64,000 nt of DNA from an uncultured Acidobacteriaceae bacterium (GCA_963808195.1 CAWEEW010000001.1:561130-625129), one strand, 5' to 3'; positions 1-64,000 are shown, counted from the first letter of the stretch. Notes: generated by a model not told the origin, from the letters alone. Program-made: numbers and translations.

Positions 1-690
1 CTTGCAGGCGGCGAGATCGATCTCTCCCGTGCAGGCGAGGTTGCCATTCTCCGCGCGCTGATACTCCCATTGCATCTGAAAGTGAGCCGACAAGTCCTGC
101 CAGCCGTCGGACGCGCCAACGTATCCCACCGACATCTTCGTCCAGGGCACCGAACAAGCCAGCGCGAGTGCGGTGCCGTTGTTCTCGGCAAAGAACATGG
201 GCACGCCTTTGTAGTCGCCCGCCCACCCAGTATTCCCGTACCCGCAGTTAGCCAGGTGCGGTGACAGCAGCGCGTAAAGGCGATAGTCGGAGATTTGACC
301 CTGCAGCGCTTCAAAGCGAACCTTTTGCAGCACGACGTTGCGGTAGGGATCGGTGAGAACCTCTTTCACGATCCGGTAACGCCCGCCGATTTCTGAGTTA
401 ATCAGGTTGTAACCGGGGATTCCTGGCTCGAAAGGCTGTAGCTCGAAAGTGCAGTGCCGCTTCTCCTCGGAAAAGAAATCAGTTCCGTTGGTGACCATTA
501 ACCCGAAGTCGCGAGTGCACGCCTGATCAACCCGGGGAAAGTACACTTCGTTCAAGATTCCGTGGCTCAGCGTGAACCAGACTTTGCTGTGCTGGTTCAG
601 AGCTGTTCCAATGCCGGTCTTTGCGCTGGAGGTCCATCGCGGTGGGATGCCCGGCCAGCCGGGGGCGTAACGTATCGGCGAATCGCTCAT
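1..690 (-). CDS. Glycoside hydrolase family 15 glucoamylase/glucodextranase-like protein, N-terminal part (rest of gene lies beyond window start)
   Basis: Not in ORF track because there is no stop in the window. My translation of the minus strand from ATG 690-688 gives MSDSPIRYAPGWPGIPPRWTSSAKTGIGTALNQHSKVWFTLSHGILNEVYFPRVDQACTRDFGLMVTNG..., open for 230 codons to position 1. The APGxPGxxPxWTSSxKxGxGTA start matches my memory of bacterial GH15 N-domains. Confidence 0.7.
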   Translation of the reverse strand, partial: MSDSPIRYAPGWPGIPPRWTSSAKTGIGTALNQHSKVWFTLSHGILNEVYFPRVDQACTRDFGLMVTNGTDFFSEEKRHCTFELQPFEPGIPGYNLINSEIGGRYRIVKEVLTDPYRNVVLQKVRFEALQGQISDYRLYALLSPHLANCGYGNTGWAGDYKGVPMFFAENNGTALALACSVPWTKMSVGYVGASDGWQDLSAHFQMQWEYQRAENGNLACTGEIDLAACK

Positions 691-1192
691 GACATATCGT
701 CCTACAAGTGCAGAAAGCCAGAGACTCTTTTCAACTATCCGACTCAGAACAGCTTGTTACCAGAAAAGATCGTAACGAAATAAGACTCGTTAGTTCGAGT
801 TAAGATTCAATTCCTGAAGCGGCGCATCTTTTGCAAACATTTGACAGGAATGGCTCGGCCGCATTACCGCTGATCTGCATCGAGCGATCAAGCGCAAAGT
901 GACCACAGAAGGAATCTTGCCCCGCTACGGAAAGTGGCGACAACAGGACGATTCGAAGCTAAACGCATGGCAGCTACCGCTAACTAGAAAGCCGTCCTAA
1001 GCCTCGCATAGTATCAGTCCTCTGTCTGACCGTGGCTTGGAGCGTCTCAGCGCGTGTGGCTACGGCGGTCGACGCCATTTGTGAACACCTAGCTTGAGCG
1101 GGGCCTTATGAACACCGCACCATCGACTAACCACTTTTCCTGCTATCGTTTCTCCGTCCCTCTCACGGCCCATTCACAAGAAATTTACTCGT

Positions 1193-1210
1193 TTGTAACC
1201 GTCTTGTAAC
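1193..1210 (+). promoter_or_regulatory. Candidate Pho-box-like operator: direct repeat TTGTAAC-cgtc-TTGTAAC (7+4+7, 11-bp phasing) about 55 nt upstream of pstS
   Basis: Exact 7-mer repeated with 4-nt spacer, read directly. This is the same architecture as the enterobacterial PhoB box (7-bp direct repeats with 11-bp period). The position in front of pstS is appropriate. The motif sequence itself is not the E. coli consensus. Confidence 0.35.
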
Positions 1211-1263
1211 ACTGGGCCGATAGAACCGAGGGTACAAATCCAGAGGAGAGGAATCACCGAGCG

Positions 1264-2280
1264 ATGCGCAGACTCATGCCGCTTTTGTTGTGCGCTCTTT
1301 TTGCACTGCCCGTTGTGGGCCAGACTACGTTGAATGGAGCGGGCGCCACTTTCCCGTATCCCATGTATTCCAAGTGGTTCAGCGAATACCGCAAAGTGCA
1401 CTCCGATGTGCAAATCAACTACCAGTCCATCGGGAGCGGCGGCGGCATCCGCCAAGTGACGGAAGGCACGGTGGACTTCGGTGCCAGCGACATGCCCATG
1501 ACCGACGATCAGCTCAAAGAAGCTGAAACCAAGTTGAAAACCAAAGTTCTCAACATTCCCAGCGTGCTGGGCGCGGACGTGCCGGCCTACAACATTCCAG
1601 GAGTGAGCGGGGAGGTGAAGTTTACTCCCGACGCCCTGGCAGGAATTTTTCTAGGAACGATTACCAAGTGGAATGACAAAGCCATCACTAGCGTAAATCC
1701 CGGCGTCAATTTTCCCGACAAGAGCATCATCGTGGTTCACCGCTCCGACGGCAGCGGTACTTCCTTCATCTGGACCGACTATCTGTCGAAGATTAGCCCG
1801 GAGTGGGAGAGCAAGGTGGGCAGGAACACATCCGTCCAGTGGCCGATTGGGCTAGGTGGCAAAGGCAATGAAGGGGTGGCCGGTTCGATTCGGCAATTGC
1901 CGGGAGCGATTGGCTACGTCGAGTTGGTCTATGCGGTGCAAAATAATATTCCTTACGGCCTAGTAAAGAACTCCACGGGAAACTTTGTGAAAGCTTCGCT
2001 GGAGAGCGTTACGGCGGCGGCCGCGTCAGCTCCCAAAATGCCTGCCGATTTTCGCGTCTCGATCACCAACGCTCCGGGCAAGGACGCCTATCCAATTTCC
2101 AGTTTCACCTGGCTGCTGGTCCCGCAGCGAGCGAAGAATCCGGCGAACGGAAAAATCCTGTCGGACTTTCTGAACTGGATGGTTACGGACGGACAAAAAA
2201 TGACCTCTGCCCTCACCTACGCTCCGTTGCCGGACAACGTTGCCCAAAAAGTGAAGGAAGCAATTAAGGAAGTCAAGTAA
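1264..2280 (+). CDS. pstS: Phosphate ABC transporter substrate-binding protein PstS
   Basis: 338-aa ORF with signal peptide, then NGAGATFPYPMYSKWFSEY and HRSDGSGTSFIWTDYL, which are classic PstS motifs. GGAGAGG Shine-Dalgarno upstream. Confidence 0.95.
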   Translation: MRRLMPLLLCALFALPVVGQTTLNGAGATFPYPMYSKWFSEYRKVHSDVQINYQSIGSGGGIRQVTEGTVDFGASDMPMTDDQLKEAETKLKTKVLNIPSVLGADVPAYNIPGVSGEVKFTPDALAGIFLGTITKWNDKAITSVNPGVNFPDKSIIVVHRSDGSGTSFIWTDYLSKISPEWESKVGRNTSVQWPIGLGGKGNEGVAGSIRQLPGAIGYVELVYAVQNNIPYGLVKNSTGNFVKASLESVTAAAASAPKMPADFRVSITNAPGKDAYPISSFTWLLVPQRAKNPANGKILSDFLNWMVTDGQKMTSALTYAPLPDNVAQKVKEAIKEVK

Positions 2281-2281
2281 A

Positions 2282-2300
2282 GGGGCTCGAGAGGAGCCCC
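2282..2300 (+). terminator. Intercistronic hairpin after pstS (GGGGCTC-gagag-GAGCCCC), possible attenuator or mRNA stabiliser
   Basis: 7-bp GC-rich stem directly after the pstS stop. No clear U-tract follows, so it may not fully terminate. Confidence 0.35.
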
Positions 2301-2332
2301 ATATTCATTCCAGTTAAAAAATGGAGGGTGTA

Positions 2333-4174
2333 ATGAACTCTATAGGGAAGTGGTGCGCAGTTTTATTTCTAGCGACAACTCTGGTAGCGCAAACCAGCGC
2401 GCCGCCTAAGCCCAAGAAGCCGAGACCGGCGGCTACAGTGACCGCGGCCGATGTGCAGGCTTTGAAGGACGCAATTGCCTCGCAACAAGCTGCGTTGGCG
2501 GCACAACACCAGGAAATCGAAGCGCTGCGCGACGAACTGCACCGCAAAGATCAAGCTGTGCAGCAGGTGCAAACCGCTGCCACCGACGCCGTTACCAAGG
2601 CCGACGCTGCCCAGTCAACGGCCAGTCAGCAGCAGCAGACAGTGACTGAGTTGAAGAGCGATGTCACCGATATCAAGGGCAACCTTACCAACACAGCTCT
2701 GTCTTTGCAGGAAACGCAGAAGAACGTCACGGAGATTGTGCAGAGTCCGGCCGCCCTGCATTTCAAGGGCATCACCATTACCCCGGGTGGCTTCCTGGCG
2801 GCTGAATTTGTCCGCCGCTCGCGTGCCCTGGGCGCCGACATTAATACACCCTTCAACTCCCTGACCATGCCCGGCGCGACGCAGAGCACGCTGTCAGAAT
2901 TCTTCGGTTCGGGCCGTCAGTCGCGCCTTTCCATGCTGGCGGAAGGGAAGTTAAGCAACGTCAAGTTGTCAGGCTACGTGGAAGCTGACTTTCTCTCCGC
3001 GGGTGTCACTTCGAACAACAACGAGAGCAACAGCTATACCCTCCGCCAGCGGCAGGCGTGGGGGCAAGCGGCCTTCAAGAACGGTTGGAGCTTCACGGGC
3101 GGCCAGATGTGGAGTCTCGTGACCGAGACCAAACACGGCATGGACAACCGCACGGAAGCCGTGCCCATGACCATCGATCCGCAGTATACCGCCGGCTTCA
3201 GTTGGGCGCGGCAATACGGCATTCGTCTCACCAAGGATTTCGGTGATAAGGCCTGGTTCGGGGTTTCCATGGAAAATGCGCAGGCTACGATCACGACTCA
3301 TGGAAACGCCGCCAACTGGGTGGCTGGCTCGCTCGGTGCCAGCGGTGGTCTTTACAATGCCTTCAATGCGAATTATTCCTTCAACCCATCGCCGGACATC
3401 ATTGCGAAGGCGGTCTATGAGCCCGGCTTTGGACATTACGAAGTCTATGGCATTTACAGCCGCTTCCGTGACCGGGCCTTTCCATGCGTCGAGAATTTTG
3501 CCGACCCGGCCTGTGGCGCGGGTCTGACGGCGGCGAGTCCTGCTCTCGCCTTCAATAATTCGAAAGACGGCGGCGGCGTGGGCGCGAATGCTCGCTGGTC
3601 TTTCTACCAGAAACATCTCGACTTCGGCATTCATGCCCTTACTGGACGAGGCATCGGCCGCTACGGCACAAGTGGACTTCCCGACTCTGCTGTGCACGCG
3701 GATGGAACCCTCGATCTGGTTCGTTCCTACCAGGCGCTTGCCACCCTCGAGTGGCACGGACCAAAGCTCGATGTTTACCTGAACGGAGGCGGCGAGTATG
3801 CCGGCCGCACCGATGACTTCGATCCGATCTCTGGCAAGTTTGTCGGCTACGGGTCGCCGTTCTTTTCGAATAAAGGCTGTTACTCCGAAACAGTCCCGGG
3901 CTCTACTACGACTTCAGGAACCGGCCAGACCCTTGGATTTCTTCCTGGTAGCTTGGCGAATTGCACGGCTGACACTCGCATCGTGCTCGAGGGTACGGTG
4001 GGCTTCTGGTACCGCTTCTACAACGGTCCTAAGGGTCGTTTCCAGTGGGGTCCGCAGTTTTCTTACGTAGAACGCGACACCTGGTCGGGAACCGGCTTTA
4101 CGCCGGGAGTGGGCGTCTCGCCCCACGGTCTTGACGGGATGATCTTTACGTCGTTCCGTTATTACCTGCCATAG
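2333..4174 (+). CDS. Putative outer-membrane beta-barrel porin with N-terminal coiled coil (candidate phosphate/anion channel)
   Basis: ORF 2321..4174. ATG 2333 is preceded by GGAGGG. Signal peptide (AVLFLATTLVAQT), then about 130 aa of heptad-like Q/A/E/K-rich sequence. Alternating aromatic/Gly-rich strands follow, ending ...GMIFTSFRYYLP. Function inferred from position next to pstS. Confidence 0.6.
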   Translation: MNSIGKWCAVLFLATTLVAQTSAPPKPKKPRPAATVTAADVQALKDAIASQQAALAAQHQEIEALRDELHRKDQAVQQVQTAATDAVTKADAAQSTASQQQQTVTELKSDVTDIKGNLTNTALSLQETQKNVTEIVQSPAALHFKGITITPGGFLAAEFVRRSRALGADINTPFNSLTMPGATQSTLSEFFGSGRQSRLSMLAEGKLSNVKLSGYVEADFLSAGVTSNNNESNSYTLRQRQAWGQAAFKNGWSFTGGQMWSLVTETKHGMDNRTEAVPMTIDPQYTAGFSWARQYGIRLTKDFGDKAWFGVSMENAQATITTHGNAANWVAGSLGASGGLYNAFNANYSFNPSPDIIAKAVYEPGFGHYEVYGIYSRFRDRAFPCVENFADPACGAGLTAASPALAFNNSKDGGGVGANARWSFYQKHLDFGIHALTGRGIGRYGTSGLPDSAVHADGTLDLVRSYQALATLEWHGPKLDVYLNGGGEYAGRTDDFDPISGKFVGYGSPFFSNKGCYSETVPGSTTTSGTGQTLGFLPGSLANCTADTRIVLEGTVGFWYRFYNGPKGRFQWGPQFSYVERDTWSGTGFTPGVGVSPHGLDGMIFTSFRYYLP

Positions 4175-4530
4175 AACGTGCCGGAGGGATGTGTCGCGGC
4201 GAATCGGAAGGCGAAGTCGGAACGCAGAACAACTTAAGAGTGCAGAAATACAGAATAATGATCATGGTTGGTCTTACTTGCTTTCTGCATTCTAGCTTTT
4301 GTCCCTGACGCTCAATTCCTCAGGTTTTGCGGCAATTGTGCAACGATTTTGCCCATTCTGATTCGCCTGCTGCGCTGCCGTGCGGGATGCTTTATACTAG
4401 CTGTTCGCAGATGTTTCGCCGGCCGCTTCATAGGGAAATGCGGCTCGGCGTTCCCGGGATCAAGTGCGGACCGGTTACAAGTCCCCGTCGGCAAGGAAAA
4501 TCGCAGAATGAAGGCGTAGTACCCTCGCGC

Positions 4531-6687
4531 ATGGCACGGCTTTCGCTGGACAATCCTCAGTATTTTCTCAACCGTGATACCTCATGGATCGCATTCAACC
4601 GGCGTGTGCTCGAAGAGTCGGAGGATGCCGGCAACCCGCTGCTGGAGCGCCTGAAGTTTCTCGCGATTTCTGCCAGCAACATGGATGAGTTTTTTGAGAT
4701 TCGCGTCGCCGCCATGATGCAGCAGATTGAGGATGGCTATAACGAGGCTGGTCCCGATGGCCTCACGCTCACCGAAAAGCGTGACATTCTCTCCCGTCTT
4801 ACCCATGCCTTCGTCGACGATCAGTACGAATGCTGGAATACTCTGCGCCCGGCGCTCGCCGAGCATGGCATTCGCGTCCTCAGTCTGCACGAACTCGATG
4901 CTGAGGCTCGCCGCTTCGTAGACCAATACTGTGAGAAAGAGCTCGATCCGCTTCTCACTCCGGTAACGGTCGATCCATCGCACCCCTTTCCGCGAGTGAT
5001 CAACAAGGCGCTTTGTCTCGGCTTTCTTTTGCGTCGGCGGCGCCGTTCGGCGCTCGTTTATACCGGCGTGGTCTCGGTGCCCCGCGCTCTGCCTCGCCTC
5101 GTCCGGTTGCCTTCGGACACGACTACAGATTTTATTTTTCTCGCCGACCTGGTCGCTCATCACGCCCAGAATATGTATCACGGCTACGATATCGTTTCTT
5201 CCGCTCCATTCCGCGTCACCCGCAACAGCAATCTTTATCTACAGGAAGAAGAAGCGCGGAATCTGCTCGAATCGGTGCGCGCCGAGTTGCACAACCGGCG
5301 CAAGGGCGATGCGGTTCGCATGGAGATCGAAGCCGACGCCGATCCCGAAATCATCGAGCGCCTCCGAACGGTTTTCGAACTCGATCCTTGGCAAGTTTTT
5401 CCGGTGAATGGTCCGGTAAATCTTTCGCGGCTGTTCAATGTCTACGAGCAGACGCCGCGCCCCGATCTCAAGTTCCGCTCCTTTGCTCCACGCGAGTTGC
5501 GCCTCACCGCAAAGTCTCAGAACCTGTTCGAGGAACTTCGGAGGCATGACGTCTTGCTGCACCATCCGTACGATTCGTATGACGCCGTCATTTCGTTCAT
5601 CGAATCGGCCGCGGAAGACGATGCGGTGCTTTCGATCAAGCAGACTCTCTACCGCACCAACGAGCATTCGTTGATCGTTCCTTCACTCATCGATGCCGCC
5701 TCGCGAAAAGAAGTCACAGCGGTGGTCGAGTTGAAGGCGCGCTTCGACGAGGCCCACAACATCCGCTGGGCGCGCGATTTGGAAGATGCCGGCGTGCAAG
5801 TGTTTCACGGACTGGTCGGTCTGAAAACGCACTGCAAACTTTCTCTACTGGTGCGCCGCGATCCCGATGGGGTGCGCAGCTACGCGCACATCGGAACCGG
5901 CAACTACAACGCCACCACTGCGCGAATCTACACCGATCTTAGTTTGTTTACCGCGAATCTGGAGATCACACGGGCCGTGCACGATGTTTTCAGTTTCCTC
6001 ACCGCGTATGCCGAGAATCCCAGCTATGATCCGTTGCTGGTCGCTCCCCTCGATCTCGCGGAAAAAACGATTGCCCTCATCGACCGCGAAGCGGAGCACG
6101 CTCGCCAAGGCCGCCCCGGGCGAATCATTGCGAAGATGAACGCCCTGCTCGATAAGAATGTGGTGCAAGCGTTATATCGCGCTTCGCAGGCCGGCGCCGA
6201 GATCGATCTGATTGTGCGCGGCATCTGTGCCTTGCGTCCGGGCGTGCGCGGCCTGAGTGACCGCATCCGTGTCCGCAGCATCGTGGATCGATTTCTTGAG
6301 CACAGCCGCATCTATTACTTCGGCAATGGAGGCGAAGAAGAAATCTACATTGGCAGCGCCGACTGGATGCCGCGCAATCTCTACGAGCGGGTTGAAGTGC
6401 TGGTTCCGTTGCGCGACGAATTCTTGCGCGAGCGGGTGCGTCGCGAGATTCTGGACGCCTACCTCGCCGATAACCGCAAGGCTCGCATCTTGCTGAGGGA
6501 TGCCACCTATATTCGCGCCTGGCAGCCGATGCACGGCAAACGCAGTCGCAGACCGCCGACGGGCGCCGCCGCGTTCAGCGCTCAGGATTATCTGATCGGG
6601 GTAGCCGAAGGCAAGGAGCCCGCCGGGTTTGCGCCGCCGCCCATGCTTGCGAGGAAACGCAAAGCTCCAGCCGGAAGAGAAAGATAA
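4531..6687 (+). CDS. ppk: Polyphosphate kinase 1
   Basis: ORF 4327..6687. The conserved PPK1 N-terminus starts at ATG 4531 (MARLSLDNPQYFLNRDTSWIAFNRRVLEE). Full-length PPK1 motifs run throughout (HLHKCLSL-like THCKLSLLVRR, two PLD-like C-domains). Confidence 0.95.
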   Translation: MARLSLDNPQYFLNRDTSWIAFNRRVLEESEDAGNPLLERLKFLAISASNMDEFFEIRVAAMMQQIEDGYNEAGPDGLTLTEKRDILSRLTHAFVDDQYECWNTLRPALAEHGIRVLSLHELDAEARRFVDQYCEKELDPLLTPVTVDPSHPFPRVINKALCLGFLLRRRRRSALVYTGVVSVPRALPRLVRLPSDTTTDFIFLADLVAHHAQNMYHGYDIVSSAPFRVTRNSNLYLQEEEARNLLESVRAELHNRRKGDAVRMEIEADADPEIIERLRTVFELDPWQVFPVNGPVNLSRLFNVYEQTPRPDLKFRSFAPRELRLTAKSQNLFEELRRHDVLLHHPYDSYDAVISFIESAAEDDAVLSIKQTLYRTNEHSLIVPSLIDAASRKEVTAVVELKARFDEAHNIRWARDLEDAGVQVFHGLVGLKTHCKLSLLVRRDPDGVRSYAHIGTGNYNATTARIYTDLSLFTANLEITRAVHDVFSFLTAYAENPSYDPLLVAPLDLAEKTIALIDREAEHARQGRPGRIIAKMNALLDKNVVQALYRASQAGAEIDLIVRGICALRPGVRGLSDRIRVRSIVDRFLEHSRIYYFGNGGEEEIYIGSADWMPRNLYERVEVLVPLRDEFLRERVRREILDAYLADNRKARILLRDATYIRAWQPMHGKRSRRPPTGAAAFSAQDYLIGVAEGKEPAGFAPPPMLARKRKAPAGRER

Positions 6688-6702
6688 CCTAGAAAAATCG
6701 CC

Positions 6703-7233
6703 ATGATCCTATATTTCTTGCGTCACGCCAGCGCCGGCGAACCCTTCCTCAACCCCAAGAAAGACGAGAAACGTGCGCTCGATAAAGAAGGGATCGAGCA
6801 GTGCGGTTTTGTCGGACGCGCTCTGGCTGCGGTCGAAGCGCAGGTCGACCTCATCATTTCCAGTCCGCTGAAGCGCGCTACGCAGACTGCGTCGTTAGTT
6901 GGCAATGAAATGGGCTACGAAGGAAAACTGCAGATTGAAGCCGCGTTGCGTCCGGGTGCCAGCTTCGCCGACTTCCGCCGTCTGCTTGAAAAATATGCGG
7001 GCCAGGAATCGATCATGGTCGTTGGACACAATCCCAATCTCAGCCAGTTCCTGGGAACAGTGATCAGCGAATCGGGCTGCGAAGCCTCCGTAGAATTGAA
7101 GAAGGGCGCTGTAGCCCGCGTGGACATGCGACGTAGCTCGGGCACTTTGCTTTGGTGTTTCACTCCGAAAACGCTGCGCACGCTTTACGCCACCGCGGTG
7201 GAAAGTTCACGCCCGAACACTTCGCGGAAGTAA
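6703..7233 (+). CDS. sixA: Phosphohistidine phosphatase SixA-like (histidine phosphatase superfamily)
   Basis: MILYFLRHASAGE... and VVGHNPNLSQF motifs typical of SixA. 15 nt after the ppk stop. Confidence 0.8.
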   Translation: MILYFLRHASAGEPFLNPKKDEKRALDKEGIEQCGFVGRALAAVEAQVDLIISSPLKRATQTASLVGNEMGYEGKLQIEAALRPGASFADFRRLLEKYAGQESIMVVGHNPNLSQFLGTVISESGCEASVELKKGAVARVDMRRSSGTLLWCFTPKTLRTLYATAVESSRPNTSRK

Positions 7234-8714
7234 GCGCAGTCCTTCTCCACTGCCCATAATTCCAAGTCAACTCCCATGCGCCGTCGCGGAACCAGTGTCA
7301 AACGAACCTCAGCGCCATGCAGAGTAACCCGCACTTTTTGCACGGCGCGGCTCCGGCCCAGGTTCAATGCGCGGGCCAGGCGCAAGAGCAAAATTGCTTT
7401 CTGCACGCCAGCGCGGTCCGCGGGATCGAGCGCCTTCATGGGAGCGTCTTCTACAATCGGCCGCGATTTTCCCAGATAGCGTGCGATCGCCGCGATCAGC
7501 CGCCTCTGCTGCGGCGTGTAACCCAGAATTTCCGAGTTCGAAATAATGTAATACGTGTGCCGGTGATGCCCGTTGCGGTTGACGTAATCTCCAACCTCGT
7601 AAAGCATGGCCGCCGCTGAAAGCCATTCGCGAAATTCCGGGGTCAGCCCATGCACCGTACGCAGCGCGGAGAATAGAAGCATCGCGGATTCGCGCACGTC
7701 GAGCGCGTGTTTCATGTCCACGTGATAATGTGCGACCGCCCGGGTAATCGATTCCCAGCGCTCCGATTCAACCTGTTTCCCCGAGCGCGTGCTGCGGTCA
7801 TATTCGGCAGCCATCTGCGCCAGCAAACCATCGCGCAGGCCGAGCGGCGAATAGCGAAAACCCTTGAGATGACAGCGACCGAGCAACTCGTCGTAGACCG
7901 CGGCGCCCGCCACAATAATTTCGGCTCGCCTTGGACCAATACCTTCAATCTGCCGCCGCTGTTCCACCGGCAATCGGGCCAGTCTCTTCGCGATTCGCGT
8001 CATCTCTGCACTGGAGACGACTAGGCGCTGGCGAGTTCCATTCTTTCGCAGCTTACTGGCGGCGGCCGTGAGGGCTGCAGCAGTTCCTGACGTGGCAATT
8101 ACATTCTTAACTTTGGCCGCAACGATGCGAGGCGCGATGCGATTCACTTCCCGAGCGACGAAGCCTTGCAGCCGTTTGAGTTCTCCTTTGCGCGGCGGAT
8201 CGTGGCTCAGAAATTCATCAGTCAGGCGAACTGCGCCAAGAGGCAGACTTACCAAGTCGCGAATGTGGCCCCGCCACGAAACTGTCAACTCGCAACTGCC
8301 TCCGCCCAAATCCATCATGAGCGTAGGCGCAGTGTCTACTCGAAGATTCGAAACCAGACCAAGGTGAATCAGCCGCGCCTCTTCGAGGCCTGAGACAATT
8401 TCGACGTTCCATCCAGTCGCCGAGCGCACCCATTCGAGAAATGCCTGCGAATTGCGGGCGTCGCGCAGCGCGCTGGTGGCGACTACGCGCACGGTATCAG
8501 TAACGATCTGTTGCGTGGCTCGATGAAAACGGCGTAGAACCTTCACCGTCTCCGCCATGGACTCCGGTGTAAGAAAGCCTGAACGAAAAACGCCCTCGCC
8601 CAGTCGCGTAACTTCGCGGTCTTCGTGAACTGCGCGAAGCCGCCCTCGGGTGAGGCGCGCGATCTTCAGTCGAACGGAGTTGGAACCAATATCAACCGCC
8701 GCAAAGGTTGGCAT
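7185..8714 (-). CDS. ppx: Exopolyphosphatase / guanosine pentaphosphate phosphohydrolase (Ppx/GppA family) with C-terminal HD-like region
   Basis: MPTFAAVDIGSNSVRLKIA..., DLGGGSCE and TSGTAAAL are ASKHA-fold Ppx/GppA motifs. 509 aa. Confidence 0.9.
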   Translation of the reverse strand: MPTFAAVDIGSNSVRLKIARLTRGRLRAVHEDREVTRLGEGVFRSGFLTPESMAETVKVLRRFHRATQQIVTDTVRVVATSALRDARNSQAFLEWVRSATGWNVEIVSGLEEARLIHLGLVSNLRVDTAPTLMMDLGGGSCELTVSWRGHIRDLVSLPLGAVRLTDEFLSHDPPRKGELKRLQGFVAREVNRIAPRIVAAKVKNVIATSGTAAALTAAASKLRKNGTRQRLVVSSAEMTRIAKRLARLPVEQRRQIEGIGPRRAEIIVAGAAVYDELLGRCHLKGFRYSPLGLRDGLLAQMAAEYDRSTRSGKQVESERWESITRAVAHYHVDMKHALDVRESAMLLFSALRTVHGLTPEFREWLSAAAMLYEVGDYVNRNGHHRHTYYIISNSEILGYTPQQRRLIAAIARYLGKSRPIVEDAPMKALDPADRAGVQKAILLLRLARALNLGRSRAVQKVRVTLHGAEVRLTLVPRRRMGVDLELWAVEKDCAYFREVFGRELSTAVA

Positions 8715-8982
8715 GAGGCAAGGTCCACAGTTTACATGCCACGGCTCTTGCCGGTCATCCGATGAATTTGTTTATTGTTTGGGAGGTATGCGGCAGATCT
8801 CGGTGGTGTCTTGAATGACGTGTTGCCGCTGTAGGTCGGAAAAGCCAAGGCCGTGATTAGTTAAGGCGCAACGGCATTCCTGCTTCGATGTGGGCAGTGC
8901 TCCGCGACGGCTGCTTTATTTGCGGGGCCCAGCCGGAGCCAGCCCGCACACTCATCGCTCGTTCCACGTCTCCGCCGTGCGG

Positions 8983-9531
8983 TTACTTCACGGCGTCCAC
9001 GGCATCTTCTTGCCGCAGCCACAGCGCCTGTTGAGTATGTAAATTGTCGTTCAGTTCCTTGAGGTCGTCCACGGAAAAGGGAGTTCCATCCGGCTTTTTG
9101 TTATCTTGCAAGACAAAGCGAATCGCCTTGCCTTGGCGAACCGCCTCATCCATCCAAAGCTTTCCGTCGCCTTTCTCGTAGCAACTCTTCTTCAAGAACA
9201 CCGTGAGCATCGTCCGGTGCTGGCTTACGGCATTAGCGATGGAATCGAGAGCCTTCTGGGTGGACGGCTCGCTGGCTTCGCCTCCATCCATACACCCGTA
9301 TGGGCACGACGCTCCCGTAGCGCACATCTTCCCCGGGGAGCAAGAACACGTTCCATCGCACGCCCCGAACACGCATTCGCAGCCGACGACATGCGTGCCG
9401 TTGAGAACTGGCCTTGTGTTGAAGCACAATATCCCCGCGCAGATATCGGCTATTTCGGGCTGGATATGTTGACCGAACGCAAATGTGCCAGCGGCGATTG
9501 CGGCCAGAGCTAGAACGATTCGTAGTTTCAT
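8983..9531 (-). CDS. Secreted cysteine-rich hypothetical protein
   Basis: 182-aa ORF with signal peptide (MKLRIVLALAAIAAGTFAFG). A dense Cys cluster follows (CAGILCF...GCECVFGACDGTCSCSPGKMCATGASCPYGC), then a Cys-poor C-terminal half. No family recognised. Confidence 0.6.
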   Translation of the reverse strand: MKLRIVLALAAIAAGTFAFGQHIQPEIADICAGILCFNTRPVLNGTHVVGCECVFGACDGTCSCSPGKMCATGASCPYGCMDGGEASEPSTQKALDSIANAVSQHRTMLTVFLKKSCYEKGDGKLWMDEAVRQGKAIRFVLQDNKKPDGTPFSVDDLKELNDNLHTQQALWLRQEDAVDAVK

Positions 9532-9728
9532 GGGTTACCTCCGTTTACATATTTACTTATGATCGAGCCGTTATTTCCCTTAGGGAAGGGCGTTTGCGCA
9601 CTCCCGGTTCCGCGGAAAGAATGGATTTATCTCCGATGCGCCTTCTTCTCCCGGGCTGCGGCTTTGGAAGCTTTGGTGGCAAGTTCACGGCGCTCCGTCG
9701 CGGTCATTCGTCCATGCGGAGAAGATAC

Positions 9729-9801
9729 CACCTAGCAGGTTAGGAGGTAAGAAATATTTGCAACGCTACTCACTTTTCCCTTGCACCTAGCAAGCTAGGT
9801 G
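9729..9801. promoter_or_regulatory. Pair of 18-bp palindromic sites: perfect CACCTAGC-AA-GCTAGGTG (9784-9801) and degenerate CACCTAGC-AG-GTTAGGAG (9729-9746)
   Basis: Read directly. Centres are 55 bp apart, inside a 533-nt gene-poor gap. Candidate operator for a dimeric regulator; the target gene is unknown. Confidence 0.3.
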
Positions 9802-10064
9802 AGAACATGTTTTTGTAGTCGGACTGATCTGGTGTTACTAGCACCGAACCGGCCCTAACCGCAACGGCCTTGGTACGGAGGTCGCCATGGCGCACAGCAC
9901 TTTACCAGCAATCTCGTCCGAAACTTTTCCACAGGTATTCCAGCAGTTCACTAACGCGGTTCACCAGAAGCTCGAAGCGCGTCCCCTCCTAGAAGCCCAC
10001 GTCCTAACAATCCGCTTACCACAAACCGCGTTAGCAACACAGAGTTTAAGGCACTACCCAGATC

Positions 10065-10952
10065 TCAAGCCGCCGGGATGGTCAGCCGATTCTTGGCGGT
10101 TGGCGCACGCCGGGGAGTTGCAGTTGCGGCCACATTCGGTCTGGCCGGAGCGTTTGCCTCGCGAGCGTGTGAGGCGGATTGCGATTCAGAATGCGAAAGA
10201 AAGTGGGTTAACGCCGAAACTGCATGCCGGAATTTTGCTCCAGTTACGTTGTGCAACTCTGCGACCAGCGGCGACTCATGCACGTCTCCAAGATGCTCGG
10301 ATGCGCTTTGGGTCAAGGTAAGCCAATCATGCCAGTCGCCCACCGCGTCCTGTAACCGTTTAAGGCCTGCAATGAATTGCGTCGCCTCGGCAGACTTGGC
10401 TGCAAACTCGGCGGCGTAGCGCGCTCGCTTGCTCAAGATTCGATATTGGTGCAGCACCGCTTCACTGAGAGGCGCGTCCGTACGCTCGATCCGCTCCAAC
10501 ATTCCTCGGGCCGCAGCCAAGGGATCGCGGCTTGCTTCCGGACTAAAGTTCTTGCTGGCGCGCTTCAGACGCTTCCGCATCTCCTGAACGGTTTCTCCGT
10601 TGGCCGCCTTCCGCAACTTTTTTTCTTGATCGCTCCGCAGTTCGATCAGGCGATTCACCAGTTGCGTCTTCCGCCTCGGCTCCTGCGAAACTTTCAAGGC
10701 TCGCAAGGCAGTCAGTTGTACATCAAGATCGCGCACCTTACCGGCGCGTTTGCGGAGCCGGCCCAGGATTTTCAGAAGCTTTTTCTGATTGCGATCCAGC
10801 TTGGGCGAAAGTTCGCCCAACAGAGTTTGCAGCCGTCGCGTATCCGTACGGAAGCGGTGCACTTCTTTTGCCCGTGGCTTCGACGAGAGCTTGATCAAGT
10901 CCTGTTCAAGCTTCTCGAAAACGGCCTGGCTGCGTTTGCTGTCGATGCCCAT
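10065..10952 (-). CDS. CHAD domain-containing protein (polyphosphate-granule associated family)
   Basis: ORF 10065..11015 (TTG). ATG 10952 gives MGIDSKRSQAVFEKLEQ...VHRFRTDTRRLQTLL...ILSKRARYAAEF, repeated helical H/R-rich CHAD signatures. Low-complexity tail. Confidence 0.8.
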   Translation of the reverse strand: MGIDSKRSQAVFEKLEQDLIKLSSKPRAKEVHRFRTDTRRLQTLLGELSPKLDRNQKKLLKILGRLRKRAGKVRDLDVQLTALRALKVSQEPRRKTQLVNRLIELRSDQEKKLRKAANGETVQEMRKRLKRASKNFSPEASRDPLAAARGMLERIERTDAPLSEAVLHQYRILSKRARYAAEFAAKSAEATQFIAGLKRLQDAVGDWHDWLTLTQSASEHLGDVHESPLVAELHNVTGAKFRHAVSALTHFLSHSESQSASHAREANAPARPNVAATATPRRAPTAKNRLTIPAA

Positions 10953-11074
10953 GCACAGAATAGGAACAGAATCGAATTGGTAGACGAAAATACAGGCTTC
11001 CTCGCAAAAAGGCAACCGGGAAAGGCCATGATTTTAACCTCCTGTTAACAGGATTCTGGTAGGGTTATGCACGC

Positions 11075-12112
11075 ATGGCCAACTCTGCCTTACATCGGCC
11101 TGATATGCCTGGTCCGCAACCCGCTGAAACTACGAAGCTTACGGCGGTTTCGCCGGCTGCCGGCGCAGTCGCGCCGCATCTTCGGGCGAACGGCGAAACC
11201 GGCGACAAGGTCTTCAAGTTTTTAATGTTGCTGTGTGGGTTGGCTGTACTGGGCGTGCTGGCGCTGATCGTGTACGAGTTGATGCTGCGTTCCGCGCTCT
11301 CCTGGCATACTTTTGGGATTAAGTTCTTTGCCGGCCAAGACTGGGATCCGGTGCAGGAGCACTTCGGCGCGCTCCCTTTTATTTACGGGACCTTGGTTTC
11401 TTCTTTCCTGGCGCTGCTGATCGCAGTGCCGCTGTCTGTTGGGGTCGCGGTCTTTACAACCGAGATGTGTCCGAAGGTGCTTCGCGGGCCGCTCTCGTTT
11501 TTTGTTGAATTGCTGGCCGCCATTCCCAGCGTGGTTTATGGACTCTGGGCGATCTTCGTGCTAGTACCGCTTTTGAGCGGGTACATCCAACCTTTTCTCG
11601 CTCGTACTTTAGGATGGACCGGCTTTTTTGACGGTCCGCCTTACGGCATCAGCATGCTTGCCGCCGGAATTATTCTGGCCATTATGATCATCCCGATCAT
11701 TTCCTCGATTACGCGCGAGGTTCTCATGGTGGTGCCCCAGCATCAGCGCGAAGCGGCTCTCGCATTAGGGGCCACGCGCTGGGAGATGATTCGGGTTGGC
11801 GTTCTGCGCAACGCGCGTGCCGGAATCATGGGTGGCATCATCCTAGGTTTGGGCCGCGCACTCGGCGAAACCATGGCTGTGACCATGGTGATTGGAAACA
11901 CTCCGCAGATTGTCAAATCGCTATTCGCGCCGGGACACACTATGGCCAGCGTCCTGGCCAACGAGTTCAGCGAGGCGACGGGTAACGTTTATCTCTCAGC
12001 TCTGATCGAAATTGGGTTAGCACTTTTTCTGGTCACGATCGTGGTGAATGCGCTGGCACGTTTGCTGGTCTGGACAGTCACTGGCGGCCAGCCTTCGAGG
12101 GCGAATGGCTGA
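11075..12112 (+). CDS. pstC: Phosphate ABC transporter permease PstC
   Basis: 345 aa, polytopic. The EAALALGATRWEMI motif is the ABC permease EAA loop typical of PstC. Confidence 0.95.
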   Translation: MANSALHRPDMPGPQPAETTKLTAVSPAAGAVAPHLRANGETGDKVFKFLMLLCGLAVLGVLALIVYELMLRSALSWHTFGIKFFAGQDWDPVQEHFGALPFIYGTLVSSFLALLIAVPLSVGVAVFTTEMCPKVLRGPLSFFVELLAAIPSVVYGLWAIFVLVPLLSGYIQPFLARTLGWTGFFDGPPYGISMLAAGIILAIMIIPIISSITREVLMVVPQHQREAALALGATRWEMIRVGVLRNARAGIMGGIILGLGRALGETMAVTMVIGNTPQIVKSLFAPGHTMASVLANEFSEATGNVYLSALIEIGLALFLVTIVVNALARLLVWTVTGGQPSRANG

Positions 12113-12989
12113 TACGGTTATCACACCCGCGCTGCACACCGTGCCGCCGATCGCTTGGCGGCGTCGGCTCGTCAATCACTTAATGACCGGCGTGGCTGTG
12201 TTCACCGTCATTCTCGTTCTGGCGCCACTCATCGCGATCTTTGGTTATCTTCTCTACCGCGGCATCGGTTCGATCAACTGGGCGTTTCTTACCCAGACTC
12301 CGAAACCGGTGGGCGAAGCCGGAGGCGGGATGGCCAATGCAATCGTTGGCTCGGCCTTCATTCTCGCGCTGGCTAGCATTCTTGGAGTACCCATCGGAGT
12401 GGGTGCTGGTATTTACGTCGCAGAATATGGCCGCAACCGCTTCGGCGATGCCATCCGCTTCACCGCCGACGTGCTCAACGGCGTACCTTCCATCGTGATT
12501 GGCATTGTTGCCTACTCGATGGTCGTTCTTTACCAGAAGCATTTCTCGGCGCTGGCCGGCGGCGTGGCGCTGGCCATCATGATGATTCCTACGATCACGC
12601 GCACAACCGAAGACATGCTTCTGCTCGTACCTCACGCTTTGCGCGAGGCTGCTTATGGTTTGGGCATTCCGCGCTGGCGTGCCACTCTTTCGATCACTTT
12701 GCGCACGGCTACGTCTGGCGTGATCACCGGAATTATGCTGGCATTTGCCCGAGTTGCCGGGGAAACCGCACCGCTGCTCTTTACCGCCTTTGGTAATCAG
12801 TTCTGGAATCTCCGCGCCAACCAGCCCACCGCCGCGCTGCCGCTGCAGATTTTTACCTACGCCATTTCTCCTTACGACGAATGGCACCGGCAAGCCTGGG
12901 CGGGAGCACTCGTGCTCATCATCCTTATTGTCAGTGCCGTTGCGGCTGTGCGCTACGTGGTGCGTCGCGGTACCTTTGGAGCCGCTTAG
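12105..12989 (+). CDS. pstA: Phosphate ABC transporter permease PstA
   Basis: ORF 12048..12989. ATG 12105 overlaps the pstC stop (ATGGCTGA). REAAYGLGIPRWRAT EAA loop. Confidence 0.95.
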   Translation: MADTVITPALHTVPPIAWRRRLVNHLMTGVAVFTVILVLAPLIAIFGYLLYRGIGSINWAFLTQTPKPVGEAGGGMANAIVGSAFILALASILGVPIGVGAGIYVAEYGRNRFGDAIRFTADVLNGVPSIVIGIVAYSMVVLYQKHFSALAGGVALAIMMIPTITRTTEDMLLLVPHALREAAYGLGIPRWRATLSITLRTATSGVITGIMLAFARVAGETAPLLFTAFGNQFWNLRANQPTAALPLQIFTYAISPYDEWHRQAWAGALVLIILIVSAVAAVRYVVRRGTFGAA

Positions 12990-12992
12990 TTT

Positions 12993-13751
12993 ATGGGCGT
13001 TGGAATCAAGGTCGAAAACCTGAATGCCTGGTACGGCAAGAACCAGGCATTGTTTGACGTTCGTTTGACCATGGCGGCCAACCACGCCACGGCGCTGATA
13101 GGCCCTTCGGGCTGCGGCAAGTCGACGTTTATTCGATGCTTGAATCGCATGCATGAGACCATCCCGGAGGCGCGAGTGACTGGGAGTGTCCGCATCGGCG
13201 ACGTTGATGCCTACAACGGCACATCGGCTACGCAACTTCGGCGGCGGGTTGGAATGGTGTTTCAAAAGGCCAATCCGTTCCCCACCATGTCGATCTATGA
13301 CAACGTGGCTTCCGGTCTGAAGCTCAATGGTTTTAGCGATCGCCGCAAGCTGGACGAAGTCGTTCAACGATCACTTGAAGTTTCCGCGCTATGGGACGAG
13401 GTCAAAGATCAAATCCATAAAAAATCGGGCTCCAGTCTTTCAGGAGGCCAGCAGCAGCGCCTTTGCATTGCGCGAGCTCTCGCGGTTGAGCCCGAGGTCT
13501 TACTTATGGACGAGCCCTGCTCGGCGCTCGATCCTATCTCTACTGGCAAGATTGAAGAGTTGATCTTTCAGCTCAAAGAGCGGTATACCATCGTCATAGT
13601 GACGCATAACATGCAGCAGGCGGCTCGCGTCGCGGAGTTTACGGGATTCTTCCTGTTAGGTAAGATGATCGAATTCGATAGGACAGAAAAGATCTTTACC
13701 AAACCGTCGGACAAGAAGACGGAAGATTACATCACGGGTCGGTTTGGATAA
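12993..13751 (+). CDS. pstB: Phosphate ABC transporter ATP-binding protein PstB
   Basis: Walker [10 protein letters not shown], signature LSGGQQQRL, Walker B LLMDEP. Typical PstB length of 252 aa. Confidence 0.97.
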
Positions 13752-13810
13752 AACCTCTTATCAGATCGGCGGGATAAGAGAGTTCGGATCAAAATTAGAA
13801 AGGTTGGATA

Positions 13811-14530
13811 ATGCGCACGCGCTTTCAGCAAGGCCTCGACGATCTGCGCCAGAAGTTGCTCCGCATGGGTGGATTGGCGGAGCAGGCGGTGGATCGTGCG
13901 CGACAGGCATACATTGATCGTGACCTCACCCGCTGCCAGATGGTTCTCGAGGGCGAGAGCCTGATCAACACGGCGGAGCGCGAAATCGACGAGGCTGCTT
14001 TCGATCTGCTGGCCATGCAACAGCCCATGGCCGTGGATCTGCGCTTCATCCTTGCCGTAACCAAGATTAATTCTGATCTCGAGCGCGTCGGCGACCAGGC
14101 GGTAAACATCGCCGAGCGCGTGATGGACATGGCTGAGCTTCCCGCCGCCGATCTGCCGGTCGATATTGCGCGCATGGGAGCAGCCGTGAGCGCCATGGTT
14201 CGCCGGGCCCTCGAAGCCTTCATCGAAGGCAAAGCCGAACTCGCGCAAGCTGTCCTCGAGATGGATAACGTGGTCGATCGAATGAAAGACGATGCCTTCA
14301 TCCAACTGGTGAAGACCATGAACCAACGTCCAGACGTGGTTCGCCAGGCTCTCGATGCGCTCCTCGTGGCCCGTAACCTGGAACGAGTCGCCGACCACGC
14401 GACCAACATCGCCGAGGATGTGATCTTCTGGGTGCAGGGTGCCGATGTCCGCCACAATGTGAACGTGTCGGAGGAGCATTCCGATTCCGCGCCTACTCAG
14501 CAGTTGCCGACCCGCGCTTCCGGAGTCTAA
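13811..14530 (+). CDS. phoU: Phosphate signalling complex protein PhoU
   Basis: Two PhoU repeats with the E(R)xGD motif (DLERVGDQAVNIAE and NLERVADHATNIAE). Confidence 0.95.
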   Translation: MRTRFQQGLDDLRQKLLRMGGLAEQAVDRARQAYIDRDLTRCQMVLEGESLINTAEREIDEAAFDLLAMQQPMAVDLRFILAVTKINSDLERVGDQAVNIAERVMDMAELPAADLPVDIARMGAAVSAMVRRALEAFIEGKAELAQAVLEMDNVVDRMKDDAFIQLVKTMNQRPDVVRQALDALLVARNLERVADHATNIAEDVIFWVQGADVRHNVNVSEEHSDSAPTQQLPTRASGV

Positions 14531-14548
14531 GAGTGCACTATAAACCGC

Positions 14549-14613
14549 TGTGTCATCCTGAGCGGAGACGACTGATTCGCGAAGTGAATCAGTCCGCGTA
14601 GTCTAAGGATCCC
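14549..14613 (+). repeat. GTCATCCTGAGCG...AAGGATCC hairpin repeat, copy 1
   Basis: ctgTGTCATCCTGAGCGGAG-acga-CTGATTC-gcgaagt-GAATCAG-...-TAAGGATCCC. Same flanks as copies at 40266 and 45519(-), but a different internal stem. Confidence 0.6.
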
Positions 14614-14756
14614 TTCCCGTGAGCGGCACCGTCGTCTCTACGGGGAGTTTCCAGCAGAGTTCGCAATGTGTCTTGACGTCGCTTTGACCGAACCTTCCTG
14701 CATCCATTACGCTGATTTCGCTTCATGCTGTCGCAGATCAAACCTGCGGAGGCCCT

Positions 14757-17615
14757 GTGAACCGATTCTCCCGCGTCGTTTTTGTGATTGCCCTCCTCGC
14801 CGTTCTGAATCCGCTTCCCGCGCAGGAGAGCCATCCCGACAACTCCACCATCCAATTGCCCAGCAGCAAAACTCTTACTACGCCGTCACCCGGCCGCATC
14901 GGTAGCACCAACAGCTTTCCCGCCACCATCGCCCTCAGTCCAGATGGCCGTTACGCTGCGCTTTTGAACAACGGCTATGGCACGCAAGAAACAATGGCGA
15001 TGCAATCGATTGCTGTTCTCGATCTCAAGACCAACCAAATCTCCGATTTTCCCGACAAGCGCTTCGGCGAAGAGGTTCACCAGAGCTTTTTCCTGGGACT
15101 GGCTTTTTCTTCCGATGGCAAGCATCTCTACGCGTCCGTGGGTTCGATCACTGATCCCACGGGAGAAAAGCCGCTCGACACCGGCAACGGCATCGCGGTC
15201 TATAGCTTCATCGCGGGCAAGGTCGCGCCTGAGCGATTCATCGCCCTTGCACCTCAACCAGTCGCCGCTGATAAGAAGGTCGCGATCGGATTACACAAAA
15301 CGCCGCCGGGAAGCGCCATCCCGTATCCTGCAGGATTGGCGCTGATTTCAGCGGATGCAGATAAGGCTCACAATCAAGACCGCCTGCTTGTCGCCAACAA
15401 TCTCTCCGACAACGTCGTCCTGCTCGATGTCGGCACGAGTAAAGCGCTGCAGAGTTTCGACCTGGCTACGACCAATCTCGTGCCGTCTTCTTTCCCCTAC
15501 ACGGTTGTCGCCACACGCGATGGACGCCGCGCCTGGTGCAGTCTGTGGAATGCTTCCCGCGTCGCTGAACTGGACCTGACCGGCGGTAAAGTGGTTCGAT
15601 GGATCAAACTTCTCCTGCCCGATGATCCAATCGCGCCCGGTTCTCATCCCACGGCCATGCTCTTAAGCCCAGACGAGAAGACCCTTTACGTAGCCTTGTC
15701 GAATGCCGATTCCGTTGCCGTGGTCTCAACCGAAAGCGGCAACATCGTGGCTCAGCTTGATACCACAGTTCGCAACCAACGCTTCGCAGGAAGTTATCCA
15801 AGCTCTCTGGCGCAATCCGTGGACGGAAAAAAACTATTCGTGGGCGATGCCTCGTCTAATGCAGTAGCAGTTTTCGACACATCTAACCTGAGCGCGGCGA
15901 TTAGTCCACCTTCTAACGCCTCGGCCGCAACTCCGGCTCTCGGTTTTATTCCGACCGACTGGTATCCCAGCGCACTCGCGGTTCAAGGCGACGATCTCCT
16001 CATCGCCACTGCCAAAGGAGTGAGCACAGGCCCTAACAAAGGCATGGGCAAGACTGCCTACGAAGGCCGTCACCACTCGCATCCCTACATTCCCACGCTG
16101 CTTCGTGGCTCCATCGCGCGTCTGAATATTCCTTCCACTCTCGGCAAGCTCGAAGAGCTTACCCGCACCGTCGAGCAGGACAACCTGCTTCATCAAAATC
16201 CCGGAGTCATTACATTCGCGGCCGGCAAGAATCCCATCAAGCACGTCATCTATGTCATCAAGGAAAATCGCACTTACGATCAGATTCTCGGCGATTTGAA
16301 ACTCGGCGAACAGAAAATCGGCGATGGCGATCCCTCCCTCACAATGTACGGCGCCGACATCACGCCCAACGAACACAAGCTCGCGCTGCAATTCGGCGTA
16401 CTCGACAATTTCTATGACAGCGGAGAAGTTTCCGGCGACGGTCATCTATGGTCGAATGCGGCCATCACCAGCGACTACAACGAAAAAACCTGGCAGATCG
16501 CCTACCGCGGCAAGGAGCGTACCTACGATTTCCAGGGCACCGTCGCCGATGAGTATCCGCTCGACAACAACCAGCCCGATATCGACGATCCGGCCACAGG
16601 TTTTCTTTGGGACAACGTCGCCCGCCACGGACTCACTTATCGCGACTACGGTGAGTTCGTGAACGCGGAATGGTGCAACAAAATTCGCAAAGCATCGACG
16701 CCCAAGCAGGGAACTCCTTCCGCGCAGGAGGTCGAGTGCCCAAGGACCGAACTCCATCTGGGCGACACGCTCCCGCCAAACGTTGGAGATCCGCATGCCG
16801 CACCCAGCCCCTACCCGTGGGCTGTGCCTCTGTTTAAGGGAGTTAAGCCGAGTAAGGCGGTATTACGCAATCATTTCGATCCGCTCTATCCCGACTTCAA
16901 TACCGACTATCCCGATCAGCTTCGCGCCGACGAATTTCTGAATGAATTCGCGGCCTACACACGTGCCCGCGAAGCCAATGAAATCGCTGAGTTCCATTTG
17001 CCGGCATTTATTCTTCTTTACCTTCCCGACGATCACACCGGCGGCACGCGTCCCGATCGCCCTCGCCCTGCAGCATCGGTGGCCGACAATGATCTCGCCC
17101 TTGGCCGGGTGGTTGACGCTGTCTCGCATAGTCCCTACTGGGATGACACTGCGATCTTCGTCCTCGAAGACGATGCGCAGGATGGCGGCGACCACGTCGA
17201 CGCCCACCGTTCAATCGCCTTCGTGATCAGTAAGTATTCGCCAGGAATCGCCTCCGCGCCCTATGTCGATCACCGTTTCTACACGACGGTCAACATGATT
17301 CACACCATGGAAATGCTGCTGGGGCTGCCGCCCATGAATCAGAATGATGCATACGCTCCGGTGATCGGGCCGATGTTTTCCGGGCAAGGCACCCAGCCCG
17401 CGTTCCAGGCCGACTATCGCAATCTCAAGAACGGCCTGATCTACGAGATCAATAAACGTGACGCCCGCGGAGCGAATGATTCGGCGAAAATGGACTTCTC
17501 CCGCCCTGACGCCGCCGGAGCCGCGAATCTCAATCAAGTTCTCTGGCAGGACCAGAAAGGCGACGCTGCCCCGCCCGTGCCCAAACATACGGTCATTCCC
17601 GTCGCAGGGGACTAG
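14757..17615 (+). CDS. Secreted beta-propeller / phosphoesterase-family (PLC/AcpA-type) fusion protein
   Basis: 952 aa, GTG start, signal peptide. The N-terminal half has repeated LSPDG/SSDGKHLY/LSPDEKTLYV/SVDGKKLFV propeller blades. The C-terminal half starts HVIYVIKENRTYDQILGDL and contains DDAQDGGDHVDAHRS, typical of the phosphoesterase family. Confidence 0.85.
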   Translation: MNRFSRVVFVIALLAVLNPLPAQESHPDNSTIQLPSSKTLTTPSPGRIGSTNSFPATIALSPDGRYAALLNNGYGTQETMAMQSIAVLDLKTNQISDFPDKRFGEEVHQSFFLGLAFSSDGKHLYASVGSITDPTGEKPLDTGNGIAVYSFIAGKVAPERFIALAPQPVAADKKVAIGLHKTPPGSAIPYPAGLALISADADKAHNQDRLLVANNLSDNVVLLDVGTSKALQSFDLATTNLVPSSFPYTVVATRDGRRAWCSLWNASRVAELDLTGGKVVRWIKLLLPDDPIAPGSHPTAMLLSPDEKTLYVALSNADSVAVVSTESGNIVAQLDTTVRNQRFAGSYPSSLAQSVDGKKLFVGDASSNAVAVFDTSNLSAAISPPSNASAATPALGFIPTDWYPSALAVQGDDLLIATAKGVSTGPNKGMGKTAYEGRHHSHPYIPTLLRGSIARLNIPSTLGKLEELTRTVEQDNLLHQNPGVITFAAGKNPIKHVIYVIKENRTYDQILGDLKLGEQKIGDGDPSLTMYGADITPNEHKLALQFGVLDNFYDSGEVSGDGHLWSNAAITSDYNEKTWQIAYRGKERTYDFQGTVADEYPLDNNQPDIDDPATGFLWDNVARHGLTYRDYGEFVNAEWCNKIRKASTPKQGTPSAQEVECPRTELHLGDTLPPNVGDPHAAPSPYPWAVPLFKGVKPSKAVLRNHFDPLYPDFNTDYPDQLRADEFLNEFAAYTRAREANEIAEFHLPAFILLYLPDDHTGGTRPDRPRPAASVADNDLALGRVVDAVSHSPYWDDTAIFVLEDDAQDGGDHVDAHRSIAFVISKYSPGIASAPYVDHRFYTTVNMIHTMEMLLGLPPMNQNDAYAPVIGPMFSGQGTQPAFQADYRNLKNGLIYEINKRDARGANDSAKMDFSRPDAAGAANLNQVLWQDQKGDAAPPVPKHTVIPVAGD

Positions 17616-17798
17616 AAACTGGGTCTGCTAGACGCATTGGGGACAGCCGATCTCGGCTGTGCGGCCGTCTGGCGCCGCCCGCAGCATCAGTTGCTGCTGC
17701 CTGACCGGCCTCTCCTCCAAACGAAAGTCACTGTCCGCCAAACCCATTACCAGTAATCTCCTCCGGCTTCCTGCCGATAGACCTACTTGAGCGGAGTC

Positions 17799-19145
17799 AT
17801 GCACGATCTACGAGCCCCAGTAATGATCCGGGTGGATGTGTCGTGGATTGACGAAAGCGGTAGTGTGCAGGCAACTCGCGCATGCATCGATGATAAATCG
17901 GTTGGGGGAGCATGCATACGGATCAAAATACCAATCGCTGTAGGCTCCAAGCTGAAGATTCAAGGGCCGTGGGAGCAGTTCTCCGGCACCGTCAAGTACT
18001 GCCGCAGCGAGGACAGAGAATATTTTGTAGGCATACAACGGGACCCGAGCCCGGATGCTCCTTTGGTTCCCCCGCAGGGCGCTGCTCCTCAACAGCCGGT
18101 TACTTCAACGCCCCTGCTTCTCGAACCTGCAAGCGCGACTCACATTCCAGTTACTGCCTTGAGGCTGGAGAGCGTGCCGAAACCGCGGGAACGCAACCGG
18201 GTCGAAATGTTCCCCAAGAGGCCAGACCCAGAAGAAATCCCGCTCGTTCGACTCGTAGGCAGCAATGCATCGATGCCTCCGCCGCGAGGGTTTGGGCGTA
18301 AAACAACCCACCGGGAGCGGCCCGGTATTTTGCAGCCGCAGATCTCTTCGCCATCGCCGAGCTCGTATGCTCGACCGATTGAACTTCAGGCAAACCAGCC
18401 GCCAGCACGGCTGGACGTCGGCAAGGAAAGGAAACGTATGTCAAGCAAATGGTTTGGAATGTCATCCCGGCACAACAAACAGGAGGACTCCAGGACGAAC
18501 GGCGATGAAATTAGCAACGTCTCAGACGAGAAGGGGGATTTCATGGCTCCATCAATGACTCAACCAACGGAAAAAACTCCGGCGCAGTCTTCGCGGTCGG
18601 TCTCAAGCTTTCAGGTCCAGTTGTTGCCGGTTGAAGATATCTACCGCGCCGCCGGAATCATCACTCCGACGAAGGGATACAGCGTTAGCAAGGTCGTTGA
18701 GATGCTACGTAGCGAACATATTCGCGGGCTGTCGCCTGAAATGAAGCGGGCCGCCGTCTTGATGGCCCTCGATGCCGCGGGCGTTCCCCTTGCCCAAGTG
18801 CAGCAGGACGCCAAAGCGCGCAAGGAAGCTTTGGATTCCTATGAGGCCGCGCAAACCGAGCAGGTCGACGCAGAGTGGGCGAGGAAGGCGGAGGAGGTCA
18901 GCCAGATTCAGTCTGAACTGGAGAGCATCAAGGCCCACTATCAGGCACGCATCACCCGCAATCTCGAAGGTGTGGCCCGTGAGAAAGCCACCTTCGGTAC
19001 CTGGCAGACGATGAAGCAGCAGGAAGTGGAAAGCATGGCCGAAGCCGCCGAATTATGCTCAAAAGCGATGAACACCAAGTCTGCTCCGGTGCCGCCTAAA
19101 CCCCCGGAAGCTAGTGCTGCAGCGGCGGCAGCGGGCAATGCGTGA
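17799..19145 (+). CDS. PilZ-like domain protein with long Pro-rich disordered linker and C-terminal coiled coil
   Basis: ORF 17787 (TTG)/17799 (ATG). The N-terminal roughly 90 aa form a beta-barrel-like segment with DDKSVGG (DxSxxG). The upstream RxxxR motif is degenerate (LRAPVMIR). The rest is unrecognised. Confidence 0.6.
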   Translation: MHDLRAPVMIRVDVSWIDESGSVQATRACIDDKSVGGACIRIKIPIAVGSKLKIQGPWEQFSGTVKYCRSEDREYFVGIQRDPSPDAPLVPPQGAAPQQPVTSTPLLLEPASATHIPVTALRLESVPKPRERNRVEMFPKRPDPEEIPLVRLVGSNASMPPPRGFGRKTTHRERPGILQPQISSPSPSSYARPIELQANQPPARLDVGKERKRMSSKWFGMSSRHNKQEDSRTNGDEISNVSDEKGDFMAPSMTQPTEKTPAQSSRSVSSFQVQLLPVEDIYRAAGIITPTKGYSVSKVVEMLRSEHIRGLSPEMKRAAVLMALDAAGVPLAQVQQDAKARKEALDSYEAAQTEQVDAEWARKAEEVSQIQSELESIKAHYQARITRNLEGVAREKATFGTWQTMKQQEVESMAEAAELCSKAMNTKSAPVPPKPPEASAAAAAAGNA

Positions 19146-19307
19146 GACCATTGTCTGCGAGCGATTTGGACTGCGCGGTTGTGATGTAAAGATCGTCTGC
19201 GAACAAATCGCAATTTCAAGACAGTTCGCCGTGGGTCGATCGGCGACTGGCACTCGACACCGCACGCTGCACTTGGCCCCCGCCCTCCGCAGCTTTACAC
19301 TAGATAA

Positions 19308-20948
19308 GTGAAGCTTGCTCTCGGCCAAATCAACCCCACGGTCGGAGATTTCTCCGGCAACGCCGCCAAGATTATCGAGTTTTCCCGCCGCGCCCAAGGC
19401 GCCGGCGCCGGACTGATTCTTTTTCCTGAACTTTCTGTCTGTGGCTATCCGCCCCGGGATTTGGTCGAGCGTCCATCGTTTCTCGCACGCAATCGAGAAT
19501 CAGTCGAGCGCATCGCTGCACAGACTCAAGGCATCTCCGTAATCTGCGGATTAGTCACCCCCGCCGATTCTGAAACCGGCAAGTCCGCGATGAACTCCGC
19601 TGCGCTTTTGCAGGATGGCAAAGTTGCCTTCGTGCAATCGAAGATGCTTTTGCCCACTTACGACGTATTCGATGAAATGCGCAATTTCGCGCCCGCCAAG
19701 AGTCAGAGCTTGTTCCCCTTCTGCGGCAACCGCATGGCGCTCACCATCTGCGAAGATGCCTGGAACGACAAGCTCTTCTGGCCCAAACGCCTTTACACAG
19801 TCGATCCCATCGAGGCGCTTATTCGCAGCGGCGGCAACTTCGTGCTCAACATCTCCGCATCGCCTTTTTGGATCGGCAAACGCGAACTGCGCCGCGACAT
19901 GCTGGCCTCCATCGCCCGCCAGCACAAGGTTCCAGTCGCGATGGTCAACCAGGTCGGAGGGAATGACAGCCTGCTGTTCGATGGCTCCAGCATCGTTCTT
20001 GATGCAGAAGGTGAAGTCATCGCGCAAGGATTATCGTTCGAAGAGGATCTCATTTTCTTCGATTCCAAGACTCTCACCGGCGACCTGCATGAACAGATCG
20101 AAGGCGAGGAAGCCAGCGTCTATGCCGCGCTGGTACTCGGCACGCGCGACTACATGCGCAAGTGCGGATTTCAAAAAGCGATCGTTGGGCTCAGCGGCGG
20201 AATCGATTCGGCACTCACCGCCGTCATTGCCGCGGATGCGGTCGGCCCGGAAAATGTGATTGGAGTCGGAATGCCCGGTCCGTACTCATCGCCCGGTTCC
20301 ATCGACGATGCCTGCGAGCTGGCGAAAAATCTCGGCATCCGTTTCGAATTGCTCTCAATCAATCAGGTCGTCGGCGCGTACCGGCAGACCTTGCAAGAAG
20401 TGTTTGCGGGGCTGAAGGAAGACGTGACCGAGGAGAACATCCAATCGCGTGCTCGCGGCACGCTGCTGATGGCGCTCTCCAATAAGCTCGGCGCGATTGT
20501 TCTTTCCACCGGCAACAAAAGCGAATTGGGCGTGGGCTACTGTACACTTTATGGCGATATGGTCGGAGGTTTGGCAGTCATCTCGGATGTGCCGAAGACG
20601 CTGGTTTACCGGCTTAGTCATTATGTGAATTCGCGCCGCCCGGCGATTCCACCGGCTACGCTGGAGAAGCCGCCGAGCGCGGAGTTGAGGCCCAATCAGA
20701 AAGACAGCGACTCGCTGCCGCCTTATGAAATTCTCGACGCCGTGCTGGAAGATTATGTGGAAGATGCACACTCTGCCGAGCGTATCGCTGCCGATCGCGG
20801 ATTCGATATCGAAGTGGTTCGCCGGGTTGTGCGCATGGTGGACCGAGCCGAGTACAAGCGCCAGCAGGCGGCTCCGGGGATTAAGATTTCTCCCAAAGCC
20901 TTTGGTTACGGCCGTCGTTTTCCGATCGCCGCGAAGAGCGAAGTGTGA
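19308..20948 (+). CDS. nadE: Glutamine-dependent NAD+ synthetase
   Basis: GTG start. The N-terminal nitrilase-like domain has the CEDAW motif (LTICEDAWN). The C-terminal synthetase domain has SGGIDS. Confidence 0.95.
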   Translation: MKLALGQINPTVGDFSGNAAKIIEFSRRAQGAGAGLILFPELSVCGYPPRDLVERPSFLARNRESVERIAAQTQGISVICGLVTPADSETGKSAMNSAALLQDGKVAFVQSKMLLPTYDVFDEMRNFAPAKSQSLFPFCGNRMALTICEDAWNDKLFWPKRLYTVDPIEALIRSGGNFVLNISASPFWIGKRELRRDMLASIARQHKVPVAMVNQVGGNDSLLFDGSSIVLDAEGEVIAQGLSFEEDLIFFDSKTLTGDLHEQIEGEEASVYAALVLGTRDYMRKCGFQKAIVGLSGGIDSALTAVIAADAVGPENVIGVGMPGPYSSPGSIDDACELAKNLGIRFELLSINQVVGAYRQTLQEVFAGLKEDVTEENIQSRARGTLLMALSNKLGAIVLSTGNKSELGVGYCTLYGDMVGGLAVISDVPKTLVYRLSHYVNSRRPAIPPATLEKPPSAELRPNQKDSDSLPPYEILDAVLEDYVEDAHSAERIAADRGFDIEVVRRVVRMVDRAEYKRQQAAPGIKISPKAFGYGRRFPIAAKSEV

Positions 20949-21015
20949 GAGGATTCGCCGCGAAGATTTTCCGATTGCCCAACCATTTCTAATTCTGCAT
21001 TTTGAAAGGAAACTC

Positions 21016-21915
21016 ATGCGCAGTTCTCATCTTCTGATGTTCATTTTTTTGCTCGCGGGTGCTATGGCCACCGCTCAATCTCCGGCCACGACGAAACCCG
21101 CGGATAGTTCGACCGCGGCGTCGGCGCTCAATCTTCCTTCCGAAGCCACGGTGGATTCTTTCATGCAGCAAACCTTCGGTTACGAGGCGCAAGTGAGTTG
21201 GAAGATTGCCAGCATCAAGCCCGCGCCCGTCCCCGGCTTGGTTCAGGTCGATGTGGTTCTCGCCACGCCTCAGGGTCAGCAAGCCAGCCGCTTCTATGTA
21301 ACGGCAGATGGCGAGCATGCGGTGGTCGGAGACATCATTCCATTCGGAGCCAAGCCGTTCGACCCGGTAAAGAAAACGCTGGAGAAGGGAATCTCTGGCC
21401 CCTCGCGCGGGCCGAAAGACGCCGCGGTTACCATCGTCGAGTTCGGAGATTTGCAATGTCCCGCTTGTAAAGCGGCGCAGCCCGCGATCGAAGCATTGGT
21501 TGCGGCGGAGCCTAAAGCCCACTTCGTCTTCCAAAACTTCCCTCTGGAGATGCACAACTGGGCGGCCAAAGGAGCCGCCTACGCCGACTGCGTAGGCCAC
21601 GCGTCGAACGAGGCATTCTGGAAGTTCGTGGCAAAGACTTACGAGACGCAAGCCGACATCACCGCCGAAAACGCCGACGAAAAGCTCACCGCCCTTGCCG
21701 ATGGCGCAGGCGTGAAAGGTGCGGATATTGCAGCCTGCGCGACGACTCCCGTGACCAAAGCTCACGTGGATGCGTCCCTCGCTCTAGGGAAAGCGGTGAA
21801 CGTGACCGGCACGCCGACTCTCTTTATCAATGGCCGCACCATCGGAAACGTGAGCCAAGTTCCCGCCGAATCTCTCAAGGGATTAGTGGAATTCGCCGCG
21901 AAAGAAGGGAAGTAG
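21016..21915 (+). CDS. Secreted DsbA-family thiol:disulfide oxidoreductase
   Basis: ORF 20725..21915 overlaps nadE. ATG 21016 gives signal peptide MRSSHLLMFIFLLAGAMATAQS. Thioredoxin-fold CPAC active site (FGDLQCPACK). Confidence 0.8.
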   Translation: MRSSHLLMFIFLLAGAMATAQSPATTKPADSSTAASALNLPSEATVDSFMQQTFGYEAQVSWKIASIKPAPVPGLVQVDVVLATPQGQQASRFYVTADGEHAVVGDIIPFGAKPFDPVKKTLEKGISGPSRGPKDAAVTIVEFGDLQCPACKAAQPAIEALVAAEPKAHFVFQNFPLEMHNWAAKGAAYADCVGHASNEAFWKFVAKTYETQADITAENADEKLTALADGAGVKGADIAACATTPVTKAHVDASLALGKAVNVTGTPTLFINGRTIGNVSQVPAESLKGLVEFAAKEGK

Positions 21916-21971
21916 GATTCGCCAACGCTTAGTGTAGAGTCTAACAGCCTAATTTAAGGTTACAGGTTTCA

Positions 21972-23828
21972 TTACTTCTCGCTGACCCAAATCTCATCCG
22001 TCGAGCGGTCATGATTGTCCACGATATGTGGCGTAATGATGATGAGCAACTCGTCGTTCTCGATCATCTTGTTGTTATCGAGAAGAGCTTGATTGAATCC
22101 CGGAATGCCCGAGAGGCCGGGAAGACCGGCCATCGAGTTCTCATCCGTGGTTGAGATTTGGCCCGCAATCACGGCGGGTTCGCCATCGCGCAGGCGTATG
22201 CCGCCTTTGTACTCCTGGTTCGAAATCACAGGCGCGCCATTCGAGCTTTGCCCGGTCAGCGCTCGAACTTGCAGCTCGATCGCCACGGTCACGTCTCCAT
22301 TGCCATGAATCGCCGGTTTCACCTTAAGGTTCAACCCGAGATCCTCGTAACTGACCGACGGAAACGGCGGGACATAGCTCTGGTTTCCCAGCACCGCGGA
22401 AATCGCGGGTGAGTTAGCGATGGGAGCGTAGCTGGCAGTCAGGACGGGATAGCGCTCGCCCAGGTGGAAGGTGGCGTCCTTGCCTTGCGCGGCGCGTAGG
22501 GTAGCGCGCTGCAGGCTGCGTGCCCACGATTCGTTAAGTGAGAGTGCCGCCTTAAGTTGATCGAGGCTCACACCGGAGAAAGTCAGTCCGCCGCCGAACG
22601 TTGCTAGGGGCTGGCTGAAAATCGATCCGGACTGGCCCTGCAATTGAGCCAGCAGCCCGGACAATGCGGAGCTTCCTGCCTGATTAATGCCGCCGGAAGA
22701 AATCAGCTGATTTACTAGCGATGAGACGCTTTGCCCGCCAAGCGCTGCCAACGCCGCGACCGGAATGTTGTACATGTTGAAAGTGTCCGGAAGGTGCATG
22801 CCGATTTCGCGGGTGAAGGTGTGACTGATCTGGTAAACCTCCATATCGAAGGCTACCTCCGGCCGTTCGCTGGTCAGTTGCTGCACCAGCTTCGTGCAAG
22901 CGGCCAGCGTCGCCTGGGGCGCGCGGACCTCGACGGTTCCGATCTGTCCGGAACTGATCTTCTGAAAGTCGCAGATATTGCGCAGTGAAGTCACCAGCTC
23001 AGTTGCTTCCTGCGGCGTGGTCGCGCCCGGCACCGTGAAAGTGGCGAGCGACATGCGGTCGAACTGCTTATGATTCTCCGTATTATCGGCGGCGATCAGC
23101 ATCTGGTGCGCATCGAGCGCAGCCCACATTGTTTTGCTGGCGCGGCACGCCAAGTTCAGCGCGGTTGAGAAATCGACATCGTCCACAAAAAACCGTACCT
23201 GCTTGGCCGGCACCGAATCATCGAACTGCGCTGTGACACCGTAGGAGGAACCTACCTCCTTAAACAGGCCGCGCACATCTCCGTGATAGTGAAACGAGGC
23301 TCGTTCAGTTTTCGGGTTCAGATGAATTTCGGTGGAGTCGGCTACCGCCGTCGGCAAACTCAGCGGAACAGCCGGGTCGCGGAGCGCTTCCTCCAGGCGC
23401 TTTTGCGTGTACTGGTTGTCGGGATCGAGCTTTAACGCCGCGCGAAATTCCAGCGCAGCCGGTGTGCGCTGGGCGTCGGCCATAAGAGCGTCGCCACGCA
23501 TCGTGTGCTGAAACACTATCTGCGACTTCGCCACTTCGCGCGCTGAAAGGAACTGCACATTCTGCGGAGCCAGCCGCGCCGCCTGATCGAACTGTTCGAA
23601 TGCTTCTTCAAAATGCTTGCCGTCTTCCAGTTTCAATCCGCGGGCGTAAGCACCGCGCGCCTGTTTCAGATTCTTTTTCGTGGGCGTGCAATTGATGCTA
23701 CCGGGCACGCCGCTGCCACAAGTGACAGAGATCTTGGCCGGAGGGACGATGGCGGCATTGTCGGCAGCAAACGACGGCAAGGCTGCCAGAACCGCAATCA
23801 GAAAAAGTTGGAGAGAGGACGACCGCAT
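21972..23828 (-). CDS. Secretin-family outer-membrane channel (type II/IV-pilus/Tad-like) with N-terminal TPR-like region
   Basis: 618 aa with signal peptide. TPR-like helices (AYARGLKLEDGKHFEEAFEQFDQAARLAP, ALEFRAALKLDPDN). The C-terminal secretin core ends GLPGLSGIPGFNQALLD...LLIIITPHIV. Confidence 0.8.
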   Translation of the reverse strand: MRSSSLQLFLIAVLAALPSFAADNAAIVPPAKISVTCGSGVPGSINCTPTKKNLKQARGAYARGLKLEDGKHFEEAFEQFDQAARLAPQNVQFLSAREVAKSQIVFQHTMRGDALMADAQRTPAALEFRAALKLDPDNQYTQKRLEEALRDPAVPLSLPTAVADSTEIHLNPKTERASFHYHGDVRGLFKEVGSSYGVTAQFDDSVPAKQVRFFVDDVDFSTALNLACRASKTMWAALDAHQMLIAADNTENHKQFDRMSLATFTVPGATTPQEATELVTSLRNICDFQKISSGQIGTVEVRAPQATLAACTKLVQQLTSERPEVAFDMEVYQISHTFTREIGMHLPDTFNMYNIPVAALAALGGQSVSSLVNQLISSGGINQAGSSALSGLLAQLQGQSGSIFSQPLATFGGGLTFSGVSLDQLKAALSLNESWARSLQRATLRAAQGKDATFHLGERYPVLTASYAPIANSPAISAVLGNQSYVPPFPSVSYEDLGLNLKVKPAIHGNGDVTVAIELQVRALTGQSSNGAPVISNQEYKGGIRLRDGEPAVIAGQISTTDENSMAGLPGLSGIPGFNQALLDNNKMIENDELLIIITPHIVDNHDRSTDEIWVSEK

Positions 23829-23950
23829 CCGCTTGATTTTACCCTGCCGCCCGTGTTTAGCCGATTACCTATTAGTGCCGGGTACCTTCGGTAACCCGAA
23901 CCGGCAGACCGCATGTTCAGAACGGAACCGCACAGCTTTCTTGCAGAAAC

Positions 23951-24742
23951 CTATGTCAGCATGAGCCGCTGGATGTCGCGGGCCTTGCCAGTTTTCTCGT
24001 CGCAGTCGATGACCACGGCGCACAACCGGACATCGCCCGTGGCTGGCTCAAAGCGCACCGGCATGCCATTGAGAAACTTGTTCACCACCAGTTCCTTCTT
24101 TACGCCGATCACGCCGTCATAAGGGCCTGTCATGCCCACGTCCGTGACGTAGGCAGTACCGTTCGGCAACACTCGTTCATCCGCTGTAGGCACGTGAGTG
24201 TGCGTTCCGACCACCGCGGTCACGCGTCCGTCGAGGTACCAGCCCAGCGAAATCTTCTCCGAAGTCGCCTCGGCGTGGAAGTCGACGAAAATTATTTTGG
24301 CATCGATCTTCTTCAGGAGTTGATCGGCGACGCGAAAGGGATCGTCATTTGCTGCCATGAAGACGCGCCCTTGCAGGTTGATCACGGCGTACGGCACCTT
24401 CCCCTTGTGGCCCTGATACATGCCCCAGCCCGGCATATCGGTGGGGTAATTCGCCGGCCGAAGGATGCGGCGCTGCGGACTGTTTCCGTTGCCATCGACC
24501 ATCTGGAAGTAGTCAAAAATTTCACGCTTGTCCCAGACGTGATTGCCGGTAGTGATTACGTCAATGTCGAGTTCAAAAAGCTCTTCAGCGAGTGCGGGAG
24601 TGATGCCAAAACCCGCTGCTGAATTCTCACCGTTGGCAATGATGAGATCAATCGCGTGGTCGCGGACGATGCCGGGCAGTCGATCTTTTACGATGGTGCG
24701 TCCGGGCCGTCCAAAAATGTCGCCGATGAAAAGAATCCGCAT
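23951..24742 (-). CDS. ymdB: YmdB-family metallophosphoesterase (TIGR00282-like)
   Basis: MRILFIGDIFGRPGR..., ANGENSAAGFGIT, TGNHVWD and DFHAEATSEK are signatures of YmdB. Confidence 0.85.
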   Translation of the reverse strand: MRILFIGDIFGRPGRTIVKDRLPGIVRDHAIDLIIANGENSAAGFGITPALAEELFELDIDVITTGNHVWDKREIFDYFQMVDGNGNSPQRRILRPANYPTDMPGWGMYQGHKGKVPYAVINLQGRVFMAANDDPFRVADQLLKKIDAKIIFVDFHAEATSEKISLGWYLDGRVTAVVGTHTHVPTADERVLPNGTAYVTDVGMTGPYDGVIGVKKELVVNKFLNGMPVRFEPATGDVRLCAVVIDCDEKTGKARDIQRLMLT

Positions 24743-24805
24743 GAGTGGCAGGTAGTTGTGATGGTAACACGCGCTGTCGGCGGTTCATTTTGCCTTCAAG
24801 GTCGG

Positions 24806-26332
24806 CTAATTCGGTGCGGTTGCAAGCTCAGCCGTGCGTAAAAAATCGTAGTTGCCCGCCGGATTCAGCTGCACATTGTGCACCCGTTTGTTGTGGACGA
24901 TGACATTGTCGAGGTACCACAGATCGATGTAGGGCAACTCCTCAGCCAAAATCTCTTGCACCTTGGCGTAAATCGGCTTGCGCACGCTGGAATCGATTTC
25001 GCGCCGCGCCTGGTCGATGAGCGCATCCACCTTCGCGTTTGAGTAATGGCCGCGGTTCGCCCCGTTTGGGGGGAATCTCGACGAGTGAAATACGTAAAAG
25101 ATATCGGGATCCTGATTGCCGCCTACCCAGCGCAACCCATAAAGCTGAAACGCTCCGTGAACGACATCGGCAAGAAATGTGGCCGATTCGAAGCTGCGAA
25201 TATCGAGCGCAATCCCAACCTCGCGCAACTGCTGTTGCATCACAGCGACCATCAAACGCGTGGCCTCGACCGTAGACGTCTTCATGGTGATGTGAAAGCG
25301 CACGCCGTTGATCGGAGGATACCCGGCGGCGTCCAGAAGTTGGCGCGCCTTTTCCGGATCGTGATCATAAAGCGGTACGTTTCCGTTGTAAGCCCAACTT
25401 TGCGGCGGGAGAACGCTGCGCGCGGGCTGCGCCTGCCCACGCCACAAATACTCGATCATCGGCCGCCGGTTGAGAGCATACGCAATCGCCTGTCGCACCC
25501 GCACGTCCTGCAGAATCGGGTCGCGCAGGTTGAAACCGAGATACTGGATCTCGGTGCCGGGCGCTCTTTCGACAGCAAGAAACGGTTCGAGCTCAAGGGT
25601 CAGCACAGTGTCCGGCGTCAACGAATTGATTGATAGATCGCCTGCGCCTTTCCGCAACTCAAGCGCTTCCGTGGTCGTATCTGGGACGATCGCGAAGCGT
25701 ACGCGCGACAACTTCGCTTTGTCGCCCCAGTAGTCGTCGTTGCGTTCGATGATGACTTCCTTGTCGGTTTCAGCGCTGACAAACTTGAATGGTCCGGAGC
25801 CAATGGGATGGCTTGCGATCTCGCTTCCGCTCCCAAAAGGCACAATCCCGATCGCCCCGTCGGAAATATTCCAAAGCAGGGCCGCGTCCGGCTCTTTCAT
25901 GTGGAAGAGCACCGTGAAATCATCCGGTGCCTCGATGCGATCGACGAAGCGATACGTCGACGTCTTGGCACTGCGAATCTTGCCGGTGAGCAGTGAATCG
26001 AAGGTCCACTTTACATCGCGCGCGGTGAGCGGACGCCCATCATGAAATTTCACCTCGTGGTGCAGATGAAAAACATAAGTCAGCGGGTCGGGAATTTCCC
26101 AGCGCTCGGCCAGTCCCGGGGCCACGTCGAAGTTGCCGCCACGTGAAAGCAAGTCGTCAAAAATCAAGTTGTCGATGCGCTCCGATTGCGCATCCACGCC
26201 GATCCTCGGGTCGAGATTGGCAGGGCTCGATTCGATGAGCATCACCAGCGTGTTCGGGTCAGCCTGGTGTGAGCAGGAGAGCAGGGAAGCAAGCAAAGTA
26301 ACAGCGGCTATAACTGTGGAAATTCGCAGCAT
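24806..26332 (-). CDS. ABC transporter substrate-binding lipoprotein, family 5 (peptide/nickel type)
   Basis: ORF 24806..26350 (GTG). ATG 26332 overlaps the upstream stop as TAATG. Lipobox LLSC. SBP_bac_5-like sequence throughout. Confidence 0.85.
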   Translation of the reverse strand: MLRISTVIAAVTLLASLLSCSHQADPNTLVMLIESSPANLDPRIGVDAQSERIDNLIFDDLLSRGGNFDVAPGLAERWEIPDPLTYVFHLHHEVKFHDGRPLTARDVKWTFDSLLTGKIRSAKTSTYRFVDRIEAPDDFTVLFHMKEPDAALLWNISDGAIGIVPFGSGSEIASHPIGSGPFKFVSAETDKEVIIERNDDYWGDKAKLSRVRFAIVPDTTTEALELRKGAGDLSINSLTPDTVLTLELEPFLAVERAPGTEIQYLGFNLRDPILQDVRVRQAIAYALNRRPMIEYLWRGQAQPARSVLPPQSWAYNGNVPLYDHDPEKARQLLDAAGYPPINGVRFHITMKTSTVEATRLMVAVMQQQLREVGIALDIRSFESATFLADVVHGAFQLYGLRWVGGNQDPDIFYVFHSSRFPPNGANRGHYSNAKVDALIDQARREIDSSVRKPIYAKVQEILAEELPYIDLWYLDNVIVHNKRVHNVQLNPAGNYDFLRTAELATAPN

Positions 26333-26880
26333 TACAGGCAGTCCGCGCACATCTGCAAGAGCTGGGTTGTCGTGTTCCAGTTGCGCGTTGTGGTGACGAC
26401 AGACAGCACCCGGTCGAGTGGGGCTTTCATCAAGGCGCTTTCTGAAACTCCGTTCGGAAGGTAAAGGAAAATTTCCCTGCCGAGGCAGCAGGAGCGATCC
26501 GGCTTCATTGTCATCGTTTCCAGCTTTTCTAAAACGGCCGATGCTGGCGCATTGGCTAAAAACACTACGTGGAGTTTTGTGGGATCGATCCCGCGATCCT
26601 TTAAGAAAGGATTGTTTGCAATCGTCTGTTTCATTTCGTCCGCGGTTCTCAAGATGACGGGGACGGAATGGCCAAAGTCGCCAAGGATTCGATCTTCAAT
26701 CTTCTTCGACAACGAGGATGGAGAAACCTTGCCCGCTTTGAATACGATATTTCCGCTCTGGATATAGGTCGCAACGTGATCGAGGCCGAGCGCTTCAAAC
26801 GATTTTCGAAGCTCATCCATCTTGATCCGCTTGTTTCTGCCAACGTTGATACCGCGAAGCAGTGCAATGTAGATCGGCAT
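26332..26880 (-). CDS. DUF1697 domain protein
   Basis: MPIYIALLRGINVGRNKRIKMDEL...YIQSGNIVF matches the DUF1697 family N-terminus. Confidence 0.8.
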   Translation of the reverse strand: MPIYIALLRGINVGRNKRIKMDELRKSFEALGLDHVATYIQSGNIVFKAGKVSPSSLSKKIEDRILGDFGHSVPVILRTADEMKQTIANNPFLKDRGIDPTKLHVVFLANAPASAVLEKLETMTMKPDRSCCLGREIFLYLPNGVSESALMKAPLDRVLSVVTTTRNWNTTTQLLQMCADCL

Positions 26881-26939
26881 GTTTCTTCGGAGTTCCTAAG
26901 AATTCCTTAACGCGTTGAACCTCGCTTACGAGTTCCTAG

Positions 26940-28136
26940 TTAACGATACGAGATTTTACCGAGCACCGCCGGTCGATTTGCTCCTGTCGCTGAAGGAACG
27001 TTCGATGTCCGGTTGTGCCAGGTCTCATGCGCTAAAACAGCGAAAGCTACCGCTTCTTTTGCGGCCGAAGGCAGACCGAATTCGTCAGAGAAGCGCAGCC
27101 GCAATCCAAGAACCGCGAGTTCACCGGTCAAAATGGCAACGAGCGTCGAGTTCTTGGCTCCGCCGCCGGAGAGAATCATTTCTTGAAAGTGTGCTTTCGC
27201 AAGTTTTTTTGACGATCCCGGAACCGCCAGCACAAACCGGCGCAGAGCATCGGCAATCGATCTTGCCGTCAGCGCTGTAGCCGTGGTAACTATGTCGGAC
27301 TTTGCCGACCGTCCACACATGCGAATAAATTCGGCCACAAACGCCCGCCCGAACTCCTCGCGGCCCGCGGTCTTGGGGGGCTTTTTTCGAAAGAAGTCAC
27401 GCTTTAATATTTCGTCCAAGACGTTATCCAGGATTTTCCCTGAAGCTGCAATTCGCCCATTGCGGTCAAATGGCTGATTGAATAATCTTTGCGTGACGCC
27501 ATCGATCACCATGTTGCCCGGCCCTGTATCGAATGCAATCAAGTCCTTCGTGGCCGCGCCTGCAAGAATAGCGGTGAGGTTCGCGATGCCTCCAATATTT
27601 TGCACGATTCTTCCCAGGCGAGCGTCGCGAAAGAGTATGTAGTCGAGGAAGGGAACCAGCGGCGCACCGTGTCCCCCAGCGGCCATATCGGCCGGACGAA
27701 AATCCGAGATTACCGGCGCGCCCACCCGCGCTGCTATGATTGCACCCTCGCCCGTTTGCCACGTGGCTGCCACTTTGCGCCCAAGAAATCGTTGCGGCTC
27801 GCCTTGATGGTAGAGAGTTTGACCGTGACAGCCGATCAGATCGGCCTTCAATCGAAACTGCCGCTCGGTTGAGAGCACTGCGTCGGAATAAAGTTCACCT
27901 AACAGAAAGTTTAAACGCGCGAGATCGGCCACGCTGGCGCGCGTAGCATTCATGGCTGTCAGCACCGCTGCACGAACTTTCTTTGGATAGGAGTGTTCCG
28001 CGTGCCCGAGTAATTCGAAGTTCAGATGCGTGGGGGCATGGGCGCCGCCAATTCGCACCAACGCTACGTTGATGCCGTCCGCGGAGGTCCCGCTCATCAC
28101 TCCGGCCACGATCATATCTTCTTTTTGCTTTTTCAT
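26940..28136 (-). CDS. anmK: Anhydro-N-acetylmuramic acid kinase
   Basis: VAGVMSGTSADGINVALV..., HGQTLYH and GGGAKN motifs. 4-nt overlap with upstream nagZ. Confidence 0.9.
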   Translation of the reverse strand: MKKQKEDMIVAGVMSGTSADGINVALVRIGGAHAPTHLNFELLGHAEHSYPKKVRAAVLTAMNATRASVADLARLNFLLGELYSDAVLSTERQFRLKADLIGCHGQTLYHQGEPQRFLGRKVAATWQTGEGAIIAARVGAPVISDFRPADMAAGGHGAPLVPFLDYILFRDARLGRIVQNIGGIANLTAILAGAATKDLIAFDTGPGNMVIDGVTQRLFNQPFDRNGRIAASGKILDNVLDEILKRDFFRKKPPKTAGREEFGRAFVAEFIRMCGRSAKSDIVTTATALTARSIADALRRFVLAVPGSSKKLAKAHFQEMILSGGGAKNSTLVAILTGELAVLGLRLRFSDEFGLPSAAKEAVAFAVLAHETWHNRTSNVPSATGANRPAVLGKISYR

Positions 28137-29305
28137 CGGCGCGACAATCTGCGCGGCGAAGGCGAAGTCCGCGCGGAATAAGTTTTCTCACGGTCTTTCT
28201 CCCGCCGGTCCAGAGCTGCAAGCCTCACTTCCTCGCCAAACTCCCAAAGTCTCCGCATAAGCTTCTCAACCATTGTCGAGGAGGGTGCCGGCCTGTGTCG
28301 CAATGCCTTCGTCCACTTCTTCTTGAACGAAAGCACGCGCCGTACCGATTCGGCGACGCGCCCGGCAAATTTGGAATCAGCCTCCGCGATCTTTACCAAC
28401 TCATCGTAAGCTTGTGTGACGTAGTCGGCGCGATGGCAGATCAGGCAGAGGTCTCCGCCGGCCCGCACGAATTCAACCGCAGCCTGTCCTACGGACGCCG
28501 CCGACAAGACTGCGCCCATCTCGAGATCATCGGAAACGATGGGGTTGCGATAGCCGATACGTTTGCACAAAATATCCGTAATCCATTTTCTGGAGATCGA
28601 AGCCGGAGTACGAGCCGGCGTGACCAGCGGATAAGCCGCGTGCGAAATCATCACCATGGGCAGCTGCGTTCGGAGCATACGGTACGGGAAGAGATCCTCA
28701 GCCCAAAGTTTGTTCAGCGATTTCTTGATCGCAGGCAATTCGTGATGGCTGTCGAGTTTTCCTTCTCCGAGGCCGGGAAAGTGTTTGCCGCATCCCAGCA
28801 CGTCCGCGCTTCGAAGGCCCACGAGAAATTCGCGAGCATAAGCAGCGGTTTCACGCGGGTCCGCCGAAACCACTCGCGAAGCCATTACGCTGCGCGAGGC
28901 TTCAAACGCCAGATCCAGAGCGGGAGCGAAGTCGACGTTGAATCCCAACGCGCGGCAATTCTCCCCGATGATTTGCCCATGTTTGCGGAAAAGTTTGCGG
29001 TTGCCGGTGGCGTAGACATCTGCCGCTGAAGGTGTAGAACCGAGAACGTCGCGGAAGCGGTCCACGAGGCCGCCTTCAAGATCGACGCAGGTAAACAGCG
29101 GCGTCGAAACGCACTTCCGGCAATCGCGCAGCAACCGCCAGGTCTGCTCGGCCGTTACGATGTTGCGTGCGAACAAAATCACTCCCGCCGGCTGCAGACG
29201 CTTCAACAGCGAACTGAGAGGGGGCGTCATCTCCACGCCGTCGAAGCCGACGATCAGCAGTTGGCCGATTTCGTGGATTTTGGGGCTTGTTAGCGTAACT
29301 ACCAT
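28133..29305 (-). CDS. nagZ: Beta-N-acetylhexosaminidase, GH3 (NagZ-like)
   Basis: IGQLLIVGFDG, CVDLEGG, GKHFPGLGEG and the VSDDLEMGA catalytic region of GH3 NagZ. Confidence 0.85.
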   Translation of the reverse strand: MVVTLTSPKIHEIGQLLIVGFDGVEMTPPLSSLLKRLQPAGVILFARNIVTAEQTWRLLRDCRKCVSTPLFTCVDLEGGLVDRFRDVLGSTPSAADVYATGNRKLFRKHGQIIGENCRALGFNVDFAPALDLAFEASRSVMASRVVSADPRETAAYAREFLVGLRSADVLGCGKHFPGLGEGKLDSHHELPAIKKSLNKLWAEDLFPYRMLRTQLPMVMISHAAYPLVTPARTPASISRKWITDILCKRIGYRNPIVSDDLEMGAVLSAASVGQAAVEFVRAGGDLCLICHRADYVTQAYDELVKIAEADSKFAGRVAESVRRVLSFKKKWTKALRHRPAPSSTMVEKLMRRLWEFGEEVRLAALDRREKDREKTYSARTSPSPRRLSRR

Positions 29306-29340
29306 AGGAAGTTCTTTTTACTCTTGAGCACTCTTGGTGG

Positions 29341-32049
29341 TCAGATTTCCTTCTTCAGCTCCGCCAGCAGGTTCAACGCCTCAAGTGGCGTAAGCCGATT
29401 CAGGTCCACTTCGCGCAGCTTTTCCAGCACCGGCTGCGAAATCGGCGTGAAGATTGTCAACTGCGTCGGAGGAGGCGATGCTCCGGGCGACAGATGTTCT
29501 GTGAGTTCGCGCTCTGCCGATTCATGTTCCGTCAACACCTCGCGCGCCCGCGCGATCACTTCGTTCGGAAGCCCAGCCAGCTTAGCGACCTCGATGCCAT
29601 AGCTGCGATCCGCCGCTCCCGGCTCCACTTTGCGCAGAAAAGCGATTCCGCCACCGGTTTCCTTCACCGAGACATGATAGTTTTTCACTCCAGAGAGTTG
29701 TTCCGCTAATTCTGTCAGTTCGAAATAGTGCGTAGCAAAAAGAGTCTTCGCCCGCACCCGCGCATGCAGATATTCGACTGCGGCCCAGGCAATCGCGAGG
29801 CCGTCATAAGTGGAAGTTCCACGTCCAACTTCATCGAGCAAAATGAGCGACCGCGCGGTCGCGGTATGCAGGATCGCTGCAGTCTCCGTCATCTCGACCA
29901 TGAAAGTCGAACGGCCGCGTGCCAAATTGTCGCTCGCGCCGATGCGGGTGAAGACACGGTCCATCACACCGAGCCGCGCCGAGCGCGCCGGAACGAACGA
30001 TCCCATCTGCGCGAGAATCACCATGAGCGCGGTCTGTCGCAGATACGTCGATTTGCCGCCCATGTTCGGCCCGGTGAGAAGAAGAATGGTATGCGTGCTG
30101 GCATTCAGGTAAAGATCGTTGGGCACGAAGCGCTCACTGCCTCCGGCCATTTCCTGCTGCTCGATCACGGGATGGCGGCCCTCGATGATCTCAAGATCGC
30201 CGCTGCCACCATCGGTTGCGGGAATGAACTGTGGCCGGCAATAATTGCGCAGAGCCGCGACATGAGCCAGTGATGAGAGCACATCTACTTCGGCCAGTGC
30301 CAGCGCGGTTTGCCGAATTCGCTTCGCTTCGGACGCAATTGCTGCTCGCAACTCGGTGAACAGCCGCCGCTCGATCTCGACGATCTTTTCCTGTGCGTCG
30401 AGAATCTTGGCTTCGTATTCTTTCAGTTCGGGTGTGGTAAACCGCTCCGCGCCTACTAAAGTCTGCTTGCGTTCGTAGTCCCGCGGAACAAGATGCAGAT
30501 TTGGTTTCGACACTTCGATGTAATAGCCAAAAATAGAGTTGAACTTAACCTTGAGCGATGCAATCCCGGTCCGGCCGCGCTCGCGCTGTTCAATCTGCGC
30601 CAGTACCTGCTTGCTATTGCGTGAGAGTTCGCGAAGTTCATCCAGATCGCGATCGACGCCCGCGGCAATAACGCCACCGTCGGCAAAGCTGAGCGGAGGT
30701 TCGGCCACAATCGTTTTCTCAATGCGTTCCCGCAGTTCGCTTAATTCGTCGAGCGATTCGCACAAAGTCTTCAGCCGTTCGGCGGGAAGCCTTCCTGCTG
30801 CAGTCTTGATTGCCGGAATCTTAGCGAGCGACGCCGCCAGCGCCAGCACATCTCGCGGATTCGCCGTCTCCAGCGTCACGCGGCTTAGAAGACGCTCGAG
30901 GTCGAGAACGCCATCGAGCGCGCGCCGCAACTCTTCGCGCGCGATTGTTTCTCTTACGCTCGCTTCCACCGCATCGAGACGCGCATTGATTTCTGCGAGA
31001 TCGAGCGAAGGCCGCAGCAACCACGCTCGCAATAACCGCTTGCCCATCGGCGTGATCGTGGAATCGATCGAGCGGAACAGAGTGGTGCCGGCGTTGGCCC
31101 CGGCGAAAAGTGGTTCAATCAACTCCAGATTCCTCACGGTCACCGCGTCGAGCACCAGGCAATTTTGCCGCTCGTACCAGCCGATACGGTCCACGTGATC
31201 GAGTGCGCCGCGTTGCGTCGAACGTACATAGTAGAGAATCGCCCCCGCAGCCGCGGCTGCGGCGTTCCGACCCGCTAGGCCAAACCCTTCCAGCGACAAC
31301 ACGCCAAAATGATTTTCCAGCAGCGGAATCGCATGATCGGGTGCGAAGATCCAATCGTCAAGCGGAGTTTCGGCCCACGCGGCTCCAGAGGCGCGTGGCT
31401 GAGGCAAGTGAGTTGGAGCGGCATGCGCAGGTACGGTAACATCTTCCGCCCGGTCAAGCGAAACCTGGCGACGCCTTCCATCAAACAGCGGAGCCGCCGA
31501 GCCGTATAACAATTCCTTGGGGCGGAGTTGCTCCAGTTCTTCCTGCACTCGGCGCATGGCGTTTTCGCCGGAGAACTCAGTGGCGCGGAATTCTCCCGTG
31601 GAAAGGTCGAGGGCTGCGAAACCAACGCTTTCGCCAACCTGCGCCAGTGCCGCGAGAAAATTATTTTCTTCTGATCCGAGCAGCGAGTCTGCCGCGGTGC
31701 CCGGCGTGACGACCCGTGTCACTTCTCGCCGCACCAACTTCGTGCCGACCTGCTTCTTGGCCAAACGAGCGTCTTCCATTTGCTCGCAGATAGCCACCTT
31801 GAAGCCTTTGCGGATCAGCTTCCCAATGTAGCCTTCGGCAGCATGATGCGGCACGCCGCACATGGGCACGGCGATACCCTTCTCCTTGTTTCGTGAGGTG
31901 AGCGTGATCTGCAACTCTTTCGCGGCGACGATCGCGTCGTCAAAAAAAAGCTCGTAGAAGTCTCCCAGCCGGAAAAACAACAACGCGGTCGGATGTTCTT
32001 TCTTGACGGCGGCATATTGCCGCATCAGCGGAGTGGACGGCTCGGTCAT
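29341..32049 (-). CDS. mutS: DNA mismatch repair protein MutS
   Basis: ORF to 32121. The conserved start is at ATG 32049 ([31 protein letters not shown]). Walker [10 protein letters not shown]. Confidence 0.97.
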
Positions 32050-32169
32050 GCTTCGATTTAAAGTAGCGGGCTGTGCGCGGATTATAACAAAGGCTGAAAC
32101 GAGACTTTTTTTTCGATGCACTGGGAAATCGCAGTTGACGCACCTTCTCCCGTGATGTTTTCCTTATGC

Positions 32170-33159
32170 ATGGAACTCCGCAAAGATCCCATCACGCGAT
32201 CCTGGGTAATGACGGGAGACGATCCAGCCGAGGGCGCGTCCAGTCCGGAGATCGCTTGCCGTTTTTGTCCGGATGCGGGCGATTCGCCGCAGGTTATCGC
32301 CGCGACCCCCAGCTCCGGTGCCTGGTTGGCGCGTTCCGTGGTGCATCCCACGCCGCTGTATCACATCGAAGGCGAGCCCGGCCGCCGGGGCGATGGCATT
32401 TACGACCGCATGAGTTCGGTCGGCGCGCACGAGGTGCTGGTGGAAAACCCCAGGCACGACCGGCATCTGTGGAATGCCAGCGACGATGAGATCGGTCAAT
32501 TTCTCCGTCTTGCGGCCGAACGCATTTTGGATTTGAAGCGCGATCCGCGCATCAAGTACATCAGTCTTTTCAAGGACTACGGCCCCGGCGCCGGCCAGGA
32601 ATTCAGCCACCCTACCTCCCAGATTACCGCGACCATGTTCGTGCCTCGGCGCGTACTCTACGAACTGCGCGCGGGGCGCGAATACTTTCAAGCGAAGGAA
32701 CGATGTGTTTTTTGCGACATCCTGGCCCAGGAGGAGCGCCAGGCTTCGCGCGTAATCGAGGCCCGCGGCGACTATGTGGCGATTGGGCCCTACGCTCCGC
32801 GCGTTCCTTATGAGACCTGGATTCTCCCGCGCAATCACGAAGCATCTTTCGAACGCACCGGCCTGACGAAACCGGGACTTCGGGTCAACCTCGCAGCACT
32901 CTTGCGCCGCACGCTGCAGCGGGTGCGCACGGTTACCGAGGGTTTTCATCTCGTGCTGCACACTTCACCCAACAGTCTGCATCCTTCGAAAACTCTCGGC
33001 TATTGGAAGACCATCGATGACGACTATCACTGGCACATCGAGATCATGCCGGTAATCGCGGCCAAGGCGCGGTCCTATACGTTCAAAGAGGTCTACTACT
33101 CGCCGGTGAGCTCGGAGACGGCGGTGAAACAACTGCGCGACGCAAAGATTGATGGGTGA
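32170..33159 (+). CDS. GalT-family nucleotidyltransferase (galactose-1-phosphate uridylyltransferase-like, HIT superfamily)
   Basis: ORF from 32116; ATG 32170 gives MELRKDPITRSWVM. CRFC Zn-site-like motif, GAHEVLVE, and C-terminal YHWHIEIMP histidine motif. Exact substrate not inferable. Confidence 0.7.
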   Translation: MELRKDPITRSWVMTGDDPAEGASSPEIACRFCPDAGDSPQVIAATPSSGAWLARSVVHPTPLYHIEGEPGRRGDGIYDRMSSVGAHEVLVENPRHDRHLWNASDDEIGQFLRLAAERILDLKRDPRIKYISLFKDYGPGAGQEFSHPTSQITATMFVPRRVLYELRAGREYFQAKERCVFCDILAQEERQASRVIEARGDYVAIGPYAPRVPYETWILPRNHEASFERTGLTKPGLRVNLAALLRRTLQRVRTVTEGFHLVLHTSPNSLHPSKTLGYWKTIDDDYHWHIEIMPVIAAKARSYTFKEVYYSPVSSETAVKQLRDAKIDG

Positions 33160-33234
33160 TCTTCGCGAACAACTGCCACTTTATGGAGGGATCGCTACCG
33201 TTTGCTTGTCGGCCGGAACTGCGGAAGCGGCGCA

Positions 33235-33831
33235 TCACAGGCCTCGATTGAGGGCTTCCAATTCGTCGGGCCGGAGTTGAGCGAAGGCTTCCAGGGCGGC
33301 CGCCCTGAGTTCCTCGTAAGCCCTGGGACCGTCGACGGAGGCCACCTTGCGGAGGCGCGAGAGGCCTCGCGTCGCGATGAGGCCGAACGCATAAGGAAGC
33401 AGCAACCGGACGCCGAGCCTTACCCGCGTGGCTTGGCAGTAGATGTGCACTTTGATGATCGCCCGCCGAAGCTTGGAGTCCCGTTCGTCGTGGTACTTGC
33501 AGTCGCCCAGTATGGAAACGTCGAAGTCGGAGAGGACCACCGAATTATGGATCATGCGTTTCACCAGTCCCCGAAGTATATAGATCCGGCGACGCTGCTC
33601 CGCGCGCAAAGCGTGTGCATCCAGGTTCCAGCGCAGGTTCAGGTCCGCGGCGGGATCGAGCAGGGATTCGAGCAGCGAACGGTCCACCGGGTAGAGGAAA
33701 TGAAGCACGTCGTTGGGCTCTAGTTTCGACGTTATGAGGTTGACCCAACTGCGGTACAGCATATAGATAAACGCAGCACCGCTAAGAGCGAGCAGCCCTA
33801 GCGTCAGCCAAGTCTCTATCTGTGGGTACAT
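33235..33831 (-). CDS. Hypothetical single-pass membrane protein
   Basis: 198-aa ORF with N-terminal TM (WLTLGLLALSGAAFIYMLY), then a helical soluble domain. The start overlaps the upstream gene by 50 nt. No family recognised. Confidence 0.55.
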   Translation of the reverse strand: MYPQIETWLTLGLLALSGAAFIYMLYRSWVNLITSKLEPNDVLHFLYPVDRSLLESLLDPAADLNLRWNLDAHALRAEQRRRIYILRGLVKRMIHNSVVLSDFDVSILGDCKYHDERDSKLRRAIIKVHIYCQATRVRLGVRLLLPYAFGLIATRGLSRLRKVASVDGPRAYEELRAAALEAFAQLRPDELEALNRGL

Positions 33832-34567
33832 CGTAGCGCCTCCTCCCGCGCAGAATGTCCAGGTATTGCTCTAGGAGGGCAGTGTAGTGCGCCTTTTGTT
33901 CGGGTGTGAGGCTGGGATGTTCCCTTTCCGGCGCGCGAAACGACCAAATCCAGATCAATACGGCTAAGGAGTATGCCACAAGTGAACTCACTCCCCACAA
34001 AAAAGTGAACCTAGTTCCAAAATCCGACAGTTTGGTTGTAATCAGGAGGGCGACCGTGGAGTAGAGTCCAAAACCTGCGGTTATGCCAAAGGGGTATGCG
34101 CTCCAATAGAATTCGAAGAACCAGAAAAACCCCACTAAACCAATGAACGCGATCACCTGTATTAGGCGCACGGCAATCTCGCCCACGACCACGTAGTAGA
34201 GAAGGCCGCCGAAATGTGGCGGGCTGTAATGGGCTCGGAGCAGGCTCAGGCCCACGCCGACGGCAACCATGGCGGGAAAAATTAGGCGCGTCCACCACCA
34301 AGCATCTCCTAGCCAGCGTGTGAGTCGGCTGACGACCTCGTACATCGCAGCAGCCCCAAGGAGCGCATAGCCCACATCGGTGAGCCAGTACGTGAGAAAA
34401 TACGTGTGCGCGTGGCCGAGCGTCGCAAGCCGCGAAAGGTCGGCGGCCAGGGCAAAGACCACGTAGGCAGAAAACCAAGGCCACGCTCTGTAGGCGCGGT
34501 TTCGGAGCATCAAGCAGAGCAGCACCGCCAGAAGCCAGTTCGGAATGGACCATACGAGCAGATTCAT
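33782..34567 (-). CDS. Hypothetical polytopic (about 7 TM) membrane protein
   Basis: 261-aa ORF with seven hydrophobic stretches rich in W/Y/F. No family recognised. Confidence 0.6.
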   Translation of the reverse strand: MNLLVWSIPNWLLAVLLCLMLRNRAYRAWPWFSAYVVFALAADLSRLATLGHAHTYFLTYWLTDVGYALLGAAAMYEVVSRLTRWLGDAWWWTRLIFPAMVAVGVGLSLLRAHYSPPHFGGLLYYVVVGEIAVRLIQVIAFIGLVGFFWFFEFYWSAYPFGITAGFGLYSTVALLITTKLSDFGTRFTFLWGVSSLVAYSLAVLIWIWSFRAPEREHPSLTPEQKAHYTALLEQYLDILRGRRRYDVPTDRDLADARAARS

Positions 34568-34570
34568 ATA

Positions 34571-34602
34571 GCCGGGGGCAGCTTACGCCATTTGCCCCCG
34601 GC
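34571..34602 (-). terminator. 10-bp GC hairpin (GCCGGGGGCA/TGCCCCCGGC, 12-nt loop) ending 3 nt before the membrane-protein ATG
   Basis: Read directly. It sits between the 40-codon ORF stop (34621) and ATG 34567. Possible attenuator or translation-occluding structure. Confidence 0.4.
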
Positions 34603-34620
34603 TTTCCAGCAATAATTTCG

Positions 34621-34743
34621 TCAGGGCTTGCTTTGCCCCGCGGCCGAGCTACTTGGCGCAGTGGGCGGCGGATAGGAGCCCTCGGCCAATGCTGCAGAGG
34701 CAAGCGACACTACTAACAGCGCGACCGCGAGTACGCGTTTCAT
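34621..34743 (-). CDS. Candidate 40-aa secreted small peptide
   Basis: Below the ORF-track cutoff. AAGGAG-aatcaac-ATG, then MKRVLAVALLVVSLASAALA/EGSYPPPTAPSSSAAGQSKP (Sec-type signal with an AxA site, then a 20-aa Pro/Ser-rich tail). Same strand as the two membrane proteins downstream. Confidence 0.4.
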   Translation of the reverse strand: MKRVLAVALLVVSLASAALAEGSYPPPTAPSSSAAGQSKP

Positions 34744-34914
34744 GTTGATTCTCCTTGAGTTTTGGGTATGGGGAAAAGCGCAATGCGCCCCTGCGACAGT
34801 TTATGCCTTAGTGTCCGAAAATGGACAGATAGCGTTAGTCCGTGGGCGGGTGGTGGACCAAAGCGGTATGGATAGTGTCCAAAAGCGGGGCGGTAACGAA
34901 GCGAGCGGCGAGTG

Positions 34915-35229
34915 CTACCAGTGAACTAATTCCTCTGGATCGTCGACCAGAACGACTTCATACTTTTCCAGCATCGGCATGAGGAGATTCTCCAGTTCGC
35001 GCTTCCAGAGTTCGCCCTCGTAGAACTTTGCCTTCATGGGCTCACGCGAAGGCAGATCGGGAAAGCCGCGCATAAAAAAAAACGTGTCGGGGTCCTCGAC
35101 AGAAAGAAATGGCCCTAATATGTTCATGCCGATTTCTGCGTGTGCCGGAATCGATTTGGTGCGAAATACTTCTAGAAACTTGGCGCGCTTGCCGGGCTTG
35201 GTTTTGTAGGTGCGCATTTCGATGATCAT
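34915..35229 (-). CDS. NIPSNAP family protein
   Basis: ORF to 35289. ATG 35229 gives MIIEMRTYKTKPGKRAKFLEVF..., the typical NIPSNAP start. Confidence 0.75.
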   Translation of the reverse strand: MIIEMRTYKTKPGKRAKFLEVFRTKSIPAHAEIGMNILGPFLSVEDPDTFFFMRGFPDLPSREPMKAKFYEGELWKRELENLLMPMLEKYEVVLVDDPEELVHW

Positions 35230-35407
35230 TTGTCTTCCCGCGAGAATGCTGGCGCGGTTAGAGCAAAAAATCAAGGGGAATTTCGGCAATGTACTTTACA
35301 AAATAGAAGATTCTGCGACTCATTCAGAAGAGGTCAAGGAAACCTGCTCACGGTGCGTCAAAATAGCGAAATGGTAAAAAACACTCTATATAGTACGAGG
35401 GGTTAAC

Positions 35408-35569
35408 ATGAAAACCTATCGCATTACCATGCAAGAGGTTATCGAAGGTGGACGCTTAGTGATCCTAGACATTATTGAGGCCGAAGTTGAAGACTCGGTG
35501 GAAGCGAAGATAATGCCAGTCGTGAAGTATCTATCAGCGCTGTTAGGGCGTTACCCAAAATCAAACTAG
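35408..35569 (+). CDS. Candidate 53-aa acidic small protein in an AT-richer patch
   Basis: Below the ORF-track cutoff. GAGGGG-ttaac-ATG, then MKTYRITMQEVIEGGRLVILDIIEAEVEDSVEAKIMPVVKYLSALLGRYPKSN. No similarity recognised. Confidence 0.25.
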   Translation: MKTYRITMQEVIEGGRLVILDIIEAEVEDSVEAKIMPVVKYLSALLGRYPKSN

Positions 35570-35631
35570 CACGAGACCGTTACTTTGCCGAATATGTTGT
35601 CGTTGAGACGTCGAGCAGAAGAAAAATCTGT

Positions 35632-37473
35632 TTACTCTGCCCTCGCCGACTTCTTATGCATCTCCAGACCTTGGCGCAGCAGTTGTCCCGCCGCCTCCGC
35701 CGCGACCGGCTGCGAAAATAAATATCCCTGACCCAGGTCGCAGCCGAGTTCACGCAGGAGTTCGAACTGCTGGATGGTTTCAATGCCTTCGGCGATTACC
35801 TTCAGCTTCAGCTTGTGGCCCAGCACGATGATCAGGTCCACCGTGTCACGAGTGCCGCGGTCCGCCAGCATTTCGCTGATAAGAGAGCGGTCGATCTTCA
35901 GCGCGTCGACCGGAAATTGCCTTAGCCCAATGAGCGAAGAGTTTCCTGTGCCGAAATCGTCGAGAATCACGCCAATTCCGAGGTGTTTGAGTTGGGTGAG
36001 AACAGTGACCGTTACCTTGGGGTCAGCTGCAGCGACAGCCTCTGTCATTTCGAGTTGCAGCTTCGAAGCCTCGCTCCGGATCTCGTGAATCGCGGCCCGA
36101 AGGTCGGTCACAAAGCGGGTATCGGCAAACTGCCGGGCTGAGAGATTTACATTGATAGTTACGGCATGCGCCGCGTGATTCTTTTCTTCCCACTCTCGTA
36201 ATTGCTGGCATACCTTAAGGATCAGCCATTGACCGATGGAAAACAGCAAGCCGGTGTCTTCAGCGGCGTCGATAAATTTGTAGGGCGAAATCAAACCCTG
36301 CTCAGGATGCTGCCAGCGCAGAAGCGCCTCGAATCCTGTAATCTGCCGGGTATCAAGTTGCACGATCGGCTGGTAATACACACAAAATTGACTCTTTTCG
36401 ACGGCTTCTCGCAATCCCGCTTCCAGCCGCAATCGATTGACGGCGCGCGTATGCATGGCTTCATCGAAGACTTCGCAGCGAGATCCTCCGAGCGCTTTTG
36501 CCCGCCGCATTGCCACGTCGGCATCCTGCAGGAGATTTTCGGGCCGATTGTGCGCGGACGTGCGCAACGCGATTCCCACGCTCGCCGAGGGATGTACCTC
36601 ACGGCCATCCAGCAGGAAAGGCTCCGCAACAGTTGCAAGGATTCGTTGTGCCACCCGCAAGGCGTCGCTCGGATCGACCACAGCCTCAAGCAGGATGGCG
36701 AACTCGTCCCCGCCCATCCGGGATAGAACCGCATCTTCCAGCGAGTTGTCTTGCGGACGCGAGACTGTATCGTCGGTCCGCAACTGTGCTCCGAGACGCC
36801 GGCCCACCTCGACGATCACCTGATCACCCGCCACCGGACCCAGAGTGTCGTTGATCTCTTTGAAGCTGTCCAGATCGACGAACAGCAAGGCGTATTGGCG
36901 TTCTGGATTTCGCTGTGCCCGAAGATAGAGTCGCTGCAGTCGGTCCAGAAAGAGGGTCCGGTTCGGTAATCCAGTCAGAGCATCATGAAAAGAGTTGTGT
37001 TCAGCCTGTTCCTCGGCGCGTTTGCGATCTGTAATGTCGCGGTTCACGATGACCAGCTTGGCGACGTCGCCTTTTTCGTCGCGAATCGTCCCAGCGATCG
37101 ACTCGAGCACCCTCCAGTTCCCATCTTTGTGCCGGGTGCGGTACTCCAGCTTTTTCCCCACTCCCGTGCTCCGCGCCTCCCGCGCCGCTTCCAGCACCTT
37201 GAACCGATCCTCCGGATGAATCTGTTCGAACGCCGACGTCTCCCCCAGTTCCGCTGCGGAATAGCCCAGGATTCTTTTGTACGCGGGGCTGTTATAAAGC
37301 CGATGCCCTTTCACATCGACCAGGGCGATCATGTCAGCCGCATTTTCTGTGACGATTTGAAATAGCTCCTCCCGTTTCTTGGACTCGCGGCGAACCTGGT
37401 AGACGCGGAAGTGCTGATAGATCGCGAGGGCCGCCAGCGTTCCGAGAGCGATCCAATTCCAATGTTCCATCAT
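35632..37473 (-). CDS. Membrane-anchored PAS-GGDEF-EAL protein (c-di-GMP turnover)
   Basis: N-terminal TM, PAS segment, an intact GGDEF (RMGGDEFAILL), and an EAL domain (FEALLRW, DDFGTG). Confidence 0.9.
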   Translation of the reverse strand: MMEHWNWIALGTLAALAIYQHFRVYQVRRESKKREELFQIVTENAADMIALVDVKGHRLYNSPAYKRILGYSAAELGETSAFEQIHPEDRFKVLEAAREARSTGVGKKLEYRTRHKDGNWRVLESIAGTIRDEKGDVAKLVIVNRDITDRKRAEEQAEHNSFHDALTGLPNRTLFLDRLQRLYLRAQRNPERQYALLFVDLDSFKEINDTLGPVAGDQVIVEVGRRLGAQLRTDDTVSRPQDNSLEDAVLSRMGGDEFAILLEAVVDPSDALRVAQRILATVAEPFLLDGREVHPSASVGIALRTSAHNRPENLLQDADVAMRRAKALGGSRCEVFDEAMHTRAVNRLRLEAGLREAVEKSQFCVYYQPIVQLDTRQITGFEALLRWQHPEQGLISPYKFIDAAEDTGLLFSIGQWLILKVCQQLREWEEKNHAAHAVTINVNLSARQFADTRFVTDLRAAIHEIRSEASKLQLEMTEAVAAADPKVTVTVLTQLKHLGIGVILDDFGTGNSSLIGLRQFPVDALKIDRSLISEMLADRGTRDTVDLIIVLGHKLKLKVIAEGIETIQQFELLRELGCDLGQGYLFSQPVAAEAAGQLLRQGLEMHKKSARAE

Positions 37474-37579
37474 TGTAGGAGGGACGTAGAACCTTCGAAG
37501 GACATATCGGCTGATTCGGCTGGGAATTTAGTGTCTCGCCAAGGGGACAAACCGTCTGCGGCGCGTTCATAATGTCCGC

Positions 37580-37960
37580 ATGTCTCCAGATAACCCGAAG
37601 GCGGTCCGCCGGCTGAAGACCTACACTGGCGCCCAGGGGTACGTCTACCAGTATTACTTCGTAGGCAAGCGAGCTGCGCTCGCGGATGACGCCGAAGCCC
37701 CAGCGACGGAATTCATCTTCGACGTCACTTCCGACCGCAAGCTAACCTATGCCGTGAGTGTCTTTCTGCCGGAAAAATCGGGGACGGCGTGGGCCGCAGC
37801 TCATCGCCGCCAACTCACAGAATCCGAGCAGTACGCTGCGGCTAAACTCCGCCTGTTCCGAGCATTCGATGAACTGGAAGATGTGAAGGCCCATGGCCGC
37901 CGATTGGTCATTAGTGGCGAAGTGCTAGAGGAGTTCCTGACCACTCTAGGTATTGAATAA
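37580..37960 (+). CDS. Hypothetical protein
   Basis: 126-aa ORF followed by an imperfect hairpin at 37962-37988. No family recognised. Confidence 0.5.
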   Translation: MSPDNPKAVRRLKTYTGAQGYVYQYYFVGKRAALADDAEAPATEFIFDVTSDRKLTYAVSVFLPEKSGTAWAAAHRRQLTESEQYAAAKLRLFRAFDELEDVKAHGRRLVISGEVLEEFLTTLGIE

Positions 37961-38120
37961 CGCGGACTGTGATCCCGATCACATCCGCCCGTGATGCCAG
38001 GCGTTTCCGCCACCCATTTTATGGGCAGAATATAATGAGTGGAAGGGATGGGGGCCTGATTGACTGACTGGCCCGCCTGACTTGCATTAAATTCCGCGGA
38101 CTCTGATACTTACCTGGCTT

Positions 38121-38933
38121 ATGTCTTTGCTTTGGTTGCGCTTCGCGCTGGCTTGCTATTTCGTGGGGCTGTTCTACGCTTTTTTCGCACTCAGCCGCAC
38201 CAGCGACCTTTTCAGCCGCATCGCGTTGCACGCCGCCAGCCTGGGCATGGTCTTTCACTTCGTTTCTCTAGTCGAGCTTTTTCTCTCCGGCCACGTCGTC
38301 TGGGCCTCGGTGCATAACGGCGAATCGCTGCTGGCATTCTTCTCGATGACGTTTTTCATGATCATCTACGTCATCTACCAGACCACGTCGCCCGGAGTCG
38401 TCGTCTTTCCCATCGTATTCTTTCTGACCTTTGTGGCAGCCCTCGACCAGCAACCTGTTTTGCTCACAGCCTTCGTCCAGCACAAGGGATGGCTGATCGC
38501 GCACATTATTCTGATCTTCACCGGATACGCCGCGCTTGTGCTAAGCTTCGGCGCCAGCCTGCTTTATCTGCTGCAGGAGCGGCGTTTAAAAGCCAAGAGG
38601 CCAAGCAGCCTGATTTCTTTCCTGCCCGCGCTCGAAGTGATCGACCAGATCGGCTACCGCTCGTTGCTACTGGGCTTTCCCTTCATGACTCTTGGCCTGA
38701 TTACCGGGTCTATTGTCGCGATGTCAGCCTATGGCCGCGTCGACTTTGCTGATCCCAAGATTTTATTGTCGATTCTGATGTGGGCTGTTTACATGGTCAT
38801 GGTCGTCACGCGCTGGAATTCAGGATGGCGTGGCCGCCGCGCCGCCGTGCTTGCGACTTGTGCCTTTGTGGCGGCAATCGTAGCGTGGGCGGCAAATTAC
38901 TTCTCGACCATCCACAGGTTCGCCGCCTCATGA
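38121..38933 (+). CDS. Cytochrome c assembly family membrane protein (CcsA/HemX/YpjD-like)
   Basis: 270 aa, about 8 TM, DPK motif (FADPKILLSILMW) but no Trp-rich WGxxWxWD heme-handling motif. Stop overlaps the hemA start (ATGA). Confidence 0.7.
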   Translation: MSLLWLRFALACYFVGLFYAFFALSRTSDLFSRIALHAASLGMVFHFVSLVELFLSGHVVWASVHNGESLLAFFSMTFFMIIYVIYQTTSPGVVVFPIVFFLTFVAALDQQPVLLTAFVQHKGWLIAHIILIFTGYAALVLSFGASLLYLLQERRLKAKRPSSLISFLPALEVIDQIGYRSLLLGFPFMTLGLITGSIVAMSAYGRVDFADPKILLSILMWAVYMVMVVTRWNSGWRGRRAAVLATCAFVAAIVAWAANYFSTIHRFAAS

Positions 38934-40234
38934 GATACCAGCTCATCGGCGTGAATCACAAGAGCGCCCCGCTGGAAGTCCGCGAGCGCCTGGCGATTCC
39001 TGAGTCGCGCCTACCCGATTGCTGCCGCGATCTTACCGCTCATCCCGGAATCGAGGAGGGCATGATCATCTCCACCTGCAATCGCGTGGAAATGATCACC
39101 CATACCAGCAATGGCTTGGCCGACCTGCGCGGATTTCTCCACCAGCACTTTGACCTCAAAGCGGAAGATCTCGCCCCGCACCTGTATGAGTTCCGCGAGA
39201 AAGATGCCGTACGGCACGTCTTCCGCGTGGCTTCCAGTCTCGATTCGATGGTCGTCGGCGAAGCCCAGATTCTCGGCCAGGTGAAAGAGGCTTATGCCAC
39301 CGCCCGCGCCGTCGGCTCGGTTCGCGGACAGCTCGATCAGCTCTTCACACGCGCGTTTGCCGTCGCCAAGCGTGTTCGGACAGAAACCGCGGTGGGATCG
39401 TCTTCGGTTTCCATCGCCTCGGTCGCGGTCGAGCTCGCCAAAAAGATTTTCGGAAGCCTTGAAGGCAAGACCGTATTCATCGTGGGCGCGGGCAAGATGA
39501 GCGAACTCGCCGCCCGCCATCTGATGGCTCATGGCTGCGCGTCCATCTTCGTTTCGAATCGAACCTATGACCGCGCCGTCGGCCTCGCACAGAGGTTCAA
39601 CGGCCAAGCCATCATGTTTGACGATCTCTACAACTCCTGCGACAAGGCCGATATCGTCATTACTTCAACCGGATCGCCGCACGCCATTTTCCGCCGCGAG
39701 CACGGCGAGCAGTTTCTCAGCCGCCGCAAGAACAAGCCGATGTTCTTCATCGACATCGCCGTGCCCCGCGACGTGTCGCCCGAAATGGCCAAGCTCGACG
39801 GCATCTTTGCCTACGACATCGACGATCTGCAACAGGCCGTCACCAGCCACGTCGCCGACCGCCGCAAAGAAGCCGAACTCGCCGAAGACATCATCACCAG
39901 CGAAGTCGAACGCTTTGAAGCCAAACTCCACACGCTCGATGTGGTGCCGACGATTGTCAGTTTGCAGGACCATCTGGAAACCATTCGCCAGGCAGAAATC
40001 GACCGCGTACGCAGCCGCATGGGCCCGTTGACGCCGGAGCAGGAAATGGCCGTCGAAGCCCTGACTCGCGGCATCATCAACAAAGTCATGCACACCCCGA
40101 TCACCACGTTAAAGACGGCGGCGCGTGAGTCCGAAGCCACCACTGTGATTGATGTGGTGCGGAGGCTCTTCAATCTGCACGAAAAAGAATCCACTGCGCA
40201 GAAGAAAAAGGACGAAATAGGGACAAGCCACTAA
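38930..40234 (+). CDS. hemA: Glutamyl-tRNA reductase
   Basis: ORF from 38780. ATG 38930 gives MRYQLIGVNHKSAPLEVRERLA, STCNRVE catalytic Cys and NADPH site GAGKMSEL. Confidence 0.95.
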   Translation: MRYQLIGVNHKSAPLEVRERLAIPESRLPDCCRDLTAHPGIEEGMIISTCNRVEMITHTSNGLADLRGFLHQHFDLKAEDLAPHLYEFREKDAVRHVFRVASSLDSMVVGEAQILGQVKEAYATARAVGSVRGQLDQLFTRAFAVAKRVRTETAVGSSSVSIASVAVELAKKIFGSLEGKTVFIVGAGKMSELAARHLMAHGCASIFVSNRTYDRAVGLAQRFNGQAIMFDDLYNSCDKADIVITSTGSPHAIFRREHGEQFLSRRKNKPMFFIDIAVPRDVSPEMAKLDGIFAYDIDDLQQAVTSHVADRRKEAELAEDIITSEVERFEAKLHTLDVVPTIVSLQDHLETIRQAEIDRVRSRMGPLTPEQEMAVEALTRGIINKVMHTPITTLKTAARESEATTVIDVVRRLFNLHEKESTAQKKKDEIGTSH

Positions 40235-40265
40235 TGCCCGCATTTCCCCGCACCCTCATAGAGTC

Positions 40266-40329
40266 CTGTCATCCTGAACGGAGCATTTCGATGCACGAAG
40301 TGCATCGAAATACGAAGTCGAAGGATCCC
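40266..40329 (+). repeat. GTCATCCTGAGCG...AAGGATCC hairpin repeat, copy 2
   Basis: CTGTCATCCTGAACGGAGC-ATTTCGATGCAC-gaa-GTGCATCGAAAT-acgaagtcGAAGGATCCC, with a 12-bp internal stem. A spurious 60-aa ORF here reads ...SCHPERS... Confidence 0.6.
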
Positions 40330-40409
40330 TATCACATGCGAGCCGCCTTCGGCTTAGTAGGGCGTTTCCAAAAACGAACAACTGACCATACACGTGTCGT
40401 TACGGTGCT

Positions 40410-41351
40410 ATGCTAATGCCTAAGCTCCGCATCGGCTCCCGTGGCTCCCAACTCGCCCTCTGGCAAGCTAACCACATCTCCGCGCTTCTCCGTGCGCGCG
40501 GCCACGAAGTTGAAATCGAAATCATCCAAACCACCGGCGACAAGATCACCGATGTCGCCCTGGCGATGGTCGGCACCAAGGGCATGTTTACCAAAGAGAT
40601 CGAAGAAGCCCTCGCCGCCGGCCGCGTCGATCTCGCCGTGCATTCCTTAAAAGACTTGCCCACCGATCTTCCCCCAGGATTCGAAATCGCCGCCATCACC
40701 GAACGCCAAGACCCACGCGACGCCTTCTGCTCGCGGTTTTATTCGCAGATCGAAGACCTGCCGCAAGGCGCGCGCGTGGGCACGTCCAGTCTGCGCCGCC
40801 AAGCACAACTCAAGGCCATCCGCCCCGATCTCGATATTCACCCCCTGCGCGGCAACGTCGACACTCGGCTGCGCAAGCTCGAGCAAGGCGAATACGATGC
40901 CATCATCCTTGCTTCCGCCGGCCTGAAGCGTCTGGGCAAGACGGAGCTGATCAAGCAGATTATCCCCACCGAAATCATGTGCCCTGCCGCGGGACAAGGC
41001 GCGCTCGGCATCGAAATTCGCGAAGGCGACGGAGCCATTCGGCAGCACCTCGAGTTCCTGAATGACCCTGCCGCCCGTGCCGCCACCACTTGCGAACGAG
41101 CGCTGCTCAACCGCCTCAGCGGAGGCTGCCAAGTCCCCATTGGCGCTTTTGCAGAAATGCACAATGGAAAGCTTCATCTCGAAGCAATCGTCGCCGATCC
41201 CGACGGCTCGAAGCTCCTGCGCGAATCCCGTGACGGAGATGATCCTGAACAACTTGGCAACGAAGTCGGAGACATTTTGCTCCGCCGCGGCGGCGACGAA
41301 ATCCTCGAAGCCGTCTATGGCTGCGGTCTCGCCGTTCCGCCCCAACCGTGA
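40410..41351 (+). CDS. hemC: Hydroxymethylbilane synthase (porphobilinogen deaminase)
   Basis: [19 protein letters not shown] and GTSSLRR motifs, and the cofactor Cys (GGCQVPIG). Alternative start at 40416. Confidence 0.95.
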
Positions 41352-41358
41352 ATCCCAA

Positions 41359-41865
41359 ATGAAGAGCGGCAGCGTTCTCCTGCAACTCCTCGGCGGCACC
41401 AAGAGTTCTCATGCCCTTCGCCGCTGGATCAACTTCTGGCCGCCGTTTCTCGGAGCGGGCATTCGAGTGAAGCACATCGCACCGGACATGAAGGCCGTCG
41501 ACGTCGAGATGAAGCTGCGCTGGTGGAATGCCAACTACGTCGGCACGCATTTTGGCGGATCGCTCTTTGCCATGACCGACGCTTTCTATATGCTCATGGT
41601 GATGGCGAATCTTGGCCGCGATTACATCGTGTGGGATAAAGCGGCGAAAATCCGCTACAGAAAGCCGGGCCGGGGAACTGTGCGTGCGGAGTTTCGCCTC
41701 TCGGATAGCCAGATTGAGGACATTCGCGAGAAACTGAAGACGCTGCCGAAGTACGAACCAGTTTTCTCCGTCGAGGTAAAAGATGTAGACGGAGTTGTGA
41801 TCGCCGAAGTCGAGAAAATGTTACACGTGCGCTTGAAGCAACCAGCTGGGCCGCCAGAAAGTTAA
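41359..41865 (+). CDS. DUF4442-like hotdog-fold (thioesterase-like) protein
   Basis: ORF from 41062 overlaps hemC. ATG 41359 gives MKSGSVLLQLLGG...NANYVGTHFGGSLFAMTDAFYMLM. Family assignment is from memory, with moderate certainty. Confidence 0.55.
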   Translation: MKSGSVLLQLLGGTKSSHALRRWINFWPPFLGAGIRVKHIAPDMKAVDVEMKLRWWNANYVGTHFGGSLFAMTDAFYMLMVMANLGRDYIVWDKAAKIRYRKPGRGTVRAEFRLSDSQIEDIREKLKTLPKYEPVFSVEVKDVDGVVIAEVEKMLHVRLKQPAGPPES

Positions 41866-41877
41866 GAGAATCAACCT

Positions 41878-42543
41878 GTGTATATTCCCGAACATTTTCG
41901 CTTGCGCCACGACGCCGACGCGCTCACATTCATGCGCTCGAATCCCTTTGCCATCCTCATCTCAACCACCGGCGACGGCCCTTATGCCACGCACCTTCCG
42001 CTTTTTGTTCGGACTGAAGAAAGCGCGCTTCAGACGGAAGAACACAAGGTTTTTCTCCGAGGCCATGTGGCAAAGGCCAACCCACACTGGCGATATCTCG
42101 AACAGCAGCCTCAATGCATGACGATTTTTCATGGCCCGCACTCTTACATCTCGCCCAGCAATTACGTCGCGCGTGAAAGCGTTCCCACCTGGAACTATGC
42201 TGCCGTGCACGTTTATGGAAACGCGCGCCTTTTCTCGTCGCTGGAAGAGTTGCATCAGATGCTCGACGAGTTGATAGGATCCTTCGAGCCTGCGTATCGC
42301 GAGCAGTGGGAGGGTCTGAGCCCTAAGTTTCGCGACAACATGCTGCGGCAGATCGTGGGTTTCGAAATCGCTGCTACCAAAATCGAGGTCCAGTTCAAGC
42401 TCAGCCAGAACCACACCCGACAAGATCAGGCGAACGTGATCACGTCTCTTGGGAAATCGGATGATTCGGCTGTGTCAGGAGTATCTCGCATGATGAAAGA
42501 GCAGGGCCTCGGCCGGGTTACACCCGACAAGCATGGCGAATGA
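41878..42543 (+). CDS. paiB: FMN-binding negative transcriptional regulator, PaiB family
   Basis: GTG start. MYIPEHFR..., GHVAKANPHW, PTWNYAAVHVYG and FKLSQN are PaiB signatures. Confidence 0.8.
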   Translation: MYIPEHFRLRHDADALTFMRSNPFAILISTTGDGPYATHLPLFVRTEESALQTEEHKVFLRGHVAKANPHWRYLEQQPQCMTIFHGPHSYISPSNYVARESVPTWNYAAVHVYGNARLFSSLEELHQMLDELIGSFEPAYREQWEGLSPKFRDNMLRQIVGFEIAATKIEVQFKLSQNHTRQDQANVITSLGKSDDSAVSGVSRMMKEQGLGRVTPDKHGE

Positions 42544-42585
42544 GTTCATAGGGGACGGACGTACGCCTGTGCGCCGATTCTATTG

Positions 42586-43461
42586 ATGAATAAGAAAGGG
42601 AAATCAGCGAAGAGATCTCCACTAAGCGGCGTTCGCGTGCTAGTCGGTCGCGCCCGGCATCAGGCCGGAGCGCTCTCCAGCGAACTGCGCAAGCTTGGCG
42701 CGACGGTGCTTGAGATTCCATTTATCGAAATTCGCAAGCCGCAGTCGTTCAAACCTCTCGACTCAGCGATCAAGAATCTTGCTCAATACGACTGGCTCAT
42801 CCTTACCAGCGCCAACGGAGTCGAGGCCATGTGGGAGCGCATGGACAAGCTGAACCTGGAGTTTCCCGCGGTTCGGGAAGCGCACGAGGCGTCTCCTTTT
42901 GCGGGCTTAACGGCTGCTTCAGCCGCTTGGGGCCTCCGCATCGCCGCCATCGGCCCGGCTACGAAGAAAGCCATTGAAAAGCGCGGGGTAAAGGTAGATG
43001 TGGTCCCCAAGGAATACGTAGCCGAGTCGGTGGTGCGCAGCTTGCGGCGACGCGTGAAGGGCAAACGTGTCCTGCTGGTTCGCGCCAAAGTTGCTCGTGA
43101 TGTGATTCCGCGGGAACTGCGCCAAGCCGGAGCGAATGTCGATGTTGTTGAGGCTTACGAAACCGTCGTGCCGGAATCTTCGCGCACACGCTTGCAGGCT
43201 GCCCTGAAAAATCCGAGGCGGCGTCCGCATATTGTTACTTTTACCAGTTCATCCACAGTCAAGAGCTTCGTGGAGCTGCTCGGTCCCCACGGAAAGCGGG
43301 CAAGCGTGAACGGAATCCTGACGGCTTCCATCGGGCCAGTCACATCTTCTACGTTGCGCGGGTTGGACCTCGCCGTCGACATCGCAGCCAAAGAATTCAC
43401 CATCCCTGGACTGGTCGCGGCTATCGTCGCGGGTATGCGGGCGCGCGGTATTACTCAGTGA
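42586..43461 (+). CDS. hemD: Uroporphyrinogen-III synthase
   Basis: VLVGRARHQAGALSSELRKLGATVLEIP...YDWLILTSANGV...VTFTSSSTV is the HemD pattern. Contains an internal insertion of roughly 30 aa. Confidence 0.85.
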   Translation: MNKKGKSAKRSPLSGVRVLVGRARHQAGALSSELRKLGATVLEIPFIEIRKPQSFKPLDSAIKNLAQYDWLILTSANGVEAMWERMDKLNLEFPAVREAHEASPFAGLTAASAAWGLRIAAIGPATKKAIEKRGVKVDVVPKEYVAESVVRSLRRRVKGKRVLLVRAKVARDVIPRELRQAGANVDVVEAYETVVPESSRTRLQAALKNPRRRPHIVTFTSSSTVKSFVELLGPHGKRASVNGILTASIGPVTSSTLRGLDLAVDIAAKEFTIPGLVAAIVAGMRARGITQ

Positions 43462-45439
43462 GCGAACAACTGCAATCCGCCGGCACCACGTGCGCCAGCA
43501 AAAAATCGGCTACGCGTTTGTAGGCGTCGATCTGGTTCTCCACCCGCGCGAAGCCGTGGCCTTCGTTTTCATAAATTTTGTAGTCGACCGTGCCGCCGCG
43601 TTTCTTAATCGCATCGACCACTTGCTGCGTTTCTGATTTCGGACAGCGCGGATCGTGCCCCCCGGCCAGCAACAACAATGGCGCTTTGATCTGATCGACG
43701 AAGTTGATCGGAGAGCGGTCTTCATACAACGCTTTATTCTTCACCACATCTCCCATGGTCGCGAGATCAGACTGCTGCAGCACGGGATCTTCATTTTCGA
43801 TCTCGGTAAACCAGTTAACGAAGGGCACGATGGGAACTCCCGCGGCCCAAACATCGGGGGCTTTCGTCACCGACATCATGCTGAGGTAGCCGCCATAGCT
43901 CCCACCCATCACAGCGATCTTCTTCGGATCAAGATGACCGGTTTGTTTGATCCAATCGACTCCGGCCAGCACATCCTGTAAATCGCCGCCTCCCATGTCG
44001 AACAAATTCGCCTGCTGAAATTCTTTTCCGTATCCGGTTGAGCCGCGATAGTTGGGCGCGAGCACCATGTATCCCTGATTTGTCGCGTACTGGATAAAGC
44101 GGTTGAAGGAATTCATGGTTTGCGAAGTCGGCCCGCCGTGAATGTAAACGATGGCCGCGTTCTGCCCATTGCGCGCCATGTTGAAGGGCACGTAGAGAAA
44201 ACCTGAGATAGTCCACTTACCGTCGCGGCTGGGATAGTGCACCAGATAAGGCTCAACCATGTCTTCTGCACGCACGCCCGCGACGAGCGAGTGCGTGACC
44301 TGATGCGATTTGCCGGTTGCCAGCGTATAAATCCAAAGATCGCCGGGAGCGGTTGGGCCGTTGTGGTAATAAAGTAAGTGCGATGCGTCTTTGGTGAACG
44401 CAGACTGCCCGCCGGCCGGCTCATTCACGCCTTTCGGAATTGGCAGCGCGGTCGATTTGCCGGTCGCAAGATCGTAGAAGTAAATATCTTCATTGCCGTC
44501 GACGTTGGCGCTGAAGATGATGCGCTTGCCATCAGGAGAGAACTCGCGGCTCCGAATCTCCCATTTGTCTTTGGTCAGCCACGAGAGTTTCTTCGTCGAA
44601 ACCTCGAGCAGGCCAATATTCTCATAGCCGTTGTCAGCATTCGAACTGAAAAGAATGTGCTTGCCGTCTGGAGAGATATCGTCAGCGGAATAACGCTGCT
44701 CGCCTTCGTGGGGCGTCAGTAAGGTGCTATTCCCAGCAGCAACATCCGCAATAAAAATATTCGAATCCGTCCCCTTCGCCTGCTCCTGCGTGTAGACGAT
44801 GTACTTGCCATCTTTCGACCAGATCAGGCCATAGTTTCCCTTATCCTGCGGTGTGCCGGTCGTAAGGTGTTTGATCTCGCGCATTGCCATGTCGTATACG
44901 TCGATCTCGTAGGCCGCCGAGGTTTTCGGTTTCACCTCGTAGGCCAAATACCGTCCATCCGGCGACCACGTGGGATTCATTTCCGCGATTTCGCGTGTGC
45001 TGGTGAGGTTTACCACTTTGCCGGTCTTTGGCGAGACCAGAAAAATGTCCCACTGCTCATCGCCGTCGTAATCGGATTGATAGGCGATCCATTTGCCATC
45101 GGGCGACCATGCGGGCGCGGTCTGGCGTTGGTCGCTGACCGTGAGTTGTACCGGCCATCCGCCTTCAGCGGGGACGAGCCAGAGGTTATTGCGCCCGCTC
45201 ATGTTGGAGATGAACGCGATGTTCTTGCCGTCGGGCGACCATGTGGCACGGCCGACCTGGCGCGTCATAAAAAGCTTCTCTATTGTCAAGCTGCGCGGCT
45301 CGACTTGTGCGTTCGGTTTGGAAGCGACTTGCTTGGGGTCGGTGACAGCTGAGGGCACGGAGAGCGTTTGCGCAACAATAGTTTCGGTCAAAACGGTGCT
45401 CATGAGTATGACGATAGCAAAGAGTGCGAAGGTGCGCAT
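43451..45439 (-). CDS. S9 family serine peptidase (prolyl oligopeptidase/dipeptidyl peptidase type) with TolB-like beta-propeller
   Basis: Signal peptide, repeated WSPDG blades, and a catalytic domain with GGSYGGY, DPRCP and EGHGF. Confidence 0.9.
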   Translation of the reverse strand: MRTFALFAIVILMSTVLTETIVAQTLSVPSAVTDPKQVASKPNAQVEPRSLTIEKLFMTRQVGRATWSPDGKNIAFISNMSGRNNLWLVPAEGGWPVQLTVSDQRQTAPAWSPDGKWIAYQSDYDGDEQWDIFLVSPKTGKVVNLTSTREIAEMNPTWSPDGRYLAYEVKPKTSAAYEIDVYDMAMREIKHLTTGTPQDKGNYGLIWSKDGKYIVYTQEQAKGTDSNIFIADVAAGNSTLLTPHEGEQRYSADDISPDGKHILFSSNADNGYENIGLLEVSTKKLSWLTKDKWEIRSREFSPDGKRIIFSANVDGNEDIYFYDLATGKSTALPIPKGVNEPAGGQSAFTKDASHLLYYHNGPTAPGDLWIYTLATGKSHQVTHSLVAGVRAEDMVEPYLVHYPSRDGKWTISGFLYVPFNMARNGQNAAIVYIHGGPTSQTMNSFNRFIQYATNQGYMVLAPNYRGSTGYGKEFQQANLFDMGGGDLQDVLAGVDWIKQTGHLDPKKIAVMGGSYGGYLSMMSVTKAPDVWAAGVPIVPFVNWFTEIENEDPVLQQSDLATMGDVVKNKALYEDRSPINFVDQIKAPLLLLAGGHDPRCPKSETQQVVDAIKKRGGTVDYKIYENEGHGFARVENQIDAYKRVADFLLAHVVPADCSCSLTE

Positions 45440-45518
45440 TGAGCGGGATCCTTATAGAAAGGTACGAAGAGAAAGTCTAGCAGAGCATCGTTCAGCGGCG
45501 GCGCAAGCAAAACTGCAT

Positions 45519-45557
45519 CGGTCCTTCGCGCAAAGGACGCGCGCTCAGGATGACAGC
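45519..45557 (-). repeat. GTCATCCTGAGCG...AAGGA hairpin repeat, copy 3 (short, inverted orientation)
   Basis: The reverse complement reads GCTGTCATCCTGAGCGCGC-GTCCTT-tgcgcg-AAGGAC-CG. Confidence 0.5.
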
Positions 45558-45590
45558 GCAAGCTGGAGTGATAGATTTTCGTGAAACTGC

Positions 45591-46514
45591 TCAGGCTTTC
45601 GCGTCCTTGTGCATGTCCACCGTGCTCCAGGTTTTATCGGCGGCATGGCAGATATTCTCCAGCGCGCAATCCACGCATTTAGGTTTGCGGGCGATGCAGA
45701 GTTTGCGGCCGTGCCAGATGATCTGGTGAGAAAAGAGAATCCATTTCTCGCGCGGGATGATCCGCATCAAATCCTGTTCGATCTTCTGCGGGTCGCTGTT
45801 TGTCGTGAGTTCGAGGCGGCGCGAAATGCGGTGCACGTGAGTATCGACCACCACGCCTTCCGCAATCTTGAACCATGATCCCAGCACAACGTTGGCGGTT
45901 TTGCGAGCTACTCCCGGCAGCGTGAGCAGGTCCTGCATGTTGTGGGGAACCTGGCCTCCGAAATCGGCGACGATCTTCTTCGCGGCGCCGACAACCGATT
46001 TCGATTTGTTACGAAAAAAACCGGTTGAGCGGACGTCAGGCTCGAGTTGTTCGGGGGTAAGCGCCGTAAAAGCCTCAACCGTAGGATATTTGCGGAAAAG
46101 TTCCGGCGTAACACGGTTCACATTCACGTCGGTCGATTGCGCAGAAAGAATGGTCGCAACCAGCAACTCCCACGCGCTGGTATGCGTAAGGGCGCAAACA
46201 ACCTCGGGATAGAGCTGGTCTAGCCGCTTCAGAATTTCGGCGACGCGCTCGGGCGCAACGGGATTGTAACTGGAGATCGCCCTTGACTTGCGGCTCTTGG
46301 ACGCTAACGCCGCGGCTTCGCCTCGGGGACGGGCGGAGTCGCCCTTCGCCACACGAGCTTTTTTAGTTATGCCGGCACCTTTGCTTCCGCGAGACTGTTG
46401 AGGCGCTGGCTTCGCGGACAGAGCCTGCCCTGAGCCTGCCGAAGAGAGTGTCCGCGCCACACGGTCTTGGCGTCCGGTGCGGGCGGGTTGGCGGGGAGTG
46501 CGTCCTCGGGGCAT
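45591..46514 (-). CDS. nth: Endonuclease III (Nth) with a basic N-terminal extension of roughly 90 aa
   Basis: HhH-GPD core (LLTLPGVARKTANVVL), a catalytic Lys region, and a C-terminal 4Fe-4S CxxxxxxCxxC...C cluster (CIARKPKCVDCALENIC). Confidence 0.9.
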   Translation of the reverse strand: MPRGRTPRQPARTGRQDRVARTLSSAGSGQALSAKPAPQQSRGSKGAGITKKARVAKGDSARPRGEAAALASKSRKSRAISSYNPVAPERVAEILKRLDQLYPEVVCALTHTSAWELLVATILSAQSTDVNVNRVTPELFRKYPTVEAFTALTPEQLEPDVRSTGFFRNKSKSVVGAAKKIVADFGGQVPHNMQDLLTLPGVARKTANVVLGSWFKIAEGVVVDTHVHRISRRLELTTNSDPQKIEQDLMRIIPREKWILFSHQIIWHGRKLCIARKPKCVDCALENICHAADKTWSTVDMHKDAKA

Positions 46515-46618
46515 GAGGGCAACATCTTAGCAGAGACCTCGGTAACCACGCGGGCAATTGACGCGCACCATCGGCCCCGGTAGTCTGAAGCTAATATCAC
46601 TCTATTCAGGGAAGCTAC

Positions 46619-46843
46619 GTGGCCGTGAATTCGATCCAACTCGGGCAGGTCTGGCGCAGCGATGCCGACGGCCAGGACTATCTCGTCACAAAGGTCTACA
46701 GCGAGGTATTCACGCAGTATGCCATGCTGCGGCCGGCCGGGATCACCGCTCCTGACGCTCCTACCGTACGCCTCAAAGTGACTAAGACTCCGCAAGGCGC
46801 GGCGCTGCCGGGATATACGTTTACGCAGGACGGCTCATTCTAG
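46619..46843 (+). CDS. Hypothetical small protein
   Basis: 74-aa ORF with GTG start. No family recognised. Confidence 0.4.
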   Translation: MAVNSIQLGQVWRSDADGQDYLVTKVYSEVFTQYAMLRPAGITAPDAPTVRLKVTKTPQGAALPGYTFTQDGSF

Positions 46844-46883
46844 GCGCGGCCTTGCGTCGCAGATTTTCCGTTACACTTGAGTT

Positions 46884-46961
46884 CCAGTACCTGGTACCCA
46901 GTACCCAGTTTTTGGTCCGAGAGGTTTTGACTGAGTAATAGGTACTGGGTACTGGCAACTG
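46884..46961. repeat. Heptamer-built hairpin A: CCAGTAC CTGGTAC CCAGTAC CCAGTTT ... GGTACTG GGTACTG GCAACTG
   Basis: Tandem 7-nt units in exact register on both arms, read directly. The arms are mutually complementary. Confidence 0.8.
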
Positions 46962-46970
46962 CCTTTCCCA

Positions 46971-47615
46971 ATGACCGAAAAACTCCTGGCAATCATCTTC
47001 GTATTCATCAACTCCGTGATCAGCATGACCGGCTACGGAGGCGTGACGTTGCTCATGGCAATCGAGTCGGCGTGCATCCCGCTGCCTTCGGAACTGATCA
47101 TGCCATTCGCCGGCTACCTGGTCTTTACCGGCACGTTCAAGTTGCTTTGGGTTGCTACAGCCGGCGCGCTCGGATGCAACCTGGGATCGTTGGTGGCGTA
47201 CGAAATCGGATGCTATGGCGGTCGCCCGCTGGTCGAGCGTTACGGTCGCTGGATTCTGATGGGCCGCCGCGAACTCGACTGGGCCGACCGCTTTTTTCTG
47301 CGCTGGGGATATCTGGCAGTCTTCATTGGACGTCTGCTGCCGGTCATTCGAACGTTCATCGCGCTACCGGCGGGAGTCGCGCGTATGCCCCGCAGCCGGT
47401 TTCACATCTACACGTTTCTAGGTTCGTGGCCCTGGTGCCTGGGCCTGGCCTATCTCGGAATGAAGCTTGGCGAGAACTGGCGCGAGCTGGGAAAATACTT
47501 CCACAAGTTCGATGCGGTGATTGGAGCCGTGTTAGTGGTGGGTATTGCGTGGTTTGTTTGGACCCATTGGCAGAATAGAATCTCTCGTCAGACCTCAGCC
47601 GTCAGTGATCGTTAA
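46971..47615 (+). CDS. dedA: DedA family membrane protein
   Basis: VTLLMAIESACIPLPSELIMPFAGYL and the FIGRLLPVIRTFIALPAGVARM motif of the DedA/SNARE-associated family. Confidence 0.85.
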   Translation: MTEKLLAIIFVFINSVISMTGYGGVTLLMAIESACIPLPSELIMPFAGYLVFTGTFKLLWVATAGALGCNLGSLVAYEIGCYGGRPLVERYGRWILMGRRELDWADRFFLRWGYLAVFIGRLLPVIRTFIALPAGVARMPRSRFHIYTFLGSWPWCLGLAYLGMKLGENWRELGKYFHKFDAVIGAVLVVGIAWFVWTHWQNRISRQTSAVSDR

Positions 47616-47636
47616 AATCCGAGTACTTCATTCGTC

Positions 47637-48011
47637 TCAAACCCGTTTCGCCAACTGCGATCCTACGATCTGCCACCTGCCATCACGCTTCACAACCACA
47701 TCCATGTAGATGTAGCCGACAGGGAATCGGCGCCCGCCCTGCTCCACATCGTCCTCTTCCGAGCCATGGACGATCGCTACATCTTCGCTCAGCAGGCGGA
47801 TTCGCCGGCCTGTCGAGGTCATCGATAAGTATCGGATCGCTCCGGTCTTGAGATTGCCCAACACGTCTTGTTTGGTGAAGACGTCCCCCGTCTCGTCGTA
47901 TTGCAGGTAATCGTCGGCAAAGATGCGCGAGAGTTCGGCGACGTCGGCGGCGACCAGAGCACGGTCTCCATCTTCAAAAAGTTTCAGGATTTGCTGCTCG
48001 TCACTAGCCAT
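47637..48011 (-). CDS. SnoaL-like / DUF4440 (NTF2-fold) protein
   Basis: 124 aa. The pattern ...IFADDYLQYDETGDVFTKQDVL...VVKRDGRWQIV is typical of NTF2-like DUF4440. Confidence 0.75.
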   Translation of the reverse strand: MASDEQQILKLFEDGDRALVAADVAELSRIFADDYLQYDETGDVFTKQDVLGNLKTGAIRYLSMTSTGRRIRLLSEDVAIVHGSEEDDVEQGGRRFPVGYIYMDVVVKRDGRWQIVGSQLAKRV

Positions 48012-48102
48012 ATTCAGATTGTCATCCGAGAGAGCACTTTTGACCTGCGCGACTTAGTAGTGTACAAGCTAAGTCATTCCAATCGCCAAGGAGTGATTCA
48101 CC

Positions 48103-48543
48103 ATGCATCACGCTGTTGCCGCAGTTCTGTTTTTTGCTGTTGCTTTGCCCATCGTCTCTCAGGCGCAGTCTCCCGCGCCCTCCGACAAACCGTTCGTTGT
48201 CGAGTATTACTACAAAACCAAGTGGGGACACGCGGATGAATTTCTCAAATTGTTTAAGAAAAATCATTATCCCGTGCTCAAGAAAGAAATTGAGATGGGC
48301 CGTATTGCCAAGGTCTGGATGGATCAACCGCGCTACCACACGACCGAAGACGGACGCTGGGACTTCCGCGTCACCATCGTCTTCAAGAACGCAACCGTGG
48401 CCAACGAACCCTTCGATGAGGCGGCACTGCAGAAACAGATGTATCCGGATCAGGAAACCTTTCAGCGCGAAGAACAGCGGCGCTTCGAGATTCTCGATGC
48501 GCATTGGGACTTGCCGGTGAAAACCGTAGAGTTGGAGAAGTAG
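48103..48543 (+). CDS. Secreted hypothetical protein
   Basis: 146-aa ORF with signal peptide MHHAVAAVLFFAVALPIVSQAQS. No family recognised. Confidence 0.6.
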   Translation: MHHAVAAVLFFAVALPIVSQAQSPAPSDKPFVVEYYYKTKWGHADEFLKLFKKNHYPVLKKEIEMGRIAKVWMDQPRYHTTEDGRWDFRVTIVFKNATVANEPFDEAALQKQMYPDQETFQREEQRRFEILDAHWDLPVKTVELEK

Positions 48544-48545
48544 TC

Positions 48546-48702
48546 GCCAGTACCCAGTACCTAGTGCATAGCATCGTGCATAGCATCCGGTTTCTGGGTA
48601 TAGCTCTCATCAGGCCGGAATGATGGTTTTGATTTTCCCGGGCTAGGTACTCGGCGCTTGGCGCTTGGTACTGGCTACTGGGTACTGGGTACTGGGTACT
48701 GC
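48546..48702. repeat. Heptamer-built hairpin B: left arm GCCAGTA CCCAGTA CCTAGTG CATAGCA TCGTGCA, right arm 8 in-register units TAGGTAC TCGGCGC TTGGCGC TTGGTAC TGGCTAC TGGGTAC x3
   Basis: Read directly; the right arm spans 48644-48699 in perfect 7-nt register. Also contains the 12-mer tandem GTGCATAGCATC x2. Confidence 0.8.
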
Positions 48703-48831
48703 ACCGGTGAGCCGATGCAGACTCTTAGCGAAAGATGTTAAAGATTGATGACAATCGTCCGGGAAATCCTTTATAGCTGTCATTGAAATTTGGAATTAGA
48801 CAGAGTCCGGGTAGTGTCCATATTCTTAACC

Positions 48832-49557
48832 ATGGACAGCGTATTATCGGTTGAGGACTCACATGTAGATTTGCTGCACGAAATTGGCACTCGTCTGGCC
48901 ACTGCGGATGGCTTCCACGAGGTGCTGGGTCGTGTGGTTGATTTCGCTTCCGCACTGGTAAAGTGCGATTCCTGCCTGATTTATGTTCTCGAGGGCGAAG
49001 ACCTCGTCCTGCGAGCTTCGAAAAGTCCGCATCCCGAAATTGTGGATCGGCTCAAACTCCGCGTTGGACAAGGCATTACGGGATGGGTGGCGGAACACCA
49101 CGAGCCGGTCGCGGTTTCCGAAAAAGCGGCGCTCGATCCCCGCTTCCAGTTTTTTCACGAATTGCCCGAGGATAGCTACGAAGCGTTTTTGTCGGTGCCC
49201 TTGATGTGCCGCGGGCGCGTCGTGGGCGTCATTAATCTGCAGCATCGCCAGCCTCACGTTTTTCGGCCGCGTGAAATTCGTCTGATCTCCACCATCGGAT
49301 TTCTGGTGGGCGCCGAGATCGAGATGGCGCGGCTGGAAGACGCAAACTCCAACCTGTGGGAACAGTTGCAAACTCGCAAAGTTGTGGAGCGCGCCAAAGG
49401 AATCCTGCAACGCGAGCTGGGGCTGAGCGAGGAACAAGCCTACCTCACGTTGCAACGGCAGAGCCGCCAAAAGCGCAAAGCGATGAAAGAAATTGCCGAA
49501 GCCATCGTGCTCAGCGACGAAGTGAAGGGCAACGCCCCCTCGCCGAAATTGACCTGA
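48832..49557 (+). CDS. GAF-ANTAR RNA-binding antiterminator-type regulator
   Basis: ORF from 48790 with ATG 48832. GAF domain (GQGITGWVAEHHEPV, VPLMCRGRVVGVINL), then ANTAR (VERAKGILQRELGLSEEQAYLTLQRQSRQKRKAMKEIAEAIV). Confidence 0.85.
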   Translation: MDSVLSVEDSHVDLLHEIGTRLATADGFHEVLGRVVDFASALVKCDSCLIYVLEGEDLVLRASKSPHPEIVDRLKLRVGQGITGWVAEHHEPVAVSEKAALDPRFQFFHELPEDSYEAFLSVPLMCRGRVVGVINLQHRQPHVFRPREIRLISTIGFLVGAEIEMARLEDANSNLWEQLQTRKVVERAKGILQRELGLSEEQAYLTLQRQSRQKRKAMKEIAEAIVLSDEVKGNAPSPKLT

Positions 49558-49610
49558 GGTGCGAGCGGTCGTCGAACGGCCGCGGTGCTCTTCTGTCCCG
49601 CTTTCAGCCG

Positions 49611-49694
49611 TTGGCAATTAGCAATTGGCAGTTAGCACATGCTGGTCACCAGATGCGAGTTGGCAGGTGCTAATGGCTAACTGCTAATTGCTCG
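49611..49694. repeat. Heptamer-built hairpin C: TTGGCAA TTAGCAA TTGGCAG TTAGCAC ... GTGCTAA TGGCTAA CTGCTAA TTGCTCG
   Basis: Four in-register 7-nt units per arm with complementary arms. The unit sequence differs from hairpins A and B. Confidence 0.8.
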
Positions 49695-49785
49695 CTGCAC
49701 TGCGGCCCGCGCCGCCAGCGATCTCTCCCCAAATCAAACCGAGAGCAGATTTGGGATCTGCTCTCGGTTCTTGGCAGCGGTCGAA

Positions 49786-50220
49786 CTAGCGGGCGGCGGA
49801 AAGGGTTGTGGGTGCGACCGTGTTTGCTACCTCGTGAGTCTCGGCCGGTACGGCAAAGTGCAGCGTCATTCCAAACTCAGGAAGCTGCAGGCTGCTGACA
49901 AAGTTTCCGCTCGGTCGTGAAACCACCACGAGCCGGCTGACATCGGAAGGATGCGAAACTTCCGTGTCGGTCACCAGCAGCATAAAGCCAGTTCCGTGGC
50001 CGCTCACATCCCGCACCATCAATAGTTCTGACGGCCCTTGGGTTCCCATGGTGAAGCGGTACTTTCCCGCCGGCACAATGGCATTCTGCCAATGCACCTC
50101 GTGGTCCAGAGTGAAGCTGCCGGCGGCCTCCTGAGCAGAAGCCAGGCTGGGCACGAAGTTCAATGCACTTACAGTCAAAACCGCAGCGTAGACATACTTG
50201 CGAATCGATTTCATTGGCAT
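49786..50220 (-). CDS. Secreted hypothetical protein
   Basis: 144-aa ORF with signal peptide (YAAVLTVSALNFVPSLASAQE). No family recognised. Confidence 0.55.
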   Translation of the reverse strand: MPMKSIRKYVYAAVLTVSALNFVPSLASAQEAAGSFTLDHEVHWQNAIVPAGKYRFTMGTQGPSELLMVRDVSGHGTGFMLLVTDTEVSHPSDVSRLVVVSRPSGNFVSSLQLPEFGMTLHFAVPAETHEVANTVAPTTLSAAR

Positions 50221-50678
50221 CTCCTGTTCTCTTTCTCTCTAAGCGAGGAAGAGCGTGTCTGAAGAGCACACTACCGGCGCAAAGCCAAGTGGCGTGGGCT
50301 CAGATTTGAGTGGAGAACTACAGGGTCAGGAGAATTGCAATACCGACATCGGGGCCGGCACGCAAACATCAGCTTCGTAACGTCGGCTGCAGAGCTGGCT
50401 TACGAAGTGGTTCCACTATGAAGCAAGTTCACGCCAGAGTCCAACGCAAAAAATCTATCGGACCTATCAGAGCGAAGTCGCAACTGCACGGCCTACACCG
50501 GCAGCCGACTCCTTCGTCAACGGTTAATATCTGTTCCCGTCCTTTCGATGACGCCACCCCGCCGTTGAAGTGAATTCTGAGCCGGTTGAGCACCGCGCGG
50601 TTGTCAATTCCATTCAAAAGAGAGAGACTGTTAATGCAATAGTGAGGTGGCATCTAACTGTCACCTAGGAGATTAAAC

Positions 50679-52205
50679 TTGTATCAAAAACGCCCCGGAG
50701 TTTTCATGGCCGATTGGTTTGACGCGGATGGTCGCCGTCATCGTAAGCAGTTTAAAAAAGCTGATGATGCAAAGAAACACGAACACCGCGAAGCCGCCTT
50801 GGCGCATGCTGTTCGTGCCAACCGAGAGCTGAAGTTATCCGGTGCAGCTGGTGGCAAAAGATCGGCTAGGTCAGAGACTGTAACTGCCACCAACGTCGAA
50901 ATTGCCCCAGCGAAAGGGAAGCTGGGCGTCATGATCCCCGGCATGGGTGCGGTCGCGACCACATTTGTGGCCGGTGTGGAGGCGATTCGCAAAGGGCTGG
51001 CGAAACCGATCGGCTCGCTGACTCAGATGGGCACGGTGCGCCTGGGCAAGCGCACGGATGGCCGCTCTCCGAAGATCAAGGAGTTTGTGCCGCTCGCCGG
51101 CCTTGACGACCTGGTCTTCACCGGCTGGGACATCTTCGAGGACAACATGTACGAAGCGGCCTCGAACGCCGGCGTGCTCGACCAGCGGCTGCTCGACCAG
51201 TTGAAGCCCTTTCTTTTGTCGGTCACGCCGCGCGCGGCGGTGTTCGATCACAACTATGTGAAAAAGATCGACGGGCCCAACGTGAAGAAGGGCAAAACGA
51301 AAATGGATTTGGCCGAACAATTACGCGACGACATTCGTGACTTCAAGAAGACCAGCGGCGCCAGCCGTTTGATCACGATGTGGTGCGGATCGACTGAGTC
51401 TTATATCGAAGCCGGAGAGGCCCACCAGTCCGTCAAGTCTTTTGAGAAGGCGCTGCGCGCGAATGATGACATGATCGCACCCTCGATGGTCTATGCCTAT
51501 GCGTCGCTGATGGAAGGCGTGCCATTTGCAAATGGCGCGCCGAATCTGACCGTCGATCTGCCTGTGATGCTCGAACTCTCGAGGCAGAACGAAGCTCCCG
51601 TCTGCGGCAAGGATTTCAAAACTGGACAGACTTTGATGAAGACCATCCTCGCCCCCGGCTTTAAAGCACGAATGCTGGGGCTGAATGGATGGTTCTCAAC
51701 CAACATCCTCGGCAACCGCGACGGCGAAGTGCTCGACGACCCGGGGTCTTTTAAAACCAAGGAAGAGTCGAAGCTTTCGGTGCTCGAACACATTCTGCAG
51801 CCGGAACTTTATCCTGAGCTTTACGGCGATATGTATCACAAAGTTCGCATCAACTACTATCCGCCGCGCGGCGATAACAAAGAAGGGTGGGACAACATCG
51901 ATATCTTCGGATGGCTGGGTTATCCCATGCAAATCAAAGTCGATTTTCTATGCCGCGATTCGATCCTGGCAGCGCCCATCGTCCTCGACTTAGTGTTGCT
52001 GATGGATCTGGCGAAGCGCTGCTCGGAGTTGAAGGGCCTCGGAATTCAAGAGTGGCTGAGCTTCTACTTCAAGTCTCCTATGACTGTGCCGGGCCTATAT
52101 CCCGAGCATGATTTATTTATTCAGCTCATGAAACTGAAAAATACGCTGCGGCATTTGAAGGGGGAAGAACTGATCACGCATTTGGGGCTGGAGTATTACG
52201 ACTAG
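50679..52205 (+). CDS. ino1: Inositol-3-phosphate synthase with a foreign-looking (integrase-like) N-terminal extension of roughly 80 codons
   Basis: The core from about 50919 (KLGVMIPGMGAVATTFVAGVEAIRKG...GWDIFEDN...NGAPN...CGKDFKTGQT...SKLSVLE) matches myo-inositol-1-phosphate synthase. The ORF opens at TTG 50679 or ATG 50706. See findings. Confidence 0.85.
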   Translation: MYQKRPGVFMADWFDADGRRHRKQFKKADDAKKHEHREAALAHAVRANRELKLSGAAGGKRSARSETVTATNVEIAPAKGKLGVMIPGMGAVATTFVAGVEAIRKGLAKPIGSLTQMGTVRLGKRTDGRSPKIKEFVPLAGLDDLVFTGWDIFEDNMYEAASNAGVLDQRLLDQLKPFLLSVTPRAAVFDHNYVKKIDGPNVKKGKTKMDLAEQLRDDIRDFKKTSGASRLITMWCGSTESYIEAGEAHQSVKSFEKALRANDDMIAPSMVYAYASLMEGVPFANGAPNLTVDLPVMLELSRQNEAPVCGKDFKTGQTLMKTILAPGFKARMLGLNGWFSTNILGNRDGEVLDDPGSFKTKEESKLSVLEHILQPELYPELYGDMYHKVRINYYPPRGDNKEGWDNIDIFGWLGYPMQIKVDFLCRDSILAAPIVLDLVLLMDLAKRCSELKGLGIQEWLSFYFKSPMTVPGLYPEHDLFIQLMKLKNTLRHLKGEELITHLGLEYYD

Positions 52206-52223
52206 TCTTGTGTGTCGGCGAGG

Positions 52224-52247
52224 CGCGCGCCGGAGATCTTCGGCGCG
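52224..52247 (+). terminator. GC hairpin after the synthase gene (GCGCGCCG-gagatctt-CGGCGCGC)
   Basis: 8-bp stem 19 nt after the stop. No U-tract. Confidence 0.35.
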
Positions 52248-52314
52248 CTGATCGCCGTTGTCCCTCGGGTAAGTTACCTAGTATAAATTTCCTCGGAAAA
52301 ATCGAGCCTCGGCC

Positions 52315-52342
52315 TTGACTCCGTCCTCACGCGTTCTATCAT
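52315..52342 (+). promoter_or_regulatory. Sigma70-like promoter candidate TTGACT-16 nt-TATCAT
   Basis: Read directly, about 70 nt upstream of the 79-codon ORF. Confidence 0.3.
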
Positions 52343-52414
52343 GAAGGTAACGCTCCTCCCTAGGGTAGGGGACAACCCAACCAATAACCGTAGTTCAAAG
52401 TGGAGGAAGTCCCC

Positions 52415-52654
52415 ATGAAATTAAATGACAGCATTTCAACCTATGACGTTGCCGAAGCTTTACAGGGCGAGACCGGCAAATTTGAAGTAACCAGCCCCAA
52501 TGGAGAACGCTATTTCGTTACGTGTCAGCCGGGTCACTCTATCGTCAGTTTGGAGTGGGCCGGAACTGAGCCAAACCTGCAACCCTTCCTCGTACGCAAA
52601 GTAGCCCAACCCATTGCGACGGAGGGTCGCTCCAAGAGATCCGCGGCTGCCTGA
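52415..52654 (+). CDS. Hypothetical small protein
   Basis: ORF 52400 (GTG). ATG 52415 is preceded by GGAGGAAG. 79 aa, MKLNDSISTYDVAEALQGETGKFEV... No family recognised. Confidence 0.45.
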   Translation: MKLNDSISTYDVAEALQGETGKFEVTSPNGERYFVTCQPGHSIVSLEWAGTEPNLQPFLVRKVAQPIATEGRSKRSAAA

Positions 52655-52677
52655 TTTTCCGGCGCCTCAATAAAACA

Positions 52678-52702
52678 AGCCCAGCCCCGATCAGGCTGGG
52701 CT
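52678..52702. terminator. Bidirectional rho-independent terminator AGCCCAGCC-ccgatca-GGCTGGGCT flanked by T-runs on both strands
   Basis: 9-bp stem. TTCTTTTC lies downstream on the plus strand and TGTTTTATT on the minus strand. It sits between the convergent small ORF and vapC. Confidence 0.7.
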
Positions 52703-52712
52703 TTCTTTTCCC

Positions 52713-53102
52713 TTACCAAACCGTCCTGAGCAGCGGGCTTTTGCGGATTCTCTCGTCGTGAGTGACTAGAGTCAAACCCTCCGCGCGGGCTGTGCCGCCG
52801 ATGATGCGGTCGGCGGGGTCGCCGGAATAATCGGGCGGGAATTGAGCAGCCAGTGTGGCGATCTCTGGGGTGATTGGGAGCACGGTGACGCCTTCGATCA
52901 GCAGATTGAGCGAGGATTCAAGCGTGCCGTAACGGCGAATGCGTCCGCGTGCCAGCATGGACGCGAGTTCCCAGATGCTGATTGCAGAAATTGCGATCCC
53001 GCCATTTCGCCGGGCACGGCGGATGGCGGATGCTGCGGGGCGGGAAAGGGACTTCGAATTGTCTATCGCCCAAAACAAGGCGTGCGTGTCCAGTAGAATC
53101 AA
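52713..53102 (-). CDS. vapC: Type II toxin, PIN-domain VapC family
   Basis: MILLDTHALFWAIDN..., SAISIWELASM and LVTHDERI are PIN/VapC signatures. 4-nt overlap with the antitoxin gene. Confidence 0.85.
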   Translation of the reverse strand: MILLDTHALFWAIDNSKSLSRPAASAIRRARRNGGIAISAISIWELASMLARGRIRRYGTLESSLNLLIEGVTVLPITPEIATLAAQFPPDYSGDPADRIIGGTARAEGLTLVTHDERIRKSPLLRTVW

Positions 53103-53326
53103 AACGCGGATTCCCAGCTCTCGGGCGGGTCCGCATCGAGGTCGCCAACCACTTCAAACACACCCTTCAATCTACCGATAAACTCGTCTTTTGGTTCGTC
53201 GAGGGGAACCAGTTTCGCGATCGGTTTGCCGCGTTTCGTAATCACTATCGGCCGCCTGGTCGAGCGTACGTCTTCCATCAGAGTAAGGCACCGGGCCTTG
53301 AAGATTGCCGCGGAGATTTCCTTCAT
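53099..53326 (-). CDS. Type II antitoxin, Phd/YefM family
   Basis: MKEISAAIFKARCLTLMEDVRSTRRPIVITKRGKPIAKLVPL is the classic Phd/YefM N-terminus. An alternative GTG start lies at 53332. Confidence 0.85.
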   Translation of the reverse strand: MKEISAAIFKARCLTLMEDVRSTRRPIVITKRGKPIAKLVPLDEPKDEFIGRLKGVFEVVGDLDADPPESWESAF

Positions 53327-53374
53327 AGACACATTATAGCAGCCATGGTCAAGTCGAAATGACCACGTTGTTTG

Positions 53375-53430
53375 TCAAGCATTCTTCCCCCGCTTGTACT
53401 CGTCGAACTTCGCCAGGAATTCTCTCTTCC
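53375..53430 (-). repeat. Stub copy of the aminotransferase gene 3' end (reads FGKREFLAKFDEYKRGKNA*)
   Basis: cccgcttgtactcgtcgaacttcgccaggaattc... aligns by eye with 55141-55180 and 56671-56712. It starts 14 nt after the BNR gene stop. Confidence 0.6.
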
Positions 53431-53443
53431 CAAAGGAAAAAAC

Positions 53444-54993
53444 CTATTCGACCGTCACCCTTAGAAAGATGGGGTCGATTTTATGAAACGGCCTCCCGAA
53501 TGGTTGACCGTCTCCGGAAAAAACGCCGTAGAAGGTTTGACCTACACTTTTCAGTTGCTGGTAATCGCCGAGAGGGCGCGGACCAGCGTTGCCGCTCGAC
53601 TTTCCTGGAAAGAGAAACCTTTGCAGCCGAACGGTTTGAAAAGTGGCGCCTCGATTCCGGCTGACTGCTAAGTAAACCGAAAAGAATGGCTTCGAAGTAT
53701 CTTTATCCAGGGCATCGGCCGTGTCGTACAGGACTCCCACAGCTCCGTTGTCGGTCACTGCGACAGCGGGAAGCGCCGATTGATGTTCCGGACCGCTGAC
53801 ATATTGTGGAGCGCCGGGTACCATCGAGCCATTGCCTTGGTTAACGACCCGCACAATGCCGATCCGATCCCGTCCAGCGCTTTGATCGAACTTGCCAAAG
53901 GCGACATAGACGTCGCCTGTCCCGGATCGACAGCCAGGGCATCCACCCCGCCACGAAGAACGTTGACTCCTCCCAGGATGGTGCCGGGTTCGATTTCGCC
54001 GAAACTGTAAGTGTAGATATCCTGATGACTACACGCTTCCGCCACTTGGATTCCGTTCGGATTACCATTCAAACCCCACGTACGGCCGCCATCCAGCGAG
54101 CGATTCAAAACATAGCTGACCGCAGAGGCGCGCGGACACTCCAGCGAAGCCCTGGTCTGGTGAAGGCTGTAAATCGCTCCGGATCGCTGGTCCACGGCGA
54201 CTCGTTGCGCGGCATTGCCGCCAAAAGTCTCAACCGAACCGGTTGACTTATCGATGGTAAAGTCGGGAGGAACTTTTGCTTCGGCCACGGCGACCTGCAT
54301 GGCGGTCGACTGGTAGCCGACATAAACGTTGTCGATTTGGGGATGGTGCAGACTTTTGTTGACAGCAAGCCAGGGCTGATCGGGGGCGGTGTGCTGGTTC
54401 GTAGGTTTCGTTTTCCCGTCGACGACTAACCAGCCCCAAGCCTCGCTTTTTCCGGGATCATTCGTCGCTCCGCTAACAATCGTGCCTTCTGCCTTCGTGT
54501 TCTGCGTTCCTTCATCTGAGCTGCAATTCGCTCCTTCTCCATTTCCACTCAGCAGGAAGGTTCCGTAGAGCACGCCGCGGCGGTCGTAATCGAATGTCTC
54601 ATCACACGGCGATTCCTGGACAAGCCCTCCGTCGACGCCCGGAGGGGCGGGGATGGAGAATTCTTTCGTCCACAAATTGCCGTCGTCGCGCGTGTACCAG
54701 AGGGGAGCATTTTGAAATTGACCGTTCGGCGACTTGCTCCAGGCTCCGGAAAACGCCGAAATAACAATCCTGCGCGGGTCGGCGGGATTGATGGCGATCC
54801 CCGGCTCCGCGTTGAAGAATTTGTCTGTGTTCCTCAGATCGCGATCAGTGTTGCTCACCACAACATCGGCCAGAAACACGTTGGGGAAGCGCGCCCGGCC
54901 AGCAGACTTCACCGAAGTATCGGCGCTCTGGTTGGCAACGAATAGCAAACTCGCGGTTAGCAGGAGGGCTCCGCCGATTACGGGGTACTTCAT
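53444..54993 (-). pseudogene. Secreted BNR/sialidase-like beta-propeller protein, reading frame broken by a 1-nt shift near 53918-53926
   Basis: ORFs 53755..55008 and 53444..53854 overlap in different frames. Joined, they read ...GGVDALAVDP/GTGDVYVAFGKFDQSAGRDRIGIVRVVNQGNG.... BNR-like SxDxGxTW motifs are present (TRDDGNLWT, SLDGGRTWG, SRNRGATFQ). Signal peptide from ATG 54993. Confidence 0.7.
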
Positions 54994-55123
54994 GGTGGGT
55001 AACTCCAAATCGGCGGAACTATAGCATAGATTCGAAAACTTGCGCCGATTTTAGCGGGTGGTGATGCAGTTCCGAACAAGCATTTTTGCTGAGCTTCCGG
55101 CCCTTTTGGAGCTGGCAGGCGGC

Positions 55124-55235
55124 TTACGCCAGCTTCTTCTCCCGCTTGTACTCGTCAAACTTCCAGGAATCTGTCAATATCCTTCTTCTGCAAGTAGTAC
55201 GGCGTCGATAGCCGCAGCTTGTTGGTGGTCTGCGA
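55124..55235 (-). pseudogene. Relic copy of the last ~35 codons of the aminotransferase gene
   Basis: About 90% identical by eye to 56660-56766. A 2-nt deletion breaks the frame. The tail reads KFDEYKREKKLA*. Confidence 0.75.
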
Positions 55236-55385
55236 CTCGGGATTCGGGAGTGGTGAGCTTTTACTTCAAAGTCTCCCATGACTGTGCCGGGGCTGTATCT
55301 CGAGCATGATTTATTTATACAGCTGATGAACACGCTGCGGCATTTTAAAGGCGAGGAACTGATCACGCAACTTGGGTTGGAATAG
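55236..55385 (+). pseudogene. Relic copy of the last ~55 codons of the inositol-3-phosphate synthase gene
   Basis: About 85% identical by eye to 52036-52205. It has a 1-nt insertion (ttcaaagtc vs ttcaagtc), a 9-nt deletion and a different stop. Confidence 0.75.
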
Positions 55386-55441
55386 TAAGACTCGATCAAT
55401 CTCCGAAGAACGTGCATCGTCAGCTGCTTGTCGAAGGATTT

Positions 55442-56581
55442 TCACGGATACTTCACCCAGGGTTCATCGCTTCCTACGGGCGGCAAGTTTTTCAGATTCT
55501 CGGGACGGTAGTCCAGCCGCTTTTCCCATCGAATCCGCACTGTCTGGTGAATCTGGGGATTTGCCGGAAGCGTACGCGGACTGCCCATGGGCACGGACCA
55601 CTTGTACGTCTTCGTGTTGAAGTCGTAGGACTTGTGAGGTAAATACTCAAGGATCCACCATAGTCCTTTCAGAGAAACGTTCAGATCGGCAACGGGATTG
55701 GGCGCATAACGCGGATCGGGATACGAAAGAACGGAATGTACCCGATCGGGATGAAGCAGTAGCCCCCTGCTTTCAGCTTCCACCAGCATCCACTCTAAAG
55801 CGATTTGCGACAGCCCGCTTTTTTCCGGTGCATAGCTTCCTCCAACGTCGGAGTGAACGCCTGCGAACCAGACCTGTTTAAAATCCTGGGTGATTGGGCT
55901 GAGCGTTCCGTCGCCCAAATCGTCACCCGTACACAGCCGTGTGAACGAGTTTTGCCGGAAGAAGATTCTTCTCTCATCGATGGACTGAGCATGACGGACA
56001 TTCGCGATGATGGGATTTCGGGCAGTGTATGGCAGCCGTACCGGCTCGGTGATCCATCCCACGGAACTCACGGTGTCCCACAGACCGGCAAAATGAATAA
56101 AGCAGCGGCGCGAAAAGGTCTCCTGAAACTGCCGGGCTTCGTCCAGCAAGGCAAGATGGTTTTCATTGTGCCGCCTTTGGAACATTCGGAGAACATAAGG
56201 AATTTGAGACTCATTGCCAGGGCAGAGCAGACCAAACATTTTCAGCAGGCTAGCCAGGGCCCGCGCCGTGTAAGCGCCACGGCTAAATCCGAAGAGGAAC
56301 ACGCGAGCGTCTTCTTCGTAGGTTTGCATCAAGTACTGATACGCTCGGCCGACATCCTCAAAAAGACCGCCGCCAAAAGCCAAACCTATGACGCGCGACC
56401 ACTCCTTTTCCCACCAGGTGCGGGCGTTGGGCGCCCCCATTGTTCCCACGCCCGGATGGTAGTAGGCAACCTGCTCTCGGTTGACTACCAGGGTACTGTA
56501 AAGCTTCACCACATTAGAGTTACGACTCGGATCAAATTCGTTTCCCGTTCCGTCGCAGCAGATGACGATGTTTTTTGACAT
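55442..56581 (-). CDS. DUF2235 alpha/beta hydrolase (Tle1-like phospholipase fold)
   Basis: MSKNIVICCDGTGNEF..., YHPGVGT, FGFSRGAYTARALASLL and GVHSDVGG are signatures I associate with DUF2235/T6SS Tle1. Confidence 0.8.
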   Translation of the reverse strand: MSKNIVICCDGTGNEFDPSRNSNVVKLYSTLVVNREQVAYYHPGVGTMGAPNARTWWEKEWSRVIGLAFGGGLFEDVGRAYQYLMQTYEEDARVFLFGFSRGAYTARALASLLKMFGLLCPGNESQIPYVLRMFQRRHNENHLALLDEARQFQETFSRRCFIHFAGLWDTVSSVGWITEPVRLPYTARNPIIANVRHAQSIDERRIFFRQNSFTRLCTGDDLGDGTLSPITQDFKQVWFAGVHSDVGGSYAPEKSGLSQIALEWMLVEAESRGLLLHPDRVHSVLSYPDPRYAPNPVADLNVSLKGLWWILEYLPHKSYDFNTKTYKWSVPMGSPRTLPANPQIHQTVRIRWEKRLDYRPENLKNLPPVGSDEPWVKYP

Positions 56582-56659
56582 ATTCGGTTCTTGAAGCGTG
56601 CCGTTTCATGCTAATGGAGCACGCTTGATCCACCAAAGGTCTAGCCATGTGAAGGACCA

Positions 56660-57943
56660 CTACGTTTTCACGCGCTTGTACTCGTCAAACTTCTCTAGGA
56701 ATCTGTCGATATCCTTCTTCTGCAAATAATACGGCGTCGACAGCCGCAGCTTGTTGGGGTCTGCGCCGCGAATTCTGATTTTGTGGGTCTTCCACATCCA
56801 GTTTTCTAAATCCATGCGCGGGACCGGCGGCACATTCACCGTGACGATCGCGCAACGCAGGGCGGAATCGGGCGAAGTCCAGGATTCCGCGCCGCGTTTC
56901 TTCATTTCATCCAGCATGTAGTCGGCGAGTTTTCGATGGCGCCGCTCGATGCGGTCTAAGCCAATATCGTTCGCCAATTTGATGGAAGCGCGCAATCCCC
57001 ACAGTGCCGGGACGTTCGAGCTGCCGATTCGCTGGAATCGTTCGGCGCGGAGCTTGGGATCGTCCCAACCCTCGGTGACAATCGTATTCCACAGGCGATC
57101 GATCACTTCGTCGCGCACGTAAAGAAATCCTGAGCCCTTGGGTGCCTGCAGCCACTTGTGCGGGCTCGACGAGTACATGTCGCAGCCGAGGTCGCGAATA
57201 TTCAGGCGCATCATCCCGGTGACGTGCGCGCCGTCAATCGCGGAAAGAATCCCTTTCATGCGAGCGAGTGCACTGAGCTCTTTCGCGGGAAGAACCACAC
57301 CGGAAAAAGTCGTGATGTGACTGAAGAAGATCACGCGTGTGCGCGGAGTGATGGCATCGTTGAAAAGATTGAGAACCTGCGCGGCGTCTTTTACAGGGCG
57401 GGGAAGGACGACTCGCTTCACCACGATGCCGTAGCGCTTGGCCTTCAGGTTCCACGGGTGCTCGCCGCCGGGGTGCTCCTGATCGGTCATCAGCACTTCG
57501 TCGCCGGGCTTCAGGTCGATGCCGTTTGCGATGTAGCTGTTCGCTTCCGTGGCGTTGCGGAGCAGTGCGATCTCATCGCGATGGCAACCGACGAAGGCGG
57601 CGAGGGGATCACGAAACTCGTTCCAGGAGGCGTATCCCCAGATGGGATAGTCTTCGGGATCCTGCTGATCCATCTTCTCAGTCGTGGTGTAGCCCTCGAA
57701 AACGGCGCGCAGCACCGGCGCGGGGCTGGAGCCGACGGTCCCGTTGTTCAGATAAATTTCGTCCTCGGGAATCAGGAATTGCTTGCGCAGTTCGCTCCAG
57801 TAGGTGTCCTCATTCTTATCGAAGAGAGCGGAGTCGGGCAAGGTCGAGGGAACTTTCTCAAGCTGGGCAATGAGGTTCCCACGAACGGCCAAGGTGGCGG
57901 CGAGTGTGGTTGTGGTCGTGAGGAAACGGCGGCGGTCGAGCAA
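56660..57943 (-). CDS. Tat-signal, class V-fold PLP-dependent aminotransferase/desulfurase-like enzyme
   Basis: ORF to 58123. TTG 57943 is preceded by GGGAGG and gives LLDRRRFLTTTTTLAATLAV (twin-arginine signal). The fold-type I class V pattern includes the SSPHKW PLP-lysine motif. Confidence 0.8.
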   Translation of the reverse strand: MLDRRRFLTTTTTLAATLAVRGNLIAQLEKVPSTLPDSALFDKNEDTYWSELRKQFLIPEDEIYLNNGTVGSSPAPVLRAVFEGYTTTEKMDQQDPEDYPIWGYASWNEFRDPLAAFVGCHRDEIALLRNATEANSYIANGIDLKPGDEVLMTDQEHPGGEHPWNLKAKRYGIVVKRVVLPRPVKDAAQVLNLFNDAITPRTRVIFFSHITTFSGVVLPAKELSALARMKGILSAIDGAHVTGMMRLNIRDLGCDMYSSSPHKWLQAPKGSGFLYVRDEVIDRLWNTIVTEGWDDPKLRAERFQRIGSSNVPALWGLRASIKLANDIGLDRIERRHRKLADYMLDEMKKRGAESWTSPDSALRCAIVTVNVPPVPRMDLENWMWKTHKIRIRGADPNKLRLSTPYYLQKKDIDRFLEKFDEYKRVKT

Positions 57944-58214
57944 GCGCACCTCCCGGGGATGGAAGACGGAACGGGCTATGTTACGACCTGCGCGGACGCC
58001 GGGCAAGGAGGGAATCGGTGGCTCGGTGATCTGCCGCCGCTGGAGCCGTTTTGAGTCAATATTTCGAACCGGGATTTTGATTTCGCAGGCCAATCCTGGA
58101 TAACCCGAAACGCAGAATGGCACGTCTAACCCGATAGGGTGGAGTTCGGGCGCTGGGGCTTGTAACCCGGGCGTATAATCGTCGTAAGAGTACGTGGCCG
58201 CAAAAGGGGTATTT

Positions 58215-59411
58215 ATGAAATTGCGATGGGTGGCAATCTCTGTAGCATTCGCGGCGTTCAGCGCAGGGCCTTGGACGTGGGCGCAGACACAAGATCCTAG
58301 TCAGAATCCCGGTCAGAACAATCCTCCTCAGACTCAACCTGGACCGAGCCAGAGTCCAACTCAAACACCGGTTCCAACGCAAGATCCCGACAACGGCCAG
58401 CCGAAGGCCGGCGATGTGCAGAATGCGCCAAAGCAAGCTCCCGCGGCGCTTCCTACGAAAGATGACGACGCGATTAAGCACGACGGCACCAAGACCGACG
58501 TGGACGCGGTGGGAAACCGCAACGTAGGTTGCGGTCGCGGCGTAGGGAACTGGTATACCGTGGAAGGGCAGGTGGCGCGGGGACGAGTTTACGCGCAGCA
58601 GATCGAGTCGCAGATCAAACTGGTGAACGATCCCGTGGTCACCGAGTACGTGAACCGTATCGGCCAGAACCTGGTGCGCAACTCCGATGCTCAGGTGCCG
58701 TTCACCATTAAGGTGATTGATTCTGACGTAGTGAACGCCATGGCACTGCCCGGCGGCTTCTTCTATGTGAACTCCGGCCTGATCCTTGCGGCCGACGAAG
58801 AAGCTGAGATGGCGGGCGTAATGGCTCACGAGATCGCTCACGTAGCGGCCTGCCACTACGGGCGCGAAATGACCCGGCTGAACCTGTTGCAGATGGCTTC
58901 CATTCCAGCCATTTTCATGGGCGGCGCGCTCGGATACGGAATCTATGAAGGTATGGGACTGGCGGTCCCAATGACATTCCTCAGGTTCTCGCGTGGCTTC
59001 GAGGCTGAAGCTGATTATCTCGGCGTCGAGTATATGTATCGCGCTGGTTATGATCCATCGGCCTTTGTCTCGTTCTTCGAGAAGATTCAGGCGATGGAGA
59101 AGAAAAAGCCCGGGACGCTTTCAAAGGCTTTCGACACACACCCGCAGACTCCGGACCGCATCGAGAAGACGCAGGATGAAATTCGCAAGATTCTGCCGTC
59201 GAAACCACAGTACATTGTGACGACCTCGGAATTCGACGAAGTCAAGGCGCGGCTGGCGTCGATTGAGAATCGTCACAAGGTGCTGGATCAGAAGGATGGC
59301 AACAAGCCCAGCTTGCGCCGGACTTCGACCAGCAGCGACGGGAACTCGGGCGACACCAAGAGCGATGACGATCAACCGACCCTGAAGCGGCGCGACGATT
59401 CGGCGAATTAG
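58215..59411 (+). CDS. Secreted M48 family zinc metalloprotease (BepA/Ste24-like)
   Basis: ORF from 58194. ATG 58215 gives a signal peptide, then a Q/P-rich low-complexity stretch. HEIAHV zinc motif and a C-terminal THPQTPDR motif. Confidence 0.85.
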   Translation: MKLRWVAISVAFAAFSAGPWTWAQTQDPSQNPGQNNPPQTQPGPSQSPTQTPVPTQDPDNGQPKAGDVQNAPKQAPAALPTKDDDAIKHDGTKTDVDAVGNRNVGCGRGVGNWYTVEGQVARGRVYAQQIESQIKLVNDPVVTEYVNRIGQNLVRNSDAQVPFTIKVIDSDVVNAMALPGGFFYVNSGLILAADEEAEMAGVMAHEIAHVAACHYGREMTRLNLLQMASIPAIFMGGALGYGIYEGMGLAVPMTFLRFSRGFEAEADYLGVEYMYRAGYDPSAFVSFFEKIQAMEKKKPGTLSKAFDTHPQTPDRIEKTQDEIRKILPSKPQYIVTTSEFDEVKARLASIENRHKVLDQKDGNKPSLRRTSTSSDGNSGDTKSDDDQPTLKRRDDSAN

Positions 59412-59460
59412 GATGATCAGGCGGTTGAATGTGGTCGAGACCGAAAGTTAGAAGTGAGAA

Positions 59461-59484
59461 AACCGGCGGCCTTGGCCGCCGGTT
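59461..59484 (+). terminator. Terminator hairpin AACCGGCGGCC-tt-GGCCGCCGGTT
   Basis: 11-bp perfect stem 50 nt after the M48 stop. Confidence 0.6.
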
Positions 59485-59636
59485 GGCATTTAGGGAGTGA
59501 TTTAAGGTTAAATTGGGCCTTCACGGGTTCAAGTTCCCACCGTATCATAAAAAATAGTGACCGTAGTCACCGCCGGGTGTTGCCGAACCAAATAGGCTGA
59601 GCTACGCTATAAGGGCTAGCATAGGAGCTGTTCTTC

Positions 59637-60977
59637 ATGCCGGAGAATACCCTCACCATCACGGACAATCGCACTGGCCAGAAGTATGACGTCCCGATCG
59701 AGAATGGCACGATCCGGGCGATGGATTTGCGCAAGATCAAAACCGGGCCAGAAGATTTTGGGCTGATGACCTACGATCCCGCGTTCATGAATACGGCATC
59801 GTGCCGCAGCAGCATCACCTACATCGATGGAGACCGCGGAATCCTGCGTTATCGCGGCTATCCCATTGAAGTGTTGGCGGAGCGCTGCACTTTTCTCGAA
59901 GTCGCCTATCTGCTGCTTTTTGGCGAATTGCCCACCGAGCCTGAACTGAAGAACTGGGTCTACGAAATCACGCACCACACCATGTTGCATGAAACCACAA
60001 AGAAATTCATGGAGGGTTTCCGCTACGACGGCCACCCCATGGGAATGTTTGTGAGCACGATGGCGGCGCTTTCCACGATGTACCCGGATGCGAAGAATGT
60101 GCACGATCCAGCCAACCGGCTATTGCAGATTAAGCGGGTGATTGGCAAGGCGCCTTCCATCGCCGCCATGTCGTACCGCCACAACGTCGGATTTCCTTAT
60201 GTCTATCCCGACAATGATTTGAACTATGCCGAGAATTTCATGAATATGTTGTGGAAGATGGTCGAGCCTAAGTACCTGGCCAATCCGGCGATCGCACGGG
60301 CGCTCGACATTCTGTTCATTCTGCACGCCGATCACGAGCAGAATTGTGGCACCAACGCGATGCGCTCGGTGGCCAGCGCGCAAACCGATCCTTTTCTCGC
60401 TACGGCGTCCGCTGCTTCCGCTCTGGCTGGCCCGCTGCACGGCGGCGCGAACGAAGAAGTGTTGCGCATGCTCGACGAAATCGGCTCAAAAGATAATGTT
60501 CACGCCTACATCAAAAAGGTGAAAGACGGTGGCGAGAAACTGATGGGATTCGGACACCGCATCTACAAGAACTACGATCCCCGGGCGAAAATCATTCGCT
60601 GGTGCGCCGAGCAGGTGTTTGAGGTGACCGGACGCAATCCCAAACTTGACATCGCCTTGGAGTTGGAGCGCATCGCTCTCGAGGACGAATACTTCGTAAA
60701 GCGCAAGCTTTATCCCAACGTCGATTTTTATTCGGGAATTATGTACCAGGCGATGGGTTTCCGCCCCGAGATGTTCACGGTGCTGTTTGCCATTCCACGC
60801 ACTGCAGGATGGCTGGCGCAATGGCAGGAGTTGGTGACCGATCCTGAGCAGAAGATCGCGCGTCCCCGGCAGATCTACACAGGGTACGATCAGCGGGAAT
60901 TTGTGCCGATGGAGAAGAGGGTCGCCGCATGCAGTTCCGGCGCGCTAGCTCAAGTGGGGGAGTTTAAGCGAACCTAA
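59637..60977 (+). CDS. gltA: Citrate synthase (type II)
   Basis: 446 aa with ILHADHEQN, GPLHGGANE and GFGHRIYKNYDPR catalytic motifs. Confidence 0.95.
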   Translation: MPENTLTITDNRTGQKYDVPIENGTIRAMDLRKIKTGPEDFGLMTYDPAFMNTASCRSSITYIDGDRGILRYRGYPIEVLAERCTFLEVAYLLLFGELPTEPELKNWVYEITHHTMLHETTKKFMEGFRYDGHPMGMFVSTMAALSTMYPDAKNVHDPANRLLQIKRVIGKAPSIAAMSYRHNVGFPYVYPDNDLNYAENFMNMLWKMVEPKYLANPAIARALDILFILHADHEQNCGTNAMRSVASAQTDPFLATASAASALAGPLHGGANEEVLRMLDEIGSKDNVHAYIKKVKDGGEKLMGFGHRIYKNYDPRAKIIRWCAEQVFEVTGRNPKLDIALELERIALEDEYFVKRKLYPNVDFYSGIMYQAMGFRPEMFTVLFAIPRTAGWLAQWQELVTDPEQKIARPRQIYTGYDQREFVPMEKRVAACSSGALAQVGEFKRT

Positions 60978-60983
60978 TCTGAT

Positions 60984-61232
60984 CTAAGCGGCCTGCTTGG
61001 GGGCCAGCGAAGCTACGTACTCGCGCCGTTCGGCCGAAGACGTGATTACTTTCATCTCCTGCCAGTCGTAAGGAAATTCCCTTCCGCAATCCAGGCAAGC
61101 GACATAAGTGCCAGTCAATGCGCCAGCCTGCGGACGCCCCGTCCGTCGCATGGTTACCGGGAAGCTGTACCGCGAATGCCGGCAGCCGAAAAGAGCATCA
61201 ATCAACTTTGTCATCATTGGAGCACCTTCCAC
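60984..61232 (-). CDS. Hypothetical small zinc-ribbon-like protein
   Basis: 82-aa ORF with CRH...C..C pairs (FGCRHS, ACLDCG). No family recognised. Confidence 0.45.
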   Translation of the reverse strand: MEGAPMMTKLIDALFGCRHSRYSFPVTMRRTGRPQAGALTGTYVACLDCGREFPYDWQEMKVITSSAERREYVASLAPKQAA

Positions 61233-61530
61233 AACGAGCCGCGTCCTGGGTTGGTATGCGGTTTCGGTCCGTGCGCGCCGCTGAACTACAGTATCTCACC
61301 TGACAATCTATTAGATTCACCTGAGAAGAAAATGGTTTCGTGTTCCGGTTGTGATCTCTGAACATCCGTCCGAATAACTGGCAAGTGGCTGCCGCAGTGC
61401 TACTTACAAGCGAATGATTAAGGATTTGCACAGCGATCACGATTGAATAAGCCAGGAAATGCACCGCTGCGTCGCCTACCCGAGGAAAAAGGAACGGAGG
61501 CAGCGATGGCAGGACGACCTTCCGATAAGC

Positions 61531-62091
61531 TTAAGCCAGATTCAATGCCTTCTTAATCGTCCCACGTTCGTTCTGGATTTTCTCCTGAAGCAGAGTGATG
61601 GCATACAGTAACTGCTCGGGACGCGGCGGGCAACCGGGAACATAAACATCCACGGGGATGACCTGATTTACGCTCTGCACCAGCGCGTAATTTTGGAAAA
61701 CGCCGCCGGACGTCGCGCAAGCTCCCATCGAAATCACCCACTTCGGCTCCGGCATTTGCTCCCACAATTGCCGGATGACGGGAGCCATCTTGTTCGAGAC
61801 GCGGCCCGCAATAATCATGAGATCGCTTTGCCGTGGCGACGGACGAAATACCTCCGCACCGAAGCGTGCTAGGTCGAAGCGAGAGGCGCCCATCGACATC
61901 ATCTCGATCGCGCAACAGGCGAGGCCAAACGTCATCGGCCAGATGGACCCTTTGCGCATCCAGTTCACGGCGGAATCGAGCGTGGTCAACACCACCCCCT
62001 CCGGCGTGGGATTGCCGAAGGTTAAATCTTTCACTACCTTCTTGCCGTCTTCGAAGTCGACGTAGGGGCCGAAATTTAGTTCTGGGGGCAT
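61531..62091 (-). CDS. nuoB: NADH-quinone oxidoreductase subunit B (NuoB/20 kDa), not adjacent to other nuo genes
   Basis: [18 protein letters not shown] and VPGCPPRPE are the N2 cluster ligands. ORF to 62109 (TTG), ATG at 62091. Confidence 0.9.
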
Positions 62092-62231
62092 AGCATTATT
62101 GTAAACCAACCGATTGGAAGACCGTCGCTTCTCGGTTGATGTGAAAAAGAATGGAAACGAACTTTTCTTCGGGATTACGATACCTCCCCGAAGTCGTCGA
62201 ATCTCGATAGCAAGTTGCTTGACAGCTTAAA

Positions 62232-63254
62232 TCACGGATTCACGACAACTTTGCCGAACATCTGACTCTTCTCCAGATATTCATGCGCCGCGCGAATTTC
62301 GCTGAGAGGAAACTTGCGGTCAACCACCGGCTTCAACCTGCCTGCAAAAACGTGGCGCAGCACATCGTGCAGTTCGCCCATGGTTCCCATATAGGAACCT
62401 AGCAACGTCAACTGTCTGCCAAACAGGTGTCGCAGGTCGAGGCCGACATTCGGCCCCGTCGTCGCCCCGCACGTAACCAGCGTGCCGCCACTTTTGAGGG
62501 AGCGCACACTCTCGTCCCAGGTAGCCGCTCCTACGTGCTCGACCACGATATCAACCCCTTCTTTGTTCGTGATCTTCCGCACTTCCTCGGAAATTTTCTG
62601 CGTGTAATGGTTGATGCCGTAGTCGGCGCCAAGCTGGCGGCCTCTCTCTAACTTCGATTCGTCGCCCGCGGTCGTAATAACGCGGCAGAGGAAGAGCTTG
62701 GCAATCTGAATTGCAGCGATGCCGACGCCGGAGCTTGCTCCCAGCACGAGCACGGTCTGTCCCAGGCGAATGCCGGCGCGCCCCACCAGCATGTGCCACG
62801 CGGTCAAAAATACCAGCGGCACACTTGCCGCCTGATTGAAGTCGAGCGAGTCAGGAATCGGAACCACATTAGCTGCCGGCACTGCGATCAGTTCGCAGTT
62901 ACCTCCATCGACCGCGTTGCCCAGCGCTGTAAACTGCCGGCACTGGTTCTGAACTCCGGCAACACACTGCGCGCAATATCCGCAGAAATGCGTGGGCGCG
63001 AGCAACACCCGCTGACCGGTTTTGAATCCGCTGACGTAGTCGCCCGCCTCGACCACTTCACCCGCAACGTCGCTGCCGAGAATGTGAGGCAACTTTACGC
63101 CCGGTAATCCCTTGCGCACCCACACATCAAGATGATTGAGCGCGCAAGCCCGTACCCGAACGAGCACTTGATCATCGCGCGGCACCGGATCGGGCACGTC
63201 TTCATACGTCAAGACTTCCGGGCCACCAAATTGATGAATGCGAACCGCTTTCAT
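62232..63254 (-). CDS. Zinc-type alcohol dehydrogenase-like / quinone oxidoreductase (MDR superfamily)
   Basis: MKAVRIHQFGGPEVL..., CALNHLD and the GASSGVGIAAIQIAK nucleotide site. Confidence 0.85.
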   Translation of the reverse strand: MKAVRIHQFGGPEVLTYEDVPDPVPRDDQVLVRVRACALNHLDVWVRKGLPGVKLPHILGSDVAGEVVEAGDYVSGFKTGQRVLLAPTHFCGYCAQCVAGVQNQCRQFTALGNAVDGGNCELIAVPAANVVPIPDSLDFNQAASVPLVFLTAWHMLVGRAGIRLGQTVLVLGASSGVGIAAIQIAKLFLCRVITTAGDESKLERGRQLGADYGINHYTQKISEEVRKITNKEGVDIVVEHVGAATWDESVRSLKSGGTLVTCGATTGPNVGLDLRHLFGRQLTLLGSYMGTMGELHDVLRHVFAGRLKPVVDRKFPLSEIRAAHEYLEKSQMFGKVVVNP

Positions 63255-63458
63255 GGATTCTCCTGTTCGATGAGGCTAGACAAGAATACGTGTCCTGATG
63301 GCGAATTCTCAATCCCGACTTCCGTATGCACACACAATGTCTATTTTATGAGCCCCGGCGAGATGAGCAACGAGCCAGGGCTTTTGCATTTGTAACCCCA
63401 GTTTGACTCCCTCTGTTAACCGACTGATAATCACACCTGCGGCCTAGTTCCGTGCCTC

Positions 63459-64000
63459 ATGGATATCTACGAACAAATCGTGCAGCTTCGCCGTGAGGGC
63501 CGTCGCGGCGCGGTAGCTACCATTGTGAATGTCAGGGGGTCGATCCCTTCGTTCCACACGGCGAAGATGCTGGTGCGCGATGACGGCTCGATTGTCGGTA
63601 CCATCGGCGGCGGATGCGTCGAGGCTGATGTGTGGCAGGCGTCGCGAGAGGTTATGGAATCGGAGAAGCCGCGTACTCTGATCTTCGACCTGAATCAGGA
63701 TCCGAAATACGATACCGGCTTGGTTTGCGGAGGAACGCTGGAAGTTTTTATCGAGCCAGTGCTGCCTCCAGCGTTACTTTATATTTTCGGCGCAGGCCAT
63801 GTTGCCATTAATCTTTGTAAGACCGCGGCAAATGCCGGATTTGATGTCGTCGTTACCGATGATCGAACCTCCTACGCCACTCAAGCGCGTTTTCCAGCGG
63901 CTCGCGAGGTTCATGCAGGCGACTTTGATGAGGCCATTCGCACGCTGGACCCGACCGAAGATGCCTACATCGTGATTGTGACGCGAGGTCATCGCGACGA
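63459..64000 (+). CDS. XdhC/CoxI family accessory protein (5' part; runs off window end)
   Basis: Not in ORF track because there is no stop. My translation gives MDIYEQIVQLRREGRRGAVATIVNVRGSIPSFHTAKMLVRDDGSIVGTIGGGCVEADV...LYIFGAGHVA...IVTRGHRD, the typical XdhC layout. Confidence 0.75.
   Translation, partial: MDIYEQIVQLRREGRRGAVATIVNVRGSIPSFHTAKMLVRDDGSIVGTIGGGCVEADVWQASREVMESEKPRTLIFDLNQDPKYDTGLVCGGTLEVFIEPVLPPALLYIFGAGHVAINLCKTAANAGFDVVVTDDRTSYATQARFPAAREVHAGDFDEAIRTLDPTEDAYIVIVTRGHRD

Follow-up and report, generated by a model that had tools for sequence, protein, structure and literature searches.

The interval between a myo-inositol-1-phosphate synthase (MIPS) gene and a convergent class-V aminotransferase (AT) gene is, on our reading of the sequence, probably a recombination hotspot in which alternative versions of the intervening genes were stacked, not swapped, through a pair of crossovers, one homologous and one at microhomology. 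This interval, hereafter the slot, lies in a 64-kb stretch of DNA (the window) and holds three accessory blocks from different relatives, with the leftover end of a flanking gene at each junction. As no mobile-element enzyme is present, ordinary, slightly imprecise recombination was probably the builder.

Gene content of the slot

The slot is bounded by the MIPS gene (50679-52205, plus strand; Pfam NAD_binding_5, 9e-101, and Inos-1-P_synth) and the AT gene (56660-58123, minus strand; Pfam Aminotran_5, 4e-44). Next to MIPS lies orf84 (52400-52654, plus strand), a small conserved ORF of this clade only, which has no Pfam match, is 99-100% identical at the amino acid level in the sister contigs L081, L089, and L090, and varies little among them at the first two positions of codons. 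A bidirectional terminator-like hairpin (52677-52703) lies 3' of it. There follow, on the minus strand, a gene for a vapC-like PIN toxin (52713-53102; Pfam PIN, 1.8e-19) and one for a Phd/YefM-type antitoxin, vapB (53099-53332; Pfam PhdYeFM_antitox, 1e-9). This pair is a separate toxin-antitoxin module, and vapC occupies the same MIPS-adjoining position in L004 and L012 (90-91% amino acid identity) and in L009.

Beyond a stub of the AT gene is a gene for a secreted BNR/Asp-box-like protein (53444-55008, minus strand; weak Asp-box match), whose frame is shifted in the window by the private loss of 1 nt near 53921. Homologues in the same position (L089, L090, L091, and L092) include the intact P0121 and P0122, of 517-521 amino acids. 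Homologues at 60-65% identity lie in unrelated contexts, so that the origin of this second layer is only proposed. The last cargo gene, between the relic gene ends and AT, encodes a DUF2235/Tle1-like alpha/beta-hydrolase (55442-56581, minus strand; Pfam T6SS_Tle1-like_cat, 1.5e-74) that is 99% identical at the amino acid level in L081, L089, L090, and L092. This gene order, the anatomy of the locus, and the idea of serial additions each bringing a fresh 3' end had all been put forward in a first-pass annotation made from the sequence alone, and they are upheld here.

Pfam detected no recombinase domain in any ORF of 52206-56659 or in the N-terminal extension of MIPS, in agreement with the earlier statement that no integrase lies inside the slot. 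No tRNA or Rfam element was found in the slot, PADLOC gave no matches, and no toxin-tip/immunity pairs were seen. The MIPS extension itself (50679-50921, ahead of a core enzyme that begins at about 50922) had been read as an integrase-like N-terminus. It has no Pfam match at E<=10, and from 11/12 to 29/36 of its differences from the sister contigs are at third codon positions. It is a conserved coding extension, in frame with MIPS and under purifying selection, and therefore not a decaying integrase remnant.

Repeated gene ends

On alignment, the repeats recognized in the first-pass annotation proved to lie essentially where it placed them and to score far above chance (47-173, against about 17±2 for shuffles). 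The working MIPS 3' end (52037-52205, plus strand; its inner limit, position X, is at about 52037) recurs in the same orientation as a relic of the last ~56 codons at 55235-55394, with a local score of 173 (shuffles 17.7±2.3, maximum 31) and 23 substitutions in ~157 aligned nt, or 85% identity. That identity, a 1-nt insertion, and a 9-nt deletion had been correctly described; a 1-nt deletion, the second of two premature stops (TAT>TAG and TAC>TAA), and the end at 55394 had been missed. The 1-nt deletion and insertion are 17 nt apart and together leave the frame unchanged, and all of these indels and stops are common to the sister contigs.

The working AT 3' end (56660-56770, minus strand; position Y at about 56766-56770) recurs as a relic of the last 36 codons at 55124-55234, also on the minus strand; 56666-56766 against 55136-55234 scores 149 (shuffles 17.1±2.1). 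Here the ~90% identity and the 2-nt deletion noted earlier stand, with the addition of an overlooked 1-nt insertion; both indels are private to the window, and the relic is in frame in L089 and L092. The third copy, a stub reported as ~55 nt, is real, but its AT homology covers 48 nt (53375-53422, minus strand), namely the last 15 codons and stop, EFLAKFDEYKRGKNA*. Its core (53385-53420) scores 47-58 against each of the other AT copies (shuffles 16±2.2, maximum 25). The AT reading frame runs unbroken across 56770. No extra copy of either tail occurs elsewhere in the 64-kb window, and no att-like core or inverted repeats were found at the repeats and block ends. The repeats are unequal in length (~160, 110, and 48 nt) and share no common core; the AT copies reach three depths (15, 36, and 36+ codons) and the MIPS copy 56 codons.

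Substitutions between copies are concentrated at third codon positions, with 18/23 in the MIPS pair (13 synonymous and 7 non-synonymous codon changes) and 5/6 in the AT pair. The combined figure of 23/29 has P=5e-7 against 1/3 and P=1.7e-4 against 45%, the expectation for one copy decaying in place, and the changes polarized to the relic branch are biased in the same way (7/10). The repeats are real, and they are not duplicates that decayed in place.

The peptide tails of the AT copies were verified as KFDEYKREKKLA*, KFDEYKRGKNA*, and KFDEYKRVKT*. They give three C-termini (…KKLA*, …KNA*, and …KT*), each a close match to the working AT end of some relative, and one an exact match: KREKKLA*, of the relic, is the working end in L001 and L012. 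The KRGKNA* of the stub is close to the KREKNA* of L004, in which vapCB is 91% identical at the amino acid level, and the working KRVKT* is close to the KQRKT* of L006. The tail copies carry allelic C-termini that serve relatives as working ends.

Slot versions in relatives

Terriglobales loci carry at least six types of slot. The empty junction of convergent MIPS and AT genes, for which a search of relatives had been suggested, is present in L006, L013, and L014; L004, L012, and L009 have the order MIPS-vapCB-AT; and a tight Tle1><MIPS pair is found in 17 metagenome loci. In L085 the order is M48-HGSNAT-[AT stub]-Tle1><MIPS. These are simpler, parental types of the slot. Window positions 52714-53419 are collinear with L004 DNA, which continues into that locus's own AT end, and the stub sits where the working AT stop lies in MIPS-vapCB-AT relatives. 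Similarly, 55239-56583 is collinear with the MIPS tail and Tle1 gene of L085, the left end of the Tle1 block being a neighboring chromosomal MIPS end in its natural position relative to Tle1, as in relatives. The exact donor arrangements, AT(KT*)-Tle1><MIPS or AT-BNR, were absent among the relatives found. Synonymous-biased divergence of the copies, allelic C-termini, and collinearity with Tle1><MIPS genomes together point to a foreign donor.

The joint and the sister contigs

The AT and MIPS relics meet head to head, AT interior (Y) to MIPS interior (X), at 55228-55246; the same joint was read in L081, L089, and L092. The earlier placement at about 55235, with microhomology, holds (the joint is between 55234 and 55235), but the crossover falls outside the GAATTC-like motif that had been proposed, in a GCC/GGC triplet that lies 5-8 nt left of it. 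This microhomology lies inside an interrupted patch of ~14 nt (AT GCGCCGCG-AATTC / MIPS GGGCCTCGGAATTC). The GAATTC of the AT gene (56770-56775) is private to the window and reads GAATGC in four sister contigs. Homology-facilitated illegitimate recombination is expected to leave a single novel joint at 3-10 nt of microhomology and a seamless homologous side, and the slot has a single joint with short microhomology and no repeat core, together with a seamless AT side.

Gene order, stub, and joint are common to six independent metagenome contigs from different samples and assemblers (JGI 3300062720, 3300043783, 3300031823, and Ga0210390; ENA ERZ27256918), which differ by 1-10% elsewhere and each carry private indels. 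Erosion is lineage-specific, consisting of deletions at 4-nt microhomologies and a frameshift: L090 and L091 have lost 55201-55349 at GGCG, and L081 has lost the BNR gene at GAGC.

Divergence among the contigs is mosaic, with a trough of 0.3-1.3% over Tle1 and its spacers, 6-7% in the MIPS body, and 3-11.5% in the AT body. The low-diversity block includes the working AT 3' end. In three AT haplotypes its right edge falls at 56753-56789, ~20 nt or less from Y. On the left, the block stops at the joint in L081 and L090, where the AT relics differ by 7-13% and the adjacent MIPS relic by 0-4.5%. Such low divergence beside flanking genes that differ by 3-11% indicates recent spread. Random homologous crossovers predict less sharp edges than these, which need either very short tracts in ~10%-diverged DNA or a discrete cassette.

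Proposed origin and alternatives

In each round of stacking, DNA from a related genome would recombine by ordinary homology on the AT side and, on the other, through an illegitimate joint that needs only a few microhomologous bases. The incoming piece would supply its own AT end, so that AT stays intact, and the resident end would be displaced downstream as a dead relic. The oldest layer would be MIPS-orf84-vapCB with the …KNA* end, today's stub; the second would be the BNR gene with the …KKLA* end, today's relic; and the newest would be a piece of a 'MIPS >< Tle1 < AT' slot, running from ~170 nt inside MIPS to just beyond 110 nt inside AT and bringing the present …KT* end. The same product would result if a circularized fragment entered through one crossover within the AT tail. 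Later, the composite, above all its 1.5-kb Tle1 block, would have spread by homologous recombination among ~90%-identical lineages while the relics eroded through small deletions. We infer the order of events from nesting and diversity only, and likewise infer the recombination pathway and the route of DNA transfer.

The sharp edges could also be taken to mean that 55235-56770 (MIPS relic, Tle1, and AT tail) forms a separate mobile cassette, non-autonomous and inserted at one position in the AT gene with a replacement 3' end aboard. It would be moved by a recombinase encoded elsewhere, or by RecA-dependent loop-out between the AT repeats and Campbell-type re-integration, with the BNR layer as an older example of the same type of element. 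The block is 98.7-99.7% identical across lineages whose flanks differ by 3-13%, ends at Y and at the joint, restores the AT reading frame, and lies between direct repeats (99-110 nt, 90% identity). We nevertheless consider a cassette improbable. There is no recombinase in or beside the slot, the block is without inverted repeats or an att-like core, and its left end is an ordinary chromosomal piece of MIPS; neither an empty BNR-AT site nor a copy at another locus was found, and Tle1 is present here without repeats in L094 and L084. All carriers have one joint and the same relic indels, and therefore a single origin suffices. In addition, the tail of L081 misfits a simple single-crossover model, and edges of this sharpness can also be imitated by short tracts of recombination in diverged DNA.

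A tandem duplication of the junction between the convergent genes was one of the two processes suggested in the first-pass annotation; it would have arisen by an unequal illegitimate crossover between X and Y, with end decay and separate cargo insertions to follow. It would yield exactly the head-to-head joint observed, and the microhomology also fits, but we judge it very unlikely. Decay in place expects randomness by codon position, whereas the differences between copies are overwhelmingly synonymous; the AT copies encode different allelic C-termini used by relatives; no cargo is common to the two 'duplicated' intervals; and the MIPS relic with Tle1 is a natural adjacency in the 17 other loci. 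The third AT copy requires a further event, and rescue requires later allelic replacement of both working tails. Least credible of all, and close to negligible, is a chimeric join of strain variants during metagenome assembly. The apparent source is a soil acidobacterium that has not been cultured, its close relatives all come from metagenome assemblies, and strain mixtures are evidently present in such samples; however, the joint recurs in six independent contigs that are otherwise divergent, and is therefore no assembly artefact.

Comparison with known systems

Stacking of slot versions would resemble homology-facilitated illegitimate recombination and "3'-end displacement" as described elsewhere. 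In the account of Kirchberger et al. 2017 (PMC5361080; also Jackson et al. 2009, cited therein), arrays of displaced 3' ends ('orphans') at Rhs, CDI, and T6SS effector-immunity loci are attributed to this process: without an integrase, a module enters by homology on its conserved side but through an illegitimate joint on the other, and the former 3' end, displaced downstream, survives as a relic. According to the same account, repeated rounds leave the newest module nearest the intact gene, and homologous recombination subsequently spreads the arrays. The slot likewise shows one-sided homology, displaced relic ends, the presumed newest module beside the intact gene, and no integrase. It differs in that the relics derive from genes for two housekeeping enzymes and not from a polymorphic toxin gene; both convergent neighbors have left an end, and these are fused head to head; the cargo consists of unrelated accessory genes, not toxin tips and immunity genes; and there is no evident selective advantage of the kind that retained immunity would offer. 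A toxin-tip array of the Rhs/T6SS type was rejected accordingly, as the displaced ends are those of MIPS and a class-V aminotransferase and toxin-tip/immunity pairs are lacking.

Homology-facilitated illegitimate recombination is cited in PMC5361080 as shown in Acinetobacter, Pseudomonas stutzeri, and Streptococcus pneumoniae, and is described for conjugation in E. coli in PMC3240628. As in these experiments, the slot has one homologous anchor, one joint where microhomology spans a few bases, and foreign DNA added beside the anchor. Unlike those laboratory events with marked DNA, the process here is deduced only from natural sequence, and the donor would be an allelic version of the same locus.

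Integrase-mediated islands accrete in tandem at tRNA or gene 3' ends, with attL and attR as copies of the target 3' end. In the slot, too, direct repeats of 3' ends partition the cargo blocks and the element-proximal copy keeps the gene intact; the target is restored and relatives have empty sites, which recombinational stacking predicts as well. The other process suggested earlier, serial integration of elements that aim at a gene 3' end and rebuild it, finds no support in its stated form: the slot has no integrase or other recombinase, its three repeat lengths are unequal with neither a common core nor a shared target nucleotide, and its 'element' ends are pieces of neighboring chromosomal genes, the left being MIPS. 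Element-borne att sites also conflict with L094 and L084, which have Tle1 and vapBC at the locus without any repeats, an arrangement that the first-pass annotation had itself named as refuting.

Integron cassettes are recognized by an intI integrase, an attI site, and attC hairpins at cassette ends; this candidate was dismissed, as there is no integrase and the block ends lack suitable inverted repeats. In Neisseria minimal mobile elements and other core-gene hotspots, different genes lie between the same conserved flanks and are exchanged through flank homology, with no mobility genes. The slot has the corresponding features, that is, content that varies between the same two genes, no mobility genes, and mosaic divergence that places exchange in the flanks. 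Classical exchange swaps cargo cleanly, whereas the versions in this slot were added, with gene-end scars.

Genes of the locus

The interval at 50.6-58.2 kb of the window is a clean natural record of accessory genes piling up at a chromosomal hotspot without mobile-element machinery. Two convergent housekeeping genes frame it, both assigned by Pfam: the myo-inositol-1-phosphate synthase gene (MIPS, plus strand, ending at 52205) and a class-V aminotransferase gene (AT, minus strand, 56660-58123). The slot between them holds orf84 (plus strand, 52400-52654) and, all on the minus strand, the toxin gene vapC (52713-53102) and antitoxin gene vapB (53099-53332) of a PIN/Phd pair, a BNR-like gene with a secreted product (53444-55008) and a DUF2235/Tle1-like hydrolase gene (55442-56581). 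The BNR-like gene was without a match in a curated Pfam scan; its intact homologue P0121 has a weak Asp-box match. No slot ORF carries a recombinase domain by Pfam scan, tRNA and Rfam scans of the locus were both empty, and a PADLOC scan found no defence system.

The Tle1-like protein retains the GxSxG lipase motif as GFSRG. Its gene has no immunity-like neighbour, and T6SS genes are absent from the flanks examined. In L082, a Tle1 homologue (81% identical) sits at an unrelated locus. Looking up the exact Tle1 and VapC proteins of the window found no entry, and relatives of both were obtained via homologue searches instead. At the AT N-terminus (57940-58010), a twin-arginine-like motif (…DRRRFLTTTTTLAATLAVRG…) suggests Tat export, which in a class-V aminotransferase would be unusual; the AT start codon is uncertain, with 427-477 aa called in sister contigs.

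Copied gene ends and their joint

The first-pass annotation had noticed extra copies of both gene 3' ends within the slot, and alignment bears this out, with local scores of 47-173 lying far above shuffled controls. The MIPS tail (52037-52205) recurs as a relic at 55235-55394 (score 173; shuffles 17.7±2.3) and the AT tail (56666-56766) at 55136-55234 (score 149; shuffles 17.1±2.1), while the core (53385-53420) of a third AT copy, a stub, matches the other two with scores of 47-58 (shuffles 16±2.2, maximum 25). No further tail copies were found elsewhere within the 64-kb window. In translation the working AT tail ends in KFDEYKRVKT, the relic in KFDEYKREKKLA and the stub in EFLAKFDEYKRGKNA, each followed by a stop.

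The two relics adjoin head to head at 55234/55235, so that their interiors meet and their stop codons face outward. At this joint of AT interior (Y) with MIPS interior (X), the overlap is GCC/GGC only, inside an interrupted patch (AT GCGCCGCG-AATTC, MIPS GGGCCTCGGAATTC); the AT side of the event is seamless within the AT gene. Both breakpoints lie near GAATTC, and a restriction-fragment origin was considered and rejected: the joint sequence is unlike an EcoRI-end ligation product, and only the window has GAATTC in AT, four sister contigs having GAATGC.

The same composite order is common to six contigs from different samples, namely the window and its sister contigs L081, L089, L090 (=L093), L091 and L092, and in four of them (the window, L081, L089 and L092) the joint is identical and the indels of the MIPS relic agree. 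For practical purposes this excludes an assembly artefact as the source of the repeats. L090 and L091 have lost the DNA corresponding to window 55201-55349, which spans the joint, between two GGCG tetranucleotides (about 11776-11780 in L090), and in L081 a pair of deletions, one of them at a GAGC microhomology (L081rc 9646-9677), has removed most of the BNR gene. These 4-nt microhomologies at deletion edges show that the slot still undergoes illegitimate recombination. A window-only 1-nt deletion at ~53921 (relative to L089, L090 and L092) shifts the BNR frame and splits the gene into ORFs at 53444-53854 and 53755-55008, which overlap. The gene may be a true pseudogene here, or the deletion may be a sequencing error of the homopolymer type.

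Divergence of the copies

The MIPS tail differs from its relic by 23 substitutions, of which 18 affect third codon positions and another two are silent first-position changes in Leu codons; by codon, there are 13 synonymous and 7 non-synonymous changes. The AT tail and relic differ at third positions in 5 of 6 cases. The combined 23/29 departs both from one third (P=5e-7) and from the ~45% expected if one copy had decayed in place while the other stayed functional (P=1.7e-4). Among changes placed on the relic branch by outgroups, 7/10 are at third positions (P=0.02). This bias indicates that most divergence arose while both copies belonged to working genes of separate lineages, and we read the tail copies, from their codon positions, as alleles and not as products of in-place decay. 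Genuine decay is superimposed on the allelic divergence: the MIPS relic carries indels of −1, +1 and −9 nt and two new stops, all common to the sister contigs, and the AT relic carries −2 and +1 indels private to the window.

The three AT copies have three C-termini, each of which matches the working AT end of a relative exactly or within 1-2 residues. The end …KNA is that of L004, where vapCB (91% aa) lies directly upstream of the AT stop; …KKLA is found in L001 and L012, and …KT in L006. No closer donor of the MIPS relic was found among 80 species representatives (≤81%); the window's own MIPS tail stands at ~85%.

The idea that AT stubs are kept as the next gene's promoter is not supported. 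Sister contigs differ by 4-18% in the stub, none of the AT-tail copies has a minus-strand promoter by consensus scan, and the best vapB -10 (TATAAT, by eye) is in the spacer, outside the stub.

Slot versions in relatives

Slots were surveyed in the 80 Terriglobales species representatives and in metagenome loci. About ten loci of the closest relatives have both MIPS and AT, and these keep the order GAF-up144-MIPS-[variable]-AT-M48-citrate synthase. Empty MIPS/AT junctions of ~80-160 nt, which the first-pass annotation had proposed looking for, are present in L006, L013 and L014, and L004, L012 and L009 have the version MIPS-vapCB-AT. The DNA of L004 stays collinear with window DNA as far as 53419, where it enters L004's own AT end; the window's stub thus marks a former AT end.

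In 17 metagenome loci, Tle1 stands back to back with MIPS, 12-30 nt from the MIPS stop. The relative L085 reads M48-HGSNAT-[19-codon AT stub]-Tle1><MIPS and is collinear with window 55239-56583 (MIPS relic and Tle1). Here (L085 1817-1996) an HGSNAT-family gene has taken the place of the whole AT, of which a 19-codon 3' stub survives immediately upstream of Tle1, a second AT-end scar of independent origin. BNR homologues (60-65% identity) occur in unrelated neighbourhoods, among which no AT-BNR parental allele was found.

Spread of the Tle1 block

Pairwise divergence among five contigs is 6-7% in the MIPS body, 3-11.5% in the AT body, 0-11.6% in vapCB, 2-13% in the BNR gene, 0-13% in the AT relic and 0-4.5% in the MIPS relic. 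It falls to 0.3-1.3% in Tle1 plus spacers and 0-1.8% in the working AT tail (7-8% for L081). At third positions the values are 19-25% in MIPS and AT versus 0.3-2.6% in Tle1. The right edge of this trough, at 56753-56789, coincides with repeat end Y (three AT haplotypes); for L081 the edge is close to the AT stop. The flanks are a patchwork of 100-300-nt tracts common to differing contig pairs. Low Tle1 divergence between diverged flanks means that the block spread in recent times among lineages otherwise 87-95% identical. A lipase-like gene of the Tle1/DUF2235 family is sweeping soil acidobacterial lineages ~90% identical to one another, which bears on the reach of homologous recombination in carrying new genes between diverged uncultured bacteria.

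A short patch at 53259-53379 (vapB 5' end and upstream spacer) differs from every sister contig at 8-9 sites per 60 nt, far more than the remaining vapCB differs from L081. This patch was probably imported as a small tract into the window alone.

How the layers were probably added

The short GCC/GGC joint on one side and the seamless AT on the other point to homology-facilitated illegitimate recombination, in which one homologous crossover would be paired with one illegitimate crossover; a fragment circularised at a microhomology and taken up by a single homologous crossover would give the same product. Such a slightly failed swap between locus versions would add cargo, not replace it, and leave a dated scar. 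Because the scars preserve allelic C-termini, both the sources of the layers and their succession are legible in the sequence. Nesting places the newest layer nearest the intact AT, in rough agreement with the diversity ranking (Tle1 < BNR ≤ vapCB). The proposed event would belong to a known kind, recombinational 3'-end displacement at a core-gene-flanked hotspot, here involving two housekeeping genes of an uncultured Acidobacteriota member. Such displacement is proposed in PMC5361080 for T6SS and Rhs arrays, and the window's layer order, newest nearest the intact gene, matches that proposal.

The first-pass annotation had offered tandem duplication of the junction or serial integration of elements that restore a gene end, and what survives is serial addition with renewal of the gene end. 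Duplication of the junction is contradicted by the allelic, third-position-biased differences, by AT C-termini that match three relatives' ends and by the simpler slot versions in relatives. Integrase-mediated integration is not supported, since the slot has neither an integrase nor dedicated element ends, its repeats share no core, and L094 and L084 carry the cargo (AT-Tle1-vapB-vapC) with relics absent.

The low-diversity trough, with its sharp X and Y edges, would also suit a discrete cassette moving by repeat-mediated loop-out and re-integration or by a recombinase in trans, which we consider unlikely. In its specific form, 55235-56770 would be an integrase-free 1.5-kb mobile cassette with the AT 3'-end copy as a portable homology arm, looping out between AT-tail repeats and re-inserting as a unit at the same AT nucleotide in any genome with AT, and would thus have crossed lineages ~90% identical; this, too, is doubtful. 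Were it so, the mobility would be unusual in resting only on borrowed host-gene ends. A simple Campbell model fails for L081, whose relic is unlike the cassette tail; the L081 working tail was therefore probably overwritten later.

The MIPS N-terminal extension

MIPS begins with an in-frame, lysine/arginine-rich extension of 81 aa (50679-50921; LYQKRPGVFMADWFDADGRRHRKQF…), which the first-pass annotation had called integrase-like. Pfam gives it no match, even at E≤10, and by HMM it is no integrase. L006-L011, L018 and every sister contig carry the extension in frame, and L001-L005 have no such segment upstream of MIPS. Differences between sister contigs fall at third positions in 11/12, 22/30, 29/40 and 29/36 cases. 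This substitution pattern marks it as a conserved coding segment under purifying selection, not a decaying integrase fragment. In the upstream intergenic DNA are two imperfect inverted repeats (48542-48700 and 49614-49691), which consist of short tandem motifs of GGTACT-like and GCAATTAGC-like units.
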